Assembly (NCBI RefSeq): GCF_004353825.1
Contig: NZ_SMNA01000010.1
Coordinates: forward strand, 124,001-188,000
DNA: 64,000 nucleotides
DNA from: Occultella glacieicola
GTDB lineage: Bacteria > Actinomycetota > Actinomycetes > Actinomycetales > Beutenbergiaceae
Direction: 5' to 3'
Part shown: in pieces, positions 1 through 64,000 of the stretch
How the letters are laid out: each line of letters starts with the position of its first letter
Numbering within the stretch: position 1 is the stretch's first letter
Program-made: the position numbers and the translations under genes
Notes under the pieces: generated by a model
The model's input: only the letters and a program-made list of their open reading frames with translations
Databases searched by the model: none
Told to the model about the DNA's origin: nothing

Positions 1-10
1 CCTCGACGGT

Positions 11-694
11 ATGTCCTTCCTCGCGCGCCTCAAGGAGATGTTCGCCCGACCGGAGCCGGCTCCGGGACCGGGGGCGCGGCGCCCCAGCCACGCCCCGCTG
101 CCGGCCGACGCCGGCCAGGAGGACCGCCTGCGGGAGAAGCTGGCGGGGGACCCGAACGACGTCGACGCGTTCAACGAACTTGCCGAACTCGTCCGGCGCC
201 GGGCCGCCGAGGTCGAGCAGCCGGACCCGCTCACCGCCGAGACCGGCCCGATCCGGGCTCAGGCCGCGGACACCGCGCACTGGGCGCTCGCCGAGGAGCT
301 GGCCGGCCGACCCACGGCCTGGTACCCGCTCGTCGAGCTCGCTCGACTGTCCCTCCTGGATGACAAGGAGGGTGCGATGCGCCGCCTCGGGGCCGCCTGC
401 GAGCGGGACCCGAGCGGGCGGGCGCTCGTCGCGGGCGTCCGGATGCTCCGGGACGCGCACATGCCCGCGGACGCGCTCGGGCTGGGTGTGGGGCACTGGT
501 CGCCCGCCGATCAGGACGCGGAGGCCGGCCGTCAGGTGATCCGGGCCGCGCTCGACGCCGGCCGCCCGACAGACGCCCGACGGCACCTGAGTGCCCTCGC
601 CGAATACGGGGCGGACCGCCCCGGCACCGCCGGAGTGGTCGCCGAGCTGGAACCCTTCGTCGCCGCCGCGGAGGCGAGCACGCAGACCTCCTGA
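11..694 (+). CDS. Conserved hypothetical all-helical (TPR-like) protein
   Basis: 227-aa ORF with high-GC codon usage and helical repeat-like pattern (DPNDVDAFNELAELV; AWYPLVELARL). Confidence 0.7.
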   Translation: MSFLARLKEMFARPEPAPGPGARRPSHAPLPADAGQEDRLREKLAGDPNDVDAFNELAELVRRRAAEVEQPDPLTAETGPIRAQAADTAHWALAEELAGRPTAWYPLVELARLSLLDDKEGAMRRLGAACERDPSGRALVAGVRMLRDAHMPADALGLGVGHWSPADQDAEAGRQVIRAALDAGRPTDARRHLSALAEYGADRPGTAGVVAELEPFVAAAEASTQTS

Positions 695-720
695 GCCCCC
701 GCCGTCGGCCCTCTTCGACC

Positions 721-1440
721 TCAGCCGACCGGGTCGCCCCGCACGCCGAAACGGACCACCTCGACCGTGGCGGTCGGGGCCAGGTCCGGATAGTGGCCTC
801 GGAGGCCCTCGCGCAGGCGCTCCAGCGACTCGGGGGAGTCGACCCCGGCCTCCTCCGGCCGGAGGAGATCGAGCCGGTGGGAAGCCACCGAGTGCACCTC
901 TCCCGCGAGCGTGCGCGGCGGGTCGTCCTCGAAGACGAGGAGCGCAGGCCCGACGGCGACCGGATCGTCATGCCGGACGGTCACGGTCTTGCGGCCGGTC
1001 GCCACGTCGTCGTAGTAGCGCTTGTTGAAGCGCACCAGGCGCGCGGGTCGGGCGTCGCGGTGGTTGTAGGTCTGCGGTAGGAGTGCCCGGAGGGTGCGTA
1101 GCTCCGGCCCGTTCGCAGCGGGCACGGCCACCAGGATGTCCGGGTGGAGCTCGACCAGGACCTGTCGGCACCGGCCACACGGCTCGATGACGCCACGGCC
1201 GCCGTCGCCCGCTGCGGCGATGGTCAGCAGCGGGCCGGCGTCCGCTGCGGCCGCCACCCCGAGCGCGACCAGTTCGGCGCACGGGCCGCCGGTGAAGTGG
1301 TACACGTTGACGCCGGTGTGGATCCGCCCCCGGGTGTCCATCACGGCGGCCGCAACGGTGTGGTTCAGGTCGGCGCCGAGCCGCCCGGCCAGGGCCACGG
1401 CCGCGTCGACCACGCGGCGTTCGGGCTCGAGGAGGTCCAT
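721..1440 (-). CDS. Cytidine/blasticidin S deaminase-like domain fused to C-terminal ASCH domain
   Basis: Zn motifs CAE and PCGRC; ASCH signature GRKTVTVR; ATG at 1440. Confidence 0.85.
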   Translation of the reverse strand: MDLLEPERRVVDAAVALAGRLGADLNHTVAAAVMDTRGRIHTGVNVYHFTGGPCAELVALGVAAAADAGPLLTIAAAGDGGRGVIEPCGRCRQVLVELHPDILVAVPAANGPELRTLRALLPQTYNHRDARPARLVRFNKRYYDDVATGRKTVTVRHDDPVAVGPALLVFEDDPPRTLAGEVHSVASHRLDLLRPEEAGVDSPESLERLREGLRGHYPDLAPTATVEVVRFGVRGDPVG

Positions 1441-1577
1441 GCGGCCATCCTGCCGCACGGGGCCGATGCCCCACGTTCGGCGGCGTACCGCCGACCAGGG
1501 CGCCGTCGACGACGAACGCCGACCCCCGCCGTCGGGCGGCAGGGATCGGCGTCCGAAGAACGGAACCCGTCAGGCGA

Positions 1578-4322
<2,745 letters not shown>

Positions 4323-4598
4323 GACTCTCTTCTCTCCGGCGCCTGGGTCGGCGCCACAGTTACAGCTGCCGCCCCCGACGGGCGGGCGGCACGTGTGGTG
4401 CGGTACTGACGATCCTATGGGGGACGCTTGGGTAAGTGGAGTCCGAAGCAGCAGATGTGACGCGACCGACAGTGGCCCACCATAGGATCGGGTCACCGCT
4501 CGGCCTTGCGCCGAGACCCGCCGTGCGGTGGGGTAGGACCTCAACCGCCGGAAGCGGCGGGAACGATGAGTAGTCGAGCAAACGAAGGAGTACCAGAC

Positions 4599-5042
4599 GT
4601 GGAAGCGACCGCGGGTTCCGTGGGCAGTCCCTCCGGCAACCAGTCGACCTCGAAATTCGGGGTGGGCAGCGGGCAGGTCATCCAGGAGTTCGGTTACGAC
4701 GACGACGTCGACGAGGACCTCCGCGCGGACCTCGAGCAGGCGTCCGGTCACGAACTCGTCGACGAGTACTACGACGACGTCACCGACGCCGCCATCCTGT
4801 GGTGGCGCGAGGACGACGGCGACGTCCAGGACCTCACCGACCTGATGATCAACGCCCAGGAGATGCTCGAGGGCGCCGGCCTCATCTGGGTGTTCACGCC
4901 CAAGTCCGGCCGGGACGGGCACGTGCCGCCCGGCGAGATCGACGAGGCCGCGAGCACCGCCGGCCTGCACGCCACCAGCGCCATCTCGGCGGCCGTGAAC
5001 TGGTCCGGGATCCGGCTGACCGCGCGCGGACGCGGCAAGTGA
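4599..5042 (+). CDS. DUF3052 domain-containing protein
   Basis: [35 protein letters not shown] before GTG; usual position divergent from aceE. Confidence 0.9.
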
Positions 5043-5506
5043 CCAACGTGCCGGAACCGGGCGACCTCGCTCCGGACTTCACGGCCGAGGACACCCACGG
5101 CACCCCGGTCTCGCTGTCCGCGCTGCGTGGTACGCCGGTGGCGCTGGTGTTCTTCCCGTTCGCGTTCTCGGGGATCTGCACCGGCGAACTCTGCGAACTT
5201 CGGGACAACCTCTCCTCGTTCGAGCGCGCCGGGGTGCGCCTGCTCGGGATCAGTTGCGACTCGAAGTTCGCGCTGCGGGCCTGGGGCGAGCAGGAACGGT
5301 TCGGCTTCGACCTGATCAGCGACTTCTGGCCGCACGGGCAGATCGCGCGCTCCTACGGGGTCTTCGACTCCGGGTCCGGCCTGGCCCTGCGCGGCAGCCT
5401 GCTCCTCGACGCCGACGGCGTGGTGCGCTGGTCCGTGCTCAACCCCCGCGGGCAGGCCCGCCCGCTGGCGGCCTACCTGCAGGCCCTCGACGACCTCGCC
5501 GCATGA
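5039..5506 (+). CDS. Peroxiredoxin (AhpE-like, AhpC/TSA family)
   Basis: [15 protein letters not shown] peroxidatic motif, SDFWPHG; GTGA overlap with upstream stop. Confidence 0.92.
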
Positions 5507-6306
5507 GGCAGACGCGGCGACAACGACAGGTCGCCGCCGGTGCGGGCGGGGCGTACCTGCGCCCCGGGCCGCTCGCGCTGGCCCACCGCGGCGGCGCCGG
5601 CCTCGAACTGAACGTCGGGATCGAGAACTCCCTGCGGGCCGTGCGCAACGCCGTCGACCTCGGCTTCACCTATGTCGAGACGGACGTGCGCGCAAGCGCC
5701 GACGGCGTCCCATTCGTCGTGCATGACCCGGACCTCTCCCGGGTGGTGGGGTCCGCCGTCGACGTGCATGCGCTGAGCGCGGCCGACCTGCGGTCGGCCA
5801 CGCTCGCCGGCGGCGAGTCCATCCCGACGCTGGCGGAGCTCCTCGAGGAGTTCGGCGACACCCGGTTCAACATCGACGTCAAGTCCGACGATGTGGTGGC
5901 GCCCGCGCTCGCGGTGATCGAGGCGCAGCGGGCGTTCGACCGGGTCCTGGTCGCCGCGTTCGACCACCGGCGGCTGCAGCGGGTCCGACGTGCGTACCCG
6001 GAGGCGGCCACCTCGGCCTCGCCGCTGGAGACGGCGTCCCTGCGGTGGGGCGTCGGCGGCACCCGGGCGCTCGCGGCCCGCAACGGCGTCGTGTGCCTGC
6101 AGGTGCCGACGACGTTCCGCGGCCGGCCGCTGGTGACGCCGGGGTTCATCGCGAACGCGCACCGGTATGGGCTGCAGGTGCATGTGTGGACCATCGACGA
6201 CGCGGCCACCATGATCACCCTCCTCGACCTCGGCGTGGACGGCATCGTCGCCGACCGCATCGACGTGCTCAAGGACGTCCTCGTCGCTCGAGGCCAGTGG
6301 CCATGA
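5503..6306 (+). CDS. Glycerophosphodiester phosphodiesterase
   Basis: AHRGG, ENS, ETDV, HD, VHVWTID, GVDGIVADR; ATGA overlap. Confidence 0.92.
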   Translation: MRQTRRQRQVAAGAGGAYLRPGPLALAHRGGAGLELNVGIENSLRAVRNAVDLGFTYVETDVRASADGVPFVVHDPDLSRVVGSAVDVHALSAADLRSATLAGGESIPTLAELLEEFGDTRFNIDVKSDDVVAPALAVIEAQRAFDRVLVAAFDHRRLQRVRRAYPEAATSASPLETASLRWGVGGTRALAARNGVVCLQVPTTFRGRPLVTPGFIANAHRYGLQVHVWTIDDAATMITLLDLGVDGIVADRIDVLKDVLVARGQWP

Positions 6307-7196
6307 CGGCGGTGGAATCGGCCGGGGGCCTCGAGGCGGACGCACTGGACCTGTACTACGCCAGGATGTCCGCCTCGATCGGCGACAAGGCCGAGATGGT
6401 GCGGCACGTGCGGCCGGGCCGGGCCCTCGACGTCGGATGCGGCTCGGGGGAGCTGCTGGACGTGCTCGCCGCCGCCGGGCACGAGGTGGTCGGGCTGGAC
6501 CCGGCGCCGGAGTCCGTGCGCCGGGCCGGAGCCCGCAACGTCCACCTGGCCTACGCCGACGAGGCCGCGGAGGTCTGCGGGCCGCACAGCCTGGACACCG
6601 TGGTCTGCTCCTCGGTGCTGCACGAGGTGTTCTCCTACGGCAATGCGGACGCGGTGGTCGGTCGAGAGTCCTCGGTCTCCGCGGCCCTGGTGGCGTTCCG
6701 ACGGGCGTTGGTGCCGGGCGGCCGGCTGATCGTGCGGGACGGCGTGATGCCGGCGCCGGGGCCCGCGCGGATCCGCGTCGACGAGCCGGGCGCCGTGGAG
6801 CGGTTCCTACGGCACTCGCCGTTCCGGCGCGGCCACGGCACAGACCGTGAGATCCACCTCGAGCAGGTCGGCCCGGACGCGTTCGAGGGCGAGTTCTCCT
6901 CCGCGATGGAGTTCGCGTTCACCTACACCTGGGGCGAGCGGTCCTTCGCCCGGGAGGTGCGCGAGTTCTACGGGGTGTTCCGGCTCGCCGAGTATGCCCG
7001 CTTCGTGCAGGCCCACGGCTTCCGGCTCGTCTGCGCCCGCGAGTACGTGCAGCCCGGTTACCGCGATCATCTGGCCGGACGGGTGTCCTTCGACCGGGAC
7101 TTCCCGGCGTCGAACGGGCTGTGGGTCTACGAGGTCGACGGCGGCGCGGGCCGGGAGCGGACGGTTGCTAGGATTGGTCCCCGCCAGGGCCTATAG
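6303..7196 (+). CDS. Class I SAM-dependent methyltransferase
   Basis: Motif I ALDVGCGSG, SSVLHE, LVPGGRLIVRD; stop codon lies inside the tRNA gene. Confidence 0.85.
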   Translation: MTAVESAGGLEADALDLYYARMSASIGDKAEMVRHVRPGRALDVGCGSGELLDVLAAAGHEVVGLDPAPESVRRAGARNVHLAYADEAAEVCGPHSLDTVVCSSVLHEVFSYGNADAVVGRESSVSAALVAFRRALVPGGRLIVRDGVMPAPGPARIRVDEPGAVERFLRHSPFRRGHGTDREIHLEQVGPDAFEGEFSSAMEFAFTYTWGERSFAREVREFYGVFRLAEYARFVQAHGFRLVCAREYVQPGYRDHLAGRVSFDRDFPASNGLWVYEVDGGAGRERTVARIGPRQGL

Positions 7197-7260
7197 CTCA
7201 GTTGGTTAGAGCGTCGCGTTTACACCGCGGATGTCGGGGGTTCGAGTCCCTCTGGGCCCA
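7187..7260 (+). tRNA. tRNA-Val (anticodon TAC)
   Basis: Acceptor GGGCCTA/TGGGCCC-A, D arm AGCTCAGTTGGTTAGAGC, anticodon arm TCGCG-TTTACAC-CGCGG, T loop GTTCGAGTC; complete CCA not encoded. Confidence 0.97.
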
Positions 7261-7320
7261 CCGGTACCCGATCCTTGCCCGTCCTGGGGTCACGGCACGG
7301 GTCGGCGGAGGTCGGGCGAT

Positions 7321-7434
7321 GGCGCCGAGCGAGCCGACGCAAGAGACATCACCCGGATCTGGCAGCAGGGCTGGGCCGACGCCCACCTCGCTCACGTTCC
7401 GGCCACCTTGGTGACGGCCCGGACCTCCGCCTCG
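7321..7434 (+). pseudogene. N-terminal remnant of a GNAT acetyltransferase
   Basis: ADARDITRIWQQGWADAHLAHVPATLVTART resembles GNAT N-termini; no start or acetyl-CoA motif. Confidence 0.5.
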
Positions 7435-7570
7435 CGGGCCGCCGCTGCCCAGCAGCGACCGACCGGCCGGCCGGTGATGACCTCCCAGGTCATTGCCCGG
7501 GTCCGCTGCGCCCGTGCACCCTGGGTCCTCCAGGCGGCCGCACAGGCCGCCGTCCCCTGAGGAGGCCGAC

Positions 7571-8197
7571 ATGTTGCTGATCGAGATCGCCCATCCGGCC
7601 GGCCGGCTGACGCCCGCGGACCACGACCTGCTCGGCGAGGCCGTTGTGGGGCTGTTCCTCGCTCCCGAGGGCCACGCCGAGGAGACGTCGGTCCGGGCGC
7701 GGGGCGCCACGCACATCGCGTTTCGGGAACTGAGCGGCTGGCGCACCGGGCACGGTGTACCCGCCGCCGACGCCGCGCCGCCGCTGATCATCACCGTGAC
7801 GGTTCCGCGCTCGTGGCGCGACGAGGCCGGGGGCACGTTCATCGGTCTGCTGCGGCACGCCGTCAGGCGGTTGGACGACGCCCGCGGCTGGCACCGCACC
7901 GAGGGGAGCCTGTGGGTCCGGGTGGTCGGCGTGGCCGACGGTGACATCGGCCTGGACGGGCGGCCCGCCACCGGCGCGGACGTCGTGGACTTCCTCACCG
8001 AGGACTTCAGGTCCGCCCTCGCGAACGGGTCCGTGGCGCCGCCGCCCGCGGGAAAACTGCTCGACCCGGTCTGCGGGATGACGGTGCCCGACGGCCGGGG
8101 TGCCATCGTGCTCGAGCACGACGGGCGGCGGTGGGGGTTCTGCGCCGCCGGCTGCCGAGATGCGTACCTGCGCGAGCACCCGGCGGCCGTGGCCTGA
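7571..8197 (+). CDS. Tautomerase-like domain fused to C-terminal YHS domain
   Basis: RBS GAGGAGG; DPVCGMTV...FCAAGCRDAY YHS motif; N-terminal beta-alpha-beta pattern. Confidence 0.75.
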   Translation: MLLIEIAHPAGRLTPADHDLLGEAVVGLFLAPEGHAEETSVRARGATHIAFRELSGWRTGHGVPAADAAPPLIITVTVPRSWRDEAGGTFIGLLRHAVRRLDDARGWHRTEGSLWVRVVGVADGDIGLDGRPATGADVVDFLTEDFRSALANGSVAPPPAGKLLDPVCGMTVPDGRGAIVLEHDGRRWGFCAAGCRDAYLREHPAAVA

Positions 8198-8210
8198 CCG
8201 ACCGGCGCGT

Positions 8211-8348
8211 CGTCAGGAGCTGGCCCGGGTGCTCGACCCGGAGGTGGCCGTCGCGGACGGCGTGGTGGACCTCGAGGGCGATCCCGCGCTCCTGGCGCAC
8301 TTCGTCGCCACCGTCACCGTTCCCTATTCCGCGGCCGTGGTCGGCTGA
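8211..8348 (+). pseudogene. C-terminal remnant of an SCP2-like domain protein
   Basis: LDPEVAVADGVVDLEGDPALLAHF resembles SCP2 C-termini; no credible start. Confidence 0.4.
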
Positions 8349-8920
8349 ACGGAGCCCCGGCCGCGCTCGGGCCTGGCGGCCTGGAGGCGCGCCTTCTTCT
8401 GACGATTACCGCACGTGTTCATGTCGCACCACCTGCGGGTGCGGCTCTGGCTGGTGTCGAAGAAGGCAGCCCGGCAGGTCGGCGATGTGCAGAGGGCCAG
8501 CCGGCCATCCCGTGCACCCGAGAGAATGCCGATCGCGTCGGCGGCGATCACGACCAGGGCATCCTCAACGGACGGTGTCGAGCCGAGTTGCCAGCGCCGA
8601 TGGCCCTCGGGTGTCAGAACGGCCGCGGCCCGGCCCTGGGTGCTGCAGTCATTGATGATCCGGACGGCGGGCGCGGGGAGTGGCTCTCGGCGCGCGCCCG
8701 CGGTGGCGGCGGCGTGGATCGACTCCCTGAGTTCCCGCGCGCGGTCGAGCTGGGCGTGGCTGCAGGACTCCACGGGCAGGCCGCTCACCGCCAGCCAGTC
8801 GCGGAGCCGGCTCGGCGTCGGAATGCGCTCCACGGCGACGCCACGTCGCTCGGTCAGGGTTGCCGTGAAGCTCGTCGCCAGCACCTTGCCGAGCCGGAAG
8901 TCGGGGAACCGAGCGGACAT
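8324..8920 (-). CDS. ABATE/CGNR zinc finger putative regulator
   Basis: CTSPTC...FFDTSQSRTRRWCDMNTCGNRQK. Confidence 0.93.
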   Translation of the reverse strand: MSARFPDFRLGKVLATSFTATLTERRGVAVERIPTPSRLRDWLAVSGLPVESCSHAQLDRARELRESIHAAATAGARREPLPAPAVRIINDCSTQGRAAAVLTPEGHRRWQLGSTPSVEDALVVIAADAIGILSGARDGRLALCTSPTCRAAFFDTSQSRTRRWCDMNTCGNRQKKARLQAARPERGRGSVQPTTAAE

Positions 8921-8922
8921 GG

Positions 8923-8981
8923 AACCACCTTAGCCGGTTGCGGTCTATGATCGCCCACTGGTAGAACCGTCTTAGCCGGTT
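8923..8981. promoter_or_regulatory. Two 17-bp operator-like repeats AACC(A/G)(C/T)CTTAGCCGGTT flanking a TATGAT -10 box
   Basis: Copies at 8923-8939 and 8965-8981; TATGAT at 8946-8951. Confidence 0.65.
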
Positions 8982-9020
8982 CGCAGATTCCACCGGCTCA
9001 CCGATGGCGAGGAGCAGTTC

Positions 9021-10202
9021 ATGGACCGCCGAACCAGCGACGTCCAACCATTCGAAGCACACGCGAGCGACGCCGATCTCGCCGACCTGCGCGCGCGACT
9101 GGCCGCCGCGCGGCTGCCCGAGGCCGAGACCGTGCACGGGGCCGCGCCCGGTCGGCGCCGATGGGACCAGGGAGTACCGCTGGCCGACCTGGTGGACGTC
9201 GTGGAGTACTGGCGCACCGGGTACGACTGGCGCTCGTTCGAGACACGCCTCAACCGTCTCGGCCAGTTCCGCACGAGCATCGACGATCTGGGAATCCACT
9301 TCCTGCACCGCAGATCCACCCGAGCGGACGCCACTCCACTGCTCCTGACGCACGGATGGCCCGGCAGCATCGCCGAGTTCACCGACGTGATCGACGAACT
9401 CGCGGATCCGACGCACGCGGACGCGCCGGCCTTCCACGTCGTCGCCCCGTCGCTGCCGGGATTCGGCTACAGCGACAGGCCGGCAACCACCGGCTGGGGG
9501 ACCGAGAAGATCGCGGCCGCCTGGGTCGAACTCATGGGACGGCTCGGCTATGACCGGTTCGCCGCCCACGGTGGCGACTGGGGAGGCAACATCACCACGG
9601 TCCTCGGCGGCCGGTTCCCGGAGCACGTGCTCGGCATCCACACCACGTTCGCGGAAGCGCCGCCCGGGTTGAGCACCGACGGACTGACTACCCTCGAACG
9701 CCAGTGGACCGAGGACACCCGCGACTTCTGGCTCCACCGCGCGGCGTACGCGAAACAGCAGGCGACCCGGCCGCAGACCATCGGCTACTCGCTCGTCGAC
9801 TCGCCGGTCGGACTGCTCGCCTGGATCCTGGACAAGTTCGCCGAGTGGACGGATACCGAGGACAGCCCGTTCGAGACGATCCCCAGGGACCGGATCCTCG
9901 ACGATGTCACCCTGTACTGGCTCACGCGCACCGGCGCGTCGGCGGCCCGGATCTACTACGAGAGCCACAACTCGTTGGACCCCGAACTGCGGGTCGACGT
10001 CCCGTCCGCGATCACCATGTATCCCCGCGACATCGAGAAGTGCCCGCGCCCCTGGGCGCGGGAACGGTACCGACAGATCGTCCGATGGAGTGCGCCCGAC
10101 GCCGGTGGACACTTCCCGTCGCTGGAGGTTCCCGAGGACTTCGTCAACGACCTGCAGGGGGGTCTCGCGGCCGTGCTGGCGGCCGGCGGACGCCGGTCAT
10201 GA
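9021..10202 (+). CDS. Epoxide hydrolase (EHN domain, alpha/beta hydrolase)
   Basis: YWRTGYDWR, HGWPGS, PSLPGFGYS, nucleophile GGDWG, catalytic GGHF. Confidence 0.93.
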   Translation: MDRRTSDVQPFEAHASDADLADLRARLAAARLPEAETVHGAAPGRRRWDQGVPLADLVDVVEYWRTGYDWRSFETRLNRLGQFRTSIDDLGIHFLHRRSTRADATPLLLTHGWPGSIAEFTDVIDELADPTHADAPAFHVVAPSLPGFGYSDRPATTGWGTEKIAAAWVELMGRLGYDRFAAHGGDWGGNITTVLGGRFPEHVLGIHTTFAEAPPGLSTDGLTTLERQWTEDTRDFWLHRAAYAKQQATRPQTIGYSLVDSPVGLLAWILDKFAEWTDTEDSPFETIPRDRILDDVTLYWLTRTGASAARIYYESHNSLDPELRVDVPSAITMYPRDIEKCPRPWARERYRQIVRWSAPDAGGHFPSLEVPEDFVNDLQGGLAAVLAAGGRRS

Positions 10203-10259
10203 GGTCGGCGACGTTCGTTCCTGCCCGCTCAAGCCCCGGGTTCGGCTCGGGAGCCGATC

Positions 10260-10369
10260 GCGTCTCCTCGATGGTCTGGACGTAGGTGAACTTCGGCCAG
10301 AACAGGTCGCCCGGGGCCGGCGATGAATCCGTCGAGGGAGATCGACATGTCGAGGATCGTCCTGGGCAT
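10260..10369 (-). pseudogene. Internally deleted dihydrofolate reductase-like (RibD C-terminal) gene
   Basis: AAGGAG RBS, MPRTILDMSISLDGFIAGP, then FTYVQTIEE in another frame. Confidence 0.6.
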
Positions 10370-10466
10370 TGAGTGCTCCTTCGCCGTCGCGGGTCGGCTT
10401 CCGGACTCCATCCTGAACACGATGGTAGGGCGCGGCCGCGACCCACGCCTGATCCGGTCGTGGCGG

Positions 10467-12521
10467 CTACCCCGCGATCAAGACCCGGGCGACCACGCAC
10501 TCATAGGGCGCCATCCTCGGCCCCCGGGCGAGGCCGTGGGAGCCGAGCACCCCGGTCGCGGCCGGCAGGCCCCGGGGGCGCTTGATCGTGCGGTCGGTGA
10601 GGTTGACCTCGACGAGCCAGTCGTCGCCGTCGCCCGGGGCCGTGCGCACCCAGCCGAAGTACTCGCGCGAGCGTGGCAGCAGGGCACGGAACCCGCCGTC
10701 GGTCAGGGCCGGCTCGGCGCGGCGCAGCCGGATCAGGTCACGGTGGAAGGACAGCACCGAGCCCGGGTCCGCGCCCTGTTCGGCGACGGTGAAGCCGACC
10801 GAGTCCTCCCGGCCGACCTGCCACGGCGTGCCGGTGCTGAACCCCGTCGTCGGCCCGGGTTCCCAGCGCATCGGGACCCGGGCGTGATCGCGGGCCCCGG
10901 GCCGCACCCGGGCCAGGGCGTCCTCGTGGGCCACTCCGTCGGCGCGCAGTTCGGCCAGCCGGTTCACGGACTCGACATCCTTCAGTTCGGCCGCGGCGGC
11001 GAAGTCCTGGTTGATCGCCGCGATCTCCTGGCCCTGGAACAGGAACGGGGTGCCCGGCAGCGTCAGCTGGATCGTCGCCAGGGCCTTGGCCGCGGCGGAC
11101 CGCAGCACGGGGTCGCGGTCGCGTGTGCCGAGCACCTTGGACAGCATCCGCGGGTTGTCGTGGTTGTCCAGGAACAGGGCGATGGCGTCGTCCGGTCCCA
11201 ACCTGGCCAGATAGTCCAGGTAGAAGCCCTTGAGGTAGCCGAGGTCGTAGCGGTAGTCGTCCCAGCGGACCTTGCCCGGGCCGTCGAGCACGTCGAAATT
11301 GAACACCAGGTCGAGCTCGCGCCGGCGGGCGCCGCTGAGCAGCCGGGACATCTCCACCCCGACGCCGGGGGTCTCACCGACCAGCACGCCGACCGGGTCC
11401 GGTGGCTCGGGCACGCCGAGGGTGCCGTCGGCACCCCGCGAACGCACGGTCGACGGCGGTCGCGGGTCCTGGGCGGTGCGCGTGAAGCCCGTAGCGCGCA
11501 ACTCGCGCAGGTACTCGTGCAGCCGCGGCCCGAAGAAGTAGTGCTCGATGCCGGGGAAACCCATCAGGGCACCGATCGCCTCGTTGCCGTCGGGCAGGCC
11601 CGGGCGCTTCGAGATGTAGTTGATGACGTCGAGCCGGAAGCCGTCGATGCCGCGGGCCCGCCACCACCGCACGATCTCGGCGACCTCGGCCCGCACCCGC
11701 GGGTTCTCCCAGTTGAGGTCCATCTGTCCCGGCGCGAACAGGTGCAGCGCCCAGCGTTTCGCCTCCGGCAGCCAGCGCCAGGCGCTGCCGCCGAAGAAGG
11801 AGGCCCAGTTGTTCGGGGGCGGCCCGCTGCCGTCCTCGCCCGGGACCCCGGGCTGCAGGTGGTAATAGTCGCCGTAGGGACCGTCCGGGTCGGCGACGGC
11901 GGCCCGGAACCAGGCGTGCTCGGCGGAGGTGTGGTTGACCACGAGGTCGAGGATGATCCGCATCCCGCGCTCGTGCGCGCCGGCGATGAGGTCGTCGAGG
12001 TCGGCCAGGGTGCCCATCTCGGACATGACCGCGCGGTAGTCCCGCACGTCGTAGCCCATGTCCTCGTTCGGGGAGTCGAAGATCGGCGACAGCCACACGC
12101 AGTCGACCCCGAGGTCGGCGAGGTGATCGAGGCGCGAGGTGACGCCGCGGAGGTCACCCACGCCGTCGCCGTCGGAGTCCGCGAACGAACGCGGGTAGAC
12201 CTGGTAGAAGACCGCCCGCCGCCACCAGGGCGGCTGCGCCGCTGGAGTGCCCGACGGCGTGGGGTCGCCTCCGGACGCGGCGTCCGGCTCGTGGTGGTGG
12301 TTGTGGTCGGCGAGCACCGTGATCAGCGACGGGGCGAACTCCTCGCCGAGGATGGGCCGGACGAGCCGGGCGACGGTGCTCAGGCGCAGGTTCGCCACGA
12401 CCGGGTTGCGCACCCAGAGCGACGACCGGCCCAGCTGCAGCAGCACCTTGTCGATGGCGTCCCGCCCGACCGGGTGGCCGTAGATCTCCTTGAGTCGCGT
12501 GTTCGCGTCAACGGGGGTCAT
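10467..12521 (-). CDS. GH13 alpha-glucosidase/oligo-1,6-glucosidase with N-terminal extension
   Basis: YQVYPRSF, DLVVNHTS, GFRLDVIN nucleophile, GETPG acid/base, DNHDNPR. Confidence 0.92.
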   Translation of the reverse strand: MTPVDANTRLKEIYGHPVGRDAIDKVLLQLGRSSLWVRNPVVANLRLSTVARLVRPILGEEFAPSLITVLADHNHHHEPDAASGGDPTPSGTPAAQPPWWRRAVFYQVYPRSFADSDGDGVGDLRGVTSRLDHLADLGVDCVWLSPIFDSPNEDMGYDVRDYRAVMSEMGTLADLDDLIAGAHERGMRIILDLVVNHTSAEHAWFRAAVADPDGPYGDYYHLQPGVPGEDGSGPPPNNWASFFGGSAWRWLPEAKRWALHLFAPGQMDLNWENPRVRAEVAEIVRWWRARGIDGFRLDVINYISKRPGLPDGNEAIGALMGFPGIEHYFFGPRLHEYLRELRATGFTRTAQDPRPPSTVRSRGADGTLGVPEPPDPVGVLVGETPGVGVEMSRLLSGARRRELDLVFNFDVLDGPGKVRWDDYRYDLGYLKGFYLDYLARLGPDDAIALFLDNHDNPRMLSKVLGTRDRDPVLRSAAAKALATIQLTLPGTPFLFQGQEIAAINQDFAAAAELKDVESVNRLAELRADGVAHEDALARVRPGARDHARVPMRWEPGPTTGFSTGTPWQVGREDSVGFTVAEQGADPGSVLSFHRDLIRLRRAEPALTDGGFRALLPRSREYFGWVRTAPGDGDDWLVEVNLTDRTIKRPRGLPAATGVLGSHGLARGPRMAPYECVVARVLIAG

Positions 12522-13974
12522 CGCGGCCTCCGCCCGGTGGTGGCGCCTCGACGCCCAGGGCGAGCGGTGGCCGTGCTCCGGCCTCCCGAGCGTCGAGGTC
12601 TCCCACGATCGCCGCGTAGGTGGCCTCGTCGAGTCGGTAACGGCGCCGCAGTACCACCCAGCTGACGACGACGAGCAGGATCGGCAGCCCCATCATGGCG
12701 GCCCTGAACGCCGCGGCGCCGCCCGCCGTGACGTCCGCCGCGGTGTCGGCGTCGTTCACGCCGGAGAGGATCAGGGTCAGCCCCACGACGCCGGCCGCGA
12801 GCCCGCTGGAGGCCTTGTAGATGAACGGCTGCAGGGAGAACGTGACGGACTCGTTGCGCCGACCCAGCTTCCACTGCCCGTACTCCACGGAGTCGGCGAT
12901 GAACAGCATCATGAGCAGCTGGATGAAGGCCTGCCCGCTGAACAGCAGCACCCCGGCGATGCCGATCCCCACCATCGTGGCGTCCGCGAGCAGGAACACG
13001 ACGTAACCGGCCACGCAGAGCCCGCTGGCCAGCAGGTGCACGCCGCGCCGGGACAGCCGGGCGGAGACGAGGGGGAACACGAGCAGCCCGATGATCTGCG
13101 TGACGCCGAGGATCGCCGCGAACACCGAGTACATCCCCGCGTCGCCGAAGATGTAGGTGAAGTAGTACAGCCCGAGGCTCGTGGTGACCGTATAGCCGGT
13201 CATGAACGCCACCATCGCCACCGTGACCCACAGGAGCTGGTCGTTGCGGGCGATCACCCCGAGCAGCTCCCGGAGCGGGGTGGGCGAGATCGTCGCGACG
13301 GCGACCTGTTGGCGGGTGGCGACCAGCGTGATCGTCTGGAACGCGAGCATGATGACGACCACGATCACGGCGAGTACGAACCACGCGCGGTGGGCCGAGC
13401 CGAGCGCGTTCTCGAGCGCCTCGGTCACCGGCACCAGCGCCACGACCAGGGAGAACAGGCCCACGTTCGCGCAGACCCGGGCGACGACGCCGATCCGCTC
13501 GCGTTCGCGCTGGACCCGGGACAGGGAGGGCAGCATGCCGTAGAAGGAGATGTCGTTGACGGTGTAGGCGACCTCCCAGAGCAGGTAGACGCTCACGAAG
13601 ACGACGATGAACCACGCCCCCTGGACACCCCAGTCGGAGAACATGAGCACCGTGGCCGCCGCCCAGGCCAGCCCACCGACGGCGATCCACGGCTTGAACT
13701 TGCCCCACCGGGACCGGGTGTTGTCCACCACGAACCCCATGACCGGGTCGTTGACGGCGTCGAACAGGCGCATCAGGACGAGCACCACGGTGATCACGCC
13801 CAGGGTCTCGTTGGAGACCCCGACCACCTCGGTGAGGTAGACGAGCAGGAAGAGGGTCACCATCGCGGCGACCATGTCCCGCCCGAGGGTGCCCAGGCCG
13901 AAGCCCCAGACGTTGCGTCGGTGCAGTGCTTCCGGTGCTTCCGGTGCGCCGTCGCCGCCGGGGGAGTTGTCCAC
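12508..13974 (-). CDS. Glycoside-pentoside-hexuronide (MelB-like) MFS symporter
   Basis: GTLGRD, RLFDAVNDPVMGFVVDNTRSRWGKFKPW, ADSVEYGQWK; ~12 TM; start uncertain. Confidence 0.9.
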   Translation of the reverse strand: MDNSPGGDGAPEAPEALHRRNVWGFGLGTLGRDMVAAMVTLFLLVYLTEVVGVSNETLGVITVVLVLMRLFDAVNDPVMGFVVDNTRSRWGKFKPWIAVGGLAWAAATVLMFSDWGVQGAWFIVVFVSVYLLWEVAYTVNDISFYGMLPSLSRVQRERERIGVVARVCANVGLFSLVVALVPVTEALENALGSAHRAWFVLAVIVVVIMLAFQTITLVATRQQVAVATISPTPLRELLGVIARNDQLLWVTVAMVAFMTGYTVTTSLGLYYFTYIFGDAGMYSVFAAILGVTQIIGLLVFPLVSARLSRRGVHLLASGLCVAGYVVFLLADATMVGIGIAGVLLFSGQAFIQLLMMLFIADSVEYGQWKLGRRNESVTFSLQPFIYKASSGLAAGVVGLTLILSGVNDADTAADVTAGGAAAFRAAMMGLPILLVVVSWVVLRRRYRLDEATYAAIVGDLDAREAGARPPLALGVEAPPPGGGRDDPR

Positions 13975-14032
13975 GCGAGAAGTCTGCCAGCCCGCGTTGT
14001 CGAAATCGTCGACTCCGCTCCGACCTATGGTC

Positions 14033-14557
14033 ATGACACGCAACCAGGCACCCACCGACCCGACCACCACCGACCTGCTGGGCTGGGTCCAGCACACGAT
14101 CGAGCACCTCTGCGGATCCACCCAGGGGCTCACCGAGGCCCAGGTACGCACGCCGGTGGCGCCGTCCGGATGGACCGTCGCCGGCCTGCTCGGGCACGTC
14201 CACGACTCCACCATCTTCTGGCTCCACCACGTCCTCGGCGGACACCCGATGACGTTCGAGGAGGATCCGTGGGACAACGACCCGGACCTCCCGCTCGTGG
14301 CCCTGGTGGACCGTCTGCGGCAGGACACCGCCGCGGCGTGCGCGGCCGTCGAGCACCTCGGCAACGACACCGCGCCGCTTTGGTGGCCGGACGGTGCCTG
14401 GGGTGGCTACCGCCAGACCACGGTCCGGGGCGTGCTCCTGCACCTGCTGAACGACAACGCCGCCCACACCGGCCAGCTCGACATGGCCCGGGAGCACCTC
14501 GACGGCGGTGTCTGGGATCACGCCGTCGACGGCGTCCGGCTGCCCTCGAGGGGGTGA
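14033..14557 (+). CDS. DinB/DUF664 family protein
   Basis: PSGWTVAGLLGHV, LLHLLNDNAAHTGQLDMARE. Confidence 0.85.
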   Translation: MTRNQAPTDPTTTDLLGWVQHTIEHLCGSTQGLTEAQVRTPVAPSGWTVAGLLGHVHDSTIFWLHHVLGGHPMTFEEDPWDNDPDLPLVALVDRLRQDTAAACAAVEHLGNDTAPLWWPDGAWGGYRQTTVRGVLLHLLNDNAAHTGQLDMAREHLDGGVWDHAVDGVRLPSRG

Positions 14558-14663
14558 CGCCGCTCGATGGCGATGCGGCCGGGGTGCCCGGGGCGGGTTG
14601 TGCATCCCCGCCCCGGCGAGGACGATCTGGATATCCGATCGGAAACACGAGAAGAGGTTCGTC

Positions 14664-15092
14664 ATGGCCCGGCTCAACCCCTACCTCAACTTCACGGACA
14701 ACGCCCGGGCGGCGCTGGAGTTCTACCACTCGGTGTTCGGTGGCGAACTGAGCATGAACACCTTCGCCGAGTTCGGCCAGGCGGAGGACCCGGCCGATGC
14801 GGAAAAGATCATGCACGGCCAGCTCGAGGGCGACGGTGGCCTCCTGCTGATGGCCTCGGACACCCCGGCCGGGATGCCGGTCTCCGGTACCGACGGCAAC
14901 ATCTCGGTGTCGCTCTCCGGCGGACCGGAGGACGACGCGACCCTGCGCCGTCACTGGGACGCGCTCTCCGGGAGCGGTTCGGTCACGGTGCCGCTCGAGG
15001 TGGCCCCCTGGGGTGATGCGTTCGGCATGTGCGTCGACGGCTTCGGGATCAACTGGCTCGTCAACATCGCCGGGAACACTCCGGAGCAGTGA
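14664..15092 (+). CDS. VOC family (PhnB-like) protein
   Basis: LNPYLNF, ALEFYHSVFGG, KIMHG, LMASD, PWGDAFGMCVDGFGINWLVN. Confidence 0.92.
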   Translation: MARLNPYLNFTDNARAALEFYHSVFGGELSMNTFAEFGQAEDPADAEKIMHGQLEGDGGLLLMASDTPAGMPVSGTDGNISVSLSGGPEDDATLRRHWDALSGSGSVTVPLEVAPWGDAFGMCVDGFGINWLVNIAGNTPEQ

Positions 15093-15709
15093 CGGACAAG
15101 GTCGACTTCAAGAAGAGCCTCGACGCCTACCGGGCCAGGCAGGGTGAGTTCCGGATCCTCGACGTGCCCGAACTGCAGTACCTGATGATCGACGGCCACG
15201 GCGACCCGAACACCTCCGAGGACTTCACCGCTGCCCTGGAGGCGCTGTACCCGGTGGCCTACAAACTCAAGTTCGCGAGCAGGACCGGCCTCGGCCGCGA
15301 CTACGTGGTGATGCCGCTGGAGGGTCTGTGGTGGGCCGAGGACATGGAGGCGTTCACGTCCGCGCGGGACAAGTCCCAGTGGGACTGGACGCTCCTGATC
15401 ATGGTCCCGGACTGGATCGGGCCCGAGCTGTTCACCGCCGCCGTCGAGCAGGCAGGCAGGAAGGGGCCTCCGGCCCGGCTCGCGCAGGTACGGCTGGACT
15501 CCCTGGCCGAGGGCCGGTGCGTCCAGACCCTGCACGTGGGCTCCTTCGACGACGAAGCCCCGGTCCTGCGGCGCCTGCACCACGAGTTCATCCCGGACAG
15601 CGGTCTGCGCATGAGGGGAACCCACCACGAGATCTACCTGACCGACAGCCGCCGAACGCCGCCGGAGCGGCAGCGCACGATCCTACGTCAGCCGGTCGTG
15701 CCGGCCTGA
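15089..15709 (+). CDS. GyrI-like small-molecule-binding protein
   Basis: MIDGHGDPN, VMPLEGLWW, LHVGSFDDE, HHEIYL; GTGA overlap. Confidence 0.9.
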   Translation: MTDKVDFKKSLDAYRARQGEFRILDVPELQYLMIDGHGDPNTSEDFTAALEALYPVAYKLKFASRTGLGRDYVVMPLEGLWWAEDMEAFTSARDKSQWDWTLLIMVPDWIGPELFTAAVEQAGRKGPPARLAQVRLDSLAEGRCVQTLHVGSFDDEAPVLRRLHHEFIPDSGLRMRGTHHEIYLTDSRRTPPERQRTILRQPVVPA

Positions 15710-15712
15710 GGC

Positions 15713-16390
15713 TCAGGTCGAGTCCCGACGGCGCCGCTCCAGTCCGGAGAGCATCAGGTCGATCGAGAACGCGAACTCCTCATCGTCGTCGCAACCGCCC
15801 AGGCCGCCCTCGTGCGTGCTCGCCACGGCCAGTTCGGCCAGCCGCGGCAGTTCCCGGGTGAAGAACGCCAGTTGCGCCGCGGCGACCGCGGGTGGCGGCG
15901 GCCCGGCCGCGGCGTCGTCGAACAGGTCGTCGCTGAAGCCGAGGACCCGGCTGCCCAAGACGTGCAGCGCGTGGTGGGTCAGGGCCAGGTCGAGGCCGCC
16001 GGCCCGCAGGATCTCAAGCAGGGCGTTCAGGTGACGCAGGGTCGCCGGCGTGGGCTCGCGCCGGTCCTTGATCGCGCCGGCGGTCCACGGGTGGGCGAGC
16101 ATGGTGCGCCGGGCCGAGAGCATCAGGGCGCGCGCGTCCACGACCCAATCGCCCGACGGCGTCGCCACCGGTTCGATGTCGCTCACCACCGCGTCGGTCA
16201 TCAGCTCGAGCAGCCCGTCCTTGGTGCCGACGTGCCGGTAGAGCGACATCGGGTCGACACCGAGCTCGGTCGCGACACGGCGCATGCTGACGGCCGCCAG
16301 CCCGCCCTCGTCCGCGATGGCGATGGCCACGGCGACGACGCCGTCCCGGGTGAGTCCGGCTGGGATGGTCCGGGGCTGCTGCGCGCTCAT
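15713..16390 (-). CDS. TetR/AcrR family regulator with TetR_C domain
   Basis: HTH AVSMRRVATELGVDPMSLYRHVGTKD. Confidence 0.93.
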   Translation of the reverse strand: MSAQQPRTIPAGLTRDGVVAVAIAIADEGGLAAVSMRRVATELGVDPMSLYRHVGTKDGLLELMTDAVVSDIEPVATPSGDWVVDARALMLSARRTMLAHPWTAGAIKDRREPTPATLRHLNALLEILRAGGLDLALTHHALHVLGSRVLGFSDDLFDDAAAGPPPPAVAAAQLAFFTRELPRLAELAVASTHEGGLGGCDDDEEFAFSIDLMLSGLERRRRDST

Positions 16391-16415
16391 GGCCGGACAG
16401 TCTAGGCCCGTGACG

Positions 16416-16474
16416 TTGACGCGGCTACACCGTAGGCCTACGCTGTAGGCCTACGCTGTAGGCCTACGGTGTAG
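16416..16474 (+). promoter_or_regulatory. Promoter TTGACG-N17-TACGCT overlapped by four tandem CTAC-N3-GTAG palindromes
   Basis: Units at 16425, 16438, 16451 and 16464, each separated by GC. Confidence 0.75.
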
Positions 16475-16508
16475 ATCATGATCGAGAGTCCAGTGAAGGG
16501 CGTATGTC

Positions 16509-16985
16509 ATGTCGATCCAGAACCCGGCACCCCCGCTGCCGCCACGATGGTTCATCCGGTCCGCCTGGGCCGGGCACAAACTGCTGTACCGGGTCACCCG
16601 CCTCGGCCTGACCCGACCGGTCGACGGACGCAAGGCCGGCATCCTCCGGCTGCGCACCGTCGGCCGCCGCACCGGTGAGCCACGGGCCGTCATGATCTGC
16701 TACTTCCTCGACCATCCCGACGGTGCCGACCGCCCCGACCTCGTCACCCTCGCGATGAACGGCTGGGCACCGAGCCACCCTGCGTGGTGGCTGAACCTGC
16801 GGGCCAACCCCGAGGTCGAGGTGGACACGGTCGACGGCATCGCGCGTGTGCGGGGTCGCGAGGCCACCGGCGCCGAGAGGGACCGGCTCCTGGCCCGGTT
16901 CGACGACCACAGCGGGTGGGGCGAGGTCCGCAGATACGTCGCGGCGCGCCCGCACACGCCCGTCGTCGTCCTCTCGCCGCGCTGA
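16509..16985 (+). CDS. Deazaflavin (F420)-dependent nitroreductase family protein (Ddn/DUF385)
   Basis: LRTVGRRTGEPR, HPAWWLNLRANP, PVVVLSPR. Confidence 0.88.
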   Translation: MSIQNPAPPLPPRWFIRSAWAGHKLLYRVTRLGLTRPVDGRKAGILRLRTVGRRTGEPRAVMICYFLDHPDGADRPDLVTLAMNGWAPSHPAWWLNLRANPEVEVDTVDGIARVRGREATGAERDRLLARFDDHSGWGEVRRYVAARPHTPVVVLSPR

Positions 16986-17360
16986 ACCACCATCGTCTCA
17001 GTCGGACTCGGCCGCCCGGCCCGCGAGGATTCGGTCAGTAGTTCTGGGAGTTGGTTCGCGTAGAGTTCCTCGCGCCCTCGGCCGATGCCGATCCGGCTGA
17101 GCTGCCGGCCAGGGACCCGGGCACGGTTCCCAGAGTCCGCGCCAGCGGGTTGAACGACTGCATCGGAACCTCTCAAGCAATTCTCCAAACACGCCAAACT
17201 GGGGCGAGGTTAGGTAGTTCAAGGGATCGTTGTGGGCCCAGCATTCCGTCACGCCAGGGCTCGACCCATCGACCGGCGAGAGCTGGCGCGCTTGTGCGGA
17301 ACTGATCACCCGGCTCCGGCAACGCGAGCGAATTGCTCAGCTCGTCGCGAGCGCCCCGGG

Positions 17361-19133
17361 TCAAGGCGTGAGCAGGGTGCGGACGCGGTCGGCCCCCACT
17401 GCCAGCAGCAGCGTGGGCAGCCGCGGCCCGGTGTCCTTGCCGATCAACAGGTGGTAGAGGAGCTTGAAGAACTGACGCTGCGCGGCACCCAGTGCGGCCG
17501 CCGTCTCGGGGTCGGTCCTGCGGTCGGGCTTGAAGTCGGCGGCCCGGCCGGCCTGCACCTTGGGCACGCCGTAGACCTGGTGGGTCAGCCCGTCGAGCGA
17601 CCACGCGTCGTCGATCGCGGGGAGCTCCGAACCCTTGCCGTCCAACAGGATTCGCAGCCCCTCACGTTGTGCGTCGGTCAGCGCGGCGAGCGCCTCGGCA
17701 TCGGGAGACGCGCGCACGACCGTCCGGTCCTCGGGCGCCATCTGCGTCTCGACCCACGCGCTCGCGCGGTCGAGGCGCGGGCGCAGCTCGTCGAGGGAGG
17801 ACACCGGGTCGGTCGGGTCGAGGGACCTCAGGATGCGCAGGGTCTGCTCGTCGTCGCCGGTGGTGATGTCCACGACCGACGCGATCGTGCGATAGGGCAG
17901 CGGGTGCGGCGTCATCGGCAGTTCACCGGCGGCCACCGACACCGCGCGAGCGTGCGCCGCGAGGTCGCCGGGCTGCGCCGAGTCGCCGGAAACCTTGCGC
18001 ACCAACGAGTCCCACTCGTCGTACATGCGCTGGATCTCGGCGTCGAGCGCCACGTCGAACGCCTGGTTGGGACGCTTGCGCGCATAGAGCCAACGCAACA
18101 GCGGGGCCTCCATGAACCGCAGCGCCTCGACCGGCGTGGGCACACCACCGCGCGAGGAGGACATCTTGGCCATCCCGCGGATGCCGACGAACGCGTACAT
18201 CGGGCCGAGCGGGCGCTCCCAGCCGAAGAGCGGCGCGATCTCCTTGCCGACGGCGTAGGACGAGCCGGGGCTCTGGTGGTCGACGCCCGATGGTTCGAAG
18301 GTGACCTTTTCGTACGCCCAGCGCATCGGCCAGTCGACCTTCCACACGAGTTTGCCCCGGCGGTGCTCGCGGAGCAGCACGGTCTCGGTGTGACCACAAC
18401 GGCAGGTGTAGGTCATCTCGGTGGACGCGTCGTCGTAGGAGGTCACCGCCGTGAAGTCGGTGCCGCAGGAGGAGCAGTACGGCTTGTACGGGTAGTAGTC
18501 GGAGCCGGCCGAGCCGTCGTCCTCGAACGCGGCGCCGGAGCCCTCGACGGCCGCTGCAGCCGCGGCCACGTCGTCCTCGGAGAGTTTCTTCTGCCGGCCC
18601 TTCTGCTTCTCACCGCTCTGCCCGGGAAGCGTGCGGTACTGGGCAAGCACCCTGTCGATCTCCGCGCGCTGCGACATCGCGAACAGCACGTGCTCGACGT
18701 AGGCGCCCGAGGTGTACTGCTCGGTCTGGCTGATGCCGCGGTAGGTGATGCCGAGCTGGGCCAGGCCGTCCTCGATCTCCGCGCGGAAGTGCGCGGCCCA
18801 GGAGTCGTGCGGTGAGCCCTTCGGCGCGGGCACCGCCGTCAGCGGCTTGCCGATGTGTTGGGCGTACGACTCGTCGACCCCCTCGACGGCGGGCACCTTG
18901 CGGTAGCGGTCGAAGTCGTCCCAGCTGATGATGTGCTCGACCTCGACACCGCGACGGCGGATCTCGTCGGCCACGAGGTGCGGCGTCATGACCTCACGCA
19001 GGTTGCCCAGGTGCACCGGACCGGACGGCGAGATGCCGGAGGCACAGACGACTGGCGTGCCCAGCTTCTCGGCGGCCTCGATGGCCTCGTCCGCGAGTCG
19101 GGATACCCAGTCGTCGTAGTGCGCCTCAGTCAC
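17361..19133 (-). CDS. lysS: Lysine--tRNA ligase, class I
   Basis: SGISPSGPVHLGNLRE (HIGH), SWDDFDRYRKVP, GKLVWKVDWPMRW, KMSSS, GPRLP. Confidence 0.96.
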   Translation of the reverse strand: MTEAHYDDWVSRLADEAIEAAEKLGTPVVCASGISPSGPVHLGNLREVMTPHLVADEIRRRGVEVEHIISWDDFDRYRKVPAVEGVDESYAQHIGKPLTAVPAPKGSPHDSWAAHFRAEIEDGLAQLGITYRGISQTEQYTSGAYVEHVLFAMSQRAEIDRVLAQYRTLPGQSGEKQKGRQKKLSEDDVAAAAAAVEGSGAAFEDDGSAGSDYYPYKPYCSSCGTDFTAVTSYDDASTEMTYTCRCGHTETVLLREHRRGKLVWKVDWPMRWAYEKVTFEPSGVDHQSPGSSYAVGKEIAPLFGWERPLGPMYAFVGIRGMAKMSSSRGGVPTPVEALRFMEAPLLRWLYARKRPNQAFDVALDAEIQRMYDEWDSLVRKVSGDSAQPGDLAAHARAVSVAAGELPMTPHPLPYRTIASVVDITTGDDEQTLRILRSLDPTDPVSSLDELRPRLDRASAWVETQMAPEDRTVVRASPDAEALAALTDAQREGLRILLDGKGSELPAIDDAWSLDGLTHQVYGVPKVQAGRAADFKPDRRTDPETAAALGAAQRQFFKLLYHLLIGKDTGPRLPTLLLAVGADRVRTLLTP

Positions 19134-19809
19134 GATCGTGAAGTCTAGGCCGCACGCAGGCGCCGACCAGGCCGTGCTCGTACGCGGCGATGACGAGCTG
19201 GGCGCGGTCGCGGGCGTGCAGCTTGGACAGCAGGCTGCCGATGTGCGTCTTGACCGTGCCCATGGAGATCGTGAGGGCCCGGGTGATCTCGGTGTTGGAA
19301 AGGCCGCGGCCGACGAGGGTGAGCACCTGCGCCTCCCGGCCGGTGAGCGATGCCGGCGTGCTCGTGGGTGCCGACCGGCTCAGGTAGTTCTCGACGAGCC
19401 GGGCCAGGACGGTCGGCGCGAAGAGTGACTCGCCGGCGTGGGTGCGCCTGATCGCGTCGACGAGCCGGGCCGGTTCGGCGTCCTTGAGGAGGAACCCGCT
19501 CGCGCCGGCGCCCAGGGCCGCGTGGACGTACTCGTCGAGCTCGAACATGGTCAGCACCAGCACCCGGGTGCGGTCGAGCACGGGGTCGGCGGCGATGCGG
19601 CGGGTCGCCTCGATGCCGTCACCGTCGGGCATCCGGAGGTCCATGAGCACGATGTCCGGGCGCAACTCGCGAGTCCGTTCGAGGGCACCGGCGCCGGTGC
19701 CTGCCTCGCCGACGACGGTCAGGTCCGGAGCGCCATCGACGATGAGCCGCAGGCTGTGCCGGATCAGCGGCTGGTCGTCGACGACGAGAACCTGTACCGG
19801 CCCGGTCAC
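19126..19809 (-). CDS. NarL/LuxR family response regulator
   Basis: VVDDQ, LMDLRMP, LuxR HTH GLSNTEI...TVKTH. Confidence 0.95.
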   Translation of the reverse strand: MTGPVQVLVVDDQPLIRHSLRLIVDGAPDLTVVGEAGTGAGALERTRELRPDIVLMDLRMPDGDGIEATRRIAADPVLDRTRVLVLTMFELDEYVHAALGAGASGFLLKDAEPARLVDAIRRTHAGESLFAPTVLARLVENYLSRSAPTSTPASLTGREAQVLTLVGRGLSNTEITRALTISMGTVKTHIGSLLSKLHARDRAQLVIAAYEHGLVGACVRPRLHDRD

Positions 19810-20678
19810 GGTGTGCCTGCCGGCCCGGGGCGCTCGGGCAGCCGGGCGGTCAGCCGGTAGCCGTCGCCGACGCGCTCACCGAGCAGGGTGCCACGGAGGG
19901 CGTCGACGCGCTCGCGCAGGCCCGCGATCCCCGCCCCGGCGCCGGCGTGCGGCGCCCACCCGGGAGCCGGGCCGTCGTCGGTGATCGTGGCGAGCACGTC
20001 GTCGCCGGCGCGCGCGACCTGAACGCGCACCGCCGTCGGGCCGGCATGCCGGACGGTGTTCGTCAGGCCCTCGCGCACGATCGCGCACACGGTCAGCTGG
20101 GTTCCGGCCGAGACCTCGCCGAGGTCGGTGACCTCGAGCACGGCCTCGACCCCGCCGGCCCGGGCCGCGGCCACGATCCGCGGCAGGTCGGCGAGGGCCT
20201 CCGCGGGCCGTAGCGGCGCGCCCTCTCCGGGCGTGCGCAACACCGAGAGCATCCGGCGCAGCTCGGTCGTGGCAGCCCGGGCGGTCCGTTCGATGTCCGC
20301 CAGCGCGGCGGCCCGTTCGGTCGCCGCGGCCGGACCGGTGACGGTGCGGGCAGCGGCGGCGCGGACGGTGACCAGGCCGAGCCCATGGGAGGCCAGATCG
20401 TGCAGGTCGCGGGCGATCCGCAGGCGCTCGGCCTGGGCGGCGCGTTCGGCGGCCCACGCGGTTAGTTCGTCCTCGAAGGCGCGTCGCTCCTGCCGGGCTC
20501 GCCACAGGGCCCAGCCCAGCACGGCGGCGGCGAACACGGCGGCACCCAGCAGGACCGCCATCGCGCCGAACGGCGGATCGACGCCGACCGTCGAGAGCAC
20601 GAGCGCCAGCGCCACGATCAGGCCACCGGCGACCAGCCAGACGCGCGAGCGCAGCACGGGGCGGTCGGTCTTGGGCAC
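19806..20678 (-). CDS. HisKA_3 sensor histidine kinase
   Basis: Two TM helices, RIARDLHD, EGLTNTVRHA, DDG, GAGIAGLRERV; TAGACT 7 nt before GTG. Confidence 0.92.
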   Translation of the reverse strand: MPKTDRPVLRSRVWLVAGGLIVALALVLSTVGVDPPFGAMAVLLGAAVFAAAVLGWALWRARQERRAFEDELTAWAAERAAQAERLRIARDLHDLASHGLGLVTVRAAAARTVTGPAAATERAAALADIERTARAATTELRRMLSVLRTPGEGAPLRPAEALADLPRIVAAARAGGVEAVLEVTDLGEVSAGTQLTVCAIVREGLTNTVRHAGPTAVRVQVARAGDDVLATITDDGPAPGWAPHAGAGAGIAGLRERVDALRGTLLGERVGDGYRLTARLPERPGPAGTP

Positions 20679-20713
20679 CCGGCCGAGTCTAGATTCCCCG
20701 TCGCGGTCGCACA

Positions 20714-20776
20714 TCGGACCCGGGTCTGAGGGACCCGGGTGGCACGCCCACCGGCCAGGTTCGGACCCGGGGCCGA
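20714..20776. promoter_or_regulatory. Putative response-regulator binding palindromes
   Basis: TCGGACCCGGGTCTGA (20714-20729), GGACCCGGGT (20731-20740), TCGGACCCGGGGCCGA (20761-20776). Confidence 0.55.
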
Positions 20777-20811
20777 TGTCGGCCGGGCGCGCTCACGATC
20801 GGATGGTCGGC

Positions 20812-21525
20812 ATGCTCCTCATCGATCAGCTCGTCAAACGTCACGGCACCCGGACCGTGCTCGATCACGTCGGCTTCGAGGCCCACCCGGGCCGCGTGAC
20901 CGCGTTCCTGGGCGCCAACGGTGCCGGGAAGTCCTCCACGCTGCGGATCCTGCTCGGGCTCGACCGGCCCGACGGCGGAACCGCCCTGGTCGGCGGCCGT
21001 CCGTACCGGAGCCTGCGCGACCCGCTCCGCACGGTCGGGTCGATGCTCGACGGCTCGGGGGCGCACCGCGCCCGGACGGCGCGCGACCATCTGGCCTGGC
21101 TGGCCCGCAGCAACGGCATCGACCGCCGCCGGGTCGGCGAGGTGCTGGACCAGGTCGGGCTCGCGTCCTCCGCCAGGGTCCGGGTCGGCCGGCTCTCGCT
21201 GGGCATGGGACAGCGGCTCGGGCTCGCGGCGGCGCTGCTCGGCGAACCGCAGGCGCTCGTCCTCGACGAGCCCGTCAACGGGCTGGACCCGGAGGGCATC
21301 CGTTGGATGCGCGGCCTCCTGCGTGACCAGGCCGCCGCGGGAGGGACGGTGCTGCTGTCCAGCCACCTGATGTCCGAGGTCGCCGACGTCGCGGACGACC
21401 TCGTGGTCATCGCGGGCGGGCGGATCGTGGCGGCCGGGACCCTCGCCGAGCTCACCGCCGGGTACGACCGGCTCGAGGACGCGTTCTTCGCGCTCACCAG
21501 TGGCGACGGGGGAGCGCGCCGATGA
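20812..21525 (+). CDS. ABC exporter ATP-binding protein
   Basis: Walker A GANGAGKS, LSLGMGQR, Walker B LVLDEP, SSH. Confidence 0.95.
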   Translation: MLLIDQLVKRHGTRTVLDHVGFEAHPGRVTAFLGANGAGKSSTLRILLGLDRPDGGTALVGGRPYRSLRDPLRTVGSMLDGSGAHRARTARDHLAWLARSNGIDRRRVGEVLDQVGLASSARVRVGRLSLGMGQRLGLAAALLGEPQALVLDEPVNGLDPEGIRWMRGLLRDQAAAGGTVLLSSHLMSEVADVADDLVVIAGGRIVAAGTLAELTAGYDRLEDAFFALTSGDGGARR

Positions 21526-22310
21526 GCGTGACCGGCCTGCTCGCGGCGGAACTGCGCAAGACCGTGACGCTGCCGGCAGCCTGGGCGGGCATCGGCGTCG
21601 CGGTGCTCGGCTCGATCGCGCTCACGGTGCTCAACGCCGTGACGACCCGGTCCGCGATCGACGCCGGCACGCCGGAGCGGGTGGCGAACACGTCGGCGTT
21701 CGAGGCCGCGTTCGCCGCGATGCCGCTCGGCACCGTCGGTGCGGTGGTCCTCGGCGTCGTCATGATCAGCAGCGAGTACGCCGCGAACGCCGCCGACGCC
21801 GGCGGTGGACGGCAGATCACGGCCACGCTGACCGCGATGCCACGCCGGATGAGCCTGCTCGCCGCGAAGGTGACGGTGCTCGTCCTGCTCGTGATCGCCG
21901 TCGCCGCCGTCACGTTGCCGACCACCGTGGGGATCGCGAACGCGGTCATCGGTGGCGCCGCGACCGAGACGGTGACGCCCGAGCAGGCGCTGCTGCGCGG
22001 GCTCGGCGGAGCCCTCTACTGGGCGCTCACCGGACTCATCGCCGCCGCGGTCACCCTGCTGACCCGCAGCGGGCTGATCGCGCCGATCGTGCTGATCGCG
22101 AACAACTCGGTGGTGTCGGTCTCCTTGCTGCTGACCAACCTCACCCCGCTGGCGCACTGGTTGCCCGACCTGGCCGGCCGTCGGTTGTTCGCCGGCATGG
22201 ACACGGTCGACGGCGGGTTGGCCGCCGGCCCCGGTGCGCTCGTCATGGCTGCCTGGACCGTGGTGTTCCTGATCGTGGCCGCGGTGGTCTTCCGGCGCCG
22301 GGACGCCTGA
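21522..22310 (+). CDS. ABC exporter permease
   Basis: ~6 TM, AELRK, SSEY, FRRRDA C-terminus. Confidence 0.88.
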   Translation: MSVTGLLAAELRKTVTLPAAWAGIGVAVLGSIALTVLNAVTTRSAIDAGTPERVANTSAFEAAFAAMPLGTVGAVVLGVVMISSEYAANAADAGGGRQITATLTAMPRRMSLLAAKVTVLVLLVIAVAAVTLPTTVGIANAVIGGAATETVTPEQALLRGLGGALYWALTGLIAAAVTLLTRSGLIAPIVLIANNSVVSVSLLLTNLTPLAHWLPDLAGRRLFAGMDTVDGGLAAGPGALVMAAWTVVFLIVAAVVFRRRDA

Positions 22311-23029
22311 TGGGCACAAGGGGCCTGGCCGCGGAGCTGGACAAGCTCCGGACGTTGCCGGCGATCGGGTTCGCCATCGTCGGAGCCGTCCTCACCGGCG
22401 TCGTGATAGCCGGCGCACTGGTCGCGTCCGCAGCCGCGGCGGGGACGCCGGCCTCCGTCGTCGAAATCGTTCTCGCCGCGGTCCCATTCGTGCAGGTGCC
22501 GATCATCGTGCTCGGTGTGTTGCCGGCGGGACAGGAGTACGACGGGCGCCAGATTGCCACGACGCTCGTCGCGATGCCCGACCGTGCGCGCGCGCTGGCG
22601 GGCAAGACCATGGCGGCGACCGCCGTCGTTGGCCTCGGTACGGCGCTGAGCGTCGGCGCGGCGCTCACGACCGGCGTGATCGCGGCCGGCGTCGCCGAGG
22701 TGACGCTGACGAGCGCAACCGCCCCGTGGCGCCTGGCCGGTGCAGTCGGCTACCTCACCATCATCGGCCTGCTCGCCCACGTCGTCGCCGTGGCGTTGCG
22801 GCAGCTGGTGCCAGCGTTGGTCGCGACACTTGCCCTGATCGTGGTCATCTCGCCGTTGTCGGCCGGCCTCACCGAGCATGCACGCTGGCTGCCGGACCGA
22901 GCCGCGTCGCAGTTGTACGCCGACACGGACGCGCTGTTGACCACGGCGACCGGGCCGTTGGGGGCGCTCGCCTGGATCGCCGCGATCGGGACGCTCGCGG
23001 CCGTCAGGTTCATCCGCCTCGACCCCTGA
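22310..23029 (+). CDS. ABC exporter permease
   Basis: Paralog of upstream permease (AELDKLRT, QEYDGRQI, WLPD); TGATG overlap. Confidence 0.88.
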   Translation: MGTRGLAAELDKLRTLPAIGFAIVGAVLTGVVIAGALVASAAAAGTPASVVEIVLAAVPFVQVPIIVLGVLPAGQEYDGRQIATTLVAMPDRARALAGKTMAATAVVGLGTALSVGAALTTGVIAAGVAEVTLTSATAPWRLAGAVGYLTIIGLLAHVVAVALRQLVPALVATLALIVVISPLSAGLTEHARWLPDRAASQLYADTDALLTTATGPLGALAWIAAIGTLAAVRFIRLDP

Positions 23030-23055
23030 CCCGCCGGACGGGTCAGCGGCGCAAC
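23026..23055. repeat. REP-like palindromic repeat, partial copy
   Basis: CTGACCCG-CCGGA-CGGGTCAGCGGCGCAAC. Confidence 0.6.
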
Positions 23056-23114
23056 CCCTGGGACGGCCGGCGCGACCGTGGCGATCGGGGCACGCGATGG
23101 GGGAGGATCGGCGC

Positions 23115-23993
23115 ATGCGGGTCACTCAGTTGCGCGTCTACCCGGTGAAGTCCCTGGGCGGCCAGGCGGTGACCGACGCCCAGGTCGAACCGTGGGGCCT
23201 GGCCGGGGACCGGCGCTGGGGCATCGTCGACGAAGCCGGGAAGAAGGTCACGGCCCGCGAACTGCGCGCCCTGCTCGGGCTGCGCGCCGAGGTGATCGGA
23301 GCCGACGCGATCAGGATCCACGCGGACTCCGGGAGCATCGTCGTGCCCACCCCGCGCGGGTTCGCCCCGGTACCGGTCAGCCATGCCCGGCAGGGACTCG
23401 CCGTGCCGGCGCGGGACTGCGCCAGCGACTGGGTCAGTGCCCGCGTGGGCCGGCCCGTGCGGCTCGTCTGGCAGGAGGACCCGACGGTGCGCTCGATCGA
23501 TGAGGAGCACGGCGGGCACCCCGGGGACTCGCTCACGCTGGCGGACGCCGGCCCGCTGCTATTGACGTCCGAGGCCTCGCTCGCGCAACTGCAGGACTGG
23601 ATCGACGCCGAGGTCGGCGACCCCGACCCGGCCGGTCTCGACCCGAACGACCTGAGCGGTCCGGGTGTCGGCGGACCCGCGCGAGTGGGCGCCCCGCTGA
23701 GCATGATCCGGTTCCGCCCGAACCTCGTCATCGACGGCGAGGCGCCGTTCGCGGAAGACGACTGGCCGACCGTGCGGATCGGCGACCTCGAGTTCCGGAC
23801 CTCCGAGATCTGCGACCGGTGCGTGATGACGACGATCGACCCGGTCACCCTCGCCGGTGGCAAGGAGCCGATCCGCACCCTGGCCCGACACCGCCGCTGG
23901 GACCGCAAGACCTGGTTCGGCACCCGACTGGTGCCCCTCGGCGTCGGCGAGCTGCGCGTCGGGGACGCGGTCCTCCCGGGCCGCCGAGCCTGA
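23115..23993 (+). CDS. MOSC domain-containing protein
   Basis: YPVKS, GDRRW, RFRPNLV, EDDW, CDRCVMTT. Confidence 0.93.
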   Translation: MRVTQLRVYPVKSLGGQAVTDAQVEPWGLAGDRRWGIVDEAGKKVTARELRALLGLRAEVIGADAIRIHADSGSIVVPTPRGFAPVPVSHARQGLAVPARDCASDWVSARVGRPVRLVWQEDPTVRSIDEEHGGHPGDSLTLADAGPLLLTSEASLAQLQDWIDAEVGDPDPAGLDPNDLSGPGVGGPARVGAPLSMIRFRPNLVIDGEAPFAEDDWPTVRIGDLEFRTSEICDRCVMTTIDPVTLAGGKEPIRTLARHRRWDRKTWFGTRLVPLGVGELRVGDAVLPGRRA

Positions 23994-24005
23994 CCACGTT
24001 CGTGT

Positions 24006-24094
24006 GTTGCGCCACTGACCCGTAGGGCGGGTCAGTGGCGCAACGCTGGAACGGTGCCGCGTCGGTGACCCGTGGGGCGGGTCAGTGGCGCAAC
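24006..24094. repeat. Two tandem REP-like hairpins between convergent genes
   Basis: GTTGCGCCACTGACCCG-TAGGG-CGGGTCAGTGGCGCAAC (24006-24044) and partial copy (24066-24094). Confidence 0.75.
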
Positions 24095-24108
24095 GTGTCG
24101 CACCGGTC

Positions 24109-24678
24109 CTACGTCTGGTCCGGGTCCACCAGTTTGCCGCTCGTGGACAGTTCCGGGTCGGTGCAGGAGGACAGGTCGAAGCAGCACGGGCGGCGTTTGC
24201 CGGATCGGAGCTTGGAGATGCTGACCTCGACCCGGCGCTCGCGGGTCTGCGGATTCCTCGTGGCATTGACCCACCGGACCCACTCCCAGCGCGCCATCGG
24301 GGTGATGTCCGCCCAGACGCCGGCAATGTCCGTCGCCTCGCCGAGCGCCGACCCCAGATCGTCGGGGATCTCGGGCTCGGGCCAGTCCTTGGTCGGCTCG
24401 ATCTCGACATTGACGACGTCGCCGGCCTCGAGACCGTGCCCGGTGTCGATCGCGAGCCAGTGTCCACGCCGGCCATCCGGCTCCACGACGGCGGCAACGG
24501 CAGAGCCGTTCAGCCGCACCCGCGCGGCCACCTGGCCACGGGACGGGAGTCGGGCGCTCGCCTCGCCGGGCAGTCGGACGAGTTCGCGGTCGCCGATGGT
24601 CTCGACGGGGGCCTCGAAGACGACATTGTGGGAACTGTCCGTGTCGTTGGCGCCGTGCGCCGTCTCCTGCGCTGTCAT
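24109..24678 (-). CDS. DUF1905 + YdeI/OmpD-associated family protein
   Basis: LPSRGQV, EPDGRRGHW, ITPMARWEWVRWV, GKRRPCCF. Confidence 0.85.
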   Translation of the reverse strand: MTAQETAHGANDTDSSHNVVFEAPVETIGDRELVRLPGEASARLPSRGQVAARVRLNGSAVAAVVEPDGRRGHWLAIDTGHGLEAGDVVNVEIEPTKDWPEPEIPDDLGSALGEATDIAGVWADITPMARWEWVRWVNATRNPQTRERRVEVSISKLRSGKRRPCCFDLSSCTDPELSTSGKLVDPDQT

Positions 24679-24832
24679 CGGTCTCACCGCTTCCTCTCGG
24701 TCCGCACCTGGAACCCATTCAGGCTACGTCCGGCGCTCGGTCCCGCGCTTCTTCGATCCTGACCGGTCCGCTCGGGGTGTCCTACTCTGGGCGGGATCGC
24801 TACGTGCAGTGGCCCGTCGATGGGGGTGCTCG

Positions 24833-25198
24833 GTGATTCCGACGCAGGCGCAGGCCGACCTGGTCCAGCGCGTCCGCGAACTGCTCGTGGGCGAACCGTC
24901 GACCCGCGAGGTGTCGATGTTCGGCGGCCGGGCCTTCATGGTGGCTGAGTCGATGGTGGTGAGCGCGCACCGGTCCGGGGACCTGCTCGTGCGGGTACCG
25001 GCCGAGCGACACGACGAGCTGCTCGCCCGGCCCGGGGCCGAGCAGGCCGAGATGGGAACCGGGCGGACGATGGGCCCGGGGTGGGTCACCGTCTCGGCCG
25101 CGACCCTCGAGTCCGTGGCGGACCTGTCCGCCTGGCTCGACATCGCGCTGGACCACAACCGGGCCGTGACCGGACGCGACGGCGGAACCGGGGCCTAG
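24833..25198 (+). CDS. TfoX/Sxy N-terminal domain protein
   Basis: REVSMFGGRAFMV, LLVRV, MGPGWVTV; start uncertain. Confidence 0.82.
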   Translation: MIPTQAQADLVQRVRELLVGEPSTREVSMFGGRAFMVAESMVVSAHRSGDLLVRVPAERHDELLARPGAEQAEMGTGRTMGPGWVTVSAATLESVADLSAWLDIALDHNRAVTGRDGGTGA

Positions 25199-25626
25199 CG
25201 GGGTCCCGGCGGCACCTGTCCCGACTGAGCGCCGCGGTTACGCGCCATCGCCTTACGGGTCCAGGACGCGGTCAGGCCGACGAGGATCGTGCTCCCGACC
25301 ACGGTGAGCGCGCCGATGAAGACGGTCGTCGCACCCTGCACCTGTGCGAGGACGAGGACGACCGCGCCGACCACGGCAGCGGCCACCTGGATGCCGGTCA
25401 CCACGAGCACCAGCCCGCTGCTGGTCGGTCGGGGCCCACCACCGAGCACGATGAGCAGCAGCACCGCGGCCACCGCCGAGACGATGGCGATGGTCGCGGT
25501 GACGATGCTGACGAGCTCGTTCGGTTCGGTGGTGGCACCGAACAGGGCATTCAGTCCGAGCATGGCGCCGGCGAAGGCGATCCCGAGGATCGCGAACGCG
25601 ATCCCGGCCGCGCGGGGTGAGATCAC
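25195..25626 (-). CDS. Four-TM membrane protein (candidate immunity protein)
   Basis: Four hydrophobic segments; starts 1 nt after upstream stop. Confidence 0.75.
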   Translation of the reverse strand: MISPRAAGIAFAILGIAFAGAMLGLNALFGATTEPNELVSIVTATIAIVSAVAAVLLLIVLGGGPRPTSSGLVLVVTGIQVAAAVVGAVVLVLAQVQGATTVFIGALTVVGSTILVGLTASWTRKAMARNRGAQSGQVPPGPR

Positions 25627-25627
25627 G

Positions 25628-26329
25628 TCAGACCACGAACTCCGGCCAGCGCGTCACGCTCGCGCCCGTGATCGACAGGCGCATGTTGTTCGCCTGGGTC
25701 TGGATCGTGTTGCCCAGGTTCCAGCCGGCGGCGAGGATCGCGGCGACCGCGACCCCGCCGGCCGCGATGATGATGAACACGCCGGCCGGGATGCCGACGA
25801 TCGTGGCTGACGAGGCCAGGCCGCCGACGATGCCGGCGATCAGCGCGGCGAAGGCCCCGATGATGGCGCCGTAGAACACGAACATCGCGGTCCGTAGGGC
25901 GTCCAGTGCGGCGACGACCTTGGTGGCGATCGCCTCACCGATCGCCGCGATCGTGGCGTGTTGCTCGGTGGCCCGGTTCTTGTACTTGGTGGCCGCATCA
26001 CCCACCCACGAGTCGTCGTCGGTGGCCAGTTGGCCGGCGGTGACGGTCGAGGCGATCGAGCCGGACGGCGTCGCGACCTTGCTGATCCAGTTCTCGCTCT
26101 GGGTGGAGACACCGGCCGGGTCGCCGAAGCTCTCGATGATCCGGTTGACGCCGGCCCAGAAGTCGTCCCACATCTGGATGACCTGCTGCCAGGCCCGGTC
26201 GATCTGGTCGAGGACCCAGCGCAGGGCGGCGGGGACGAAGGACAGCACGCGGTTCACGGCGTCGACGAACGACTGCCACTTCTGCTGGACCTGCTGGATC
26301 AGTCGGATGATCTCGTCGATCAGGTGCAT
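25628..26329 (-). CDS. WXG100-like domain protein with C-terminal hydrophobic hairpin
   Basis: GDPAGVSTQSENW and SWVGDAATKY (WxG), ~55-aa uncharged C-terminal stretch; GGAAGG RBS. Confidence 0.75.
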   Translation of the reverse strand: MHLIDEIIRLIQQVQQKWQSFVDAVNRVLSFVPAALRWVLDQIDRAWQQVIQMWDDFWAGVNRIIESFGDPAGVSTQSENWISKVATPSGSIASTVTAGQLATDDDSWVGDAATKYKNRATEQHATIAAIGEAIATKVVAALDALRTAMFVFYGAIIGAFAALIAGIVGGLASSATIVGIPAGVFIIIAAGGVAVAAILAAGWNLGNTIQTQANNMRLSITGASVTRWPEFVV

Positions 26330-26375
26330 GGGATTGTGCCTTCCTGGTGTGTCTGCAATCGGTCGGGTACGGCGG

Positions 26376-26690
26376 TCAGCCGTCGAGGGTCCACATCGAT
26401 CGGTACTTGGCCGCCGCTGCCTCCTCGTTCGCCAGGTAGTCGGCGTGGATGGTCTGCAGCGTCGAGACGGTGGCGTTGAGTTCCTCGGCCCCGGACGAGG
26501 CCAGCGCGGCCACGTGGGCCCGGACCTCCTCGTAGGCCTGCGCGGCCGCGAGGTCGTTGCCGGTGAAGGCCAGCTCGCCGAGCGTCATCCCGGCCAGGTC
26601 CGTGGACATGGTGGTCATCCCGCTGGCGGCCTCCGCCCACTTGGTGGTGTCCGCGGCGAGGTTCTCCAGGGCGACTTCGAGATCGGTCAT
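26376..26690 (-). CDS. Small WXG100-like / type VII secretion target protein
   Basis: 104-aa helical hairpin, LEVALENL..DTTKW N-terminus, C-terminal YLANE (YxxxE); TAGGAG RBS. Confidence 0.7.
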   Translation of the reverse strand: MTDLEVALENLAADTTKWAEAASGMTTMSTDLAGMTLGELAFTGNDLAAAQAYEEVRAHVAALASSGAEELNATVSTLQTIHADYLANEEAAAAKYRSMWTLDG

Positions 26691-26700
26691 GGTGTGACTC

Positions 26701-27459
26701 CTAGCTGTGGAAGACGTCGGGCTTGAGGATGGCGGCCATGGTCTGCGGGTCCTGTACGCGCGCGGCGAACGCGTTGAGGTCGTCGACGGCGGACAGCGCG
26801 GTGGCCGATTCGCTGGCCGCCGCGGCGAGCCCGTTCGTGATGGCCTCGGTCAGGGCCCGGGAGATGTTGAACGCGTGCGAGCGGTCGGCGAAGTCGGGGT
26901 CGACGATCACCTGGACCAGGCCACCGGAGCCGTCCACGATGACCTCCACGCCCCGCTGGCGGTCCTGGCCGACCGAGCGGGCCTGGCTGCGGCTCTCGAC
27001 CGCCGTCACGGCCAGATCGATCGCCTGCTGCAGCGACTCGAGCTGGTCGATGAGGCCGCGGGTGGCCGCCACGCCGTCGATCGAGGACTCGCCGACCAAC
27101 TCCTCGAGCCGGGAGGCGTACTGCTCGTGCCGCGGAGGCAGCGGGCGGGTGCGCGGCTCCGGCTCCTCGTCCAGGTCCTTGAGCGCGCTGCCCCACTGCT
27201 CGGTCCGGCTCAGGCTCGCCGCGACGAACGCCTCCACGACGGCGGTGCCGAGTTCCTCGGCCTCGTACTCATCCGACCACGCCTCCAGGACCGCGACGTC
27301 GCGGAACCGGCCCTCGCCGTCGAGCCGGACGGTGACCACCTCGGCCCGGTCCCTGCCTTCGGCCACGTCGAGCCGCCCCTGGGAGGCTTCGATCCGTTGA
27401 CTCATCCGATCCATGGAATCGCGAATATCCGCGAGTCGTTCCAGGTCCTCGTTGGGCAT
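26701..27459 (-). CDS. Tandem YbaB/EbfC-like domain protein
   Basis: Two repeats: GRDRAEVVTVRLDGEGRFRDVAV and GQDRQRGVEVIVDGSGGLVQVIV. Confidence 0.75.
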   Translation of the reverse strand: MPNEDLERLADIRDSMDRMSQRIEASQGRLDVAEGRDRAEVVTVRLDGEGRFRDVAVLEAWSDEYEAEELGTAVVEAFVAASLSRTEQWGSALKDLDEEPEPRTRPLPPRHEQYASRLEELVGESSIDGVAATRGLIDQLESLQQAIDLAVTAVESRSQARSVGQDRQRGVEVIVDGSGGLVQVIVDPDFADRSHAFNISRALTEAITNGLAAAASESATALSAVDDLNAFAARVQDPQTMAAILKPDVFHS

Positions 27460-27576
27460 GCCGTTCAATCCCCTGTTCGATCAGCGACGGGCGTGACGTC
27501 CGTGACGATATCGGTGCCGAGCCCCGGGCGGAATGGGTCGACCTCCCCATCGGCCCCGTGGGCTCACGGACCGGAT

Positions 27577-28428
27577 CTACTGGATCGCCGAGCGCCCCGG
27601 GATCAGCGCCGTGTACTTCCGACCCCCGCGTTTGGCGGCGAGCACCCGGTCCAGGCGCTGCGCCAGCCTGGAGATGATGATGTTCAGGATCACGTAGATG
27701 ACGGTGATCACGAGGTAGGTCTGGATCAGGTCCCCGGTGTTGGCGACCAGGACCCGCCCGCTCTGCATCAGCTCGCTGTAGCTGACCACATACCCGAACG
27801 CGGTGTCCTTGACCACGATGACCGCCTGCGCCACCAGGGCCGGGATGACCACCCGTAGCGCCTGCGGGAAGATCACCAGCCGGAACGCCTGCGGCCCGGT
27901 CATCCCGACGGCGGCCGCGGCCTCGCCCTGCCCCCGCGGCAGCGCGAGCACACCGGCCCGGAACACCTCGGCCAGGGTGGCCGCCGCGCACAGCCCGATC
28001 GGGATCACCAGCTTCCAGTAGACGTCCGGGTTGATGCCGTACTGGGGCAGGGCGAACATGAAGATGTAGATGATCAGGAGGACCGGCACGGCCCGGAACG
28101 CCTCGATCACCGCCGTCGCCGGCCACCGGAACCAGGCGCTGCGGGACAACCGCCCGACCGCCAGCAGCAGCCCGAGCGGCAGCCCGATCGCGGCCGCACC
28201 GAGCGCGGCCAGCCCGGTGTTCGCGAGGGCGCGACCCAGGTAGCGGATCGTGGCCGGCTGCCACAGTTCCCGCCATTTCGACGGCGCCAGCTGGCCGCTG
28301 GAGTAGAACTGGTAGTAGGCGAGCGCGAACAGGCCGACGATGCCCACGAGCGAGATCACCGTGACGATCGCGATCCGCCGGCGCGCCCTCGGCCCGGCGG
28401 TGTCGAACAACGCGTGCTGCATGCTCAT
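27577..28428 (-). CDS. Polar amino acid ABC transporter permease (GluD-like)
   Basis: ALFDTAGPRARRR, FRAVPVL, AEVFRAG, EAA loop, KDT. Confidence 0.92.
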   Translation of the reverse strand: MSMQHALFDTAGPRARRRIAIVTVISLVGIVGLFALAYYQFYSSGQLAPSKWRELWQPATIRYLGRALANTGLAALGAAAIGLPLGLLLAVGRLSRSAWFRWPATAVIEAFRAVPVLLIIYIFMFALPQYGINPDVYWKLVIPIGLCAAATLAEVFRAGVLALPRGQGEAAAAVGMTGPQAFRLVIFPQALRVVIPALVAQAVIVVKDTAFGYVVSYSELMQSGRVLVANTGDLIQTYLVITVIYVILNIIISRLAQRLDRVLAAKRGGRKYTALIPGRSAIQ

Positions 28429-29072
28429 CGCAGCACCCGCAGCCGCGTCTCCAGGCGCGCCCCGAGGGCGGCCGCGCCGAGGGAGATGGCCGCGTACAGC
28501 ACCGCCGCGACGAGGAACGTGGTGATCCCGAGCGCCTCCCGGTTGTTGATGTAGGAGACCGTGCCGGTCAGGTCCCGCACGCCCACCACGGTGGCCAGCG
28601 AGGAACTGAGCAGGATCCCGATGAACAGGGTCACGGTCGGCCCGATCACGGTGCGGGTCGCCTGCGGCAGGATCAGGTCGCGGACGATGCCGCCGAAGGT
28701 CAGCCCGATCGAGCGGGCCGCCTCGACCTGCCCGGCGCCGATGGCGTTGATGCCGGTGCGGAAGGTCTCACACGCGAACGCCGTGCCGACCAGGGTCATC
28801 GCGATGATCACCCCGGGCACGAAACCGGGGTTGAGGTTGATCTCCGGCAGCCCGTAGACCACCACGATCAGCAGGCTCACCAGCGGCACGTTCCGGAAGA
28901 TCTCCACGTACACCGCGCCCGCCACCCGCAGCGGCGGGATCGGGCTGATCCGGAACGTGGCCAGGATCAACCCGAGCACTACGGAGGCGACGAACGCGAC
29001 CGCGGTAAGCACCGCCGTCGTCCCCAGACCACGCGCCAGCGTGCCGAGGTACTCGGTCAGGATGATCTGCAC
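28425..29072 (-). CDS. Polar amino acid ABC transporter permease (GluC-like)
   Basis: YVEIFRNVP, GQVEAARSIGL, ILPQA. Confidence 0.92.
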   Translation of the reverse strand: MQIILTEYLGTLARGLGTTAVLTAVAFVASVVLGLILATFRISPIPPLRVAGAVYVEIFRNVPLVSLLIVVVYGLPEINLNPGFVPGVIIAMTLVGTAFACETFRTGINAIGAGQVEAARSIGLTFGGIVRDLILPQATRTVIGPTVTLFIGILLSSSLATVVGVRDLTGTVSYINNREALGITTFLVAAVLYAAISLGAAALGARLETRLRVLR

Positions 29073-29102
29073 GCCCGTCTCCTCCGGCTCACACGGGGGA
29101 GG

Positions 29103-30047
29103 TCAGGAACCCTCGACGGAACCGATCTCCGGGGGCTCGGGGGCGGTGTCGATGTCGGCGCGGTCACCGATGGTGATCTGCCACAGCTCGGCCCAGGTGC
29201 CGTCGTCGATGACCTGCTGCAGCCAGTCGTTGACGAACTCCTGGGCGTCGGAGTCCTTCGGCAGCCCGATGCCGTAGTTGTCACCGGGGCCGAACGGCTC
29301 ACCGACGATCTGCACGTCGTCGTTGGTGACGACGGCGTTGAGCAGCAGGCTCTGGTCGATCACATAGGCGTCCGCGTTGCCCTGCTGGACGGCGGCCAGC
29401 GCCTGGGCGTGGTCCGGCAGCTCCAGGATGGTCGCACCCGGCGCGAACTCCTCGAGCACGGTCACCCCGGTGGAGGCGGCCTGGGTGGCGACGGTGGCGC
29501 CGTCGAGGTCGTCCAGGCCCGTGATCTCGGTGTTGTCGCTGCGCACCAGGATGCCGCTCTGGGAGGAGTAGTACGGACCGGCGAACGCGACCCGCTCGGC
29601 GCGCTCGGGCGTGATCGAGTAGGTCGCGAAGATGGTGTCCACGGCGCCGGTCTCGAGCAGGTCCTCGCGGGTGTCCACCGTGACCTGCTGCAGGTCGGTG
29701 TTCACCTCGCCGAGGATGTACCGGGACAGCAGCTGGGACAGCGCGGCGTCGAACCCGGTGGCCACGCCGGTGGTCGGGTCGAGCAGCGAGAAGAGCTCCG
29801 AGGTCTCGGTGCCGCCGACGGTGAGCACCCCGGCCTCGCGCACGGCAGAGGCCCATTCGTTGGCCTCGACGGTGGCGTCGTCGGCGACGATGCCGTTGTC
29901 GAGGAGCTGCTGGTAGGCGGACGTGTCGTCGCCGGATCCGCCGTCGGCGCCCTCCTCCTCCGGGCTGCAGGCGACGAGCGCGGCCGCGGCCAGGGAGAGG
30001 GCGGCGACCGTGGTGAGGCCGCGCCGGGTGGTCGATGGGATTCTCAT
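29103..30047 (-). CDS. Polar amino acid ABC transporter substrate-binding lipoprotein (GluB-like)
   Basis: Lipobox LVAC, ATYSITPER, FAGPYY, YGIGLPK. Confidence 0.92.
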   Translation of the reverse strand: MRIPSTTRRGLTTVAALSLAAAALVACSPEEEGADGGSGDDTSAYQQLLDNGIVADDATVEANEWASAVREAGVLTVGGTETSELFSLLDPTTGVATGFDAALSQLLSRYILGEVNTDLQQVTVDTREDLLETGAVDTIFATYSITPERAERVAFAGPYYSSQSGILVRSDNTEITGLDDLDGATVATQAASTGVTVLEEFAPGATILELPDHAQALAAVQQGNADAYVIDQSLLLNAVVTNDDVQIVGEPFGPGDNYGIGLPKDSDAQEFVNDWLQQVIDDGTWAELWQITIGDRADIDTAPEPPEIGSVEGS

Positions 30048-30263
30048 GATGCCTCCGGATGGTGGTCGCCCCAGCGATATGCGTAGGAAGGCTACACAGG
30101 GGCGCGCCCGCCAGCATTCCACCGGAGCGGGTGCCGGGCGAGCGCCCGTGACCGGCCCGCCCAGCCCGTGAGACGGCGGGCGAGCCGCGGTGAGGGTGCG
30201 GAAGTGGTCGCCACTTCGTCACTCTCGGCGGCGGGTGGGTCGCCGGGCGGTAGGTTCGCCTCC

Positions 30264-31409
30264 ATGGACCTGGCACTCTCGGACGTGGTCGCTGCCCTCG
30301 AGAAGCGCTACCCGCCGTCGACGGCGGAGGACTGGGACGCCGTCGGGCTGGTGGTCGGCGATCCGGACGCCCGGATCCGCACGGTGCTGTTCGCGATCGA
30401 CCCGGTCGAGGCCGTGGTGGAGGAGGCGCTCGAGCGCGGCGTGGACCTGCTCGTCACCCACCACCCGCTGTACCTGCGCGGCGTCACGTCGGTGGCCGCG
30501 ACCGACGCGAAGGGCCGCGTGGTGCACCGGCTGATCCGCGCCGGGATCGCCCTGTACGTCGCCCACACGAACGCCGACATCGCCGCCGGCGGCGTCAACG
30601 AGGCCCTCGCCGCGGCCCTCGGCCTGACCGGCGCCCGCCCGCTCGTGCCCGCCCCCGCGCCGGGCCTGGACCTGCTCGTCAGCTACGCGCCCCTCGACGT
30701 GGCCGAGGACCTCCGGCGCGCACTCGCGGGCGCCGGAGCCGGGGCGATCGGGGACTACGAGGGCTGCGCCTGGTCGGTGACCGGGACGGGTGAGTTCACG
30801 CCCAGACCCGGGGCGAGTCCGGCCGTCGGGCAGGTCGGCGCCCACGAACGTCTCGACGAGACCCGCCTCGAGATGGTGGTGCCCACCGGTGCGCGCGAGC
30901 GTGTGCTCGCCGCGCTCCGGGCGGCGCACCCCTACGAGGAGCCGGCGTTCTCGTTCCTGCCCACGCGCACGCCGTCGGGCCCCACCGGCAGCGGCCGGGT
31001 CGGCGACCTCGCCGAGGCGACCACGCTCGCGGACTTCGCGCAGACGGTCGCCCGGGCGCTGCCGGCGACGGCGCACGGCGTCCGGGTGGCCGGCGCACCC
31101 GGGTCGGTGGTGCGGCGGGTCGCCGTCAGTGGCGGCAGCGGGGACGCCTACCTCGGCGCCGCTGCGGCCGCCGGGGCCGACGTGTACGTGACCGCGGACC
31201 TGCGCCACCACCGCGCCGGCGAGGCGCTCGCCGAGCCGGGCGCACCGGCGCTGCTCGACGTGGCGCACTGGGCCAGCGAGTGGCCGTGGCTGCCCGGCGC
31301 CGCCGCGGACCTGACCGCCGACACCGGGCTCGCCACGCACGTCAGCACGCGCGTCACCGATCCGTGGACCGACCAAGTCGCGCAGGTCGCGGACACCCAT
31401 GGGCACTGA
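30264..31409 (+). CDS. Nif3-like dinuclear metal center hexameric protein
   Basis: WDAVGL, THHP, AHTNAD, AHPYEEPA, TADLRHH, HWASE. Confidence 0.95.
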   Translation: MDLALSDVVAALEKRYPPSTAEDWDAVGLVVGDPDARIRTVLFAIDPVEAVVEEALERGVDLLVTHHPLYLRGVTSVAATDAKGRVVHRLIRAGIALYVAHTNADIAAGGVNEALAAALGLTGARPLVPAPAPGLDLLVSYAPLDVAEDLRRALAGAGAGAIGDYEGCAWSVTGTGEFTPRPGASPAVGQVGAHERLDETRLEMVVPTGARERVLAALRAAHPYEEPAFSFLPTRTPSGPTGSGRVGDLAEATTLADFAQTVARALPATAHGVRVAGAPGSVVRRVAVSGGSGDAYLGAAAAAGADVYVTADLRHHRAGEALAEPGAPALLDVAHWASEWPWLPGAAADLTADTGLATHVSTRVTDPWTDQVAQVADTHGH

Positions 31410-31470
31410 TGGACGCACGGGCGCGCGGGGTGTTTGATGGCTGCACCTGTCGATGCGGAGAGGTGAGCCG

Positions 31471-31989
31471 ATGACTGAGCGGACCCTGATCGTCCTGCGG
31501 CATGCGAAGTCGGCCTGGGACACCGGCGAGCCCGACCACCTGAGGCCGCTGGCCGCGCGCGGGCTGCGCGACGGACTCGCGGTCGGCCGGGTGCTCGCGC
31601 GGTACGACCTCGACGTGGTGCTCTGCTCGACCGCGACCCGCGCCCGGATGACGTGGCTGCGCGCCGAGAAGGGCGGCGCCCGGTGCCCGGACGTGCGCCA
31701 CGACGGAGGTCTCTACGGCGCGGACCCCGACGACGTGATCCGGCTCGTCCGCGGCCTTCCGGACTCCGCGCGGACCGCCCTGCTGATCGGGCACGAGCCG
31801 ACGCTCGCGGAGTTCGTGCTGGACGTCGCGCAGCCGTCGGAGGTCACCGAGCGGATCGCCGAGAAGTTCCCGACGGCGGGCGTCGCGGTCCTGCGTTTCG
31901 GTGGCGGCTGGGAGGAGGTCGCCTCGGGCGACACCTGGGTGGAGACGTTCGAGGTGCCCCGCGGGCACTACGGCACCGACGACGATTAG
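31471..31989 (+). CDS. SixA-type histidine phosphatase
   Basis: LRHAKS, RPL, STATRARMT, IGHEP, FPTAG. Confidence 0.9.
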   Translation: MTERTLIVLRHAKSAWDTGEPDHLRPLAARGLRDGLAVGRVLARYDLDVVLCSTATRARMTWLRAEKGGARCPDVRHDGGLYGADPDDVIRLVRGLPDSARTALLIGHEPTLAEFVLDVAQPSEVTERIAEKFPTAGVAVLRFGGGWEEVASGDTWVETFEVPRGHYGTDDD

Positions 31990-32021
31990 GCTGGGCGTCA
32001 CTCGAATACCGGAGGTCATCT

Positions 32022-32753
32022 GTGAGCACCGCCCCCGTCGCCGACCAGCAACGTCTGCTGGACGTGCAGGCCATCGACACCCGCCTGGCCCAACTGGCCC
32101 ACCAGCGCCGGTCCCACCCGAGCCTGGCCACGCTGGCGGAGTTCTCCACCCGGGCCCAGGACCTGGAGCGGGTCCGCGCGGAGACCGCCGTGGTGGTCAG
32201 CGACACCCGGCGTGAACTGGTCAAGGCCGAAACCGACGTGGAGCAGGTCGCCAACCGGGCCGCGCGGGACCAGCAACGCCTGGACAGTGGCTCCGGGTCC
32301 GCGAAGGACCTGCAGGCCATGGCGCACGAGCTCGAGTCCCTGCACCGGCGCAAGGAGGCGCTCGAGGAGATCGAGCTCGAGGTGATGGAGCGGCTCGAGG
32401 CCGCCGAGGGTGAGATCAACGCGATCACCGATCAGGCCGAGGCACTGCGGGCCGACGCCCAGCGGATCGAGGGCGAGCGGGACGCGGCGTTCGCCCAGCT
32501 CGACGAGGCCATCGCGGCGGCACAGGCGGACCGGGCCGCCGCCGTCGAGGGACTCGACGCGAACCTGCTCGCGCTCTACGAGCGAGTCCGGTCCCAGACC
32601 GGGGGACTCGCCGCCGTCGCCATCCGCGGCGAGAGCACCGAGGGCGTGCAGCTCACGCTCAGCCTGACCGAACGTGCGGCCATCCGGGACGCGGCGCCGG
32701 AGGAGGTCATTCGGTCCGAGGACTACGGCTACATCCTGGTGCGGGTCTCCTGA
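32022..32753 (+). CDS. Coiled-coil zinc-ribbon (zf-RING_7/DUF164) family protein lacking Cys ligands
   Basis: QQRLLDVQAID, long coiled coil, LLALYERVR, ILVR end; position downstream of Nif3. Confidence 0.9.
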   Translation: MSTAPVADQQRLLDVQAIDTRLAQLAHQRRSHPSLATLAEFSTRAQDLERVRAETAVVVSDTRRELVKAETDVEQVANRAARDQQRLDSGSGSAKDLQAMAHELESLHRRKEALEEIELEVMERLEAAEGEINAITDQAEALRADAQRIEGERDAAFAQLDEAIAAAQADRAAAVEGLDANLLALYERVRSQTGGLAAVAIRGESTEGVQLTLSLTERAAIRDAAPEEVIRSEDYGYILVRVS

Positions 32754-32780
32754 CCCGCACCGCCGCTGACGAGGGAGTCG

Positions 32781-33458
32781 ATGATGCACGCGGACGTCGC
32801 AGGCCGAGGGGTCACAGGGGAGGGCGAACCGGTCACGGTGGCCCTGGTCCGGCACGGCGAGACCCCGATGACGCCCACCGGTGCCTACTCCGGATCCGGG
32901 GTGCCGGGGCCGCCGCTGAGCGAGGCCGGCCGGGCCGAGGCGCTGCGGGCGGCCACGATCCTGGGTCGGCTCGGCGGTGACCTGTTCGACGACGTGCCCC
33001 CGCCCACCACCCTGATCACCTCGCCGCTGGTGCGCGCCGAGGAGACCGCGAGGATCATCGGGGACCACTTCGGGCTGTCCGCGATCGTCGACGACCGCGC
33101 CAAGGAGTGCCATTTCGGGCAGTGGGAGGGTCTCAAGGAGGCGGAGATCGACGAGCGCTGGCCCGGTGAGCTCGACGCCTGGCACACCACCGGCACCACG
33201 GTTCCGCCGGGCGGGGAGTCGATCGCCGGAGTCGGTGAGCGCACCCACGCCCTGCTGCTGGACCTGGTCGCCGAGCACGCCGGGTCCACCGTGGTGGTGG
33301 CCGCGCACGCCGTCACGATCCGCAGCGTGATCGGGCAGTGCCTGCTCGCCCCGCCCGGCGCCTGGTGGCGGCTGCGGCTGCAGTCGGGGTCGGTGAGCGT
33401 GATCCAGGTGTATCCGGACGGGATGGCCAAGGTGCTGGTGGCGGGGTTGCTCGACTAG
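32781..33458 (+). CDS. Histidine phosphatase family protein (CobC/Gpm-like)
   Basis: RHGET, SPLVRAEETA, ECHFGQWEG, PPGGES, AH. Confidence 0.92.
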   Translation: MMHADVAGRGVTGEGEPVTVALVRHGETPMTPTGAYSGSGVPGPPLSEAGRAEALRAATILGRLGGDLFDDVPPPTTLITSPLVRAEETARIIGDHFGLSAIVDDRAKECHFGQWEGLKEAEIDERWPGELDAWHTTGTTVPPGGESIAGVGERTHALLLDLVAEHAGSTVVVAAHAVTIRSVIGQCLLAPPGAWWRLRLQSGSVSVIQVYPDGMAKVLVAGLLD

Positions 33459-33532
33459 TCGGGCAGGTCTCGGGACGACCGAGCCGGTTCGCCTCGACCG
33501 AGCCCTCTGTGGCGGGCTCGGTCGCCGGGAAC

Positions 33533-34060
33533 CTACTCGCTCACCGGAAGGCGGTCAGGCTGGACGGCGGACACGGTGCTGCCCGCGATCCGGTCGTAGT
33601 ACGTCCGGCCCTGCCCGACCAGCACCCCGGCGATCATCACGCCGATGACCGGGTAGGTCAGGACCGTCGCGGCGATCGTGGCCGGGTCGCCGTCGTCGTA
33701 GCCCCCGAACGCCGCCCCGATCGCGACCGCGTGCCCGAGCTGCCACGGGATCGCGATCTTCAGGGTGTTGCGCAGCAGGGCCCGCCCGAACGGTACCGGT
33801 CCGCCGTCGGCGGTGCGCACCCGCAGGGCGAACCGTCGCTTGCCCCAGGTGGCACCGGCGGGCCCGGACTCCCGCCGCGCGGCGAGCACGGTCGCGAGGA
33901 TCGGTGGCACGGCGCTCATCGCGAACACCACGGCCTGCTCCTGGCCCCACCCGGCGCTGCGGGCGACCAGGCCGAACGGCACGGTGGCCGCGGCGATGCC
34001 CAGGTAGCCCACGCAATCCAGGAAGTACGCCTTGCCGCGCCTGCCCGCCAGTGGGTTCAT
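33533..34060 (-). CDS. RDD family membrane protein
   Basis: RRGKAYFLD, ATWGKRRFALRV, RALLRN, YDRIAGSTV. Confidence 0.85.
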   Translation of the reverse strand: MNPLAGRRGKAYFLDCVGYLGIAAATVPFGLVARSAGWGQEQAVVFAMSAVPPILATVLAARRESGPAGATWGKRRFALRVRTADGGPVPFGRALLRNTLKIAIPWQLGHAVAIGAAFGGYDDGDPATIAATVLTYPVIGVMIAGVLVGQGRTYYDRIAGSTVSAVQPDRLPVSE

Positions 34061-34122
34061 GACAGCCCACGCTAACAAGGGGCGCCCTCGGTGCGGCTCA
34101 ACCGGAAGGACGATTCTCGTGA

Positions 34123-34189
34123 GGTGAGTTGCTTGACTCACCTTCGAGGCGGCGAGTACATTCGCTTGTGGTGAGTCGATGGTCTCACC
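34123..34189 (+). promoter_or_regulatory. Promoter TTGACT-N18-TACATT with two GGTGAG-N8-CTCACC operators
   Basis: Palindromes at 34123-34142 and 34170-34189. Confidence 0.7.
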
Positions 34190-34208
34190 TCACTCGAAGG
34201 AGACGCGC

Positions 34209-34766
34209 ATGGGCAAGCTCATCTACTCGATGATCACGTCGCTCGACGGGTATGCGGAGGCCGCCGAGGGTGATCTCGGGACCGGGGCCGAGGACGCGGA
34301 GGTGCACACCTTCATCGGGGACCGCTTCCGGGACGTCGGCACGTTCCTGTACGGCCGCCGGATGTACGAGACGATGGTCTTCTGGGAGACCGCGCACGCC
34401 CAGCCCGACGTGCCGCCGCACATCCTCCAGTACGCCCGGGACTGGCAGGCGGCGGAGAAGGTCGTCTACTCCACGACGCTGGAGTCGGTGTCCAGCGCGA
34501 GGACCCGGATCGAGCGGACCTTCGACCCCGAGGCGGTGCGCCGGCTCAAGGCGGAGTCGGACCACGACCTCAGCGTCGACGGCCCGAACCTCGCCGCCCA
34601 GGCGATCGCGGCCGGCCTCGTGGACGACTACCACCTGTTCATCACCACGAGCGTGGTCGGCGGCGGCAAGCGCTTCTTTCCCGACGGCGTGCGCCTCGAC
34701 CTCGACCTGGTCGAGCAGCGTTCGTTCTCGACCGGCCTGATCTACGCGCACTACCGGACCCGCTGA
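34209..34766 (+). CDS. Dihydrofolate reductase family (RibD C-terminal) protein
   Basis: SMITSLDGY, LYGRRMYE, KVVYSTTL, AGLVDDY, GGGKRFF. Confidence 0.92.
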   Translation: MGKLIYSMITSLDGYAEAAEGDLGTGAEDAEVHTFIGDRFRDVGTFLYGRRMYETMVFWETAHAQPDVPPHILQYARDWQAAEKVVYSTTLESVSSARTRIERTFDPEAVRRLKAESDHDLSVDGPNLAAQAIAAGLVDDYHLFITTSVVGGGKRFFPDGVRLDLDLVEQRSFSTGLIYAHYRTR

Positions 34767-34881
34767 ACGCCTCGCTGACGATCCGCCGACCGCGCGCCTC
34801 GGCGGCCAACAAGCGCGCCACGGGGCTCTCGGTCGGCTGGAAGGTGCTCGCGCGCCGCCCCGTGGTGCCCGCCGAGCCGGG

Positions 34882-35658
34882 TCACGCCAGGACGAGTTCG
34901 AGGGTGTCCGGGCCGGTGCGGCCGGTGCGGGGGAGCAGGCTCGCCTCGCGGAGCACGGTCGGGATCAGCTCTTGGGCCGCGGCGAGCACCTGCGCGGGGG
35001 TGCGCGGCGGAGCGCCGGGGCGGGTCAGCAGGTGGTGGGTGAGGACCCCGCGGGTGTGCTTGGCGAAGTGGGAGACCACGGAGGGCTTGCCGTCACGGAT
35101 CTGCACCACCCGCACCGTGAACCAGGGCAGGCCCGACGGCGGCCGCCAGGTCGGCAGGTAGCTGGAGGACCGCGCGTCGATCACCACGCCCCAGTCCCTG
35201 CCGAGGCTCTCCCGGAGGGCGGGCGCCCAGTACTGGGTGAGTTCGCCGACTCCGGGCAGCTTCGCGCAGATGGACGTCCGGTAGGCCGGGATGCGGTCCG
35301 TGGGGGCGAGCACCCCCCACAGGCCGGACACGATCCGTACGGAACTGTTCGCCCGCCGTCGCGCCGTCCCGGTGAGCCCGTCCAGACCCGCGGCCGCGTA
35401 CAGGACGCCCGTGTAGACCTTCGATGCGGGCGCCGCGTGGGCGGTCCGGAGCGTGGTGTTGTGCGCGATCTCGGCCGTGAGGGTCGGTGGCACGTCGAGG
35501 ACGCGGGCCGCGTCCGGGCGGGCGCTGGCATCGATGACCAGCTCGAGCAGCCGCTCGCGCCGGTCGGTCAGTTCGGGGTGGCTGAGGGCCGTGAGGTCCA
35601 CGGGGGAGCCGCGCCGGGGGCCGGTCTTGCCCTCGGACGGGGGAAGGAGGATGAGCAC
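34882..35658 (-). CDS. yaaA: Peroxide stress protein YaaA
   Basis: LLPPSEGK, YTGVLY, SGLWG, IPAYR, VSHFAKHTRG. Confidence 0.92.
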   Translation of the reverse strand: MLILLPPSEGKTGPRRGSPVDLTALSHPELTDRRERLLELVIDASARPDAARVLDVPPTLTAEIAHNTTLRTAHAAPASKVYTGVLYAAAGLDGLTGTARRRANSSVRIVSGLWGVLAPTDRIPAYRTSICAKLPGVGELTQYWAPALRESLGRDWGVVIDARSSSYLPTWRPPSGLPWFTVRVVQIRDGKPSVVSHFAKHTRGVLTHHLLTRPGAPPRTPAQVLAAAQELIPTVLREASLLPRTGRTGPDTLELVLA

Positions 35659-35696
35659 GGACCCAGGGTAGGCGGCCCGGCGGCTAGACTCGGACC

Positions 35697-36073
35697 TGGA
35701 TGAGTCGGCCAGGCGGTCGCGTCACGGAGTGATCCGTGCCGAGGAACGTCCGGGCTCCATAGGGCAGGGTGGTGGGTAACGCCCACCCGGGGTGACCCGC
35801 GGGACAGTGCCACAGAGAACAGACCGCCACACCGGTTCGCCGGTGCGGTAAGGGTGAAACGGTGGTGTAAGAGACCACCAGCGCATCGGGTGACCGAAGC
35901 GGCTAGGTAAACCCCACCCGGAGCAAGACCAGACAGGAAGCGCTCGAGGGCTGCTCGCCCGAGCTTCCGGGTAGGTCGCTGGAGGCGTGCGGCAACGTAC
36001 GTCGTAGATGGATGGCCGCCCCCGGGCCGTGCGCGGTGCGGGACAGAACCCGGCGTATCGGCCGGCTCATCCA
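35697..36073 (+). ncRNA. rnpB: RNase P RNA, class A
   Basis: GAGGAACGTCCGGGCTCC, AGTGCCACAGAGAAC, GGTAAACCCCACCCGGAGCAAG, ACAGAACCCGGCGTA; terminal P1 pairing; TAGACT -10 upstream. Confidence 0.97.
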
Positions 36074-36128
36074 CCACCCTCCGGCCGCGATGCTGCGATC
36101 GCGGCCGGAGCAGCGTCTGCGACGCGCC

Positions 36129-36278
36129 TCAGACGCGGTTGCGCCTGCTGACGAAGGACAGGATCAGTCCGATGACGAGGACTGCGACGCCGATCCAGAT
36201 CAGGATCTGCCCGACGCCGGCGAAGCCGATGATGGCGAGGACGACGCCGAGGATGATGAGCACGAGCCAGAGTGACAT
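36129..36278 (-). CDS. 49-aa two-TM small membrane protein
   Basis: AAAGGA RBS, two hydrophobic helices, basic tail. Confidence 0.75.
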   Translation of the reverse strand: MSLWLVLIILGVVLAIIGFAGVGQILIWIGVAVLVIGLILSFVSRRNRV

Positions 36279-36418
36279 GGTCTGTCCTTTCGTAGTCCCC
36301 CTTTGCGGAATGGCCAGCATGGCGCTTCCGGCAACGTGCCGCATCCCGAGCCGTGCGCGGCCTACTGAGCGGACCGCTGCGGATGCGCCCGGTCGGCAAC
36401 CGGATGACGATGATGGGT

Positions 36419-37285
36419 ATGAGTCCCGATGTGAGGCCCCAGAACGTGCCCGCCCAGCAGCAGTCATGGCCCGGCAGGACCTCGGAGATGGACCCGCGGC
36501 CCGATCACGGCGAGGACGGCTACACCGGGCGGGAACGCCTGGTCGGCAAGAGGGCGCTGATCACCGGTGGCGACTCCGGGATCGGACGGGCCACGGCGAT
36601 CGCGTTCGCGAAGGAGGGAGCCGACGTCGCGGTCGCGTATCTGCCCGAGGAACAGGTGGATGCCGAGGAGACCAGGGCCGCGGTGCACGCCGTCGGCAAG
36701 GAGTGCGTGCTGGTCGCGACCGATCTGCGGACCGAGCAGGCCAACCTCGAGCTGGCGGCCGCGGCGGTGGACGCGCTGGGTGGGGTGGACGTCCTGGTCA
36801 ACAACGCCGGCTTTCAGATGGCGCACACCGGCGGGATCACGGACTTCCCGAGTGGCCAGCTGGAGCAGGTGTTCGAGACCAACGTGTTCGCGTCGTTCTG
36901 GCTGACCAAGGCGCTGGTGCCGCATCTGGGCCCGGGTTCGAGCGTCATCTTCACGACCTCGATCCAGGCCTTCGACCCGTCGGAGCCCTTGCTGGACTAC
37001 GCGGCCACGAAGGCCGCGCTGAACAATCTGATGGTCAACCTGGCCGCCGAGCTCGGACCGAAGGGGATCCGGGTGAACGCGGTGGCCCCTGGTCCGATCT
37101 GGACGCCGCTGATCCCGAGTACGTTCGACGCCGCGAAGGTGCAGGACTTCGGGACCGATACCCCGCTCGGGCGGCCCGGGCAGCCGGTGGAGGTGGCCGC
37201 AGCGTTCGTGTTCCTGGCCTCCGACGAGGCCAGCTACGTCAGCGGCACCGTGCTCGGCGTGACCGGTGGCAGGGCGGTCTTCTGA
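36419..37285 (+). CDS. SDR family oxidoreductase (YghA/YdaD-like)
   Basis: PDHGE, TGGDSGIG, NNAG, YAATK, PGPIWT. Confidence 0.93.
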   Translation: MSPDVRPQNVPAQQQSWPGRTSEMDPRPDHGEDGYTGRERLVGKRALITGGDSGIGRATAIAFAKEGADVAVAYLPEEQVDAEETRAAVHAVGKECVLVATDLRTEQANLELAAAAVDALGGVDVLVNNAGFQMAHTGGITDFPSGQLEQVFETNVFASFWLTKALVPHLGPGSSVIFTTSIQAFDPSEPLLDYAATKAALNNLMVNLAAELGPKGIRVNAVAPGPIWTPLIPSTFDAAKVQDFGTDTPLGRPGQPVEVAAAFVFLASDEASYVSGTVLGVTGGRAVF

Positions 37286-37404
37286 GGAAGGCATCAACTC
37301 CGGGGCAGTACGGCCGCGGCGCGCTCGGGTAACGGGGGCGGCCGCGGAACCTGGCGCGGCACCGCAGCCCGCCGATAGCGTGGTGACCTTCGGAGGGAGA
37401 CCAC

Positions 37405-38664
37405 ATGGCCACATCGGTGCTGGCTGGTTGGGCGCAGATCCGCGAGGACTTCGCCGCGTTCTATCGGGACCTGCACACCCATCCCGAGCTGTCCGACCAG
37501 GAGACCAGGACCGCCGGCCTGTTGGCGCAGCGCCTGCGTGATGCCGGGTTCGACGAGGTCGTCGAGGGGGTGGGCGGCACCGGCGTGGTCGGCGTGGTAC
37601 GCAGCGGCGAGGGCCCGGTGGTGATGCTCCGGGCCGACATCGACGCGCTGCCGGTGCAGGAGAAGACCGGGCTCCCCTACGCCAGCACGGTGCGAGCCCG
37701 AGACGGTGACGGCGTCCAGGTTCCGGTGATGCACGCCTGCGGGCACGACATGCACGCCGCGAGCCTGGCGGCCGCCGCCACCCTGCTGGCCCAGGGCCGC
37801 GAGCACTGGCGCGGCACGGTACTGGTGGTATTCCAGCCCGCGGAGGAACTCGCCACCGGGGCCCGCGACATGATCGCGGACGGGTTGTTCGAGCGGTTCC
37901 CGAGGCCCGGCATCGTGCTCGGTCAGCACGTGGCTCCGCTGCCGGCCGGGATCCTCGGGTACGGCGTCGGTCCGGTGATGGCCTCCGCGGACTCGGTGAA
38001 CGTCACACTGCACGGGCGCGGCGGGCACGGCTCCCGCCCGGAATCGACGATCGATCCGGTCCTGATGGCCGCGAACGTCGTCACCCGGCTCCAGGGCATC
38101 GTCGCTCGTGAAGTGCCGCCGGCCGAGTCGGCGGTGGTCACGGTAGGGCGGCTGCAGGCGGGTGCCAAGGACAACGTCATCCCGGACGTCGCCGAACTGG
38201 GCATCAACATCCGCGCGTTCAGCCCGGCGGTACGCGACCTGGTCCGCGCGGCGATCGAGAGGGTCGTGACCGGGGAGGCACAGACCTCTGGCGCGCCGAA
38301 GCCCCCGGAGTTCACCTGGTTCGCCGCGGCGCCTGCGCTGGTGAGTGATCCCGATGCCACCGAGACCACGGTCGCGGCGTTCGTGGAGCGGTTCGGCGGG
38401 CAGCGGGTGATGCGGATGCCTCAGGTGAACGCCAGCGAGGACGTCGGCGTCTTCGGCGAGGCGATCGGCGTGCCGACGGTGTTCTGGTTCTGGGGCGGTC
38501 TGGAGACGGAGTCGACGCTGGCTGCGTTCGCGCAGGGCCGCATCGACGAACTGCCCGGTAACCACTCACCGTTCTTCGCGCCGGAGATCGAGCCGACCCT
38601 GACCACCGGGGTGGAGGCGCTGATCACCGCCGCCACCACCTGGCTCGACCCGGCCCCGCTGTGA
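37405..38664 (+). CDS. M20D family amidohydrolase
   Basis: HPELS, RADIDALP, MHACGHD, FQPAEE, GGHGS, SED, NHSP. Confidence 0.93.
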   Translation: MATSVLAGWAQIREDFAAFYRDLHTHPELSDQETRTAGLLAQRLRDAGFDEVVEGVGGTGVVGVVRSGEGPVVMLRADIDALPVQEKTGLPYASTVRARDGDGVQVPVMHACGHDMHAASLAAAATLLAQGREHWRGTVLVVFQPAEELATGARDMIADGLFERFPRPGIVLGQHVAPLPAGILGYGVGPVMASADSVNVTLHGRGGHGSRPESTIDPVLMAANVVTRLQGIVAREVPPAESAVVTVGRLQAGAKDNVIPDVAELGINIRAFSPAVRDLVRAAIERVVTGEAQTSGAPKPPEFTWFAAAPALVSDPDATETTVAAFVERFGGQRVMRMPQVNASEDVGVFGEAIGVPTVFWFWGGLETESTLAAFAQGRIDELPGNHSPFFAPEIEPTLTTGVEALITAATTWLDPAPL

Positions 38665-38844
38665 GGTCCAGGGAGGTCGTCGCGGTCAGCCGCAGCTAGG
38701 CGTCGTCCGGCAGGAAAGCCGCCCGGGCCCTTTTCCGGGTGCTGAATGGATGACGGCGGTCGTCCGGACCGCTCGACGTGCCCGTCGGCGCGTCGCAGGC
38801 CGACCTGGAGTTCGCTGTGGCTGACCTGGCCTTCGTTGCCCTGG

Positions 38845-38919
38845 AAGCTCGAGCCCGATCCTGCGCGGCCCCGGCACCTGATCACCGAGGCGGGGGTCGG
38901 CTACCGTCTGCAGCCATGA
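38845..38919 (+). pseudogene. C-terminal remnant of a KdpE-like response regulator
   Basis: KLEPDPARPRHLITEAGVGYRLQP-stop with no upstream body. Confidence 0.7.
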
Positions 38920-39073
38920 CTCTCCGCTCACGAGGCTCGCTCGCCGCGAGCTCCCTCGCTCGGGGGAGATCTCCGGCCCGGCCGGGGGAGGGGGCCGCGC
39001 CGCGACCCCGGCAGCATGGGACGCAGGGATCGCCGGACGGCGGACCGCGCCACTTCTCGGCAGGAGACCGGTC

Positions 39074-39706
39074 ATGATGCAGACCCCGCCCACGCTCACC
39101 ACGAGAACAACCGCAGCTGGCCTGGCCGTGCCGCGGACCCGGTTCGCCGGCGCGGCGATGATGGCGGGCGCGGCCGTGTTCGCCGCCGCCGGGTACTTTG
39201 CCGGCGAGCCGTCCGGCACAGCGGCCTACACGGTCTCGAACGTGGCCGGCCTGATCGCCATCGCGTGCGTCCTGGTCGGGTTCGGCGGGTTCCGCCGCCG
39301 CTACCGGACCCTGCTGGGCCGACTCGGTGCTTGGGGCATCGGCCTGGTCCGCTTCGGCCTGCTGGCCACGGTCCTGGGCTATCTCGTGAACCTGGTCGGC
39401 CCGTTGCTGCCCGGACAGGCCGCGGCGGCCGTGGCGGTGGTCGGCATCCCGGCCTGGTCGCTGGCGCACCTGATGTACGTGGGCGCGACCGTGCTCGGCA
39501 TCGCCTGCCTGCGGTCCGGAGCCGTGCCGCGCCTCGTCGGGGTACCGCTGGTCTGCGGCCTGCCGCTGCTCCTCGCCGGGGTTGGCCTCGGCCTGGCCGT
39601 GGGAGGGACGGCCGCCACCGTCATCACCTGGATCGCCACCGAGGGGCAGGCCGGTCTCGCCTGGTTCCTGGTCGGCCTGCAGCTGAGCCGGCGCGCCGCG
39701 AACTAG
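39074..39706 (+). CDS. Hypothetical membrane protein (~6 TM)
   Basis: AGGAG RBS, multiple hydrophobic segments. Confidence 0.75.
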   Translation: MMQTPPTLTTRTTAAGLAVPRTRFAGAAMMAGAAVFAAAGYFAGEPSGTAAYTVSNVAGLIAIACVLVGFGGFRRRYRTLLGRLGAWGIGLVRFGLLATVLGYLVNLVGPLLPGQAAAAVAVVGIPAWSLAHLMYVGATVLGIACLRSGAVPRLVGVPLVCGLPLLLAGVGLGLAVGGTAATVITWIATEGQAGLAWFLVGLQLSRRAAN

Positions 39707-40542
39707 GGCGTCAGGCCGCCTACCCACGCTGCGACGAGCCGAGTCGTGGCCGTGGTCAGGAGGTGCCCGACATCCGGCACGGCCATGGCAGGGGGCAGTC
39801 CGACGCCCTCTCTGCGGAGGTGCTCCGGTGGGAGGAACGGGTCGTACCGGCCCGCGGCGATCTGGATCGGCGTTCCTACAACGTGTTCCAACACGTCCCG
39901 GGGCAGCGCGTGCGGCGCCAGCGACGTGTGGCTGTTCGCACCCACCAAGGTCATCCAGGAGATGAGCACCTCATCGACTGCTGCTCCGGGCGCACTCATG
40001 TGCGCCAGGAGCGTCCGAGTGGTCACGGTGTTCGGGCTGAGCATCCAGCGCAGGCTCGCCCACACGAGAGCCATCGGCACCCGAAGGCGGACCAGGCCCG
40101 CGGGTGAGATCAGGACCCGCCCGGCGATGTGCGGCGAATCAGCGGCCAGGGCGATTCCGCCACCGAGGGAGTGGCCCACCACGACCACCGGCGTTGCGAG
40201 TTCGCCCAGCAGCTCGCTCAGCCACGCGCCGAGGAAGAACAGTGGTGCGCTGTCGATCCGGAACGGGTGGCTCAGCCCGGGTTGCCCGGGGATGTCGGGG
40301 ACGATGACCCTGGAGGTCCGAGCGAGGAACTCGATCTCGTCGAGCATGGAGGCCGCACAGAAGTTCGTGCCGGGTAGGAACACGACGGTCGGCCCGTCGC
40401 TGCCGGCACTCAGGAGATGCGTCCGGCCCGCCTTCGTCTCGCGGGTCTCGCGCTGGTGCGGGTGCGACCAACTCTCGATGCGTTGCTCACACCAGGCCTG
40501 CACGCGGTGTTCGGCCTCGGTCGACTTGTAGATGTACTTCAC
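39703..40542 (-). CDS. Alpha/beta fold hydrolase
   Basis: PDIPGQPGLS, nucleophile GHSLGG, GRYD, VGH. Confidence 0.88.
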   Translation of the reverse strand: MKYIYKSTEAEHRVQAWCEQRIESWSHPHQRETRETKAGRTHLLSAGSDGPTVVFLPGTNFCAASMLDEIEFLARTSRVIVPDIPGQPGLSHPFRIDSAPLFFLGAWLSELLGELATPVVVVGHSLGGGIALAADSPHIAGRVLISPAGLVRLRVPMALVWASLRWMLSPNTVTTRTLLAHMSAPGAAVDEVLISWMTLVGANSHTSLAPHALPRDVLEHVVGTPIQIAAGRYDPFLPPEHLRREGVGLPPAMAVPDVGHLLTTATTRLVAAWVGGLTP

Positions 40543-41795
40543 GACCGTCCCCCTGCCTCGTCCGAGCCGATGAAGGCGTCGATGTCGTCGGCGACGCCAT
40601 CGCGGTTCATGTCAGGCTCCCGCGCGCGGCGCGCATCCCAGCGCAGCGAGATTGCGGCGAGGACCGCGGCGATGAGCGAAGCGAGCAGGATCGCCACCTT
40701 TGCCCCGGCGAGATCCGCACCCCCAGGAAAGGACAACTCGGCAACGAGCAGCGCAACGGTGAACCCGATTCCCGTCAACAATCCGACGCCCACCAGATCA
40801 CGCACGCCGATCCCCTGGGGCAGTCGGAATCGCGTGAACCGGGTGATCAGAGCCGCGACGCCCAGGACTCCGATGACCTTGCCGGCCACGAGGCCGACCA
40901 CGATGCCGATCACGATCGGTGAACTCAGAATGTCCCCGACATCGGTACCGACCACCGTGACTCCGGCCGAGAAGAACGCGAACATCGGCAAGGCGATACC
41001 GGCGGAGATCGGACGAACCCGATGCTCGTAGGCGACCGTGCGGGGCACCGGTTCACCATGTACCGCTGTGGCCGGGACGCAGAAGCCCAAGAGGACACCC
41101 GCAACCGTCGCGTGCACACCCGACTCATGCATGAACCACCAGGCCACCAGCGCGACCGGAATCAAGAACCACACTCGCGCGAACCGTGAGGTCACCAGCA
41201 GTCGGAACACGATCAGGCTCGCCACGACGGCCGCGAGCGGGGCGAGGCGCACGGTATCGGTGTAGAACACGGCGATCACGACGATCGCCAGCAGGTCATC
41301 CACCACGGCCAACGTCAGCAGGAAGGTCCGCAGCGCGAGCGGGAGGCCACGCCCGAAGACTGCCAGCACGGCGAGAGCGAACGCGATGTCAGTAGCCGTC
41401 GGGATCGCCCACCCCGCCAGCGCAGCGGGCTCACCCATGACCGATGCCACGAGCACGTAGAACACCGCCGGCACGGCCATCCCGCCGAGGGCCGCGAGCA
41501 TCGGGACTGCCGCCTCACGCGGATTCGAGAGTGACCCCGCGCGGAACTCGTGCTTGAGTTCGACGCCCACGACGAAGAAGAACACAGCGAGCAGGCCGTC
41601 CGCGGCCCACGCCCCCAACGAGAGGTCCAAGTGCAGCGCGCTGGGGCCGACCTGCAGCGCGACGAGTTCCGCGTACCCCTCGCGCCATGGCGAGTTCGCC
41701 CAGACCAGCGCGACCATCGCTGCGGCCAGCAAGATGGCCCCGCTGGCTGCTTCTCCCGTGATCCACGTACGCAACCGCACCCTGGCATGCGTCAT
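40539..41795 (-). CDS. nhaA: Na+/H+ antiporter NhaA
   Basis: DGLLAVFFFVVGVELK, GWAIPTATDIAFA, LAVVDD, SGVHAT, GIGFTVAL. Confidence 0.96.
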   Translation of the reverse strand: MTHARVRLRTWITGEAASGAILLAAAMVALVWANSPWREGYAELVALQVGPSALHLDLSLGAWAADGLLAVFFFVVGVELKHEFRAGSLSNPREAAVPMLAALGGMAVPAVFYVLVASVMGEPAALAGWAIPTATDIAFALAVLAVFGRGLPLALRTFLLTLAVVDDLLAIVVIAVFYTDTVRLAPLAAVVASLIVFRLLVTSRFARVWFLIPVALVAWWFMHESGVHATVAGVLLGFCVPATAVHGEPVPRTVAYEHRVRPISAGIALPMFAFFSAGVTVVGTDVGDILSSPIVIGIVVGLVAGKVIGVLGVAALITRFTRFRLPQGIGVRDLVGVGLLTGIGFTVALLVAELSFPGGADLAGAKVAILLASLIAAVLAAISLRWDARRAREPDMNRDGVADDIDAFIGSDEAGGRS

Positions 41796-42014
41796 TCCAC
41801 CCACAAGTGTCCCTTCAACCCGATCAACGAACCGTGCACAAACGCACTCGCCGACCAGACTTCCCGGCACACCAGCAACCACTGTAGACCCCGCGTGACC
41901 GCACACAAGAACACTGACGCTCGGGCAGCGCGACCCGCGGCGCGCCGCATCGATGCGGCGCGCGTCAGTCCGAGGGGAACGGAGGCCCCCGCCGGAACGG
42001 ATGCCCCCAATGGG

Positions 42015-42812
42015 TTAGCGGTCGCGTGCCGCCAGTGCCGCGGCGCCGACGATGCCGGCGGTGTTGCGCAGCTTCGCGGGCACGATCGGTGCGCGGAGGT
42101 TCAGGAGCGGCAGGAACTTCTCGTGGTCCTTGGACACCCCGCCGCCGACGATGAACAGGTCGGGGGAGAACAGGAACTCCACGTGGGCGAAGTAGCGCTG
42201 CAGCCGCTCGGCCCACTCGGGGTAACTCAGGTCCTCCCTCTCCTTGACGGAGGAGGCGGCGCGGGTCTCGGCGTCGTATCCGTCGAGCTCGAGGTGGCCG
42301 AGCTCGAAGTTCGGGACCAGGACCCCGTCGTGGATGAGGGCGCTGCCGATGCCCGTGCCGAGCGTCATGACCAGGACCGTGCCGTCCTGGCCGAGGCCGG
42401 CGCCGTAGCGGGCCTCGGCGTAGCCGGCGGCGTCGGCGTCGTTGACCACGTGCGCGTCCCGGCCGGTGTACTTGCGGGCGATATCGGCGACGTTCGTGCC
42501 GATCCAGCGCTTGTCCATGTTCGCCGAGGTGATCGTGACGTCGTGCAGGATCACGCCGGGGAACGTCAGCCCGACCGGGGTCTCCTTGGGCAGATCCTCG
42601 AAGTGCTCGACGACCTTGCCGAGCACCTCGCCGACCGCCTCCGGGCTGGACTCCACGGGGGTGTCCAGCCGGAACCGCTTGGACAGGAGCTCCCCGGTGC
42701 GTAGATGCACCGGTGCCGCCTTGATGCCGGAGCCGCCGATGTCGATCCCGAACCCGACGTCGTTCGGGTGCACGTCGGCGAGGGTCAGATCACTCACGTT
42801 CTTCTTGGCCAT
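42015..42812 (-). CDS. ppgK: Polyphosphate glucokinase
   Basis: [46 protein letters not shown]. Confidence 0.93.
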
Positions 42813-42944
42813 GGCAGTCGGAGTCTCCGCTTCGAGGGGGTCGGCGCCGGCCCCCGCGGGCGAGGTGGCGACATCGGGCACGAGTCTAGAGGCGACACCG
42901 ACCCTCGCGGTACGTGCCACAATCGACGCTGGCGAAAGGAATCG

Positions 42945-43178
42945 ATGATGTCTGAGAGCGCTCCGCCGGAGAAGACGTTCTACTACAATCTGGAAACCGG
43001 AGCCGTCGAAGAGGGTCTGGTCAGCGACTGGAACTCACGGATGGGGCCCTACGCCACGCGCGAGGAAGCCGCCAAGGCGTTGGAGACGGCGCGGCTCCGG
43101 AACGCGAAGTGGGAGGACGAGGACCGGGCCTGGCGCGACAGCGACGATCCCGGTGCCCGGGACGAGCAGGACGAGTAG
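42945..43178 (+). CDS. Small conserved actinobacterial protein (SPOR-like)
   Basis: FYYNLETGAVEEG...MGPYATREEAAKAL...RNAKWEDED; AAAGGA RBS. Confidence 0.82.
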   Translation: MMSESAPPEKTFYYNLETGAVEEGLVSDWNSRMGPYATREEAAKALETARLRNAKWEDEDRAWRDSDDPGARDEQDE

Positions 43179-43272
43179 CACAGCAGAACAGGACGAACGA
43201 GCAGGACCGGTCGAGCCGGCCGGTCCCCGAGATGGCCGCGCGCCTGCGTGGCCGCACGGCGGAAGAAGCGAG

Positions 43273-44091
43273 ATGCGGACGAGTTCACCCAGACGTCGGG
43301 GGACCCTGGTCGGCGCCGCCCTGGCGGGCGCTCTCGCATTGGCGATCACCGCCGTCGGGCCTGCCGCCGCCGACACCGACGACGACGATGTCGTCGTGAA
43401 GGTCAAGGCGCACACCACCAGGACCCCGCTGCTCGGCTGGACCATCGGCCTCGACCCTGGCCACAACGGCGGCAACGCCTCGCACGTGCTGGAGATCAAC
43501 GAACAGGTCCCGGACGGCCGCGGCGGCTGGAAGCAGTGCAACACCACCGGCACCACCGCGCTGAGCGGGTACGCCGAGCACGAGTTCAACTTCGACGTGG
43601 CGGTGCGCACCCGGGCGGCCCTCGAGGACCTCGGTGCGACCGTGGTGATGACCCGCGAGAGCGACGACGGCGTGGGCCCGTGCGTGGACGTGCGCGGCCG
43701 GTTCGCCGAGGACAACGACGTGGACCTGATGCTCTCGATCCACGCGGACGGCTCCGCCGATCCCGCGATCGCGGGCTTCTTCGCGATCGTCGCCGACCCG
43801 CCGCTGTCGGAGTCGCAGGGGCAGCCGAGCCTCGAGCTCGCCCAGACGATGATCACCGCGCTCAGCGACGGCGGCTTCACCCCGAGCACGATCTACGAGG
43901 AGGCGCTCTCCCAGCGGGCCGACCTCGCCACCCTGAACTTCGCCCGCCGGCCCGCCGTGATGCTGGAGCTGGGGGAGATGCGCAACCCGGCCGAGTCGGA
44001 CCTGATGAGCAGCGAGGCGGGCCGCCAGGCCTACGCGGACGCGCTCGTCGACGGCGTGCTCGACTGGGCCGGGCCGCACGACCCGCAGTAG
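43273..44091 (+). CDS. N-acetylmuramoyl-L-alanine amidase (Amidase_3), secreted
   Basis: Signal peptide, LDPGHNG, EHEFN, SIHADG, ELGEMRN. Confidence 0.92.
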   Translation: MRTSSPRRRGTLVGAALAGALALAITAVGPAAADTDDDDVVVKVKAHTTRTPLLGWTIGLDPGHNGGNASHVLEINEQVPDGRGGWKQCNTTGTTALSGYAEHEFNFDVAVRTRAALEDLGATVVMTRESDDGVGPCVDVRGRFAEDNDVDLMLSIHADGSADPAIAGFFAIVADPPLSESQGQPSLELAQTMITALSDGGFTPSTIYEEALSQRADLATLNFARRPAVMLELGEMRNPAESDLMSSEAGRQAYADALVDGVLDWAGPHDPQ

Positions 44092-44161
44092 GGAGGAGCG
44101 GGCGGCGCCGAGCCAGACGCCATTCGCGGCGCTCGTCCCGCCACTGCGCCTCCTGCAAGGC

Positions 44162-44175
44162 GCTTCCGCGGAAGC
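44162..44175. repeat. Dispersed palindrome GCTTCCGCGGAAGC (also 45767-45780, 47376-47389, 61973-61986)
   Basis: Four exact intergenic copies downstream of gene ends. Confidence 0.7.
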
Positions 44176-44311
44176 ACATGGGTCAGTCCGGTACGCCCGA
44201 GGAAGGCCGGCAGGGAGGACTTGTTCGGGCGTGACGTTCGGCGCCAAGGGAGGCAAGGCCGATGCCCGACGGCGGGGCTACTTCGGGTGCATCTGCTGAA
44301 CCGATCCCGCG

Positions 44312-44477
44312 TTGACGCCACTCCGGTGCCGGTCTACCCTCGGTGCAGCGCGAGCGGGATCGCGCCGAGACTCGCCGGAAGGCTCGAAGCCACCCCGATG
44401 ACGTGGGTGAGTTGTCTTCAGACACCTACCGATGCTCGGCCCGTGCGAGTCCGGGCGACGAGCGAGGTGTTTCCGAC
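44312..44477 (+). promoter_or_regulatory. Promoter TTGACG-N17-TACCCT and structured ~130-nt 5' leader
   Basis: -35 at 44312-44317, -10 at 44335-44340; four hairpins plus a 7-bp long-range pairing; SD GAGGTG at 44464-44469. Confidence 0.7.
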
Positions 44478-45686
44478 ATGAAGATCCTTCCCGACTCCCC
44501 GAACCTCGACCACCTGCGCCGCCAGGCCAAGGACCTCCTGGCCGGCCTGCGCGACGGCGAACCGACGGCGTCGCTCGCCGACGCCCAGGCCGCGCTCGCG
44601 CAGCAGTACGGGTTCCGCACCTGGCCGGACCTCAAGGCGGAGGTCGAGCACCGGCGCGGCTCCGAGGAGGTCGCACCGTCCTCCCTGGCAGCGGCGCTCG
44701 CCGAGCGCTACGACCTCGGCACCGTGACGGCGCCGATGCGTTCGGTGCAACGCTCCGACGACCTCGGCCGCCGCTGGGCACTCGACACCGACCGCGGCCG
44801 CTGGTCGGTGAGCTCGGTGGAGAGCTGGTGGCCGATCGTCGATGCCGACCGCGACGTCGAGCTCCAGGAGGCTGCCGCGGCGGCCGGTGTGCAGCTCCCG
44901 CTCCCGATGCGCGGACCGGCGGGCGCCGTCGTCGAGGAGATCGACGGCGTGCCGTGGCGGGTCACCCGGTGGCGGCACTCCGGTGCGCCGCTCGGCGCAC
45001 CGGTGGCGGCACGGTTCACCTCCAAGGTCGGTGCCATCCTGGCGACGATCCACGGCCTCGGGTTCGAGGTCGACCGCATCAGCCCGTGGCACGCGGCGCG
45101 GTTCTCGGACGAGCCGTGGGCGCAGGTCGCGGTTCGGGTTCGCGCGGCCGGTGTGCCGTGGGCGGATGCGTTCAACGCGGCCACCCAAGAGCTCGAGCAC
45201 CTCGCGGATCTGGGCTCGGCGCCGGTCGACCCCTCGACGGCGGTCCTCACGCACAACTCGCTGGGCCCGGCGAAGGTGCGGCGTGAGCACGGCGGAGGTC
45301 TCGTCGTCGTCGGCTGGGAGCATGCGGGTGGTCAGCCTCCCGCATGGGAGCTTGCCGACGTGCTCGCGACCTGGACGATCGACCCGAGCGGGGCGGTCAA
45401 CGTCACCGGCGCGCGGGCGCTGGTCGAGGGGTACGCCGCCGTGGCCGACGGCGTCCCGCGCCTCGACGAGGCGGCGTTCCGCGGGTTCGCGATGAGCATG
45501 TGCAACTACGTGGCCGGCCAGGTGGACGCCGCGCTCGACGCCGATAGGGCGGCGACGACCACGCCGGGGCGCGGGGAGGTGGCCGAGCGCGACTTCACCG
45601 CGCGCAGCGTCACGCACCTCCTGACGCATCTGCCCCGCCGGAGCGCGTTCGCGCAGCTGCTCGAAGCGACCACGCTGGTGCGCTGA
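44478..45686 (+). CDS. Small helical N-terminal domain fused to APH-like phosphotransferase fold with degenerate active site
   Basis: LPDSPNLDHLRRQAKDLL...AQQYGFRTWPDLK; GAILATIH, LTHNSLGPAKV, VVVGWEHAG. Confidence 0.8.
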   Translation: MKILPDSPNLDHLRRQAKDLLAGLRDGEPTASLADAQAALAQQYGFRTWPDLKAEVEHRRGSEEVAPSSLAAALAERYDLGTVTAPMRSVQRSDDLGRRWALDTDRGRWSVSSVESWWPIVDADRDVELQEAAAAAGVQLPLPMRGPAGAVVEEIDGVPWRVTRWRHSGAPLGAPVAARFTSKVGAILATIHGLGFEVDRISPWHAARFSDEPWAQVAVRVRAAGVPWADAFNAATQELEHLADLGSAPVDPSTAVLTHNSLGPAKVRREHGGGLVVVGWEHAGGQPPAWELADVLATWTIDPSGAVNVTGARALVEGYAAVADGVPRLDEAAFRGFAMSMCNYVAGQVDAALDADRAATTTPGRGEVAERDFTARSVTHLLTHLPRRSAFAQLLEATTLVR

Positions 45687-45815
45687 ACCCCGCACCGGCG
45701 CACGGTCCGAGGCCGCGCTCGCGCCGGCGGGCCGCGCTTCGGAGGAAGCGCGGCCCGTCGCCGGACGCTTCCGCGGAAGCGGCTCCTGGACTACCGACCG
45801 GGTCGGGTGCTCCGG

Positions 45816-46793
45816 TCAGTCGCCGCCCGGGCGCTCGTAGTGCGCACTCACCGCCGCTGCCCGGCTGCGGAGAGACGCCCGCACCGACGCCGGGGCGAGC
45901 GCCTCGACGTCCGCGCCGAGCTGCCACAACGCCCACTCGGCGTGCCAGGCGTCCTGGTAGCTCACCTCGAGCCGGAGCCAGCCGCCCGGCTCAGGCTCCT
46001 CGGCGCGGACCGCCACCGCGGACTTCAGCAGGTCGTCACGCCGGGCCGGGTCCACCCGGACGAGCACGTTGATGTGAGCGCCGGACAGGAACTGCGCGCA
46101 CCGCTCCCGCCAGACCCGCTCCAGGTCCACGTCGGCCGGCCGTTCCGCGGGCTCGGGCAACTGCTCGGCGGCCACCATCCGGGACAGCCGGTAGGTGCGG
46201 TTCTCCCCGGACCTCATCGCCAGCAGGTAGGCCCGGTCGCGGACGGTCACCAGCCCGATGGGGTCAATCGTGCGCCAGGTCGCCTCCTGCCCGGCGGCGG
46301 CGTAGTGGATGCGGAGCTTGTGCCCGGTGAGCACGGCCCGCCGCACCTGCGCCATCGTGTCCCGGGAGACCTCCTCGGTGACCAGCGGGCGGGAGAGCAG
46401 GTCCGTCTCCGGTTCGACGAGGAAGCGCTGCGCCGCGTCGGTCATGGTGGTCCGGTGGCCCTCGGGAAGTGCGTCGGCCACCTTCCGCACGGCCGAGGCG
46501 AGGGCCGAGCCGAGACCGAAGACCTGGGCACCGCGCGCGGAGCCGGCGGCCAGCAGCGCCAGCGCCTCGTCGTGGTTCAGCCCGGTCAGTTCGGTGCGGA
46601 AACCCGGTAGCAGGGCGAACCCGCCCTGGCGGCCGCGTTCGGCGTAGACCGGTACCCCGGCCGCCGAGAGCGCCTCGATGTCCCGCAGCACCGTGCGGGT
46701 GGAGACCTCGAGTTCGCGCGCGAGCGTCTCCGCGTTCAGCCGGCCGCGCTGGCGCAGCAGCAGCACCAGGGAGACCAACCGGTCGGCGCGCAT
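45816..46793 (-). CDS. HTH + WYL domain transcriptional regulator (YafY-like)
   Basis: MRADRL, LARELEVSTRTVLRDIEAL, DPIGLV, AYL, RTYRLSR. Confidence 0.94.
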   Translation of the reverse strand: MRADRLVSLVLLLRQRGRLNAETLARELEVSTRTVLRDIEALSAAGVPVYAERGRQGGFALLPGFRTELTGLNHDEALALLAAGSARGAQVFGLGSALASAVRKVADALPEGHRTTMTDAAQRFLVEPETDLLSRPLVTEEVSRDTMAQVRRAVLTGHKLRIHYAAAGQEATWRTIDPIGLVTVRDRAYLLAMRSGENRTYRLSRMVAAEQLPEPAERPADVDLERVWRERCAQFLSGAHINVLVRVDPARRDDLLKSAVAVRAEEPEPGGWLRLEVSYQDAWHAEWALWQLGADVEALAPASVRASLRSRAAAVSAHYERPGGD

Positions 46794-46810
46794 TCTCCAA
46801 CGGTATCCGG

Positions 46811-46835
46811 ATACATGACGGAAGATGTCGTGTAT
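46811..46835. promoter_or_regulatory. Palindrome ATACATGAC-N7-GTCGTGTAT, probable operator of the WYL regulator
   Basis: 9-bp arms with one mismatch between divergent genes. Confidence 0.65.
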
Positions 46836-46918
46836 TACCGGCAGAGTGACGATCACGGCGTCGAGGACGCGGGCCGACCGGCCGGCGGGGCGGCGCACAG
46901 GATCGAACGGAGCAGAAC

Positions 46919-47320
46919 ATGGTGTTGGAGCGAACGGCGGTCAACCCGTCGACGTGGTCGTTGGAGATCGGCTACAACCAGGGCGAGGTCGTCACCGGGC
47001 ACACTCGGACCCTGTACCTCGCCGGCCAGACGGCGATGAGCAGCGAGGGCCAGCCACTCCACGAGGGCGACATCGGGGCCCAGCTGGAGCTGAGCCTGGA
47101 CAACGTCGAGGCGACCCTCACCGAGGCGGGCATGACCTTCGCGAACCTCATCCGGCTCACGATCTACACCACGGACGTCGACGCCCTGCTCCCACACTTC
47201 GGCGTGCTCGGGGCACGGCTCGGCGCCGTCGGTGCCGCGCCCCCGATGACGGTGCTGGAGATCTCCCGGCTGGTGATCCCCGGCCAGCTGGTCGAACTCG
47301 AGGGCACCGCCGTGGCGTGA
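46919..47320 (+). CDS. RidA/YjgF family protein
   Basis: LYLAGQT, LDNVEATLTEAG, VELEGTA. Confidence 0.9.
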   Translation: MVLERTAVNPSTWSLEIGYNQGEVVTGHTRTLYLAGQTAMSSEGQPLHEGDIGAQLELSLDNVEATLTEAGMTFANLIRLTIYTTDVDALLPHFGVLGARLGAVGAAPPMTVLEISRLVIPGQLVELEGTAVA

Positions 47321-47648
47321 AGCTACGTCTCGCCCGACGATGAGGACCCGGTGCTTCCGCGGGGCGGGCGCCGGCGCTTCCGCGGAAGCGCCGGGTGCCA
47401 CGTCCCCGCCGCCCGACCAAGGCCTGCCGAGATCCCCTCCCACGGGGCACCTCGGTGGAGCGCTGGGAGGGCCGGATCGGCGGCCTCCTGCACGACCTCG
47501 GCCGGCGCACCGAGGGCGGCTCCTACGAGCGGCCGTTCCGGTACGTTTGCGGGCGGTGGTCCGCTGGTGACTGGGGCAGTCGATGCCCGACGGCGGGGCT
47601 GGTTCGGGTGGGCGGCGTCGCCTTGCGCATCCGGGAGAGGTGGGCTCG

Positions 47649-48524
47649 ATGCGGGTACTGCGACCGGGGCAGCGTGCGGAACTGTTCATCGTCGATGTCG
47701 AGACCGGTGAACGGCGGCTCGTGTACGAGAGTTCCGCGCTGCTGTTCGAGGCCCCGAACTGGACGCCGGACGGCAAGCACCTGCTCGTCAATGCCGAGGG
47801 TCTCCTGTACCGGCTCCCGATCGACGGCGGACACCTCGCGGAGATCCCGCTCGGGGGGATCCCGCCGATCAACAACGACCACGTGCTCAGCCCCGACGGC
47901 GAGACCGTGTACGTCTCGGCCGACGACGGTCACCTCTACGCGATCCCGTTCGCGACCGGCCTGCCGCGCCGGGTCTCGAACGACCACGGCGACGACTTTC
48001 GCCATTTCCTGCACGGTGTATCCCCGGACGGGGAGACCCTCGCCTACATCGGCTTGCGCACCGAGGCCGGCGGCGCCGTCACCACGAATGTGTTCACTCT
48101 CCCCGTCTCGGGCGGCGAGGACACCCAGCTGACCGACGACCCGTTCCCGAATGACGGGTCCGAGTACAGCACGGACGGCAGGTTGATCTACTTCAACTCC
48201 GAGCGAGCCTCCGCCAACCCGGGACACGCGCAACTGTTCCGAATGTCCACGGACGGCTCCAGCGTCGAGCAGCTGACCCACGACGAACGGGTCAACTGGT
48301 TCCCACACGTGTCCCCGGACGGTGAGCGCATCGTGTACGTCAGCTTTCCGCCCGGCACGATCGGGCATCCGGCTGACCACGACGTCATCATCCGCCTCAT
48401 CGAGCCGGACGGCGCCGTGCGCGACCTGGTCTCGCTCTTCGGTGGCCAGGGCACGATGAACGTCCCGAGCTGGTCACCCGACAGCAGGCAGGTCGCGTAC
48501 GCCGCCTATCCGTTGCGTTCCTAG
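47649..48524 (+). CDS. TolB-like beta-propeller (PD40 repeat) protein
   Basis: EAPNWTPDG, NNDHVLSPDG, HGVSPDG, NWFPHVSPDG, SWSPDS. Confidence 0.9.
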   Translation: MRVLRPGQRAELFIVDVETGERRLVYESSALLFEAPNWTPDGKHLLVNAEGLLYRLPIDGGHLAEIPLGGIPPINNDHVLSPDGETVYVSADDGHLYAIPFATGLPRRVSNDHGDDFRHFLHGVSPDGETLAYIGLRTEAGGAVTTNVFTLPVSGGEDTQLTDDPFPNDGSEYSTDGRLIYFNSERASANPGHAQLFRMSTDGSSVEQLTHDERVNWFPHVSPDGERIVYVSFPPGTIGHPADHDVIIRLIEPDGAVRDLVSLFGGQGTMNVPSWSPDSRQVAYAAYPLRS

Positions 48525-48527
48525 CCC

Positions 48528-48644
48528 GAGCGGCGCCAACGCATGGAGGCATTCGGGCGTTCGTTCAAGACGGCGGACGAGTCGGACTGGCATGAGTGCC
48601 GGTCCTGGGACGGGACGCTCGACGACGGCCGAGCCAGTGACTGA
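48528..48644 (+). pseudogene. 5'-truncated antitoxin remnant
   Basis: ERRQRMEAFG...WDGTLDDG; overlaps toxin start; N-terminus absent. Confidence 0.55.
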
Positions 48645-48971
48645 CCGGGCACGTCGTCTGGGCGGAGCTCGATCCGGTGCGCGGCCGGGAGCACGCCGGG
48701 CGCCGACCGACGCTCGTCGTGGCCAGCGATCTGTACTTGGAGCAGGCGGACACGCTCGCGATCGTCCTTCCGGCGACGACGACCGATCGGGGACGGCCCA
48801 GCCATGTACGTCTACGCGGTCCGCGGCGCGGGCTGTCGACGCCGACCTTTGTCATGACGGAGCAACCGCGAACCGTCCCGGGATCGCGTCGTCGGCAACG
48901 TCGGGGCGGTGGACGCCGCGACGATGCGTGAGGTGGACGGCTGGGTGCGGGACTTCTTCGAGTTGCCCTGA
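48637..48971 (+). pseudogene. Frameshifted PemK/MazF toxin
   Basis: VVWAELDPVRGREHAGRRPTLVV...MTEQPRTV; frameshifts near 48640 and 48878; tail RDRVVGNVGAVD...WVRDFF in another frame. Confidence 0.8.
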
Positions 48972-49287
48972 CGGGGCCGAGCAACGGTGGGCCCGAAGGC
49001 TAGCCCGCGGGCGTCGCTTCCTCCTTCGACTCTTCCTCGCCGGCCTTTGGTGCGGCTTCGCCGGTGCGCTCCTTCACGAGCTCCTTGGCCTTCGCTGCCG
49101 CGCTTCTCGGCGCCGCAGGCATGGCGAAGATCGTCGTCTGACGATCCAGACGAAGATCGGGACGATCGCGCGATTGCCGTCTGAGTCTGCCGACTCCTCC
49201 ACGCTCACCTCGGATGCCTCATCCACCTCGGTCTCGAGGTAGGCCTGCAGCGCACAGGTCTCATGGACGCGGTCGATCCGGGGACCT

Positions 49288-51012
49288 TCATCCCGACAGG
49301 ACGGCCCGCGACTCCCACGGGCGCAGCACGACGTCCCCGGAGGCGTCGGGAAGAAGATGGGTCGCCAATAGCACCTGCCCATCGGCGATGCCGAGGTCGG
49401 TGGAAGCTGACGCCGGTGTGCTGGACATGTTCGCGACCACGGTGAGCACCTGCGTCCCGAGGGTGCGCCGGTAGGCGAAGACCTGCTCGTGTTCGGGCAG
49501 CAGCAGCTCGAAGTCGCCGTCGACCACCACGGGCAGGGTGTGGCGCAGCTCGATGAGGCGCCGGTAGTGGTGCAGCACCGAGCCGGGGTCGGCCCATCCG
49601 GTGTCGGCGTTGAGCTGCGGGTAGGCGGGGTTGACCGGGAGCCAGGGCGTGCCGGAGGTGAAGCCGCCCTGCGGGGCGTCGGTCCACGGCATCGGCGTGC
49701 GGGCGTTGTCCCGGCCCATCACCGAGACCGCGGCGAGCACGTGCGCCGGGTCCGCTCCGGCGCGGACGGCCTCCCGGTAGTGGTTGAGGGTCTCGACGTC
49801 CCGGTAGTCCTCGATGCCGGGCCACGAGGTGTTCGTGAGCCCGAGCTCCTCACCCTGGTAGACGAACGGGGTGCCGCGCATCAGGTGCAGCACGGTGCCG
49901 AGGGTCTTCGCGGACGTGACGCGGTGCTCCGGTGCGTCGTCGCCCCACCGGGACACGATCCGCGGCTGGTCGTGGTTGTTCCAGTAGAGCGCGTTCCACC
50001 CATCGCCGAGGCCCTGCTGCCACGCGGCCAGGTTCGCCTTGAGCGCGGGCAGGGACAGTGCCTGGGCATCCCACTTGCCCCCGGGGCCGTGGTCGAGGGA
50101 GACGTGCTCGAACGTGAACACCATGTCGAGCTGGGGTGTGGCGGGGTCCGTGATCGAGCGTGCCAGCGGCAGCGTCACGCCGGGCATCTCCCCGACCGTG
50201 ACGAGCACGTCCCCGGAGCGGGCACCACCCGCGAACACCTCGCGGTGCAGCTCGCCGAGGAACTCCTGCAGCCGGGGACCGTTCGTGTAGTGCGCGGAGC
50301 CGTCCGCGAGCCCGGTACCCGCGAGGGCGGGGGAGTCCGCGCCGTCGGGCAGGGACCCGTCGGCCCGGACCGCCTTGGAGATCAGGTTGATGACGTCGAG
50401 ACGGAAGCCGTCCACGCCGCGGTCGACCCACCAGCGCAGCATCTCGTGGACGGCGGTCCGCACCTGCGGGTTCTCCCAGTTCAGGTCCGGCTGTTTCGCG
50501 GAGAACAGGTGCAGGTAGTACTCACCGGAGGCCTCGTCCCATTCCCACACCGGGCCCGAGAAGAAGCCGTGCCAGTCCGTCGGCTCCGCGCCGGGCGTCC
50601 CGCCGACGTGTCCGGCGCGGGGCGGCCGCCACCAGTACCAGTCCCGCTTCGGCGACTCGCTCGAGGCCCGCGACTGCGCGAACCAGGGGTGCTCGTCGGA
50701 GGTGTGGTTGACCACCACGTCGAGGATGATCCGCATGCCGCGCGCGTGGACGCCGTCGATCAGCTCGTCGAGGTCGGCGAGGGTGCCGAACACCGGGTCC
50801 ACGTCCCGGTAGTCCGAGATGTCGTAGCCGTTGTCGTCCTGGGGTGAGGGGTAGACCGGCGAGAGCCACAGCACGTCGACGCCGAGCCGCTCGAGGTGGT
50901 CCAGGCGGCCGATGAGACCGCGCAGGTCCCCGACGCCGTCGCCGTCGGAGTCCGCGAACGAGCGCGGATACACCTGGTACACCACGGCAGAACGCCACCA
51001 CGGCCCGGTCAC
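49288..51012 (-). CDS. GH13 oligo-1,6-glucosidase/alpha-glucosidase
   Basis: YQVYPRSF, QPDLNW, GFRLDVIN, GEMPG, NNHDQPR; GTGA overlap. Confidence 0.94.
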   Translation of the reverse strand: MTGPWWRSAVVYQVYPRSFADSDGDGVGDLRGLIGRLDHLERLGVDVLWLSPVYPSPQDDNGYDISDYRDVDPVFGTLADLDELIDGVHARGMRIILDVVVNHTSDEHPWFAQSRASSESPKRDWYWWRPPRAGHVGGTPGAEPTDWHGFFSGPVWEWDEASGEYYLHLFSAKQPDLNWENPQVRTAVHEMLRWWVDRGVDGFRLDVINLISKAVRADGSLPDGADSPALAGTGLADGSAHYTNGPRLQEFLGELHREVFAGGARSGDVLVTVGEMPGVTLPLARSITDPATPQLDMVFTFEHVSLDHGPGGKWDAQALSLPALKANLAAWQQGLGDGWNALYWNNHDQPRIVSRWGDDAPEHRVTSAKTLGTVLHLMRGTPFVYQGEELGLTNTSWPGIEDYRDVETLNHYREAVRAGADPAHVLAAVSVMGRDNARTPMPWTDAPQGGFTSGTPWLPVNPAYPQLNADTGWADPGSVLHHYRRLIELRHTLPVVVDGDFELLLPEHEQVFAYRRTLGTQVLTVVANMSSTPASASTDLGIADGQVLLATHLLPDASGDVVLRPWESRAVLSG

Positions 51013-53303
51013 GAGGCCGCCCCTTCGAACACGGGCGCCAGCCGCGGCCACGCCGCCGCGCGCACATACACCGGTACGACGGCGGGGGGAACCTCGCGCG
51101 TGTGGGTCGCCCGGCCGTGGTGTGCTTCGCCCGTCCAGGCGTCGACCCAGTCGCCCGCCGGCAGGTACGTCGCCCAGGTGGCGGCGCCCGGGTCGGTCAC
51201 CGGGTGCACGAGCAGGTCGTCGCCGAGCCCGAACTGCAGCGGCCACCGCCAGATCTCCTCATCGTCGGCGTGGTCGAAGAACAGCCCGCGCATCAGTGGG
51301 CGGCCGGTCTCGATGGCGACCCGGGCCTGCGCGGTCAGGTACGGCACCAGGCGCTCGCGCAGGTGCGCGAGCCGCCGGAACTCCTCGACCACCTCGGGGT
51401 CGCCGTTCACCTCGGCCACGTACCAGGGGGTGCGGTCCCGCATCGGCCGGCGATGGTGGTTGAACTCCGAGTGGTACTGCATGATCGGCATGAACGCCGA
51501 CGCGGCGGCGGCCCGCAGGTACAGCTCGGCATCGGGCGGGGGACCGGAGAACCCGGCCAGGTCCCAGCCCCAGTAGACGATCCCGCAGGCCGAGGCGGTG
51601 ATCCCGGCCGTGACCGACGCCCGGAACGCCTCCCAGGTGGAGTCCTCGTCACCGGCCCAGTGGATGCCGTGCGCCTGGGAGCCGGTGAACCCGGCCCGCG
51701 AGAACGTGACCGGCGCCTTGCCGTGCCGGCGCAGCAGGTCACCGAACGCCCGCGCGTAGTGCACCGGGTACCGGTTGTTCCCCTCGTCGCCGCGGGTGCC
51801 GTCGCCGTACCGGAGGTCGTGGCCCCAGGCGTGCTCGCCGCCGTCGGTCTTGAAGCCGTCCACGTCGAGGTCGGCGAGCAGGTAGTCGCGCTTCGCGGTC
51901 CACCACTCGCGGGTGTGCTGCGTGGACAGGTCCGGCATGAGCGACTGCGGGAACCACCATCCGCGGTTGTGGTACGGGGTGCCGTCCGCCTCGAGGACGG
52001 CGTGGCCGCCGTCGATCAGGGCCCGCCCGTCCGCGTACACCTGGGCGTCCGCGGGGACGTCGGGGCCGAGGTCGTGGCTCGTCTTCAGCAGCGGGATCTG
52101 CCACAGGATCACCTTGACGCCGCGCTCATGGAGCTCGGCGACCATGGCCCTCGGGTCCGGCCAGGCGCCGCCGGCCGGGTAGCCGATCTCGGCGCCGGTG
52201 TGGGGTGCACCGTCGGGGTGCAGCGGGTAGGTGGCGTCGCGGAACAGCATGATGCCCTGCTCGTCGCTCCACGCCTCGATCACCACCACGCCGACCGGGA
52301 TGTCCAGGCTCGCGTGGGTGTCCATCCGGTCCATCACGAGGTCCCGGGTGTTCCACTCGTTCCCGGACGCCCAGAGCCGGAACACCCAGTCGGGCAGCTC
52401 CTGCGCACGGCCCACCTCGGCGGTGAAAGCGGCGACGACGGCGGCCGGGTCACCGGTGTAGACGCCGACGTCGAGGTGCTCGTGCGGCTCGCCGCCGAGG
52501 TCGACCTCGATCACGAGGGCGTCCGGTGTGGAGGCGCCCACGTCGAACCAGGACCGCCGCGAGGTGCGCAGGTGGAAGCCCCACGAGTCCGAGGGTGAGA
52601 CGACGTGGGCGAACGGCATCGGCAGGTAGGTGCGTCCGGCCGCGGCCTGGCCCTTGTACTGCTCGAACACGACGGCGTCCAGGGTGCGGCCGCGCTGGTC
52701 GACGGCGTCGAACCGCTCCCCGAACCCGACCACGTGCTCGTCCGGCTCCAGGGCGAGCGCGAACCGGACCCGGTGCACGCCGGTCTCGTCGCGCAGCCAC
52801 TGCACCGACCCGGGCAGGAGCCGATCGGCGCCTGCGCCGCTGGCACGGCCACCACCAGTGCCGTTGCCGCCGCCGGAGAACGTGAGGTCACCGGCGCCGG
52901 TCACCCAGGTGACCGGCTGCAGGTCGAACCAGTCGCTCTCCTCGGACGCTCCGCCGTCGGCCTCCGCCCGGAACCGGTACCGCACCGGACCGGTGACGGG
53001 CGGGCTGACGACCGACCACGCACCGTCGTCGTCGAGCGCCGCCGCCTGGGCGGCGGCGAGGTGACCCTCGCCGCCGGCGAGGGCGGCGGCAGCGCCCGCG
53101 TCCACCACCGCGGGGGTGAGCGGCAGGGAGAGGGGCGGTGCGCCGTCGGGCCTCCACTCGCAGACGACCGCCCGCACCTCGGGCGCGGCGATGACGCCGA
53201 GGCGGACCGGCTCGCCCATCTCGGGCCGGACCGGGACGCGCTGGTCGGCCGAGGTGGCGTACGGGTGCTCGATGCCGAACGGGCGGTGGGTGAGCAGGGT
53301 CAT
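51009..53303 (-). CDS. GH31 glycoside hydrolase, probable 1,3-alpha-isomaltosidase (cycloalternan-degrading enzyme)
   Basis: GFGERF, WASGNEW, IEAWSDE, DGFKTDGGEH nucleophile region, WAGD, WGWDLAGF. Confidence 0.85.
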   Translation of the reverse strand: MTLLTHRPFGIEHPYATSADQRVPVRPEMGEPVRLGVIAAPEVRAVVCEWRPDGAPPLSLPLTPAVVDAGAAAALAGGEGHLAAAQAAALDDDGAWSVVSPPVTGPVRYRFRAEADGGASEESDWFDLQPVTWVTGAGDLTFSGGGNGTGGGRASGAGADRLLPGSVQWLRDETGVHRVRFALALEPDEHVVGFGERFDAVDQRGRTLDAVVFEQYKGQAAAGRTYLPMPFAHVVSPSDSWGFHLRTSRRSWFDVGASTPDALVIEVDLGGEPHEHLDVGVYTGDPAAVVAAFTAEVGRAQELPDWVFRLWASGNEWNTRDLVMDRMDTHASLDIPVGVVVIEAWSDEQGIMLFRDATYPLHPDGAPHTGAEIGYPAGGAWPDPRAMVAELHERGVKVILWQIPLLKTSHDLGPDVPADAQVYADGRALIDGGHAVLEADGTPYHNRGWWFPQSLMPDLSTQHTREWWTAKRDYLLADLDVDGFKTDGGEHAWGHDLRYGDGTRGDEGNNRYPVHYARAFGDLLRRHGKAPVTFSRAGFTGSQAHGIHWAGDEDSTWEAFRASVTAGITASACGIVYWGWDLAGFSGPPPDAELYLRAAAASAFMPIMQYHSEFNHHRRPMRDRTPWYVAEVNGDPEVVEEFRRLAHLRERLVPYLTAQARVAIETGRPLMRGLFFDHADDEEIWRWPLQFGLGDDLLVHPVTDPGAATWATYLPAGDWVDAWTGEAHHGRATHTREVPPAVVPVYVRAAAWPRLAPVFEGAAS

Positions 53304-53340
53304 GACTCTCCTGTGCTGGGGCGGGACGGTGCGAGACGGA

Positions 53341-54615
53341 TCAGAGCAGCGCGGTGACGCGTTCCTGGGCGCTGGTGAGTGCCTCCTCGACGCTCTTGCG
53401 GCCGGCGGCGGCCTCGGTGAGCTCCTCGGTGACGATGTCCTGCATCTCGGTCTGGCTCTCGATGGCCGGGGGCAGCACGATCGCGTCGAGGGAGTCGAAC
53501 ACGGCCTGCCGGTTCGTCGGGGGCGTCTGCTCGAGGTACGGGGCGAGCAGGGACTCGTCGGCCACCGGCGGCAGCTCCCACCCGGTGTCCAGGCGCATCT
53601 GGACCATCGCCTCGGAGGAGGTGAGGTACTCCGCCCACGCCTGCGCCGCGTCGGTGTTCGCCGACCGTGCGGAGACCACCGCCGTGTTGGAGAACATCGC
53701 CGACGCGTTCTCGGTGTTGCCGGGCTCGACCGCGATGTCCCAGGCGAAGTCGACGTCGGCGAGCGGGCCGAACATCCAGATGCCGGTGTGCCACATCGCG
53801 AGCTGGCCGGAGGTGAACAGGTTCGTGTCGAAGTCGGGGGTCCCGGCGCCGTCGGCGGTCGTCGGCATCACCGTCCCGGACTTCTCGACGAGCCACTCGG
53901 CGGCCTCGATGCCCTCGGGCGAGGCGAACGTGGCCTCCGTGCGGTCCTCGCTGAGGAACTCGCCGCCGTTCTGGGCGAGGACCTTGTAGAACTCGTGGAA
54001 GGAGATCGGCTGGTAGTCGCCCCAGGTGCCGGTGGCGGTGTCGGTGAGGGCCTCGGCGGCGGCGCGCTCGTCCGCCCAGGTCCAGTCCGCGGTCGGCGGC
54101 TCCACCCCGGCGGCCTCGAACAGGTCGGCGTTGTAGAACAGCACCACGTTCGAGAACGACTCGGGCAGCCCGTACTGGGTGCCGTCCAGCTGGAACGCCT
54201 CGAGCAGCGACGGCTTGTACGCGGCCTCGTCGACGCCCTCGAGCGGGGCGAGGGAGCCGTTGAGGGCGTAGGTGACGAAGTTCTCGTAGTTCAGCTCGAA
54301 CACGTCCGCCTCGGTGCCGCCGGCGACGGCGGTCTGCAGCACGGTGAAGTAGTCGTCGTAGGGGAAGGTCTCGACCTCGACCGTGATGCCGGGGTTGTCC
54401 GCCTCGAAGGCGTCGACCACGAGCGCGAGGTTCTCCTCGTTGCCCCCGTTGGAGGAGAAGTTCATGTACGTGAGGGTCGTCTGGCCGTCCCCGGAGCCCT
54501 CGGCGTCGGTGGGGTCGTCGTTGCTGGCCGAGCCCTGCGAGCAGGCGGTCACGGCGAGGGCGACCACGGCGCTGGTGGCCAGGAGCCGAGCGGCTCGGCG
54601 GCGGTGCGGAGTCAT
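53341..54615 (-). CDS. Sugar ABC transporter substrate-binding lipoprotein
   Basis: Lipobox VTAC, YGLP, FYNADLF, WTW. Confidence 0.92.
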   Translation of the reverse strand: MTPHRRRAARLLATSAVVALAVTACSQGSASNDDPTDAEGSGDGQTTLTYMNFSSNGGNEENLALVVDAFEADNPGITVEVETFPYDDYFTVLQTAVAGGTEADVFELNYENFVTYALNGSLAPLEGVDEAAYKPSLLEAFQLDGTQYGLPESFSNVVLFYNADLFEAAGVEPPTADWTWADERAAAEALTDTATGTWGDYQPISFHEFYKVLAQNGGEFLSEDRTEATFASPEGIEAAEWLVEKSGTVMPTTADGAGTPDFDTNLFTSGQLAMWHTGIWMFGPLADVDFAWDIAVEPGNTENASAMFSNTAVVSARSANTDAAQAWAEYLTSSEAMVQMRLDTGWELPPVADESLLAPYLEQTPPTNRQAVFDSLDAIVLPPAIESQTEMQDIVTEELTEAAAGRKSVEEALTSAQERVTALL

Positions 54616-54662
54616 GGTGGGACCTTTCGGTGGGGCGGCGACGTCGCCGCGGATGGGTGGGG

Positions 54663-55520
54663 TTACTTGAGGCCGCTGTGGGCGAAGCCGGCGATGATGT
54701 AGCGCTGGGCGAAGATGTAGACGATCGCGATGGGCAGGACCGAGACGACCGATCCCGCCATCACGACGTTCCACTGGGTGGTGAACTGGCCCTGGAGCGT
54801 GGCCAGGCCGAGCGGGAGCGTCATCAGCTCGGGGGAGCGGATGACCACGAGCGGCCACAGGTAGCTGTTCCAGCTCCCCATGAACGCGAACACCGCCACC
54901 GTGGCCAGGGCCGGCCGGGTGAGCGGAAGCACGACCTGCGCGAAGATGCGCAGGTGATGGGCGCCGTCGAGGGTGGCGGCCTCGTCCAGCTCGCGCGGCA
55001 CGCTCTCCATCGACTGCTTCAGCAAGAAGATCCCGAACGCCGACGCGATCGACGGCGCGAGCAGGGCGAAGTAGGTGTCGGAGAGCTGCGCCCGGGTCAT
55101 CTGGATGAACAGCGGGACCACCAGCACCTGCAGCGGCACCATGAGGGTCGCGAGGTACACCGCGAACACCGCCTGGCGGCCGGGGAACGCGATCCGGGTG
55201 AACGCGTACGCGGCCATCGCGCCGGTGATGAGCTGGAACAGGGTCGAGGCGATCGCGATCCAGAACGAGTTGGCCACGATGCGCCACATCGGCATCGCGT
55301 CGAACAGCTGCCGGTAGGCGTCCAGGGTGGGGTCCTCGACGAGCAGCGTGGGGCCGCTCGCCAGCGTGCCGTCGGGGGTGATCGACGTGATCACCGTCCA
55401 CAGGAACGGGAACAGCATGACGGCGGCGCCGAGCGTGAGGGCGAGCGCCCAGAACAGCTTCGGGAGGGCCCGACGGCGGCCGGTCCGGCTCTCGGGGCGG
55501 GTGGCGGTGAGCTCAGGCAT
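54663..55520 (-). CDS. Carbohydrate ABC transporter permease (MalG-like)
   Basis: PRELDEAATLDGA, WNSYLWPL. Confidence 0.93.
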   Translation of the reverse strand: MPELTATRPESRTGRRRALPKLFWALALTLGAAVMLFPFLWTVITSITPDGTLASGPTLLVEDPTLDAYRQLFDAMPMWRIVANSFWIAIASTLFQLITGAMAAYAFTRIAFPGRQAVFAVYLATLMVPLQVLVVPLFIQMTRAQLSDTYFALLAPSIASAFGIFLLKQSMESVPRELDEAATLDGAHHLRIFAQVVLPLTRPALATVAVFAFMGSWNSYLWPLVVIRSPELMTLPLGLATLQGQFTTQWNVVMAGSVVSVLPIAIVYIFAQRYIIAGFAHSGLK

Positions 55521-56466
55521 AGGTCACCCACCGGCGCTGGCCGCGGATCTGGATCGCGGTGATGACGAGCACGAGGGCGAACAGCAGCCAGGACAGGGCG
55601 GAGGCGTCACCCGCGCGTCCGTACCGGAAGGTGAGGTCGTAGATCTGCCCGACCACGACCTGGGTCGCGCCGGCCGGGCCGCCGTCGGTCATGACGTTCA
55701 CCTGGTCGAACACCTGGAAGCCGTTGATCAGGGAGATCACGACGACGAAGAACGTCGAGGGTGAGAGCAGCGGCAAGGTGATGTGCCAGAACCGGCGCCA
55801 GGCGCCGGCGCCGTCGACGCGTGCGGCCTCGAGCACCTCCTGCGGGAGGGCCTGCAGCCCGGCGAGCAGGATGACCATGACGAAGCCGAGGTCCTTCCAG
55901 ACCGAGGCCAGGATGATCGACGGCATCGCCCAGGTGGGGTCGGTCCACCAGCCGGGCTCCGGTAGCCCGATGGCGCCGAGCACCGTGTTGACGAGGCCGT
56001 TGGACGGGCTGAGCAGCCACTGCCAGACGAGGGCCACCACCACCCAGCTCGTCACCACGGGCAGGAAGTACGCACCGCGCAGGAACGCGATGCCGGCCAT
56101 CGCCCGGTTCAGCGCGAGGGCCAGGCCGAGGCCGCCGATGTAGACCAGCGGGAGGTAGCCGAGGATGTAGGTCGCGGTGTTGGCGAACACGTCCCAGGTG
56201 CGCGGGTCCGCGAGGAGCTCGCGGTAGTTCTCCAGGCCCACCCACTCCATCGGCGAGATGAGGTTCCAGTCGTGCAGGCTCACCCAGGCCGAGGAGATCA
56301 TCGGCACGAGGGTGAACGCGGTGAGTGGGATCGCGCTGGGGAGCAGGAACAGCAGCGCCCAGCCGAGGGTGCGCCAACCACGCCGTCGGGTGTTCGTGCG
56401 CTTCGGACTCGCGGCCCTGGGATCGGAGCGGGGTCGGCTCGCCACGGGTGCCGGTGCGGTGCTCAT
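55513..56466 (-). CDS. Carbohydrate ABC transporter permease (MalF-like)
   Basis: VGLENY, EAARVDGA, FQVFD, GGP. Confidence 0.93.
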   Translation of the reverse strand: MSTAPAPVASRPRSDPRAASPKRTNTRRRGWRTLGWALLFLLPSAIPLTAFTLVPMISSAWVSLHDWNLISPMEWVGLENYRELLADPRTWDVFANTATYILGYLPLVYIGGLGLALALNRAMAGIAFLRGAYFLPVVTSWVVVALVWQWLLSPSNGLVNTVLGAIGLPEPGWWTDPTWAMPSIILASVWKDLGFVMVILLAGLQALPQEVLEAARVDGAGAWRRFWHITLPLLSPSTFFVVVISLINGFQVFDQVNVMTDGGPAGATQVVVGQIYDLTFRYGRAGDASALSWLLFALVLVITAIQIRGQRRWVTYA

Positions 56467-57686
56467 CGCATCGCCGCCGCACTGCCGGTGTGCAGGCGGG
56501 CCCGGATGAGCCGGCCCTGGTCGCCGCTTGCGCCGGCCGCGTCGAACGGGGTGTGCAGCACCAGCGCCGCGGCCCCGGCGGCCCAGCGTTCGTCCGACCA
56601 GGACTCGACGGCGAACGGGAGGCTGCGGCGGCTCGGCAGCAGGTGCCGGCGGAACGCCCGCTCGAACGACTCCTCCCAGTGCGGCCAGCAGTCCGTGCCC
56701 TCGCCGAGCAGGACCACGATCTCGGGGGCCACGGTGTGCACCACCCCGGCGAGCGTGCGCCCGAGCAGGGCGCCGGCGTCGGCGAACACGACTCGGGCGG
56801 CGGCGTCACCGTCGTCCGCGGCCTTACGCAGGGCTGCCTTGCCGCTGCGTGGCCCGATGGCCCCGGCGGCCTGCGCCGCGCGCACGAGGGCTTCATCGCC
56901 GATGAAGGCCTCCAGGCAGCCGGTGTTGCCGCACCCGCAGACCGGGCCGTCCGCCGCCACCGGGAAGTGGCCGATCTCGCCGGCGCCGCCGTCGGTGCCG
57001 CGGTGCAGGTTTCCGTCCACCACGATGCCGCAGCCGATGCCCCGGCCGATCGTCACGATGAGCGCCGAGTCGTGGGCGCTGGCGGTGCCGTAGAGGCGTT
57101 CGGCCACGGCGAGGGTGTTCACGTCGTTGTCGACCAGGACCGGCAGGTCGAGTGCGCGGCGCAGGAAGGTGCCGACCGGGACCTCGCGCCAGCCCAGGGT
57201 GGGTGCCTGCACCACGCCACTGGCCTGGTCGTCCACGGTGCCGGGCACACCGACGCCGATGCCGAGGAGCAGGCCGTCATAGCGGTCGATCGACGCCGCG
57301 AGCAGGCGGGCCAGCACGTCCAGCGCGTCGGGGCTGGAGGGGTCGAACGGTTCGTTGAGGATGTCCCGGACCGCGCCGTCGAGACCGACCTGGACCGTCG
57401 TCACGTGGTCCGCGGTCACCTTCGCGCCGATCGCGCCGACCCCGGCGCCGTCCACCAGCCCGAGCAACTGCGCCGGCCGCCCGCCGCCGGAGGGCACCAC
57501 GTCGAGTTCGGTGATCACGCCGAGACTCAGCAGCGACTTGGTGACCTGGGTGATGGTCGCCGGGCTGACCCGCAGGGCGCGGGCGAGCTGGGCCCGGGAC
57601 ATCGGCCCCTTGGCACCCAGCGCGGCAATGACACTCGCCGGCCCGAGCTCTCCCCGGTCCGGCAGTGACGTCCGTGTCCCAGTCAT
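56463..57686 (-). CDS. ROK family transcriptional regulator
   Basis: N-terminal HTH SRAQLA, DNDVN, GEIGH, CGCGNTGCLE. Confidence 0.94.
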   Translation of the reverse strand: MTGTRTSLPDRGELGPASVIAALGAKGPMSRAQLARALRVSPATITQVTKSLLSLGVITELDVVPSGGGRPAQLLGLVDGAGVGAIGAKVTADHVTTVQVGLDGAVRDILNEPFDPSSPDALDVLARLLAASIDRYDGLLLGIGVGVPGTVDDQASGVVQAPTLGWREVPVGTFLRRALDLPVLVDNDVNTLAVAERLYGTASAHDSALIVTIGRGIGCGIVVDGNLHRGTDGGAGEIGHFPVAADGPVCGCGNTGCLEAFIGDEALVRAAQAAGAIGPRSGKAALRKAADDGDAAARVVFADAGALLGRTLAGVVHTVAPEIVVLLGEGTDCWPHWEESFERAFRRHLLPSRRSLPFAVESWSDERWAAGAAALVLHTPFDAAGASGDQGRLIRARLHTGSAAAMR

Positions 57687-57705
57687 GACACCTCTTCGTT
57701 CGCGA

Positions 57706-57749
57706 CTTAATTTAGCCACATATTAAGAGGACGGATCGACCTACGTCAA
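57706..57749 (-). promoter_or_regulatory. Promoter TTGACG-N18-TAATAT overlapped by CTTAAT-N10-ATTAAG, probable ROK operator
   Basis: AT-rich palindrome at 57706-57727 just upstream of the ROK operon. Confidence 0.7.
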
Positions 57750-57886
57750 CGGCTGTCACTCGTGAGACGCGAGCTGGGTTGAGCCCGTGCTCCTGGTCAC
57801 GCGGCCCGTCCTGACCGTCGGCGATCCGCACGGCTCGCGCCGACGCGACTCCGTTCGTGCGCCGGCACCATTCGTAGGATGAGCCC

Positions 57887-58282
57887 GTGGCCGCACGCAC
57901 CCCGTCCGTTCGGACGCGCAGAGTGATCCAGGCCGTGTGGATCGTCGGGTTCGTCTTCGGCACGAGCACCCACGTCGTCGACCTGGTGGTCAGCGGAATG
58001 GATGTCTACGCGGGCTTTCCCACGGGGGTCCGCCTGTTCTGGACCTCGCTGACGGTGCTGGATGCCGCCACGGTCGCGCTGATCGCGGTGCGACGGCGCG
58101 CAGGTGTGATTCTCGGGGTCGCCGTGATCCTCACCGACATCGCCGTGAACTGGACCATGTTCGCCACGCGTGGCGGCTTGGCGCCCTTCGGTGTGGTCAA
58201 CCAGGCGCTGTTCGCCGTGTTCATCCTGGGCACCATGCGCGTCCTCTGGACGTGGTTCGAGCGGCCACCGCCCGCCGAGTGA
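57887..58282 (+). CDS. Hypothetical four-TM membrane protein
   Basis: GTSTH, FWTSLTVLD; hydrophobic segments. Confidence 0.75.
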   Translation: MAARTPSVRTRRVIQAVWIVGFVFGTSTHVVDLVVSGMDVYAGFPTGVRLFWTSLTVLDAATVALIAVRRRAGVILGVAVILTDIAVNWTMFATRGGLAPFGVVNQALFAVFILGTMRVLWTWFERPPPAE

Positions 58283-58385
58283 CGCCGGCACGGTCGCCGT
58301 GTTGGTCCGAGGCTTGCCTCTACGATCTCGAGGACGGCCTATTCGGCCGGTGCAGGGCCGCGAGGCGTGAACGAGATGGAGCGAG

Positions 58386-59093
58386 ATGAGCGACAGACAG
58401 CTGGTATTTCGAGACTCGCAAGGACACCAGCGCTCGTTCACGATGGGCGATCGCGACCACCTGAAGTTCTCCAAGGCGTTCGACACCTTCCTCAGGAAGC
58501 ATGTGAGCGAAGAGAACTCGACCTTTCGTCTGGAACGCGTGCTCACCGACGAGGTGATGGTCATCGAGACGTCGCTCGGCATCATCGGTCGCGTGCGAAA
58601 CGGTGACAGTCCCGAGGCCACCTACCGCCGCTACGAGCGGCGCACCGACGGCGCCGAGCTGCAGTTGCGCTTCGCCTTCCGCGGTTACGAGGCTCTCGAC
58701 GCGCACGGCCCGTGGGTATCGGATCGCGAGACGCTGCTTCCGGACGACTCGTTCGAGAATCTCGAGCTCGCCTGGGCGCGGGAGTTGGACAGGCGCGAGC
58801 AGCGACGCCGGGAGATCGCCGCGATGCCGAAGCTCGACAAGAAGGCGCTGAATCAGTTCTGCAGGGCCTGGGCGGACACTGGCTACAACGAGTACGTGAG
58901 CGACTCCGAGGTGTACTACGTGCTGTTCGACGGCCGAACGCTCGACGAGGCGGGCGCGGCCCGGGACGAGCTGCTGACGGCGATCGAGACTCTGGGCCTG
59001 GCCCTCGTCGAGCCGCAGGCAGGCGCCCCCGCCGGTGAGGTGTGGGTGCGCTCCGATCCGCGTGTCGATCTTGAGCTCGAGAAGTGGGCCTGA
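58386..59093 (+). CDS. Hypothetical protein
   Basis: GGAG RBS, 235-aa ORF with protein-like composition; no motif recognised. Confidence 0.7.
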   Translation: MSDRQLVFRDSQGHQRSFTMGDRDHLKFSKAFDTFLRKHVSEENSTFRLERVLTDEVMVIETSLGIIGRVRNGDSPEATYRRYERRTDGAELQLRFAFRGYEALDAHGPWVSDRETLLPDDSFENLELAWARELDRREQRRREIAAMPKLDKKALNQFCRAWADTGYNEYVSDSEVYYVLFDGRTLDEAGAARDELLTAIETLGLALVEPQAGAPAGEVWVRSDPRVDLELEKWA

Positions 59094-59173
59094 GCCTCCA
59101 TCCACCAAGGAACCGGGCGCTGTCCTTCACGCCTCGGGCGGTTTCGTGAACGGATGCGTGCGAGGCTCGGTAC

Positions 59174-60169
59174 GTGTACGACCAACCGTTCGTCGGCGAG
59201 CCCTCTACCGACCCGGCTCTGCTGAGGACCCTGGCGGCCGCGGGCCTGCCAGGAACCGGACGCTTCCTTCGCAAGGCCGGCTGGGTCAGCCGCGTGTGGG
59301 TCGGCGACGAACACGTCGTGCGACTGAACAACGACGAGCGGTTCCGCGACGCGTATCGCCACGAGGCAGGCGTTGTCGACCTGCTCGCCGGCAGCGAGGT
59401 TCCACACGCCCGGATCCTCGCCCACGGCGACGGCCCGGACGGGCCGTGGTACGTCTCCGAACGCCTGCCCGGCCGGACCCTGTACGACGCATGGCCGGCG
59501 GCGGACTCGCGCACGCGTCAGGCGATGATCGAGAGCCTCGGCTCTGCGTTGCGCGCCCTTCACCGCGTCCCCGTGCCGGCCGACCTGCTGCCGCCCTGGC
59601 TGACCGACGCCCTCTCCGGCAAGCCGTGGCCGGCGTTCCACCCACCCGTCGTGGGTGCCGCGGTCCAGCAGGTCGAGGCGGCCAGGCGACTGCCCGGTCA
59701 GGACGCGCGCCTGCTCGCGGACGTCGCGGACTGGATCCAGGAGCGGCTGGCGTTGTTCGTCGCCGACGAACCCGTCCTCGTCCACGGTGATCTCCATGGA
59801 TCCAACGTGATGGTCGACCAAGGGCGCGTCACCGGTCTGATCGACTTCGCGGAGGCGCTGGCTCAGCCGGCGGATGTCGAGCTCGACACGATCCTGCGCT
59901 GGTGCGCGAAGGCCCGGGAGTACCCACCCACCCCCGACGAACAGGGGCTCGACGAGACCACCCTCACAGACGTCCCCGGGTGGTTGCACGGCGCGTATCC
60001 GGAGCTGTTCGCGCGCGAGCACCTGCGCGAGCGGTTGAACTTCTATGACATGTACGGGGAGCTCGCGCTCTACGCACACCACCCCCAGCCCGACGTTCGG
60101 GAGGCGGCGAAGGACCGCATCGCTCGCCTGCTCGCCGGCCGCAACCATCTGGATGGACTCGTCTGGTAG
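59174..60169 (+). CDS. Aminoglycoside phosphotransferase (APH) family protein
   Basis: Intact LVHGDLHGSNV and LIDF. Confidence 0.88.
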   Translation: MYDQPFVGEPSTDPALLRTLAAAGLPGTGRFLRKAGWVSRVWVGDEHVVRLNNDERFRDAYRHEAGVVDLLAGSEVPHARILAHGDGPDGPWYVSERLPGRTLYDAWPAADSRTRQAMIESLGSALRALHRVPVPADLLPPWLTDALSGKPWPAFHPPVVGAAVQQVEAARRLPGQDARLLADVADWIQERLALFVADEPVLVHGDLHGSNVMVDQGRVTGLIDFAEALAQPADVELDTILRWCAKAREYPPTPDEQGLDETTLTDVPGWLHGAYPELFAREHLRERLNFYDMYGELALYAHHPQPDVREAAKDRIARLLAGRNHLDGLVW

Positions 60170-60306
60170 GCGCGGCCACACGGGATCTGACCTGCGCCCG
60201 AGTCCGGGCTCGCACTCCCGCGCACTCCCCGGTGGCCGACGTCCGCCGTTGCCGCCACAGTGGCATCCGTAGGGCAAGGACCCTCGAGGCGATGCGGAGG
60301 TGCGTG

Positions 60307-61299
60307 ATGGCGCGATCGATCTGGACCGGTGCGTTGGCGTTCGGGTTGGTGAACGTGCCCGTGGGCCTGTACTCGGCCACCGAGGACAAGACGATCCACT
60401 TCCGCCAGTTCGCGAAGGGCACCTCCTCACGGATCCGGTACAAGCGGGTCAACGAGGACACCGGCCGGGAGGTCGACTACGAGGACGTCGTCAAGGGCTA
60501 CGAGCTGGACAACGGGGAGTACGTGCTCCTCGACCCGGACGAGCTCGACGAGATCGCACCCGGCCGCTCGCGCACGATCGACATCACCGACTTCGTCGAC
60601 GCCGAGGACATCGACCCCATCCACTACCAGAAGACCTACTACCTGGCGCCGGCGAACGAGAGCGCCGAGCGCGCCTACCGGCTGCTCACCGCCGCCATGG
60701 AGAAGACCGACCGGATCGCCGTCGCGAACTTCGTGATGCGCTCCAAGCAGTACCTGGCCGCCGTGCGCCCGCACAACGGGGTCCTGACGCTGGAGACGAT
60801 GTTCTTCGCCGACGAGATCCGCGACCCCAAGTCCGAGCTGCCGCGGGTGCCGGCGGCGCGCAAGCCCGGCGACAAGGACCTGAAGATGGCGACGTCCCTG
60901 ATCGAGTCCATGACCTCGGAGTGGGATCCCGCGAACTACGTCGACACCTACCGCGAGAAGGTCCTCGACCTGGTGCAGGCGAAGGCCAAGGGCGAGGGCG
61001 TCGTCACCCCGAGCGACGCCGAGGAGGACGAGGGTGGTGGCGTCATCGATCTGATGGAGGCGCTGCGCAAGTCGGTCGAAGCATCCCGTCAGCACAAGGC
61101 CGGCAACCGCCATCAGGCCGGTGGGCTCGAACGCAAGACCAAGGAGTCGGGCGACGCACCGGACGTGGCGGCGAAGTCGAAGAAGGAGCTGTACGACCTG
61201 GCGAAGGACTACGACATCGACGGCCGCTCGCAGATGACCAAGGAGGAACTCGCTGACGCGATCACCCAGGCGGCCAAGACCCAGAAGAAGGCCTCATGA
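60307..61299 (+). CDS. ku: NHEJ protein Ku with C-terminal Rho_N-like extension
   Basis: MARSIWTGALAFGLVNVPV, VKGYE, YYLAP, VIDLMEALRKS; tail KKELYDLAKDYDIDGRSQMTKEEL. Confidence 0.95.
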   Translation: MARSIWTGALAFGLVNVPVGLYSATEDKTIHFRQFAKGTSSRIRYKRVNEDTGREVDYEDVVKGYELDNGEYVLLDPDELDEIAPGRSRTIDITDFVDAEDIDPIHYQKTYYLAPANESAERAYRLLTAAMEKTDRIAVANFVMRSKQYLAAVRPHNGVLTLETMFFADEIRDPKSELPRVPAARKPGDKDLKMATSLIESMTSEWDPANYVDTYREKVLDLVQAKAKGEGVVTPSDAEEDEGGGVIDLMEALRKSVEASRQHKAGNRHQAGGLERKTKESGDAPDVAAKSKKELYDLAKDYDIDGRSQMTKEELADAITQAAKTQKKAS

Positions 61300-61511
61300 C
61301 CAGCCCCACCTCCGCCGTCACCACGGCTGCCGTGCCGTGTTGCGGTTCGGCGCACCTGCGCCACTGCCACGGCACCTGGATCGTGCACGCCGACGAGACC
61401 CAGTCCTGTTCCGATCCCGGGTGCGGCACACCCGGTGAGGCCCACGCGCTCATCATGGTCTGCGCCGACCTGGAGCCAGGATGCCGATGCCTGCCAGCGG
61501 CCGAGGCGTAG
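61296..61511 (+). CDS. Small Cys/His-rich putative metal-binding protein
   Basis: CCGSAHLRHCHGTWIVH...CSDPGC...H...C...GCRC; ATGA overlap with ku. Confidence 0.7.
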   Translation: MTSPTSAVTTAAVPCCGSAHLRHCHGTWIVHADETQSCSDPGCGTPGEAHALIMVCADLEPGCRCLPAAEA

Positions 61512-61654
61512 TCCCGGATGTCCCGACCGCCGGGTGCCTCGAACGCTCGGCGCGCGCACCAGCCGCGTTGCTGGCAGCCTCGGTTCAGAGCCGGGCGGCC
61601 CGCCGAGGCACCTCCCAGGTGCCGGCCGCCGGCAGGTGAGGGAGGTCGCTGGCG

Positions 61655-61897
61655 ATGCCACGCGGAGACGTCGAGACGTTCCATGAGGACGGGCAGTGGA
61701 AGAACCGCCGCGAAGGAACCGAGCAGGCGTTCAGCATGCACGAGGACAGGGACGAAGCGATCGCGGTCGGGCGCGAGGAGGCACGCACCGGGGGCGTGGA
61801 CCACGTCATCAGGAACGACGACGGCACGGTCGGCGAACGGTCGAGCTACGGACCCGATCCGCGCGATGCCCAGGGTCCCCGCGACATCCACGGCTGA
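61655..61897 (+). CDS. DUF2188 domain-containing protein
   Basis: GGAGG RBS; EAIAVGREEAR, HVIRNDDG, SYGPDPRD. Confidence 0.85.
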   Translation: MPRGDVETFHEDGQWKNRREGTEQAFSMHEDRDEAIAVGREEARTGGVDHVIRNDDGTVGERSSYGPDPRDAQGPRDIHG

Positions 61898-61991
61898 TCC
61901 CGGTCTCGGTGTCCGCGCCGTCAGACGTTCGGGTCAGCGGATGCGGTGACTCCCGGGTGCCTGCCGTCGGTCGCTTCCGCGGAAGCGCCCC

Positions 61992-62852
61992 TCACTCCCA
62001 GTACGCGTGCTCCCGCGCCGGGAACGTCCCGGCCCGAACCTCGGTGGCGTAGTCGGCCGCGGCCCGCTCGAGCTCGGCCCCGATCTGCGCGAACTGCTTC
62101 GCGAACCGTGGCGCCCAGCCGCCCATGCCGGCCATGTCCAGCCAGACCAGCACCTGCCCGTCGCAGGAGGGACCGGCGCCGATCCCGATGGTCGGGATCG
62201 CAAGGATCTCGGTGGCCCGGGCCGCGACCGGCGCGGGCACCATCTCGAGCACGATCGCGAACGCACCGGCCTCCTGCAGCGCGAGGGCGTCCTCGCAGAG
62301 CAGTTCGGCGGCGTCCTCGCCGCGGCCCTGGACGCGTTTGCCGCCGAGGACGTTCTCCGACTGCGGGGTGAACCCGAGGTGCCCCATCACCGGGATGCCG
62401 GCGGAGGTGAGCAGCCGCACGTGCTCGGCCACCCGGGCGCCGCCCTCGAACTTCACGGCCTGCGCCCCGGTCTCCTTCATCATCCGGACCGCGGAGGCGT
62501 GGGCCTGCGCGGGGCTGGCCTCGTAGGACCCGAACGGCAGGTCCGCCACCACCATGGCGCGCTTGGTGGCCCGGGTCACCGCGCGGGCCGCGGGGATCAG
62601 CTCGTCCATCGTCACCGGGATCGTGTTGGCGTGGCCGAGCATGTTGTCGCCCATCGAGTCCCCGACGAGCAACATGTCGATGCCGGCGGCGTCGAAGATC
62701 CGCGCGGTCGCCGCGTCGTAGGCGGTCAGCATGGTCAGCCGTTCACCGGCTTCCTTCGCGGCCTGCACGTGCTGCACGCGCACCCGCCTGGGCTTGTCCC
62801 CTCCCACCGGGGGTAGTGCGGACTTCGGCGAGGCAGGGGTCTCCTGTGACAT
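61992..62852 (-). CDS. panB: 3-methyl-2-oxobutanoate hydroxymethyltransferase
   Basis: MLTAYD, LLVGDS, ADLPFGSY, GHLGFTPQS, IGIGAG, DGQVLV. Confidence 0.97.
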   Translation of the reverse strand: MSQETPASPKSALPPVGGDKPRRVRVQHVQAAKEAGERLTMLTAYDAATARIFDAAGIDMLLVGDSMGDNMLGHANTIPVTMDELIPAARAVTRATKRAMVVADLPFGSYEASPAQAHASAVRMMKETGAQAVKFEGGARVAEHVRLLTSAGIPVMGHLGFTPQSENVLGGKRVQGRGEDAAELLCEDALALQEAGAFAIVLEMVPAPVAARATEILAIPTIGIGAGPSCDGQVLVWLDMAGMGGWAPRFAKQFAQIGAELERAAADYATEVRAGTFPAREHAYWE

Positions 62853-62862
62853 GCAGTCAAGC

Positions 62863-63999
62863 CTAGTCCGGCTCGGACTCGGAGAATGCGTTCGTGATCG
62901 GCAGCCGCCGGTCGCGCCCGAACGCCATCGCGGTCACCTTCGGCCCGATCGGGTACTGGCGCCGCTTCCACTCGGCCCGGTCCACGAGCCGCACCACCGT
63001 CTCGACCGTCTCCTCGTCGAACCCGGACGCGAGCAGGTCCTCGCGCCCGAGCGCGTTCTCCACGTAGGCGTCGAGCACGTTGTCCAGCAGCTCGTAGTCC
63101 GGCAGCGACTGGTCGTCGCGCTGCCCGGGTCGCAGCTCGGCCGACGGCGGCTTCGTGATCGAGTTCTCCGGGATCGGCTCCACCTCGCCGCGGTCCAGGG
63201 CCCTGGCGTTCCGGAACCGGGCCAGCTCCCACACCCGCGTCTTGGACACGTCCTTCAGCGGCGCATACCCCCCGACGGCGTCCCCGTAGATCGTGGAGTA
63301 GCCCACCGCGAGCTCGCTCTTGTTGCCGGTCGCGAGTACCAGGTGCCCCTCGGCGTTGGACAGCGCCATCAGGATCACTCCACGCATCCGTGCCTGCAGG
63401 TTCTCCTCGGCCGTCCCCGAAAGATCCAGCTCGCCCTGGAACGCGGACACCATCGGCGCGATCTCCTGCACGCGGTAGTCCAGCCCGATGCGTTCCGCCG
63501 TATCGAGAGCGTCCGACCGGGAGTGGGAGGACGAGTAGACCGACGGCATCGACACCCCGACCACGTTCGCCGGCCCGACGGCGTCCGCCGCGATCGCGGC
63601 CACCAGCGCCGAGTCGATCCCACCGGAGAGCCCCAGCACCACCGAGCGGAACCCGTTCTTGGAAGCGTAGTCCCGCAGTCCGAGCACCACCGCGTCATAC
63701 ATCTGCTCGGTGTCGTCGGCCCGCCGCGCGAACGAGGAGTCCCGGACCGCCGTCTGCCCCGGGGCAGACACGTCGAGCACCGCCAGGTGCTCGACGAACG
63801 TCGGCGAGGACGCGAGCAACTCGCCGTCGACATCCACAACGAACGATCCGCCGTCGAACACCAGATCGTCCTGACCCCCGATCAGGTTCACGTACGCGAC
63901 CGGGGCGCCCACCTCCCGGGCCCGTTGCGCCGCCAGGCGCACCCGCAGCGGCGCCTTGCCGCGCTCGTAGGGGGAGCCGTTGATGACCAGGAGCAGGTC
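62863..63999 (-). CDS. nadE: Glutamine-dependent NAD+ synthetase, 5' end outside window
   Basis: NGSPY, GGQDDLVFDG, LSGGIDS, ENLQAR, TGNKSE, PPSAELRP. Confidence 0.96.
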   Translation of the reverse strand, partial: DLLLVINGSPYERGKAPLRVRLAAQRAREVGAPVAYVNLIGGQDDLVFDGGSFVVDVDGELLASSPTFVEHLAVLDVSAPGQTAVRDSSFARRADDTEQMYDAVVLGLRDYASKNGFRSVVLGLSGGIDSALVAAIAADAVGPANVVGVSMPSVYSSSHSRSDALDTAERIGLDYRVQEIAPMVSAFQGELDLSGTAEENLQARMRGVILMALSNAEGHLVLATGNKSELAVGYSTIYGDAVGGYAPLKDVSKTRVWELARFRNARALDRGEVEPIPENSITKPPSAELRPGQRDDQSLPDYELLDNVLDAYVENALGREDLLASGFDEETVETVVRLVDRAEWKRRQYPIGPKVTAMAFGRDRRLPITNAFSESEPD

Positions 64000-64000
64000 G

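Follow-up and report, generated by a model that had tools for sequence, protein, structure and literature searches.

A doubly pseudoknotted leader RNA predicted to hide the ribosome-binding site of genes that share an N-terminal domain

Introduction

Autogenous pseudoknot operators are known from the E. coli alpha-operon leader, which is bound by S4, from the rpsO leader, which is bound by S15, and from the T4 gene 32 leader. The ~130-nt leader described here, found upstream of a kinase-like gene in a 64,000-nt stretch of Occultella glacieicola DNA (the window), resembles these operators in being a pseudoknotted 5′ leader that contains or adjoins the ribosome-binding site (RBS), in standing always before the gene of one protein, and in its predicted action at translation initiation. 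Unlike theirs, its partner is an uncharacterised ~60-residue N-terminal domain carried on varied C-terminal parts, and not a known RNA-binding protein; the leader has no known rRNA mimicry and no sequence or Rfam similarity to those operators, and binding is here a candidate only.

A second group of comparable RNAs comprises the riboswitches in which a pseudoknot sequesters the Shine-Dalgarno (SD) sequence, namely SAM-II/SAM-V, preQ1-II, guanidine-III, and NAD+-II. The leader shares with these its hairpin-loop pseudoknots, its conserved unpaired bases, an SD that is paired when the RNA is folded, and a predicted translational control that dispenses with a terminator, however it is larger (~130 nt), contains two pseudoknots, and places the SD in a coaxial extension of a hairpin (P4) rather than in a pseudoknot. 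The leader has no known ligand, and no Rfam match beyond noise even at E-values of up to 10. Certain classes of riboswitch go with one gene family only. An example is the yjdF riboswitch (PMC12641257), which resembles the present leader in being a structured leader that accompanies essentially a single gene family whose function is unclear, with the differences that its sequence and fold are unrelated (no Rfam match) and that the yjdF ligand turns translation on, whereas the folded leader here is predicted to hide the RBS.

Structured leader RNAs with comparable covariation support are rare finds, and a defined ~130-nt consensus with two pseudoknots and a clear read-out, the hiding of the RBS, makes function directly testable with reporters and binding assays. 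The leader also offers a functional handle on a widespread N-terminal domain, and either outcome, an orphan riboswitch class or an autoregulatory RNA-protein pair, would add something new to the biology of soil phyla that have received little study.

Results

The locus and its promoter

The leader-bearing gene (44478–45686, +) begins with the ATG at 44478 and encodes a protein of 402 aa, in which a ~60-aa N-terminal domain (44478–44657) precedes an APH-fold part, with Pfam returning APH at E = 5.4e-11 and Glyoxalase_8 at E = 3.2e-05, the latter on the N-terminal part. The gene is monocistronic in the window, with a convergent WYL regulator downstream (45816–46898, −; HTH-WYL-WCX, PafBC type), and is separated by a 387-nt intergenic region from its upstream neighbour, an amidase gene ending at 44091. 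The first ~220 nt of this region (44092–44308) are without conservation even within the genus. Comparison with related genomes places an abrupt onset of conservation at 44309, immediately 5′ of the −35 box. At the other end, synonymous sites in the first 25 codons of the gene vary freely, so that the RNA constraint stops near the start codon, and such a constraint within the coding start is ruled out.

A −35-like hexamer TTGACG (44312–44317; all leader features given here lie on the + strand), of which TTGAC is invariant in four related genomes, and a −10-like hexamer TACCCT (44335–44340) are separated by 17 nt, as in the consensus-spaced promoter proposed in an earlier reading made from the letters of the window (hereafter the sequence-only reading). 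A simple sigma-70 scan returned 0 sites and did not flag this pair. The predicted transcription start site (TSS), as judged from the sequence, lies at about 44346–44348. Among 68 distinct upstream regions of homologous leaders, TANNNT ends 5–9 nt 5′ of the first base of the 5′ hairpin P1 in 63, compared with only 5 at any other offset scanned, and a TTGAC-like hexamer precedes the −10 box by 16–19 nt in 39. This fixed register of the −10 box before P1 predicts that the RNA starts at the transcript 5′ end, and contradicts, as a prediction, a TSS downstream of the structure, which the sequence-only reading had named as an outcome that would count against it. No terminator was found at the leader.

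Distribution of the leader

BLAST and protein searches located the gene and its leader in only three other genomes of the taxonomic family, those of Occultella kanbiaonis, O. gossypii, and Beutenbergia cavernae, in which the leader DNA (94, 94, and 87% identity) is better conserved than the protein (87, 83, and 73%). The wider protein family, at 55–59% identity, is found in Micromonospora, Plantactinospora, Phytohabitans, Actinophytocola, Catellatospora, and many metagenomes, and 30 of its proteins were aligned in order to fetch 80 metagenome loci by protein similarity. The first covariance model (R1), for which the four close sequences served as input, matches directly 5′ of the start codon in most of these loci, and a second model (R2) places the 3′ end of the RNA at the start codon in 74 of the 80, so that collecting the leaders of genes with the LPxxPxLxHLRxQAK N-terminus, as the sequence-only reading had advised, exposed the family. 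With the window and its three relatives the R2 matches total 78, comprising 71 distinct sequences. Three of the six non-matching loci have ≤25 nt of upstream sequence, two retain only a 3′ remnant, and one carries the domain internally rather than N-terminally.

RNA-first searches of the window's own genome, 150 genomes of the order, and 150 genomes of the phylum yielded only the window's own copy, a second genome (G001), and a new one (G810, E = 1.4e-11), the last being an unrelated genome found by RNA search alone. The window's own genome holds one domain gene and one RNA; a weak second R2 match there (G000 contig C18, 352909–353046, −; L128) scores 20.1 bits (E = 0.65), and its P1/P2 core is not recognisable by eye. 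A protein search of 400 genomes of the class gave 0 matches beyond the window's own genome, R1 gave only two weak matches over 150 class genomes (E = 0.023 and 0.067), and searches centred on G810, together with a second phylum sample, recovered essentially the same genomes and added nothing. A strict two-block DNA pattern run over genome contigs produced 6 matches, only 1 of them real (O. gossypii), the pattern being too strict. A plasmid collection searched with blastn returned no match, the five matches of a pattern search of viral contigs were all due to chance, with the best in unrelated sequence, and short BLAST matches to the coding start in relatives (L005–L030) were set aside as spurious, the motif being encoded by none.

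Covariation and secondary structure

Direct inspection of the sequence recovered the four stems, the complementarity between a linker and a hairpin loop, the SD, and the start codon listed by the sequence-only reading. Folded as a single sequence, the leader has a minimum free energy (MFE) of −63.6 kcal/mol with a marginal z-score of only −1.96, 11 of 200 shuffles being equally good, which makes that reading's caveat that high GC inflates chance stems a fair one. An alignment of 71 distinct homologous leaders (A7) is decisive, with standard pairs in 95.9% of cells compared with 88.0% in shuffles, both-sided changes in 18 of 28 pairs, and 0 of 500 shuffles reaching the observed value on any of five measures. 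When partners are slid by 1–3 columns, pairing is only 29–46%. The lack of covariation among homologous leaders that the sequence-only reading had said would speak against it is thus not what these leaders exhibit.

Three hairpins carry this signal. P1, GCGCG[A]/[U]CGCGC (44348–44365; strands 44348–44353 and 44360–44365, loop 44353–44360), is paired in 97.7% of cells and occurs as 20 haplotypes, with both sides changed in 3 of 5 pairs (GC to CG ×10, CG to GC ×10, GC to UA ×14). The junction CGGAA (44376–44380) has this form in 56 of the 71 distinct sequences, the remainder reading GGGAA, CGAAA, GGAAA, or one of three single variants. P2, GGCU-CGA-AGCC (44381–44391; strands 44381–44384 and 44388–44391), is 99.6% paired, with both sides changed in 3 of 4 pairs (GC to AU ×6, CG to GC ×10), and the third base of its loop, A, is invariant across the 71 sequences. 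P4 (44434–44463) comprises a middle tier GCUC(G)/(C)GAGC (44434–44438/44459–44463), an inner tier GCCCG/CGGGC (44439–44443/44452–44456), and the loop UGCGAGUC (44444–44451); the inner tier is 99.4% paired with 3 of 5 pairs changed on both sides (GC to AU ×7, CG to UA ×7 and ×2), and the middle tier is 81% paired with both sides changed in all 4 of its pairs. Compensatory changes among the 71 leaders therefore stand behind the P1, P2, and P4 stems of the sequence-only reading.

The 7-bp pseudoknot between loop and linker that the same reading had described also covaries. Its 5′ strand GACUCGC (PK2, 44369–44375) lies in the linker and its 3′ strand GCGAGUC (44445–44451), the exact complement, in the P4 loop, with 98.9% pairing and compensatory changes of AU to GC (×8), CG to UA (×8), and UA to CG (×10) among the 71 distinct leaders. 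PK2 occurs in six fully complementary haplotypes and five single-mismatch or wobble variants, figures which are sequence counts and not independent events; the number of independent changes is estimated at five or more. G810 carries a compensated version, GACCCGC/GCGGGUC. As R1 was built without P4 and R2 without PK2, model fitting can account for neither helix, and inner P4 and PK2, each supported independently, are the two helices of an H-type pseudoknot. Textbook pseudoknot geometry suggests that this arrangement would be sterically feasible, with the single nucleotide U44444 crossing the deep groove of the 7-bp helix and PK2 stacked on P4.

A further pairing, additional to that of the sequence-only reading, joins the CGGG of the P1 loop (44355–44358; family consensus GGGG) to 44394–44397, within J2/3 (ACCCCG, 44392–44397), in a register that is ambiguous by 1 nt. 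The variant pairs GAGG/CCUC, CAGG/CCUG, GAAGG/CCUUC, and GGGAU/AUCCC occur in the family, and the leaders score 4.59 with their own partners compared with 4.09 ± 0.09 for permuted partners (0 of 2000). By these sequence comparisons the pairing of the P1-loop GGGG with the ACCCC after P2 (PK1) is a second pseudoknot.

Pairing of the ribosome-binding site

In nearly all of 65 folded sequences the MFE structure of the 3′ half prolongs P4 outward, with the SD, often together with the spacer to the start codon, paired with an upstream anti-SD. In the window the anti-SD ACACCU (44422–44427) pairs with AGGUGU (44465–44470), which overlaps the SD (44464–44470; GAGGUG at 44464–44469). Across 62 distinct pairs the duplex of each SD with its own anti-SD averages −18.1 kcal/mol, compared with −15.0 ± 0.34 for permuted partners (0 of 1000) and −11.9 kcal/mol for shuffled tails, and the two strands co-vary (GGUG/CACC, GGUC/GACC, GGAG/CUCC, and GGAGG/CCUUC). 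Six loci with truncated or partial alignments (L055, L056, L063, L075, L095, and L116) were dropped from the 3′-half folding, the duplex comparison, and the tests of the third stem. The conserved SD/anti-SD helix means that the folded RNA hides the RBS, and translation would thus be off in the folded state. The sequence-only reading, in which the RBS merely abuts the structure, was right as to the adjacency but not as to the pairing, the RBS lying inside the extended P4. The leader thus has two features of riboswitches in general, a conserved and covarying structure in the 5′ UTR and, in the anti-SD/SD helix that overlaps the RBS with no terminator, a platform suited to expression control.

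Truncated leaders that lack P4 occur at L063 2424–2506, L075 1142–1224, and L056 1531–1613, where P1, P2, and ACCCC are joined straight to the SD and the PK2 strand is mutated, and in L107 (about 2400–2460) and L108 only a remnant of P4 is left. Going by their sequences, these decayed leaders should be constitutively open.

The third stem of the sequence-only reading, GUGGGUG/CACCUAC (44403–44429; strands 44403–44409 and 44423–44429), whose 3′ strand overlaps the anti-SD, fared less well. It is present where it had been drawn and is stable in the window and its three relatives (z of −1.0 to −2.3, with one G-U to A-U change), but it is specific to this clade; with a mean z of +0.17 over 65 sequences, the region has no more folding potential across the family than its shuffles, and the stem is rejected as a family feature. 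With the third stem tested as a competitor over the 65 sequences, the RBS-hidden fold was the only one conserved, and no alternative hairpin by which the RBS would be released turned out to be conserved. A long-range alternative fold, given by the single-sequence MFE and by alifold, was likewise rejected as a conserved state, as its extra pairs clash with the covarying P4 and one of them is broken in G001; the alignment rows show that it is not kept in the divergent clade. The window also contains a uORF of 27 codons (44398–44481, ATG at 44398), which is specific to its own genome and has an ATGA overlap with the main start at 44478–44481. A leader-peptide attenuator is rejected, since the uORF is lost in relatives: in G003 it runs into a stop after 2 codons, and G010 lacks the ATG.

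Downstream genes and the N-terminal domain

All 63 of the downstream ORFs that were parsed start M(K/R)xLPxxPxLDHLRxQAK, and a 64th has a variant. The ~60-residue domain that begins in this way, with the consensus LPxxPNLDHLRxQAK ... AQxxxAxxxGFxxW, is filed as the first third of Pfam Glyoxalase_8. Four C-terminal architectures follow the shared domain: APH-like, in most loci; GyrI-like (L111, whose close homologues L113 and L114 scored without a GyrI-like match); two TIGR03067 domains (L119, L122, L125, and L127, of lower GC); and ankyrin repeats (L120 and L116/L117). Public metagenomes contain at least 1766 clusters of sequences of the TIGR03067-type family, one cluster being named Vicinamibacterales, which we take to be Acidobacteriota. 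In G810 the downstream gene starts with the domain as LDFLRREAK, a form that the protein patterns could not select. The RNA has the placement of an autogenous leader in 74 of 80 loci, before 63 of 63 parsed ORFs, and in G810, most of the loci having been fetched through the protein; since this was done via the domain's own motifs, the link between RNA and domain is partly built in by sampling, and for the RNA always standing before the domain the support comes from only three RNA-first genomes (the window's own, G001, and G810).

An AlphaFold2 model of the domain is a confident small helical bundle (pLDDT 81.7), with Foldseek against the PDB (best E = 0.15) and a wide VIA-align search (best Z = 4.5) returning no informative match and no recognisable RNA-binding fold. 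The domain is basic on average, with a mean net charge of +3.5 and a pI >8 in 23 of 28 members, and neutral in the window's own protein. On the sequences collected here the domain is a promiscuous module, and fusions further to those described may exist. Structural look-alikes in the ESM Atlas, which are leads only, have the domain fused to Clp_N, VOC, DUF5655/DUF5990, and DUF523 proteins.

Aligned with the homoserine kinase 2ppq through a 30-member family profile, the APH-fold part places HNS..K opposite HAD..N and GWE opposite IDF, and by this weak alignment (E = 0.009) the 44478 protein has neither the catalytic HxD...N loop nor the metal-binding Asp of a kinase, the APH fold itself passing Pfam. 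The part in question (residues about 255–290) thus appears to lack all three catalytic and metal-binding residues, Asp/Asn/Asp, and the protein may be a ligand-binding pseudokinase. In the G810 homologue both Asp residues seem, by eye, to be kept.

Discussion

Comparative sequence evidence gives good support to the leader as a real and new cis-acting RNA family that hides the RBS, and the ~130-nt element most likely controls translation of the gene at 44478. The element that the sequence-only reading had put forward, structured, able to form a pseudoknot, and not assignable to a known family, has proved to be conserved and covarying, and without an Rfam match. Rfam 15 run over the whole window at gathering thresholds returned only RNase P and tRNA, both elsewhere; the region 44050–44560 at E-values of up to 10 gave three noise matches of 13–18 bits, compared with gathering scores of 34–87; and six other family members at E-values of up to 1 gave one unrelated snoRNA match, inside a coding region. 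A sub-threshold Rhodo-rpoB match at 44194–44279 (16.7 bits compared with 33.6) looks like noise. The RNase P RNA, of bacterial class A, lies at 35701–36073 (+, 314.9 bits) and the tRNA gene at 7187–7260 (+). Full-text literature searching found no published account of the leader RNA, with the supplementary motif tables of discovery papers being a place where the motif could be listed, and the terms looked up in PMC11109978 led to nothing on it.

In the mechanism that we propose, the RNA would be the 5′ mRNA leader of the kinase-like gene, transcribed from the promoter at 44312–44340 with a start at about 44347, and would fold into the 5′ hairpin P1, the short hairpin P2, and the long, three-tier hairpin P4, tied together by PK1 and PK2, the outer tier of P4 joining the upstream anti-SD to the SD region and, in many cases, to the spacer that leads to the start codon. 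An effector would shift the balance between this locked, RBS-hidden fold and an open form. We favour as effector, with somewhat less than even confidence, the gene's own product, which would attach to the knotted leader through its N-terminal domain and keep it closed, in an autogenous negative feedback comparable to the action of ribosomal protein S4 on the pseudoknot of the alpha operon. Autogenous control is favoured over a riboswitch because the coupling of RNA and domain is near-obligate across architectures, which makes binding by the domain a serious candidate, and because no fold other than the off state is conserved; with the folded form hiding the RBS and no conserved hairpin freeing it, repression by a bound factor fits better than activation by a ligand. 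The charge of the domain, basic on average, would suit such a role, but its neutrality in the window's own protein and the lack of a recognisable RNA-binding fold in the model speak against it. Furthermore, the RBS helix is stable alone (about −18 kcal/mol), so that neither the added effect of a repressor nor the route to expression is evident, and two pseudoknots with many invariant unpaired bases across phyla have the typical look of a small-molecule aptamer.

This look would be accounted for by a small-molecule riboswitch, a possible reading that we hold only slightly less likely than autogenous control, in which P1, P2, PK1, PK2, and inner P4 would form an aptamer for a metabolite, ion, or xenobiotic, with outer P4 (anti-SD/SD) as the expression platform, and in which the N-terminal domain would either have to do with that ligand as well or simply be carried along with the neighbouring leader during gene shuffling. 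The compact, doubly pseudoknotted fold with its RBS-sequestering platform is consistent with such an aptamer, as are the invariant or nearly invariant unpaired bases (CGGAA, the third P2-loop A, and the A after P2) shared by actinobacterial and probable acidobacterial members, and the C-terminal parts are mostly ligand-binding folds, among them the APH fold without the catalytic Asp/Asn/Asp and the GyrI-like small-molecule-binding domain. A tie to one gene family fits as well, with yjdF (PMC12641257) as an example. Against the riboswitch, of the 77 domain genes whose upstream sequence is long enough 74 carry the RNA, in four architectures, which is unusually complete for a riboswitch regulon, and in a limited and biased sampling no gene without the domain was found behind it. 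With the folded form off and no conserved on-state, an off-switch for proteins of a binding or detoxification type is also without obvious logic, and no ligand can be inferred from the neighbourhood.

Less likely still, and in our view improbable, is a leader that answers to no effector, acting as a constitutive protector of the 5′ end and damper of translation, or as a physical sensor (a thermometer), with a low fixed or temperature-dependent output. A 5′-terminal hairpin protects against 5′-end-dependent decay, and in 63 of 68 sequences only a few bases separate the start of P1 from the predicted TSS; the RBS helix is, in addition, stable with no ligand bound, and no conserved alternative fold was found. 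Against this, dampers and thermometers need neither two covarying pseudoknots nor about 25 invariant unpaired bases, and the specific link to one protein domain is left unexplained. The view that there is no RNA structure here, and that the stems arose by chance from the high GC of the DNA or belong to an operator bound as DNA by a transcription factor, or to an attenuator that works through a leader peptide, is hardly credible, as the marginal single-sequence z-score and the uORF on which it could draw are set against compensatory changes that keep pairing between segments 70 nt apart, R2 matches across the family, the loss of the uORF in G003 and G010, and the lack of a terminator, by which it is refuted.

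Returning to autogenous control, we put forward as a tentative extension that the leader and the first ~60 codons may together be a portable RNA-protein module, in which the helical domain would recognise its own double-pseudoknot leader, or both would sense one signal, and which would have been grafted onto many ligand-binding proteins in Actinomycetota, probably Acidobacteriota, and perhaps beyond. Should this hold, the module would represent a widespread and previously unseen class of autoregulatory ribonucleoprotein switch, with possibly thousands of members in soil bacteria. At one locus (L121), two divergent domain genes stand back to back, each with its own leader RNA (890–1019, −, and 1066–1197, +).

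Follow-up and report, generated by a model that had tools for sequence, protein, structure and literature searches.

The gene at positions 44478-45686 (+ strand) of the window, the whole 64,000-nt stretch of DNA that was analysed, comes from a soil bacterium and encodes a predicted 402-aa pseudokinase behind a structured leader RNA; judged from sequence, the protein may be a sensor or sponge of an undescribed type that regulates itself. All positions are given in the numbering of the window and not of the contig. The best explanation, held with somewhat less than even confidence, is a self-regulating cassette that would consist of a promoter, a double-pseudoknot leader, a small N-terminal module (N-module) and a swappable binding domain. 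The N-module would bind its own leader and control translation, and the dead kinase would sense or sequester a ligand. An RNA-protein sensor pair had been suggested in the original prediction; comparative analysis supports a probable pseudokinase, a module shared with ankyrin proteins and a leader that tracks the module, and sensing by the pair stays a proposed step.

The kinase part of the protein (residues ~64-402; 44667-45686, +) was assigned to the APH/type II homoserine kinase fold by Pfam, AlphaFold2 and Foldseek. Pfam places it in the APH family (PF01636) with 43.1 bits against a cut-off of 23.2 over residues 98-323, and the AlphaFold2 model, built from a 120-sequence alignment, predicts with confidence (pLDDT 94.9, pTM 0.92) a two-lobed kinase fold of the APH/CAK type. 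Its top Foldseek match is 2ppq (E 2.5e-13, TM 0.53/0.65), and the top structural neighbours are the type II homoserine kinase 2ppq, the N-acetylhexosamine kinase NahK, APH(9)-Ia, and AmiN. The peptide-modifying relatives TvaE (8jsu) and LxmK are also among the matches. With 2ppq and other APH proteins the pseudokinase shares the fold and the Pfam family, but it lacks the catalytic residues and carries the additional N-module. With the NCBIfam model for type II homoserine kinase, TIGR00938 (thrB_alt), it scores 20.4 bits against a cut-off of 255.9 and is not a member. PADLOC gave no match for the protein, and a search of a plasmid collection gave none either.

From its residues, the product is very probably a pseudokinase. 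At the HxDxxxxN position the catalytic loop reads H259-N-S-L-G-P-A-K266 (45252-45275, +), with S261 in place of Asp and K266 in place of Asn, and at the D-W-E position the metal-binding motif reads G279-W-E (45312-45320, +), with G279 in place of Asp; both readings agree with those of the original prediction. In the alignment with relatives, S112 (44811-44813, +) stands at the position of the ATP-binding β3 Lys, and the Gly position of the nucleotide loop reads D94. The original prediction had named an APH at 59174 as an intact counterpart, which is correct as it has HGDLHGSN and DFA, but with 24% identity over 124 aa it is a distant comparator. Two closer, intact relatives without the N-module are encoded elsewhere in the genome (G000:C17:67886-68830 on the - strand and G000:C16:168910-169656 on the + strand); both keep HxDxxxxN and DWD/DWE and would be better activity controls.

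The dead kinase fold of the original prediction, which was to be checked by structure prediction and in homologues, is borne out by a family-wide loss of residues in addition to the confident model. A search yielded 345 homologues at E ≤ 0.001, and residues were counted in the best 120 of these, query included. The catalytic Asp is absent from all 120 (T 44, A 27, S 22, N 17, V 6, G 4, D 0), the metal-binding Asp position reads G in 99, D in 11, A in 8, C in 1, and S in 1, and the β3 Lys position never reads K and reads R in 113/120. More divergent proteins were compared in a set consisting of the query and the 150 best representatives at 50% identity, from which 106 with >80% cover of the kinase region were kept and 45 dropped. 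K, D, N, and D are retained together in 71/78 representatives without the N-module, compared with 0/28 representatives with it, the 28 being related, non-independent sequences and not 28 events. The seven exceptions without the module start at the kinase domain and are N-terminally truncated, and one of them differs solely by a K to R exchange. These alignments show the predicted catalytic loss to be family-wide and to track the fusion with the N-module. In a rapid, incompletely searched tree (80 rows, among them 45 of the 71 intact ones), 34/35 dead rows fall into one 37-row branch (SH-aLRT 96). A single origin of the loss is unsupported because the same branch also contains three intact kinases without the module.

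The conservation of GWEHAGGQ in the close clade, together with the predominance of Arg at the Lys position, could indicate an active enzyme with a non-canonical chemistry that depends on clade-conserved residues such as R112, H282, and E281. Two proteins would fit this reading, P0124, which has the N-module and retains D, N, and D with Ser instead of Lys, and L073, which also retains D, N, and D. The replacement residues vary between the deeper module-bearing lineages, with many different residues at the dead positions, which suggests relaxed constraint and not a new active site and makes the reading highly improbable.

The losses are selective. In a position-wise comparison, G94, A110, K112, D261, N266, and D279 have been lost, and the structural residues H192 and E291 as well as W204, W214, W228, W280, W299, F334, and N343 have been retained. 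By analogy with the anatomy of the CAK fold in the available text of PMC2860764, and not by model coordinates, the retained aromatic and polar residues probably sit in substrate-side elements. Both the coupling of catalytic loss to the module and the retention of structural and probable substrate-side residues argue for the cassette. According to the same text, pseudokinases of the CAK/APH fold among bacterial spore kinases have lost the catalytic Asp, the Asn, and the Asp of DxE and have kept the structural His and Asp/Glu, and binding of a pseudosubstrate has been proposed for them (PMC2860764). The residue pattern found here matches theirs, but spore kinases are spore-coat proteins of Firmicutes for which the available text describes no such N-module or leader (PMC2860764), and the family described here is closest to type II homoserine kinase.

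Selectivity also bears on a reading in which the kinase is a passenger: a mobile unit of promoter, leader, and module would pick up genes for expression, and these would subsequently decay. The patchy distribution of the gene, with full-length orthologues in 3/40 relatives, and truncated or remnant copies (L090, L263) are consistent with such decay. The loss of specifically the catalytic positions, in a family of 345 homologues that keeps its core residues and has a confidently modelled fold, the best 120 being mostly full-length, speaks against it, and this reading is considered most improbable.

The N-module comprises residues 1-60 (44478-44657, +) and was delimited by a marginal Pfam match and by conserved residues. 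The match to Glyoxalase_8 (PF20066) covers residues 7-95 and passes narrowly with 24.4 bits against a cut-off of 23.7; some relatives of the module score below this cut-off, and the name does not imply a glyoxalase domain here. AlphaFold2 predicts three helices for the ~60 aa, in which L4, P5, P8, R14, A17, K18, R25, L33, A36, Q37, A41, Y44, G45, F46, W49, L52, and K53 are conserved. Its net charge is about 0 and lies within -1 to +1 in 45/67 sequences. Searches with the module alone gave no clear solved fold and no known RNA-binding fold, either in Foldseek (no match at E ≤ 0.001) or in VIA (best Z 4.4), a negative result that does not make the fold a new one. ANTAR had no Pfam match at E ≤ 1 and is absent from the fold matches listed in these searches. 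An RNA-level constraint inside the coding region of the module was considered and rejected (synonymous conservation 0.68 compared with 0.61-0.64).

The original prediction had likened the N-terminal ~55 aa to a module fused to varied domains, ankyrin repeats among them. The module is real, slightly longer, and found in such fusions: a search in 401 actinobacterial genomes returned matches in 15, on ankyrin proteins, a beta-lactamase-like protein, and others, and the Atlas adds combinations with Clp_N, DUF5655/DUF5990, and DUF523 as well as stand-alone forms of ~66-82 aa. In the beta-lactamase-like protein (L212:145-1650, - strand), the SxxK motif lacks both Ser and Lys, so that this single example is a possible second pseudoenzyme. 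The genome of the window encodes another Glyoxalase_8 protein (L001:1498-2499 on G000:C11), which combines Glyoxalase_8 with Glyoxalase_7 and AHSA1. The region upstream of it matches neither RNA model nor the structural descriptor (see below); the Pfam family may therefore span branches with different leaders.

The gene is preceded by a leader of ~130 nt (44348-44477, +) that is conserved upstream of the homologues and is almost certainly a real structured RNA with a compensatory double pseudoknot. Including the window, it is present at 78/79 loci and absent at L057. Its promoter is predicted to be of the housekeeping type and was read from the sequence as a -35 box TTGACG (44312-44317, +) and a -10 box TACCCT (44335-44340, +) separated by a 17-nt spacer. 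TTGAY-16..19-T[AC]NNNT occurs at this place in 42/78 homologous leaders and TANNNT in 70/78, both counted without a shuffle control, and the leader starts ~7 nt after the TANNNT box. A scan with the sigma-70 consensus gave no match. Among the promoters of L003-L080, 25 of the 42 with both boxes have a spacer of 19 nt, some with inverted repeats inside. A MerR-type reading of this spacer was set aside; the window locus has 17 nt.

The leader consists of an invariant 5' core and a more variable 3' part. The core (44348-44396, +), defined from the family alignment, contains the helix P1 (44348-52/44361-65), the pseudoknot PK1 between the loop GGG (44356-58) and CCC (44394-96), the 5' strand of PK2, the linker CGGAA, and the hairpin P2 (44381-84/44388-91). 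The PK2 strand GACTCGC (44369-75, +) pairs with GCGAGTC (44445-51) in the loop of the 3' hairpin P4. This hairpin (44433-44472, +; 44439-43/44452-56) closes PK2 through its loop and is extended by 44433-38 and by an anti-Shine-Dalgarno (anti-SD) strand over the SD. Constrained folding and pairing in the family place a variable hairpin P3 (44403-44429, +; arms 44403-09/44423-29) between the two parts. A candidate leader peptide, an ATG-started frame from 44399 in the variable region, was rejected; by eye, the alignment contains no conserved uORF.

The structure is supported by an alignment of 61 rows from the 79 loci, comprising the long forms alone. P1, PK1, PK2, P2, and P4 together make 24 pairs with 98.7% of cells paired and two-sided changes in 11 pairs. 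None of 500 shuffles reaches any of these measures, and slid controls pair at 20-52%. P4 is 100% and PK2 99.8% paired, each with two-sided changes in three pairs. The leader RNA supposed in the original prediction thus exists, with covariation well above the shuffle controls. PK2 has its complete 7-of-7 partner in 67/68 long leaders, and its common strand occurs in 57/68 long leaders and in 0/10 short leaders without P4. Because these 10 short leaders lack the 3' hairpin and the common PK2 strand but retain the 5' core, the core can be regarded as constant and the region 3' of it as a variable platform. Folding energy of the whole leader (z -1.5) is by itself weak evidence in a GC-rich background. 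Rfam contains no match to the window leader at E ≤ 5 and none to the leaders of five other loci at E ≤ 0.5. In the literature covered, most subscription journals and the supplements of PMC5737381 and PMC11109978 being outside its scope, there is no description of the leader RNA or the N-module, and the main text of PMC11109978 mentions neither ankyrin nor glyoxalase.

The leader accompanies the N-module and not the kinase domain, as supported by sequence searches in metagenomes and genomes. In metagenomes, a short-pattern scan was evaluated at 80 of at least 120 loci, which by eye comprised 35 true leaders and 45 chance matches. The N-module lies downstream of 34 of the 35, and in three of these cases a weakly GyrI-like domain takes the place of the kinase behind it. 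A first structural descriptor was too loose, with hits in 27/150 and 13/79 controls, and was tightened after that result; the tight version recovers 58/79 APH-type and 6/11 other leaders, with 0/400 genome controls and 0/237 shuffles. Leaders of other N-module genes have the same topology (P1, PK1, PK2, P2) with a different sequence, and PK2 and P2 show compensatory change across subfamilies (covariation score 0.436 compared with 0.189). Searches with model R2 recovered the training loci alone and are circular. A joint RNA model gave 85 matches in 38/39 genomes and provides a non-circular test, yet in genomes chosen for an APH-type gene. Fifty of its matches were judged not to be original loci, one of which is L014 after all and two of which are duplicates; in 48 of these 50 the N-module follows the leader, irrespective of the C-terminal domain. 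The two misses precede a GNAT gene (L253) and a gene remnant of few codons (L263), and at L111 a leader lies before a rearranged frame without the module. The reverse case, an N-module without a detected leader, occurs at L057 and L216. Ankyrin proteins account for 30 of the 34 scanned N-module partners of further leaders. Up to nine leader copies occur in one genome, and the genome of the window has one.

The leader might itself be the sensor, as a small-molecule riboswitch or as a stress- or ribosome-responsive switch, with an N-module that dimerises or docks on a common partner. A compact core that holds two pseudoknots and has unpaired bases that do not vary, the variable platform around the SD, an N-module that is not basic, and the L253 leader in front of a GNAT gene without the module would suit this reading. 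A riboswitch is expected before unrelated genes of one pathway, whereas here nearly all further leaders precede the module, and a sensing leader is regarded as rather unlikely.

For the self-regulating cassette, the covariation of the leader core and the coupling of leader and module in both searches are supporting evidence. Leader and module are adjacent, and linkage alone could hold them together; this, the exceptions named above (L111, L253, L263, L057, and L216), and a module of about zero net charge that matches no known RNA-binding fold count against it. In the proposed mechanism, the N-module would recognise P1/PK1/P2, the invariant 5' core of the mRNA that encodes it, and, once bound, would bias the 3' part of the leader between an SD-closed and an SD-open form, most simply repressing its own translation. 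Binding of promoter DNA by the module appears less likely than binding of RNA, given that the conserved element begins immediately downstream of the predicted -10 box and has pseudoknot- and G-U-preserving variation.

Control of access to the SD is a possible function of the 3' part. The SD-like GAGGTG (44464-44469, +), read from the sequence, is paired in the minimum-energy fold of the window leader (-31.3 kcal/mol) and freed once P3 forms (-26.6), and the 3' arm of P3 overlaps the anti-SD strand 44420-27. On this folding model, P3 is proposed to represent the SD-free state, and the leader strand 5' of P4 may pair either over the SD or into P3. Across the family, P3 is paired in 84.7% of cells (2/500 shuffles as high). 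The anti-SD helix reaches 89% pairing, its changes (C/U and A/G) are for the most part one-sided, and its covariation is not significant (52/500 shuffles as high). Pairing of the SD in 62/78 leaders compared with 121/200 genome controls, with a median opening cost of 5.85 compared with 4.4 kcal/mol, is a slight excess. In the 48 further leaders, the strand before P4 pairs more strongly with its own SD region (-18.4) than with those of others (-14.4) or after shuffling (-12.5), but its own region ranks first in just 3/48. SD pairing barely above the controls, the non-significant anti-SD covariation, and the whole-leader folding score weigh against this part of the mechanism.

In the remaining steps of the proposed cassette, the dead kinase would retain its substrate-side pocket, in which a small molecule, either a metabolite or a natural-product toxin, would be bound but left unmodified. 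The RNA would be released upon binding, so that more protein would be made and the ligand soaked up. The other fused domains are likewise binding folds (ankyrin, weakly GyrI-like, Clp_N, and beta-lactamase-like without SxxK), which is in favour of this explanation, but the partners are mostly ankyrin repeats, which is not. Ankyrin repeats usually bind proteins rather than small molecules. In a related reading, leader binding by the module would stand, but the partner of the dead kinase would be a protein or peptide, or the domain would simply provide a scaffold or stability, so that the signal would be a macromolecule or the turnover of the protein itself. The dominance of ankyrin and Clp_N partners, the stand-alone modules, and the peptide-modifying TvaE and LxmK among the matches are compatible with this. 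Against it, the structures that match best are kinases of small molecules (2ppq, NahK, APH(9), AmiN), and the ATP site has been lost while the probable substrate-side residues stay; the reading is judged distinctly unlikely. In its most general and rather doubtful form, the cassette would be an RNA-level one-component sensor platform. Leader and cognate 60-residue RNA-binding module would capture domains, and captured enzymes (APH-fold kinase, beta-lactamase-like) would lose catalysis and turn into ligand-gated switches and into sponges for metabolites or natural-product toxins, with each protein controlling its own translation.

Autogenous translational control in which a protein binds a structured pseudoknot leader is known from ribosomal protein S15 and T4 gp32, and ANTAR is a small helical RNA-binding domain found on varied sensor domains. 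The system described here differs from these in that there is no Rfam or ANTAR Pfam match, every gene is preceded by a leader of its own, and the module is combined with exchangeable domains. Two further precedents support the cassette. According to the available text on ClpC2 of mycobacteria, this protein keeps its own promoter repressed until it binds cyclomarin A and then accumulates as a sponge (PMC10030653). By analogy, ClpC2 resembles the proposed cassette in its small N-terminal nucleic-acid-binding domain, its non-catalytic decoy domain, self-repression, and ligand sequestration, but it binds promoter DNA and controls transcription (PMC10030653), whereas the conserved element here is an RNA pseudoknot over the SD. 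Clp_N fusions of the N-module exist, but the module itself was not matched to ClpC2. In the capreomycin phosphotransferase Cph, the pocket protects by sequestration without catalysis, as the available text describes; Cph is an active enzyme, unlike the pseudokinase, and is likened to it by analogy (PMC10730852).

Autogenous ligand-gated control is a known kind of regulation; a swappable platform built on dead enzymes would, if confirmed, be new in kind. Should the N-module prove to read the leader under gating by the dead kinase, RNA and protein would make up a new recognition pair, bacterial pseudokinases would acquire a new role, and the uncharacterised Glyoxalase_8-like head of many actinobacterial ankyrin proteins would gain a function. 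The leader would then report ligand binding, so that a reporter fusion would make ligands screenable, and the swappable sensor domain would be useful for biosensors. Whatever the mechanism, both the uncatalogued RNA and the almost perfect association of catalytic loss with fusion to the module call for an explanation.

The pseudokinase family is mostly actinobacterial. Among named homologues, those of Occultella and Beutenbergia are closest (72-87% identity), followed by Micromonosporaceae, Pseudonocardiaceae, and a few Chloroflexota-type bins. Neighbour clustering of the 79 loci gave clusters limited to close relatives and no conserved neighbour or operon context, which favours the self-contained cassette. 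The picture, drawn from sequence, is that of a patchy single-gene cassette with its own predicted promoter. Upstream of the gene lies an N-acetylmuramoyl-L-alanine amidase (Amidase_3; 43153-44091, +). Downstream, Pfam identifies a WYL/WCX (PafC-like) regulator (45816-46796, -) divergent from a RidA/L-PSP family gene (46919-47320, +); the regulator gene converges on the pseudokinase gene, and this arrangement adjoins it in just 3/79 loci. On either side of the cassette (44158-44175 and 45722-45781) lies a short, REP-like palindrome that recurs many times in the genome and may be a terminator hairpin, one without a U-tract. Farther away, we take a short ORF at 48592-48931 (+) to be like a PemK/MazF-type protein, apparently truncated or frameshifted, and the ORF adjoining the intact APH (60232-61299, +) presumably encodes a Ku-like non-homologous end-joining protein.
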